Shown: positions 1-10,072 of the stretch, piece after piece
Position numbering within the stretch: position 1 is the stretch's first letter
How the letters are laid out: each line of letters starts with the position of its first letter
Source of the DNA: Armatimonadota bacterium
Lineage (GTDB): Bacteria; Armatimonadota; Zipacnadia; Zipacnadales; UBA5352
DNA length: 10,072 nt
Reading direction: 5' to 3'
Assembly (NCBI GenBank): GCA_034722055.1
Contig: JAYENL010000125.1
Coordinates: 1-10,072 of the forward strand
Program-made: the position numbers and the translations under genes
The notes under the pieces: generated by a model
The model's database searches: none
The model's input: only the letters and a program-made list of their open reading frames with translations
Told to the model about the DNA's origin: nothing

Positions 1-47
1 ATAGCGATCACTACGAGCAGCTCAATCAAAGTGAATCCTCGACGCAT
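1..47 (-). CDS. Prepilin-type N-terminal cleavage/methylation domain protein, 5' part only (runs off the window edge)
   Basis: Reverse complement of 1-47 reads ATG CGT CGA GGA TTC ACT TTG ATT GAG CTG CTC GTA GTG ATC GCT AT = MRRGFTLIELLVVIA(I), the class III signal motif GFTLIELLVV. SD-like GGGAGGAG at 53-60 on minus. Not in the supplied ORF track. Confidence 0.9.
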   Translation of the reverse strand, partial: MRRGFTLIELLVVIA

Positions 48-222
48 ACGAACTCCTCCCGTCATCTGGGATGGCAGCACGCCCCCGGCGGTCTCAGGCG
101 TCTTCCCCGTTGCCTTCGAGATACCTCCTTGTCGCCACAAAAAACTTAAGCCCATATCTCTGAGCGCGCAGGCGGCGGGCGTGGGATATCCCCTTGACGG
201 CGCCGGCTGGGCCGTACAGCGG

Positions 223-251
223 CACAGCGCGCGGCGGCGCCGCGCGCTGTG
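223..251. terminator. GC-rich hairpin downstream of the 277-897 gene (possible terminator or mRNA-stabilising stem)
   Basis: Perfect inverted repeat CACAGCGCGCGGCG-G-CGCCGCGCGCTGTG about 25 nt after the minus-strand stop at 277. No U-tract follows it. Confidence 0.45.
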
Positions 252-276
252 TGTGATCGCCGGGACAGAGGGTCTG

Positions 277-897
277 TTACTCCGTCGGCTGCGTGGGGTC
301 CCAGTAGATGGGCGTGTCGAGCTGCTCCTCCCGCGCCCACTTCACATGGCCGTCCGCGAAGCCGTAGATCACCCCATCGTTGTGCCGCTGTGGCCAGTTG
401 TTGCCCGAGAAGCTGGTGTCGGCGGGCGCCCCGCAGATGTTGTTGCCGGGATCGGTGATCCACCAGCCGTCGTCGCCAGTCTTCCCGTTGGCGCCGATGG
501 CCTCGGGACGCACGTCGCCCACGGTGATCTTGGTGGAGGCGTCCCAGAAGCTGTTCAGGGGCTTGCCGCTGGCCAGGTAGGCCATGCCATAGCCGGGCGC
601 CTTGTCTTTGCGGTCGGGGCAGAACATGATCTGGCGGTTGCGGGTATACGGGAAGATGGCGTTATACCACTGGGTGTCGGCGGTGAACCCGATCTGCCCG
701 TAGGGGATGATCTCATCGTAGTCCTGCGCGTACATGCTGATCGCCAGTGTGAGCTGCCTGACGTTGGAGATGCAGGCCGCCTGCCGCCCCTTGCCCCGTG
801 CCCTCGAGAACACAGGGAAGAGGATGGACGCGAGAATGGAGATAATCGCGATGACGACGAGCAGCTCGATGAGTGTGAAACCGTTACGGAACCGCAT
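277..897 (-). CDS. Prepilin-type N-terminal cleavage/methylation protein with C-terminal H-X9-DG motif (DUF1559-like)
   Basis: N-terminus MRFRNGFTLIELLVVIAIISILASILFPVFSRARGKGRQAACISN, then MYAQDYDE and FCP, with C-terminal RHNDGVIYGFADGHVKW (H-X9-DG). SD AAGGAGG at 906-912 on minus. Confidence 0.93.
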   Translation of the reverse strand: MRFRNGFTLIELLVVIAIISILASILFPVFSRARGKGRQAACISNVRQLTLAISMYAQDYDEIIPYGQIGFTADTQWYNAIFPYTRNRQIMFCPDRKDKAPGYGMAYLASGKPLNSFWDASTKITVGDVRPEAIGANGKTGDDGWWITDPGNNICGAPADTSFSGNNWPQRHNDGVIYGFADGHVKWAREEQLDTPIYWDPTQPTE

Positions 898-958
898 CGG
901 CTGTGCCTCCTTGCCGCCCCATGGTGTCAGTTGCGACCGCCAGCCGGCCCGCTATGAG

Positions 959-967
959 ATAGTAACA
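959..967 (-). promoter_or_regulatory. Putative extended -10 promoter element for the 277-897 gene
   Basis: Minus strand reads TG-T-TACTAT about 60 nt upstream of the ATG, inside the 898-1033 gap. No convincing -35. Confidence 0.4.
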
Positions 968-1033
968 CCGCCGCCACTGTGAAGTTTCGCGGAAACAGGC
1001 CCTATTCTCTTGCTGAGACGTGTCTGCTGCAAC

Positions 1034-3736
1034 TCAGATTCCATGCAAGCAGTCCACCTGAAGGGTGACATCGCATGGGTAACGTCCGGCGCGCGATCCG
1101 TAGATGGTGAGCCCCCCGCGGTCCGCGCCGGAGTCACTGACGGTCAACCGCACACCGATTCCCCCCTCGCTGACGGCCGCCCGAGCCCTGTCGCCACTCA
1201 GGCGCGCCGTCACAATCTGTCCATAGCGCCCCAGCAGCCCGTGCATGTGCGACAGCGCCCCGCGGGCGTCCGCCGGCTGGTCGGGAAGCACCACCCGCCG
1301 CACGGTCTGCTCCCCAAAGGCAATCTCCACCAGCGACGGCCAGCGGTCCTCGTCCGTCTGCGGAGCACCGGGCCTGGCGCTGGAGAGCTCCGCCATCAGC
1401 GTCAGCGCACAGATCTGGCCAGGCTCCACCTCATCCGGAAGAGCGAAACGCCACTGCGCTGTGCCATCTCCCTGGCCGGCCAGCAGATGCACCTCGCCAC
1501 CGACCTCCGCGCGCTCCACATCGCCCTCGAAGTGGGCCTGGCAGTCGCCTGGAAGAGCCGTGAGCACCATCGCGCCGCCGGTGCCCGTGGGTGGTAGTTC
1601 TGTGACGCTCTCGAGGACCCGCAAGTTCCATGCCACCGGACGCCCCAGCGTGTCGTGCAGGAAAGCCTGCACTCGGGTGAGGCCCGGCTCGTCGGGGACT
1701 GTGAGCGTGAGGCTGGCGCTCTCGGCGTCGAAGTCGTCGAGGCCGCGCGGGCGGATGATGACCCGCTCGCGGCAGAGGCGGTCGATGAAGGTGGCCGACC
1801 AGCGGAGGCGTCCGGCCAGCTTTTCGGCCCTCGCGGACGGCCGCAGGAAGAGGGGGATCGAGACCTCCGCGCCCGGCTCCACGGTGCTGCCGGGAGGGCC
1901 GTCGAAGCCCACGAAGCTCTCCCCCAGGATCATGGCGGGATCGTAGCCGAACTGCTTGGGGCTCCGGTCATAGTTGTACAGCCCGTTGTGCTCCCACTCG
2001 ATGTCAGTCAGCTCGGTGTAGACGTAGCCGCATATCTCCTCATGCCGCCGCAGCTCGTTGGTGAGCAACAGCAGGCACCAGGAGACGTCGAGGTCGCCCA
2101 TGCGGGCCGAGATGCCGCCGTACTCGCTGCACAGCAGCGGCTCGTCGCCCTGCGTCCGGCCGGGAACGTAGTTGAAGTCCGAGCCGGGGCAGGTGCGCTC
2201 AACGACCTCCTCGATATGCGCACGGGCCTCCTGGTAATCGTTGATGTAGAAGTGCCAGGAGTTGATGTCAGTGATCACGTGGTCATTCAGGCACGCGGAG
2301 TTGTCCTCCACCAGCCGGGTGGGATCGAGCTCGGAGGCGCGCTCGTAGCAGTCCCTGACCCACTGCTGCCGCTGTGGCATCTGAGCGTAGTCGCGCCCGC
2401 CCAGCCCCCAGGTCTCGTTGAAGAGGCACCACGCGATGATGCTGGGATGGTTGAAGTCGCGCCGGATCTGCCCCCACGCGGTGCGCTCCCAGCGCTCTCG
2501 CCCCACCTGCGAGTACCCGTCATAGCCCAGGTTGGGCATGTCGCACATGAGCATGACACCCACTCGATCCGCCCAGTAGCAGTACCGGGGATCAGGGGTC
2601 TTGATGTGCAGCCGCAGGAAGTTGAGGCCGGCCTGGCGCGCCAGCAGCAGGTCCCGGCGGATGTCGGCGTTGCTGGCATGGGCGTAAACGCCCTCGGGGG
2701 TGAATGACTGATCCAGAGCCCCCCGGAGATAGACGGGCTCCCCGTTGAGCCGGATGTAGGTAGGGCCGTCCTCGCCCAGCGGCCCCACGTCCACGTCCCG
2801 CATGCCGAACTGGGTGTGCACGGTGTCCACGACCTGGCCCTCGCGCAGCAGGTGCACCTGCAGGCGGTACATGTGTGGTGCGTCCGGGCTCCAGGGGATG
2901 GCGTCGGGAACCGGCAGCTCCAGCCGTCCCCGGCCGTCGGTTACCGGCACTGGCTCGCCGTGCGCCGCGGCGGCGCCTGTGGAGGCTCGCAGCTCGGCGG
3001 CGACGCTGAGGCTAGACTCGTCATCGCCCGCAACCTCGACGAGGACCGTGGCGCGCTCCTCCGCCAGTGACGGCAGCACGGGGGCGGCGAGGATGTGCGC
3101 GCGGGCCCGCGGCTCCAGCCACACGGTCTGCCAGATGCCGCTCGTGGGCGTGTACCAGCTCGGCACCTGCTTGCCCAGCGGCTTGCGGCTCTCCTCCTGC
3201 GGATCGTGCACGCGGATGACGAGGGTGTTCTCGCCCTCCACCAGCGCGTCCGTGACATCGAAGCTCACCGGCAGGTAGCCGCTCTCGGCCTGCCCCACCG
3301 CAGCACCATTGACCCAGGCCCGCAGCTCCCAGTCCGCGGCCTCCACATTCAGGAAGACGCGGCGGTCGTGCCAGTCCGCCGGGAGCTCGAAGCCGCGCCG
3401 GTACCAGCCGATGGTGTGGCGGGGCGCCTCGCGGTAGTTCTCGACCGTGACGGAGGCCGGGTCCCGGTAGACCTCCCGGCTGAACCAGCTCTGGTTGCCG
3501 GCCTGCGCCTCAGTCCCCCACGCCAGGTGGCTCTCCCAGGCAAAGGGCACCACGATCCGCCGCGAGAGGGCGACCTCCGGGGGCTCGAACCAGCCATCGG
3601 CGAGGCCGGCGTTGTCAGGGTCGAACTCGAAGTCCCACGTTCCGTTGAGGTTGAGCCAGTCAACGCCGGGGCGCAGGCCGCGGTGGAAGTCGGGCCTGGG
3701 ATGCTCCGGTCTGGGCGGGCGGATGGGCACATCCAT
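1034..3736 (-). CDS. Glycoside hydrolase family 2 (beta-galactosidase/glucuronidase superfamily) with a C-terminal extension
   Basis: WLNLNGTWDF, GWYRR, SGYLP and SGIWQTVWLE in the sugar-binding domain. FGMRDV and LNGEPVYLRG lead into the TIM barrel, with NHPSIIAWCLFNETWG (acid/base E441) and PLLCSEYGG (nucleophile E538). No signal peptide. SD GGGAG at 3744-3748 on minus. Confidence 0.93.
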   Translation of the reverse strand: MDVPIRPPRPEHPRPDFHRGLRPGVDWLNLNGTWDFEFDPDNAGLADGWFEPPEVALSRRIVVPFAWESHLAWGTEAQAGNQSWFSREVYRDPASVTVENYREAPRHTIGWYRRGFELPADWHDRRVFLNVEAADWELRAWVNGAAVGQAESGYLPVSFDVTDALVEGENTLVIRVHDPQEESRKPLGKQVPSWYTPTSGIWQTVWLEPRARAHILAAPVLPSLAEERATVLVEVAGDDESSLSVAAELRASTGAAAAHGEPVPVTDGRGRLELPVPDAIPWSPDAPHMYRLQVHLLREGQVVDTVHTQFGMRDVDVGPLGEDGPTYIRLNGEPVYLRGALDQSFTPEGVYAHASNADIRRDLLLARQAGLNFLRLHIKTPDPRYCYWADRVGVMLMCDMPNLGYDGYSQVGRERWERTAWGQIRRDFNHPSIIAWCLFNETWGLGGRDYAQMPQRQQWVRDCYERASELDPTRLVEDNSACLNDHVITDINSWHFYINDYQEARAHIEEVVERTCPGSDFNYVPGRTQGDEPLLCSEYGGISARMGDLDVSWCLLLLTNELRRHEEICGYVYTELTDIEWEHNGLYNYDRSPKQFGYDPAMILGESFVGFDGPPGSTVEPGAEVSIPLFLRPSARAEKLAGRLRWSATFIDRLCRERVIIRPRGLDDFDAESASLTLTVPDEPGLTRVQAFLHDTLGRPVAWNLRVLESVTELPPTGTGGAMVLTALPGDCQAHFEGDVERAEVGGEVHLLAGQGDGTAQWRFALPDEVEPGQICALTLMAELSSARPGAPQTDEDRWPSLVEIAFGEQTVRRVVLPDQPADARGALSHMHGLLGRYGQIVTARLSGDRARAAVSEGGIGVRLTVSDSGADRGGLTIYGSRAGRYPCDVTLQVDCLHGI

Positions 3737-3909
3737 AATCTCACTCCCTGCAGCGGAAGCGAACTAAGGCGGCGGATGGGCGTTCTGTAGGCTGAGGGCC
3801 CGTGTCGCTGTTGCCAGGCCGAGTTTCCGCCACCGGCGAGGGGCGACCTTCACCTCAGCCCAAGGCCGGCAATCTGAAAGTCGGGGAGGTCTGTGGGGGA
3901 TGCGCGACG

Positions 3910-3940
3910 AAAAAACCTTAAGATGGTATACTATAATGTA
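3910..3940. promoter_or_regulatory. AT-rich divergent promoter region between GH2 and the wHTH/KaiC operon
   Basis: Plus strand has TG-G-TATACT (3924-3932) overlapping a perfect TATAAT (3932-3937), preceded by an A-tract (3910-3915). The minus strand of the same patch gives TACATT and TATAGT. It is the only strongly AT-rich patch in the 3737-3975 gap. Confidence 0.65.
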
Positions 3941-3975
3941 CTCCATCGGGCTGCAGGCTGACGACGGACACGCGG

Positions 3976-4374
3976 ATGATGACCATGGATGAACGCGTGC
4001 GAGGCTTCATCGAGGAGACGGCACAGGACCTGGTGGGGCTCGACGTGGCGCTGTTCTACCAGGCCAACCCGCGCGCGTTTGATACCGCCGCCGGCATCGC
4101 GCTGCGCACCCACCGCTCGGTGGACGAGGTGGAGCCGGCGCTTGTCCGCATGGCCGAGCAGGGCTACCTTGAGGCGCTGTCGCGGGGCGACGGGCGCTAC
4201 CAGGTCTTCGCCCTCTCCCCCTCTCCGGAGGTCTGGCGGATGCTCTGCCACGTCAGCGACGCCTACCACGAGGACCCGGACGCCCGCAAGGAGATCATCC
4301 TGATGCTCGTGCAGCGGCGGCTCGAGCAGCGGGCCGCCGGCCAGAACGCGGGTGGGAGTGGCGCGGATGGCTGA
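3976..4374 (+). CDS. Small winged-helix-like protein (putative regulator or KaiC partner); the start may be ATG 3985
   Basis: GC3-rich codon usage. The pattern LDVALFYQANP-AFDTAAGIA-RTHRSVDEVEPALVRMAEQGYLE followed by a beta-hairpin (GDGRYQVFAL) fits HTH plus wing. Its TGA (4372-4374) overlaps the next gene's ATG (4367). Confidence 0.8.
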   Translation: MMTMDERVRGFIEETAQDLVGLDVALFYQANPRAFDTAAGIALRTHRSVDEVEPALVRMAEQGYLEALSRGDGRYQVFALSPSPEVWRMLCHVSDAYHEDPDARKEIILMLVQRRLEQRAAGQNAGGSGADG

Positions 4375-6991
4375 GTGGGTCAGTACCGGGATGCCGGGGC
4401 TGGACGAGCTTCTCGGCGGGGGCCTGCGCCGCGGCTCCTGCACGCTGCTGGAGGGCATCCCCGGCACCGGGAAGACCACCGTGGGGCTCGGCTTCCTCTA
4501 TCACGGCGCTGGCGAGGCCGGGGAGCCGGGCATCGCCATCACCTTCGAGCAGTTCCCCGAGCAGATGATCGAGGACGCTGCCCAGTTCGGCTGGGACATC
4601 GCCGCACTGGAGTCCCAGGGCCAGTTGCGCATCATGTGCACCTCTCCGGACGTGTTCCTCGATCAGCTCAGTGAGGTCGGCGGGGTGGTCGATCGCCTCG
4701 TCACCGAGATGGGCGCCCAGCGGATACTCATCGACAGCGCCTCTCACCTGGAACAGGTCACCGATGACCCCCGGGAGCTGCGATCGCTGTTCTACAGCAT
4801 GATCAACGGCCTCAAGCGAGCCGGCCTGACGACGGTGGTGACCAAGGAGCTCGGAGCCACCGACCTCGTGGACATCCCCTTCGAGGAGTATCTGTGCGAC
4901 ACCGTCGTCCGGCTGGATAACCGCATGGTCGGCGACTTCCGGCGGCGCCGCTTCGTGGAGATCGTGAAGTCGCGCGGCCGCGCCCACCGCTCTGGCCGCC
5001 ACGGCTTCGAGCTGACCGCGGCGGGACCGGAGGTCTACCCCCGCTACGAGCCGGCGCCCAAGCAGATGGCCGAGACCTGCCCCGTGGATCGCGTCTCCAC
5101 CGGCGTGGCAGGCATCGACCGCATGCTCGACGGTGGACTGGTGGCGGGCAGCGCCACGCTGGTGGCCGGCAGCGCGGGCGTGGGCAAGACGACGCTCGGC
5201 CTTCAGTTCATCCATCAAGGCGGCGAGATCGGGGAGCCGGGGGTCTTCGTGACCTTCGAGGAGTCCCCCGTCAAGCTCACCTGCCAGGCGGCCAGCTTCG
5301 GGATCGACCTGCAGGGGATGCGCGACCAGGGCCTGGTCAGCATTCTCCACCGGTTCCCGATCTCGGTGCGCTTCGAGAAGCTGCTGCTGGACATCATCGA
5401 CGAGATCGACCGCCTGGGCGCCAAGCGCCTGGTCTTCGACAGCCTCACCGACCTGGACCTGGCCTTCGGGACTGAGGACAGCGTGCGGGAGGCCGTCCAC
5501 GAGCTGGTGAGCGTGCTGGACTCCCGAGGCGTGACGGCCATCGTCGTGACCGAGGTGCCGGAGCTGTTCGGCCAGACCTACGTCTCCAGCGAGCATCTGT
5601 CCATCATCGTGGACGGCATCATCCTCATGAAGTACCTGGAGCTGGAGAGCGAGATCCAGCGCGCCATCTCGGTGCTGAAGATGCGCGGCTCGGGCCATGA
5701 CACTGGCATCTGGCGGTATGTGATCGAGGACCGGGGCATTGATGTGCTGGGCCGCTTCGAGGGCGCCGAGGGCCTGATGGCGGGCGCGGCCCGCACCACC
5801 GCCATCGCGCTGTCGGTACGCAGCTTCAGCGAGTTCGACGAGCAGCTCAACGCCGAGCTGCTGCAGCGCTTCTCGCAGATGCACCCCAACGTACAGCCGG
5901 TCTCCCTCGAGATCCCCTATAACCCCGATGAGGCGCTGGACACCGTTCGCACCGCTCTGCGCGCGGACAGCACTCACCTGTCGGTGGCTCCCCTGTGCCT
6001 CTACTGGACGCCGGAGGTGGTGGCCTCCGGCCAACTGCGGGTCGTGGACGAGCTGCTGCCGCCAAGCGAGCGGGAGCAGCACATGGAGGAGATCGTTGAG
6101 CCGGCAATGATGGACGGGGAGCTCTACGCCGTCCCCGCCATCTCGGTCTGCGGCACGCTGCTGTTCCGCCGCGATCTGCTTGAGAAGCATGGCTTCGACG
6201 CCCCGCCGGCCACCTGGGATGAGCTCGTGGAGCAGGCCGCGAAGATCACCGCCGACGAGCCGGGCGAGCTCATCGGCTTCCAGTTCCCCGCATACCTCTA
6301 CGAGGGCCTCAGCAGCTCCTTCCTGACGAACCTGTGGAGCAACGGGGGCTCGGTGGTCGGCGAGGACGGCGCCTGCCGCCTCGACAGCCCGGAGGCGCTG
6401 GAGGCCCTCCGCTTCATGCACTCCCTGGTGCATGAGCACCGCCTCACGCCCGTCAGCGTGACAACCTACAGCGGCGGCCTGGAGCCACAGGAGGACTTCA
6501 TCGAGGGCCGCACGGTCTTCCTCTACATGCTGCCCAGCGTGCTGCAGGAGATCAACCGCCCCGAGAGCCCGCTGCAGGGCAAGGTCGGGGTGGCCGGGCC
6601 GCCGCACGGCCCGCGCGGCGACCGCGGCTACAGCTTCCTGGGCGGCTGGCACTTCGGCATTCCAGTCAACGCCCGCGCTCCGGGCGCGGCCGGCGAGTTC
6701 ATCCGCTTCATGGCCAGCCCGGAGGTGCAGAAGGAGCGGGCCATGCGCGGGGGGCCGGCGCCGACCATCCAGTCGCTGTACCGCGATCCGGAGGTGCTGG
6801 CCTTCAATCCGCACTACCCCACCCTCTACGAGCTGCTCACCTCCGGCCGCAAGCGTCACGAGATCCCCAGCTACCTGGAGGTCTCGCGGCGCATGCAGCG
6901 ACACCTGCACCCCGTCCTGACCGGGGAGGCGACGCCGGAGGAGGCCCTCGAGAGGCTCTACCCCGAGGTCCGCGACCTCGTCGAGCAGTAG
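4367..6991 (+). CDS. Double-domain KaiC-family (RAD55/KaiC) ATPase fused to a C-terminal sugar ABC-type solute-binding domain
   Basis: Domain 1: VSTGMPGLDELLGGG, Walker A GIPGTGKT (4454-4477), TFEQ, ILIDS, VKSRG. Domain 2: RVSTGVAGIDRMLDGG, GSAGVGKT (5168-5191), TFEES, LVFDS, LKMRGSGHD. From ~5801 SBP family 1 motifs: HPNV, DGELYAVP, LLFRRDLLEKHG, PPATWDEL, YEGL, LGGW, TPEEAL. ATG 4367 is preferred over GTG 4352 because of SD GGGAG at 4354-4358. Ends in TAG TAG. Confidence 0.92.
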   Translation: MAEWVSTGMPGLDELLGGGLRRGSCTLLEGIPGTGKTTVGLGFLYHGAGEAGEPGIAITFEQFPEQMIEDAAQFGWDIAALESQGQLRIMCTSPDVFLDQLSEVGGVVDRLVTEMGAQRILIDSASHLEQVTDDPRELRSLFYSMINGLKRAGLTTVVTKELGATDLVDIPFEEYLCDTVVRLDNRMVGDFRRRRFVEIVKSRGRAHRSGRHGFELTAAGPEVYPRYEPAPKQMAETCPVDRVSTGVAGIDRMLDGGLVAGSATLVAGSAGVGKTTLGLQFIHQGGEIGEPGVFVTFEESPVKLTCQAASFGIDLQGMRDQGLVSILHRFPISVRFEKLLLDIIDEIDRLGAKRLVFDSLTDLDLAFGTEDSVREAVHELVSVLDSRGVTAIVVTEVPELFGQTYVSSEHLSIIVDGIILMKYLELESEIQRAISVLKMRGSGHDTGIWRYVIEDRGIDVLGRFEGAEGLMAGAARTTAIALSVRSFSEFDEQLNAELLQRFSQMHPNVQPVSLEIPYNPDEALDTVRTALRADSTHLSVAPLCLYWTPEVVASGQLRVVDELLPPSEREQHMEEIVEPAMMDGELYAVPAISVCGTLLFRRDLLEKHGFDAPPATWDELVEQAAKITADEPGELIGFQFPAYLYEGLSSSFLTNLWSNGGSVVGEDGACRLDSPEALEALRFMHSLVHEHRLTPVSVTTYSGGLEPQEDFIEGRTVFLYMLPSVLQEINRPESPLQGKVGVAGPPHGPRGDRGYSFLGGWHFGIPVNARAPGAAGEFIRFMASPEVQKERAMRGGPAPTIQSLYRDPEVLAFNPHYPTLYELLTSGRKRHEIPSYLEVSRRMQRHLHPVLTGEATPEEALERLYPEVRDLVEQ

Positions 6992-7041
6992 TAGCCCCGG
7001 CCCGGAACATCCTTCCGCCCTGCTGGCTCTACCCCATCAGC

Positions 7042-7731
7042 ATGACTGCTGCGACAGGCGACGGTAGTGGCATAGAGTGCCCCGGATCGCCGCGTGCGAG
7101 CGGGCGGAGGCCCGCCTTGGTCACGGGCGTCGTCCTGATAGCCGCTCTGGCCGTGATCGGCATGGTACTGGCGCGGTGGGTCGGCCGGCCGTCTGCTCCT
7201 TCCAAGGTGGCGGTCACCCTGGTCGAGGGCGCCGACCGCGAGTTGGTCGGGGAGATCGCGCGCCGCCTGCAGGCGAAGCTGGGGGTTCAGGTGCTCGTGG
7301 CGGAGGAAATGCTCCCTCTGCCGGATGACGCCTACGACGCCGAGCGCGAGCAGTACGAGTCCAGCGCCTTCCTGTCTCGACTGCATGAGGTCAGCGAGGA
7401 CGATCGCGTCCTGCTTCTGGCCGTCACGGAGGCGGACCTCTACACAGGCGAAATGAACTTCGTGCTGGGGCAGGCGGTGCTTGGTGGCGGCGTGGCGGTG
7501 TGCTCGCTGGCGCGCCTGCGTCCCGAGTTCTGGGGACGCGAGCCCGATGGGCCGCTGCTGCTGGAACGAGGCGTGAAGGTGTTTATGCACGAGATCGGTC
7601 ATGCCCTGGGGCTGCGGCACTGTCCGGATGAGCGGTGCGTGATGCACTTCGGCGCCACGGTCATGTCGGTGGATCGCACGCCGGCCCGATTCTGCGACCG
7701 GTGTGCGCGCCGGGCCGGCCTGCCGCGGTGA
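7042..7731 (+). CDS. Archaemetzincin-family (peptidase M54) zinc metalloprotease with N-terminal membrane anchor; alternative start TTG 7117
   Basis: AYDAEREQY, ADLY, NFVLGQA, SLARLRPEFWG, HEIGHALGLRHC (7588-7623), CVM Met-turn and FCDRC completing the Cys4 site. Hydrophobic segment LVTGVVLIAALAVIGMVLA at 7117-7173. Confidence 0.88.
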   Translation: MTAATGDGSGIECPGSPRASGRRPALVTGVVLIAALAVIGMVLARWVGRPSAPSKVAVTLVEGADRELVGEIARRLQAKLGVQVLVAEEMLPLPDDAYDAEREQYESSAFLSRLHEVSEDDRVLLLAVTEADLYTGEMNFVLGQAVLGGGVAVCSLARLRPEFWGREPDGPLLLERGVKVFMHEIGHALGLRHCPDERCVMHFGATVMSVDRTPARFCDRCARRAGLPR

Positions 7732-7755
7732 ACCACGCACGGAAGGACCAGCGCC

Positions 7756-8289
7756 ATGCGGGTGCGTCTGATCCTCTTCGGCGACGCTGACCGGCGGCTG
7801 GCCCAGCAGATCGCCCGGCGCGTCGAGGAGGTCCTGGTGCCGACTGCGACTGTGGCCCCCGGCTCGCTGCCGTTGCCCGCCGAGGTCTACGATCCGGCGC
7901 GGGGGCAGTACCTCGTCGGCGCGCTGCTGAACAGGGTGCGAGAGGCGCAGGCTCCGGCAGCGGACCGCGTGCTGGGAGTCGCCGACGCGGACCTGTATGC
8001 GGGAGATCTGAACTTCGTCTTCGGCCAGGCGGAGCTGCCGGGGCGGGTGGCGGTGATGTCCCTGACCCGCCTCCGGCCGGAGTTCTGGGGCGGGCAGCCG
8101 GACGAGAAGCTGCTGCTTCAGCGCGCGGCTAAGGAGGCCGTGCATGAGCTGGGGCACACCCTGGGCCTGCGGCACTGCCCTAACCCCAACTGCGTCATGC
8201 ACTTCTCGAATCGCCTCGCGGACACGGATCGCAAGAGCGTCGAGCCCTGTCCGCGCTGCATGGCGAAGATCGATCGGCAGTTGCGGTAG
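7756..8289 (+). CDS. amzA: Archaemetzincin-family (peptidase M54) zinc metalloprotease, soluble
   Basis: YDPARGQY, DADLYAGDLNFVFGQA, RLRPEFWG, KEAVHELGHTLGLRHC, CVMHFSN, DTDRKS, PCPRC. SD-like GGAAGGA at 7741-7747. Confidence 0.92.
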   Translation: MRVRLILFGDADRRLAQQIARRVEEVLVPTATVAPGSLPLPAEVYDPARGQYLVGALLNRVREAQAPAADRVLGVADADLYAGDLNFVFGQAELPGRVAVMSLTRLRPEFWGGQPDEKLLLQRAAKEAVHELGHTLGLRHCPNPNCVMHFSNRLADTDRKSVEPCPRCMAKIDRQLR

Positions 8290-8316
8290 ACCCGCCCGTG
8301 CCCTTGGTGGTAATCT
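8287..8316 (+). promoter_or_regulatory. Possible sigma70-type promoter firing into the 8320-8520 intergenic region
   Basis: TAGACC (8287-8292), 18-nt spacer, TAATCT (8311-8316) with TG at 8308-8309 (extended -10). Confidence 0.3.
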
Positions 8317-8494
8317 GCGCAACCCTCCGTATGGTGGCGAGGGGAGCGCTCGGCGGCTTGGTTGTCTTCAAGATGCGCGGCGTGCCTGGTGGAGGGGCTG
8401 CCGGGCGCGCAGCGCCCGGTGAGGCCTGTGAGCAGGGCGAGCAGGCCGAAGGTTCCACCCCGGCCCGGGACGCTCCGCCCAAGGCCCAAACAGC

Positions 8495-8519
8495 GTGCAG
8501 GCGAGGGCGCCTGCACTCC
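8495..8519. terminator. Hairpin between convergent genes (possible bidirectional terminator or GGAG-type REP)
   Basis: GTGCAGGCG-AGGG-CGCCTGCAC, a 9-bp stem. It is followed by TCCTT on plus and GCTGTTT on minus. On minus it reads GGAG-TGCAGGCG-CCCT-CGCCTGCA. Confidence 0.5.
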
Positions 8520-8614
8520 TTAACGCGTGTGCCGGGATGGAACCTGAGCAAACGCACCACCGTGACGCCGCATAATACCGGAACTTCTGCTACGCACTGC
8601 CAGGATGTGTCCGG

Positions 8615-9697
8615 CTACCTGATCTTCACCGCCTTGCCCTGGTCGGCGGACTTGTACATGGCGTCCAGGATCTTCATGATGCGCAGGCCGTCGGTGGCCG
8701 GCGAGATGGGCTCCTGGCCCTCCACCAGGCAGTCCACGAAGTGCTCCACCGCCGTGTGCCTGCCCATCGCCTCATCGGGCTCGAGCTTAACCACCCGATC
8801 CACAGCCTCGCCCTGCTCCTGGGTATACAGCTCCAGGGTGTCGATGGCGGTCTCATCAACGCCGTCGATGGCAAAGACGCGCTCCAGGCTCGCGCCGGCC
8901 TCAGTGCCGCAGAGCGTGGAGTAGACCCACTCCCGCTTGATGCGCGACGCCCAGGAGGCCTCCAGCATGACGGTCTGGCCGTCCGCGAACTTGAGCATCC
9001 CCACAGCCATGTCCTCGACGTCGAAGGTCCCCTTGGGGTCCGGGGTGCCCCACGGCCCCAGAGCCTCCATCTCCGGCCCGAACACCGAGTAGGTGGAGGC
9101 CATGCACATCTCGGGCTCGGGGTTGCCCATCAGCCACAGAGTCAGGTCCAGCATGTGCACCGCAAGATCGATCAGCGGCCCGCCCCCTGCGATCTCCTTC
9201 TGCGTAAACCAGCCGCCCCATCCCGGAATGCCATTGCGGCGGATCCAGCCGCAGCGGGCGAAGTAGATGTCGCCGAAAGTGCCGTCATCCACGTGCCCCT
9301 TCAGCACCTGGGCCTCCGGCCGGAAGCGGTTGTTGAACTGGACCATCAGGGTCAGGCCGGCGTCCTCGGCGGCATCCACCATCTTCTGGCCCTCTTTGGC
9401 GGTCCGGGCCAGCGGCTTCTCACAGAGGACGTTCTTCTCGGCCTTCAGGCAGTCGATGGTGATGGGGGCATGGAACTTGTTGGGGACGCAGACGCTGACA
9501 CAGTCCAGCTCCAGCTCCAGCATGTCCTCGTAGTCAGTGAACAGCTTCTCGATCTCGTAGTCCTCGCCGGTCTCCGCCAGCAGCTCCTCATTGAGATCGC
9601 ACAGCGCTACGACCTCGGAATCCTCGTGTGCCTGGTAGGCCTCGATGTGATACGTCCCGATCCCGGCCCCGATGACTCCGGCCTTGATCTTGGCCAC
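8615..9697 (-). CDS. Gfo/Idh/MocA family NAD(P)-dependent oxidoreductase
   Basis: Rossmann motif KAGVIGAGIG, VPNKFH, VLCEKP, RFRP, GGGPLIDLAVHMLD, FDVED. GTG start with SD GGAGG at 9706-9710 on minus. Confidence 0.95.
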   Translation of the reverse strand: MAKIKAGVIGAGIGTYHIEAYQAHEDSEVVALCDLNEELLAETGEDYEIEKLFTDYEDMLELELDCVSVCVPNKFHAPITIDCLKAEKNVLCEKPLARTAKEGQKMVDAAEDAGLTLMVQFNNRFRPEAQVLKGHVDDGTFGDIYFARCGWIRRNGIPGWGGWFTQKEIAGGGPLIDLAVHMLDLTLWLMGNPEPEMCMASTYSVFGPEMEALGPWGTPDPKGTFDVEDMAVGMLKFADGQTVMLEASWASRIKREWVYSTLCGTEAGASLERVFAIDGVDETAIDTLELYTQEQGEAVDRVVKLEPDEAMGRHTAVEHFVDCLVEGQEPISPATDGLRIMKILDAMYKSADQGKAVKIR

Positions 9698-9807
9698 GTT
9701 CGGACCCTCCCTCTATCTGCAGGTCTCCGCTTGGTCTCAGTCGCGCTGCAGCGGTTCTTCGACGTGCGAAGGGCGGGACCTCTTGAGGGAGGATGGTGGG
9801 CACGGTG

Positions 9808-9887
9808 GGCCTCACCCCCTTGCAGTTCGCGGGGGCGAACTGCCTTCCCCCTCTCCCTGGCAGCTTCGCCGCAGGCGGGAGAGGGGG
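9808..9887 (+). repeat. REP-like palindromic element, copy 1 (CCCTCTCCC...GGGAGAGGG type)
   Basis: GGCCTCACCCC, then hairpin GCAGTTCGC-GGGG-GCGAACTGC (9822-9843), then an 11-bp stem CCCCCTCTCCC (9847-9857) / GGGAGAGGGGG (9877-9887). Confidence 0.7.
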
Positions 9888-9902
9888 CCAACGACAAGCG
9901 GC

Positions 9903-9928
9903 CGGCGGGCAAGGCTGCCCGCCGCTCC
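9903..9928 (-). repeat. GGAG-type REP-like hairpin
   Basis: Minus strand reads GGAG-CGGCGGGCA-GCCT-TGCCCGCCG, a tetranucleotide directly preceding a 9-bp stem. Confidence 0.5.
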
Positions 9929-9979
9929 GTACCACATTTCGGGGGCGAGAGAGCGACAATGGCGGATGGGGCGCTCCGT

Positions 9980-10059
9980 CCCCCCTCCCGCTTGCGCCAC
10001 GTCGTGTGTGGCGCCAGGGAGGGGGGTGGCCCGAGCGAAGCTCGGGGCGGGGGGAGGCC
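9980..10059 (-). repeat. REP-like palindromic element, copy 2, inverted relative to copy 1
   Basis: Minus strand reads GGCCTCCCCCC, hairpin CCCGAGC-TTC-GCTCGGG, then a 10-bp stem CCCCCCTCCC/GGGAGGGGGG enclosing TGGC...GCAAGC. Same layout and same 80-nt length as 9808-9887. Confidence 0.7.
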
Positions 10060-10072
10060 GGGACGGCAGCCT

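What the first reader, a model, noticed from the sequence alone, without database searches (positions are those of the whole stretch)
4367..6991. KaiC-type double ATPase fused to a cytoplasmic sugar-binding domain: candidate ligand-gated KaiC switch
Seen: one continuous ORF with two complete KaiC/RecA domains (to ~5800) followed directly by a full ~395-aa family-1 solute-binding domain. There is no signal peptide, lipobox or TM segment, and no ABC permease or ATPase gene in the window. Known: such SBPs are normally extracytoplasmic transporter subunits, though they are reused as cytoplasmic sensors in some regulators. KaiC-like ATPases act as signalling hubs beyond circadian clocks. Inference: the SBP reads an intracellular sugar or metabolite and controls ATPase or autokinase activity of a KaiC hexamer. 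I do not recognise this architecture as a characterised system.
Basis: partly seen in the sequence, partly recalled or inferred. Interest (0 to 1): 0.88.

Follow-up and report, generated by a model that had tools for sequence, protein, structure and literature searches.

The report
KaiC switch with rewired sugar-binding fold
A real, conserved gene of uncultured Armatimonadota joins a clock-type (KaiC) ATPase to an intracellular copy of a sugar-transporter binding protein whose pocket has been rebuilt, so it is probably a metabolite-controlled on/off switch with an unknown ligand rather than a clock or a transporter.

Summary
The fusion is real. ORF 4367-6991 encodes an 874-aa protein: two KaiC domains, then a 396-aa solute-binding fold, with no export signal. 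The join is in frame in 30 of 41 related genomes. In 77 full-length copies it is 33 residues long with no indel.

The binding domain starts right after the A-loop, where KaiA acts on cyanobacterial KaiC. ATPase motifs and the S431-equivalent serine are invariant. T432 is lost in 77 of 77, and kaiA and kaiB were not found, so this is a switch, not a clock.

'Sugar-binding' needs correction. The domain derives from trehalose/maltose-binding proteins, but 5 of 9 published pocket positions are replaced, 4 of them in all copies, while the pocket stays conserved. The ligand is open.

Its family precedes other KaiCs and heads histidine kinases and a cyclase. Relatives carry a cupin instead of the binding domain, or add an AraC domain.

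No paper was found on this architecture. The scan found this fusion before on another genome (e1-1229351). Verdict: new variant of a known kind; interest 0.68.

The parts
4367..6991 (+). KaiC(CI)-KaiC(CII)-solute-binding-fold fusion gene, 874 aa
4379..5041 (+). CI ATPase domain (res 5-225): Walker A G30-T38, E61, D123, E173/E174, K201-x-R203
   Evidence: K36, E61, D123, K201 and R203 in 77 of 77; E173 in 76 of 77; position 62 is Q in 58 and E in 19; alignment to solved KaiC
5093..5752 (+). CII ATPase/kinase domain (res 243-462): Walker A G268-T276, E298/E299, D358, E425, R432, K438-x-R440
   Evidence: K274, E299, D358, E425, R432, K438 and R440 in 77 of 77; E298 in 71 of 77
5600..5605 (+). S412 (equivalent to KaiC S431, candidate sole phospho-site) and I413 (equivalent to T432, not phosphorylatable)
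   Evidence: S in 77 of 77; I/V/M in 77 of 77
5753..5851 (+). A-loop and join into the first strand and helix of the binding domain (R463-N495)
   Evidence: 33 residues, no indel in 77 of 77; 71% mean identity over res 462-500 against 59-60% for the three domains
5801..6988 (+). Solute-binding fold of trehalose/maltose-binding (MalE3/TMBP) descent with a remodelled pocket (res 479-874)
3976..4374 (+). 132-aa winged-helix protein whose stop overlaps the fusion's start by 8 nt; candidate KaiC partner and output
   Evidence: adjacent in 24 of 24 loci L021-L044 and 6 of 6 metagenome loci that hold upstream DNA; fold
3885..3911 (+). Promoter-like element GGAGG-N16-GACGAA, about 76 nt before the winged-helix start; sigma-H/ECF-like by recalled consensus
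   Evidence: same motif 69-92 nt before the start on the + strand in 17 of 25 intergenic regions; pattern was defined from these same sequences
1034..3736 (-). Divergent GH2 glycoside hydrolase, 900 aa, no signal peptide by eye; loosely linked neighbour
   Evidence: immediately divergent in 20 of 24 loci, about 4 kb away in 2, not seen in 2; 3 of 6 metagenome loci

Best explanation
A cytoplasmic one-component switch. SHOWN: two catalytically intact KaiC domains, one conserved phospho-site serine, a binding-protein fold joined without slack to the end of the A-loop, a rebuilt but conserved cleft, and an overlapping winged-helix gene. INFERRED: (1) the protein forms a KaiC-type hexamer with six binding domains above the CII ring; (2) a small cytoplasmic metabolite, probably carbohydrate-related but not trehalose or maltose bound in the canonical way, closes the binding domain; (3) closure moves the A-loop, the lever KaiA pulls in cyanobacteria, and so changes nucleotide exchange and phosphorylation of S412; (4) with one site and no KaiA or KaiB this gives two states, not an oscillation; (5) the winged-helix protein reads the state of the ring and passes it to gene expression, perhaps including the divergent GH2.
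For: The join is conserved and has no indels. An exposed A-loop drives KaiA-independent phosphorylation in KaiC (bioRxiv 10.1101/2022.11.28.518275, passages). KaiC-part and binding-part trees of 25 copies agree: 11 of 11 well-supported KaiC splits recur, and the rates are equal. The binding domains form one clade on a long stem (1.19) with short tips, as expected after a change of function. The nine pocket-equivalent sites are 88% conserved against 68% for the domain (permutation p 0.006). New invariant polar residues (D491, N495, D521) lie in segments next to the cleft by sequence position. The slot after CII takes other domains: a cupin in G268 and a MarR-type HTH in P0106. A KaiC-binding-fold-AraC protein exists (P0269, L133), and its binding domain groups with this clade (SH-aLRT 99.8, FastTree 0.985). 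The winged-helix gene lies directly upstream in 21 of 21 fusion-type KaiC rows among 301 genomes.
Against: No ligand is identified. The five replaced pocket sites alone are not significantly more conserved than the domain average (81%, p 0.13). In R. sphaeroides KaiC, removing the C-terminal coiled coil barely changed phosphorylation, so an appendage after the A-loop need not gate it. G030 keeps a fusion-type KaiC that ends at the A-loop with no binding domain. Six genomes of family f4 keep the winged-helix gene without a KaiC match. The AraC grouping joins two long branches and may be false. The GH2 link may be inherited gene order.
Confidence: 0.55

Rival explanations
1. The binding fold no longer binds a small molecule. 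It is a structural or protein-docking cap that holds the A-loop in one position, joins hexamers, or binds a peptide or protein partner.
For: Four polar or aromatic sugar contacts are lost in 77 of 77 and the cleft is more hydrophobic (C544, I/L/M592, L/V594, L722). Some of the most conserved segments (793-800, 655-662) are not known sugar contacts. The R. sphaeroides tail assembles dodecamers.
Against: G759/G760/W761, R830, W547 and Y645/E646 of the canonical cleft are kept. The whole two-lobed fold is kept at the same rate as the ATPase. A cupin ligand-binding domain occupies the same slot in a relative.
Confidence: 0.2
2. It senses trehalose, maltose, sucrose or glucose much as its transporter ancestors bind them.
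For: The closest solved relatives are MalE3 (E 1.5e-61), TMBP and the Thermus alpha-glycoside protein. Part of one subsite is kept. A glycoside hydrolase gene is usually adjacent.
Against: Canonical D (34 of 35 relatives) is C/S/G, W (34 of 35) is L/R, the conserved acidic pair at 703-704 is gone (G704 invariant) and D/N (30 of 35) is L/V/T/A/I, in 77 of 77 fusions. PMC12096829 (passages) places these in subsites 1 and 2. A triple mutant including the first Asp lost binding. The adjacent GH2 family acts on beta-glycosides (established knowledge), not alpha-glucosides.
Confidence: 0.1
3. It is a KaiA/KaiB-independent timer or damped oscillator entrained by a metabolite.
For: It has the complete double-domain KaiC fold and both active sites. 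Pseudomonas KaiC homologues change phosphorylation with culture age (bioRxiv 10.1101/2022.01.26.477890, abstract and passages).
Against: T432 is lost in 77 of 77. It scores far below the clock-KaiC cut-offs (266 against 546; 347 against 408). KaiA and KaiB were not found in G000, which is 93% complete. The 5 of 41 genomes with KaiB over cut-off have it at other places, beside more distant KaiC genes in at least three.
Confidence: 0.07
4. It is an artefact or a transport component (misassembly, or a binding protein that serves an ABC importer).
For: A same-genus genome has a frameshift inside the binding domain, not at the join. Public records label the protein 'extracellular solute-binding protein'.
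Against: 76 other full-length clusters exist. There is no export signal. A crude TM/motif scan of L021-L044 found no sugar-ABC permease. No stand-alone protein with the remodelled pocket was found: the 8 close hits of 217-693 aa are fusion fragments (4 start in CII or at the join, 4 start inside the binding domain), and the next hits are canonical at 40% identity or less.
Confidence: 0.02

Closest known systems
Cyanobacterial clock KaiC (S. elongatus; PDB 1tf7, 2gbl, 9ofh)
   Same: Double RecA fold, about 32% identity, both Walker A motifs, arginine fingers, S431 site and an A-loop-like segment.
   Different: T432 lost; the KaiA-binding tail is replaced by a 396-aa binding fold; no kaiA or kaiB found; below family cut-offs.
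Rhodobacter sphaeroides KaiC (PDB 8dba; bioRxiv 10.1101/2022.11.28.518275, passages read)
   Same: KaiA-independent KaiC with a C-terminal extension after the A-loop.
   Different: There the extension is a coiled coil, there are two serines and KaiB is used. Here it is a ligand-binding fold, with one serine and a winged-helix partner.
Pseudomonas KaiC-like / histidine kinase modules (bioRxiv 10.1101/2022.01.26.477890, abstract and passages read)
   Same: Non-clock double-domain KaiC as a signalling hub; one phospho-site in P. putida; KaiC binds a kinase through the kinase's N-terminal domain. The paper names the input to KaiC as an open question.
   Different: No fused sensor there, and docking is by PAS. 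Here the input domain is covalently attached and the candidate docking domain is a winged helix.
Archaeal KaiC-like signalling hubs (Makarova, Galperin, Koonin 2017 mBio: not held, recalled; cited in passages of PMC5847659)
   Same: KaiC-family ATPases fused to or beside sensor and output domains, for example KaiC-REC.
   Different: Bacterial, double-domain, and with a solute-binding fold. I could not check whether that paper or its supplements list such a fusion.
Trehalose/maltose-binding proteins TmMalE3 (6dtq), TMBP (1eu8), Thermus alpha-glycoside-binding protein (6j9w), Athe_2310 (PMC12096829)
   Same: Same fold (Z 49.3, 34% identity); GGW motif, Arg and YEG motif kept.
   Different: No export signal or permease; Asp, Asp, Glu, Trp and the RNWPY motif are replaced in all copies.

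Membership tests
KaiC-like ATPases (Pfam PF06745), double-domain | Two tandem KaiC/RecA domains above the curated cut-off | tested here: met
   349 bits against 26.6, 2 stretches; fold match
KaiC-like ATPases (Pfam PF06745), double-domain | Walker A, Walker B Asp, catalytic Glu and K-x-R finger in both domains | tested here: met
   Invariant in 77 of 77, except CI position 62 (Q 58, E 19) and E298 (71 of 77); KaiC residue numbers and roles are recalled, motif equivalence is
KaiC-like ATPases (Pfam PF06745), double-domain | ATP-dependent hexamer | not testable with these tools
   Six copies exceed the size limit of the complex tool
Circadian clock KaiC (TIGR02655, NF006799) | Score above the equivalog cut-off | tested here: not met
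   266 against 546 and 347 against 408
Circadian clock KaiC (TIGR02655, NF006799) | Adjacent phospho-sites S431 and T432 | tested here: not met
   S in 77 of 77; second site I/V/M in 77 of 77
Circadian clock KaiC (TIGR02655, NF006799) | kaiA and kaiB partners and a KaiA-binding tail | tested here: not met
   Neither found in G000, 93% complete, with a working control; the tail is replaced by the binding fold
Circadian clock KaiC (TIGR02655, NF006799) | Self-sustained phosphorylation rhythm | not testable with these tools
   Needs biochemistry
ABC-importer solute-binding proteins, family 1 | Two-lobed fold, Pfam SBP_bac_1 / SBP_bac_8 | tested here: met
ABC-importer solute-binding proteins, family 1 | Export signal or membrane anchor | tested here: not met
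   N-terminus is the KaiC fold; hydropathy maximum 1.24. Most of the 34 canonical relatives listed show hydrophobic leaders by eye
ABC-importer solute-binding proteins, family 1 | Cognate permease genes in the locus | tested here: inconclusive
   None in the window; a crude scan of 24 loci found none; the rest of the genome was not examined for orphan permeases
Trehalose/maltose-binding subfamily (TMBP, MalE3, Athe_2310) | Pocket residues D69, F119, D121, E225, W243, G278, G279, W280, R351 (Athe_2310 numbers, PMC12096829) | tested here: not met
   Mapped by motif through 35 canonical relatives, not through the Athe_2310 sequence itself: C544, I/L/M592, L/V594, G704 and L722 replaced; G759, G760, W761 and R830 kept
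Winged-helix DNA-binding regulators (upstream gene) | Winged-helix fold | tested here: met
   Model pLDDT 91; best Z 8.7, rmsd 3.7, 90 aligned, tied with many ArsR/MarR chains; profile E 4e-6 to 3r0a
Winged-helix DNA-binding regulators (upstream gene) | Sequence-specific DNA binding (basic recognition helix, conserved operator) | tested here: inconclusive
   Recognition helix averages net charge -1.8 across 53 rows, helix 2 +1.7; no conserved palindrome seen by eye in 25 aligned intergenic regions, output partly cut

The most novel reading that the evidence does not exclude
A Kai-like signalling system rebuilt from unrelated parts. The captured transporter binding protein is a built-in, ligand-controlled substitute for KaiA at the A-loop, tuned to a yet unknown intracellular signal. 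The winged-helix family is not mainly a DNA binder but a KaiC-docking module, the counterpart of the KaiB-like domain of SasA. It stands alone beside KaiC or carries histidine kinases, a cyclase or a MerR domain to the ring.
Probability: 0.25. Interest if true: 0.87.

Novelty: new variant of a known kind. Interest (0 to 1): 0.68.

Why it matters
What non-clock KaiC proteins sense is an open question, stated as such in the Pseudomonas preprint. Here the input domain is covalently attached at the lever that KaiA uses, so input, switch and candidate output can be purified as two soluble proteins and assayed directly. It would show how a KaiC ring works as a ligand sensor and how a transporter binding protein was rebuilt into a cytoplasmic receptor for a new ligand. 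It would also assign a role to an unnamed winged-helix family that heads orphan histidine kinases in this phylum.

Tried and rejected
Complex prediction of KaiC(1-476) with the winged-helix protein gave no answer (score 0.09, mark 0.32); it is not used for or against binding.

The run search listed no RNA holder; this is no evidence on expression.

Makarova 2017 is not held under DOI, PMC id or PubMed id, so neither it nor its supplements were seen. A KaiC-solute-binding fusion could be listed there.

Literature searches that found nothing on this architecture: KaiC + Armatimonad (3 unrelated papers in the listing); KaiC + solute-binding + fusion + domain architecture (0); at least two of KaiC, substrate-binding protein, Zipacnadia (11 listed, none relevant by title and abstract start). 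Subscription journals are mostly not covered.

The sigma-70 promoter and terminator scan found nothing in 3700-8700. The sigma-H-like motif shows no clear genome-wide spacing peak (208 hits at spacer 16 against up to 196 at other spacers). Its 24 of 50 strands against a shuffle mean of 2.2 is inflated, because the pattern came from these sequences.

The winged-helix alignment was too diverse for the locus search.

One search used a wrong slice of L133, so its tree is discarded; one search replaces it. In one search the printed residue letters of the pocket list are mis-indexed; the values are correct. The careful tree did not finish and the quick tree is quoted.

The archaemetzincin pair was rejected as part of the system (4 of 24 loci). 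The atlas gave only generic binding-protein and MarR-like clusters.
Full report
OBSERVATION. The frame 4367-6991 (+) is open for 874 codons. Pfam gives two KaiC ATPase stretches and a family-1 solute-binding domain. The model from a 44-sequence alignment (mean pLDDT 88.6, pTM 0.64) matches KaiC over 1-478 and MalE3 over 477-872. There is no leader or TM segment (hydropathy maximum 1.24). GC content shows no step at the join. The other genes scanned are a GH2, two archaemetzincins, a Gfo/Idh/MocA oxidoreductase, a DUF1559 protein and a small ORF without a Pfam match.

NOT AN ARTEFACT. The protein search returned 149 hits and listed 120. I used the 76 that are full length (49-79% identity) plus the query, and dropped 6 partial fusions (P0076, P0080-P0084) and the non-fusion hits. 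Among 41 related genomes the join is in one frame in 30, including 17 of 17 of the same family. G030 has a KaiC ending at the A-loop, and 10 genomes lack the gene. G001 has a frameshift inside the binding domain. Of 24 full or near-full loci from the species collection, 22 are titled Armatimonadota, Armatimonadia, Ca. Zipacnadia or WS1, and 2 only 'bacterium'. In a sample of 301 genomes of the phylum, fusion-type scores occur only in the window's order. Contigs of 3 of 4 brine-metagenome runs, all one study, bridge the join.

THE ATPASE. In 77 of 77 copies both Walker A lysines, both Walker B aspartates, E61, E299, E425, R432 and both K-x-R fingers are invariant. Position 62 is Gln in 58, which may slow CI (inference). 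S412 aligns with KaiC S431 and is invariant; the T432 position is I, V or M in all. Scores are far below the clock-KaiC cut-offs. KaiA and KaiB were not found in G000, 93% complete. KaiC residue roles are recalled, except S431/T432 and the A-loop.

THE JOIN. The segment RFEG..G...G aligns with the KaiC A-loop, and the first strand of the binding fold follows within a few residues. R463-N495 has 33 residues in 77 of 77, while the CI-CII linker varies from -2 to +3. Residues 462-500 are 71% identical on average against 59-60% for the domains. In cyanobacteria KaiA holds the A-loop exposed and so activates phosphorylation and nucleotide exchange; in R. sphaeroides an exposed A-loop does so without KaiA, although deleting the coiled coil behind it changed little (passages). 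A binding fold in this slot is placed to work that lever; this is inference. Related KaiCs end at the A-loop, or carry a cupin (G268) or a MarR-type HTH (P0106) there.

THE POCKET. The closest solved proteins bind alpha-linked disaccharides. PMC12096829 (passages) names the pocket residues of this subfamily. I mapped nine of them by motif through 35 canonical relatives (34 of the 93 hits, plus one repeat of P0087). Five are replaced: D to C/S/G544, F to I/L/M592, D/N to L/V/T/A/I594, E to G704 and W to L/R722. RNWPY becomes x-M-L-P-S. G759, G760, W761, R830, W547 and Y645-E646 are kept. The nine sites are 88% conserved among fusions against 68% for the domain (p 0.006); the five replaced ones alone reach 81% (p 0.13). 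D491, N495, P520, D521 and Y546 are invariant in fusions and variable in canonical proteins. Thirteen fusion domains form one clade on a stem of 1.19 with support 100 in a quick tree, and KaiC and binding-domain trees of 25 copies agree (patristic r 0.83; 11 of 11 supported KaiC splits recur, 14 of 18 the other way). No stand-alone copy with this pocket was found. Of the 70 hits longer than 693 aa, 69 are this fusion and one is P0269. So the domain was captured once, rebuilt and then held under selection. Its ligand is unknown and probably not trehalose or maltose.

THE PARTNER. The 132-aa ORF 3976-4374 overlaps the fusion's start and lies directly upstream in 24 of 24 loci and 6 of 6 metagenome loci with upstream DNA. 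It has a winged-helix fold, and 104 of 301 genomes of the phylum match its profile. From the listed rows, it precedes 21 of 21 fusion-type and 12 of 47 near-paralogue KaiC rows, and at least 55 of 150 listed hits precede a KaiC. I entered 90 of the 150 listed KaiC rows: all 68 with E below 1e-75 and 22 weaker ones picked by eye because they were adjacent. Forty-eight hits lie in frames of 320 aa or more. Eight of these were scanned: 7 are histidine kinases (4 with PAS) and 1 is a GAF-PAS-cyclase, each with the winged helix at the N-terminus. One further hit, upstream of a KaiC, is fused behind a MerR DNA-binding domain. Forty of 41 genomes with a long-frame copy have a near KaiC, and 24 of 26 genomes whose near KaiC lacks an adjacent copy have a long-frame one. 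Kin are not independent (family f37 supplies many), so no p value is claimed. Against: six f4 genomes keep the gene without a KaiC match, and G000 has only the stand-alone copy, so no such kinase route is seen in this genome. The recognition helix is acidic on average, a weak hint of protein binding.

A ROSETTA PROTEIN. P0269 and L133 (60% identical, an unclassified bacterium) join one degenerate KaiC domain, a binding fold and an AraC domain. Their binding domain groups with the fusion clade (99.8 and 0.985; both branches long) and scores 167 and 156 bits on the fusion profile against 147 and 144 on the canonical one. That genome showed no winged-helix match. This ties the KaiC-binding-fold unit to transcriptional output.

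CONTEXT. A GH2 gene is immediately divergent in 20 of 24 loci. A GGA(G/A)-N-G.(C/T)(G/A)AA element sits 69-92 nt before the winged-helix start in 17 of 25 regions, with a second copy facing the GH2 in several. It resembles sigma-H/ECF promoters (recalled). G000 has two SigH-like genes below the family cut-off (234 and 210 against 295 bits).

MECHANISM AND ODDS. Best (0.55): a ligand-gated, two-state KaiC switch with an unknown, probably carbohydrate-related ligand and the winged-helix protein as output. Rivals: ligand-free cap (0.2), canonical disaccharide sensor (0.1), timer (0.07), artefact or transport (0.02).

NOVELTY. It works like the non-clock KaiC hubs and belongs to the KaiC-like ATPase family, but fails the tests for clock KaiC, for ABC binding proteins and for the trehalose/maltose pocket. 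Three searches found no paper on the architecture. Makarova 2017 and its supplements could not be seen. Papers seen: PMC5847659, PMC12096829, PMC13311272, bioRxiv 2022.11.28.518275 and 2022.01.26.477890, passages only (the last with its abstract). The scan had noted the same fusion with its small partner on another genome and related KaiC-binding-fold proteins with AraC or HD domains; these are unchecked notes, not support. New here are the rebuilt pocket, the indel-free A-loop join and the link of the partner family to kinases.

Noticed in passing
window 7042-7731 and 7756-8289 (+): Two tandem archaemetzincin (M54) genes, both over the NF033823 cut-off and 49% identical; the first has an N-terminal hydrophobic segment. 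Seen near the fusion in only 4 of 24 loci.
   Followed up: partly
window 277-897 (-): Prepilin-type N-terminal methylation / DUF1559 / H-X9-DG protein, syntenic with the GH2 in most same-family loci.
   Followed up: partly
window 8615-9697 (-): Gfo/Idh/MocA oxidoreductase, 77-95% identical to copies a few kb downstream of the fusion in about half of the loci.
   Followed up: partly
window 3825-3851 (-) and 3932-3937 (+): A second copy of the promoter-like element faces the GH2 (by eye), and a perfect TATAAT lies 39 nt before the winged-helix start without a matching -35.
   Followed up: partly
L116:4020-5879 (-) (G268): Double-domain KaiC with a C-terminal Cupin_2 domain, a second ligand-binding appendage in the same slot.
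   Followed up: partly
L133:1324-3648 (+) and P0269: Degenerate single KaiC domain, binding fold and AraC in one protein; the next gene on the opposite strand looks like a glycoside hydrolase by eye.
   Followed up: partly
L046:38-5013 and L047:6001-9957: Unfused KaiC paralogues lie beside HAMP-V4R, STAS, anti-sigma kinase-like and RsbU_N-V4R genes, which suggests a link to partner-switching control of sigma factors.
   Followed up: partly
L115:5047-9325 (+) (G063): A KaiC paralogue with an 80-aa tail lies directly upstream of cheA.
   Followed up: no
L119:2858-5080 (+) (G070) and about 20 similar places: MerR-HTH plus winged-helix fusion directly upstream of another KaiC subfamily; only this one was scanned against Pfam.
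   Followed up: partly
L109:5005-6866 (-) (G030): Natural form without the binding domain: winged-helix gene plus a fusion-type KaiC that stops a few residues after the A-loop.
   Followed up: partly
P0154: Winged-helix domain fused to a membrane DUF7530 region and a flavin oxidoreductase-like region (the last by eye).
   Followed up: no
G000:C261:15465-16448 (-): A solute-binding match inside an 830-aa open frame; similar 800-1200-aa frames recur in relatives, possibly other binding-domain fusions.
   Followed up: no
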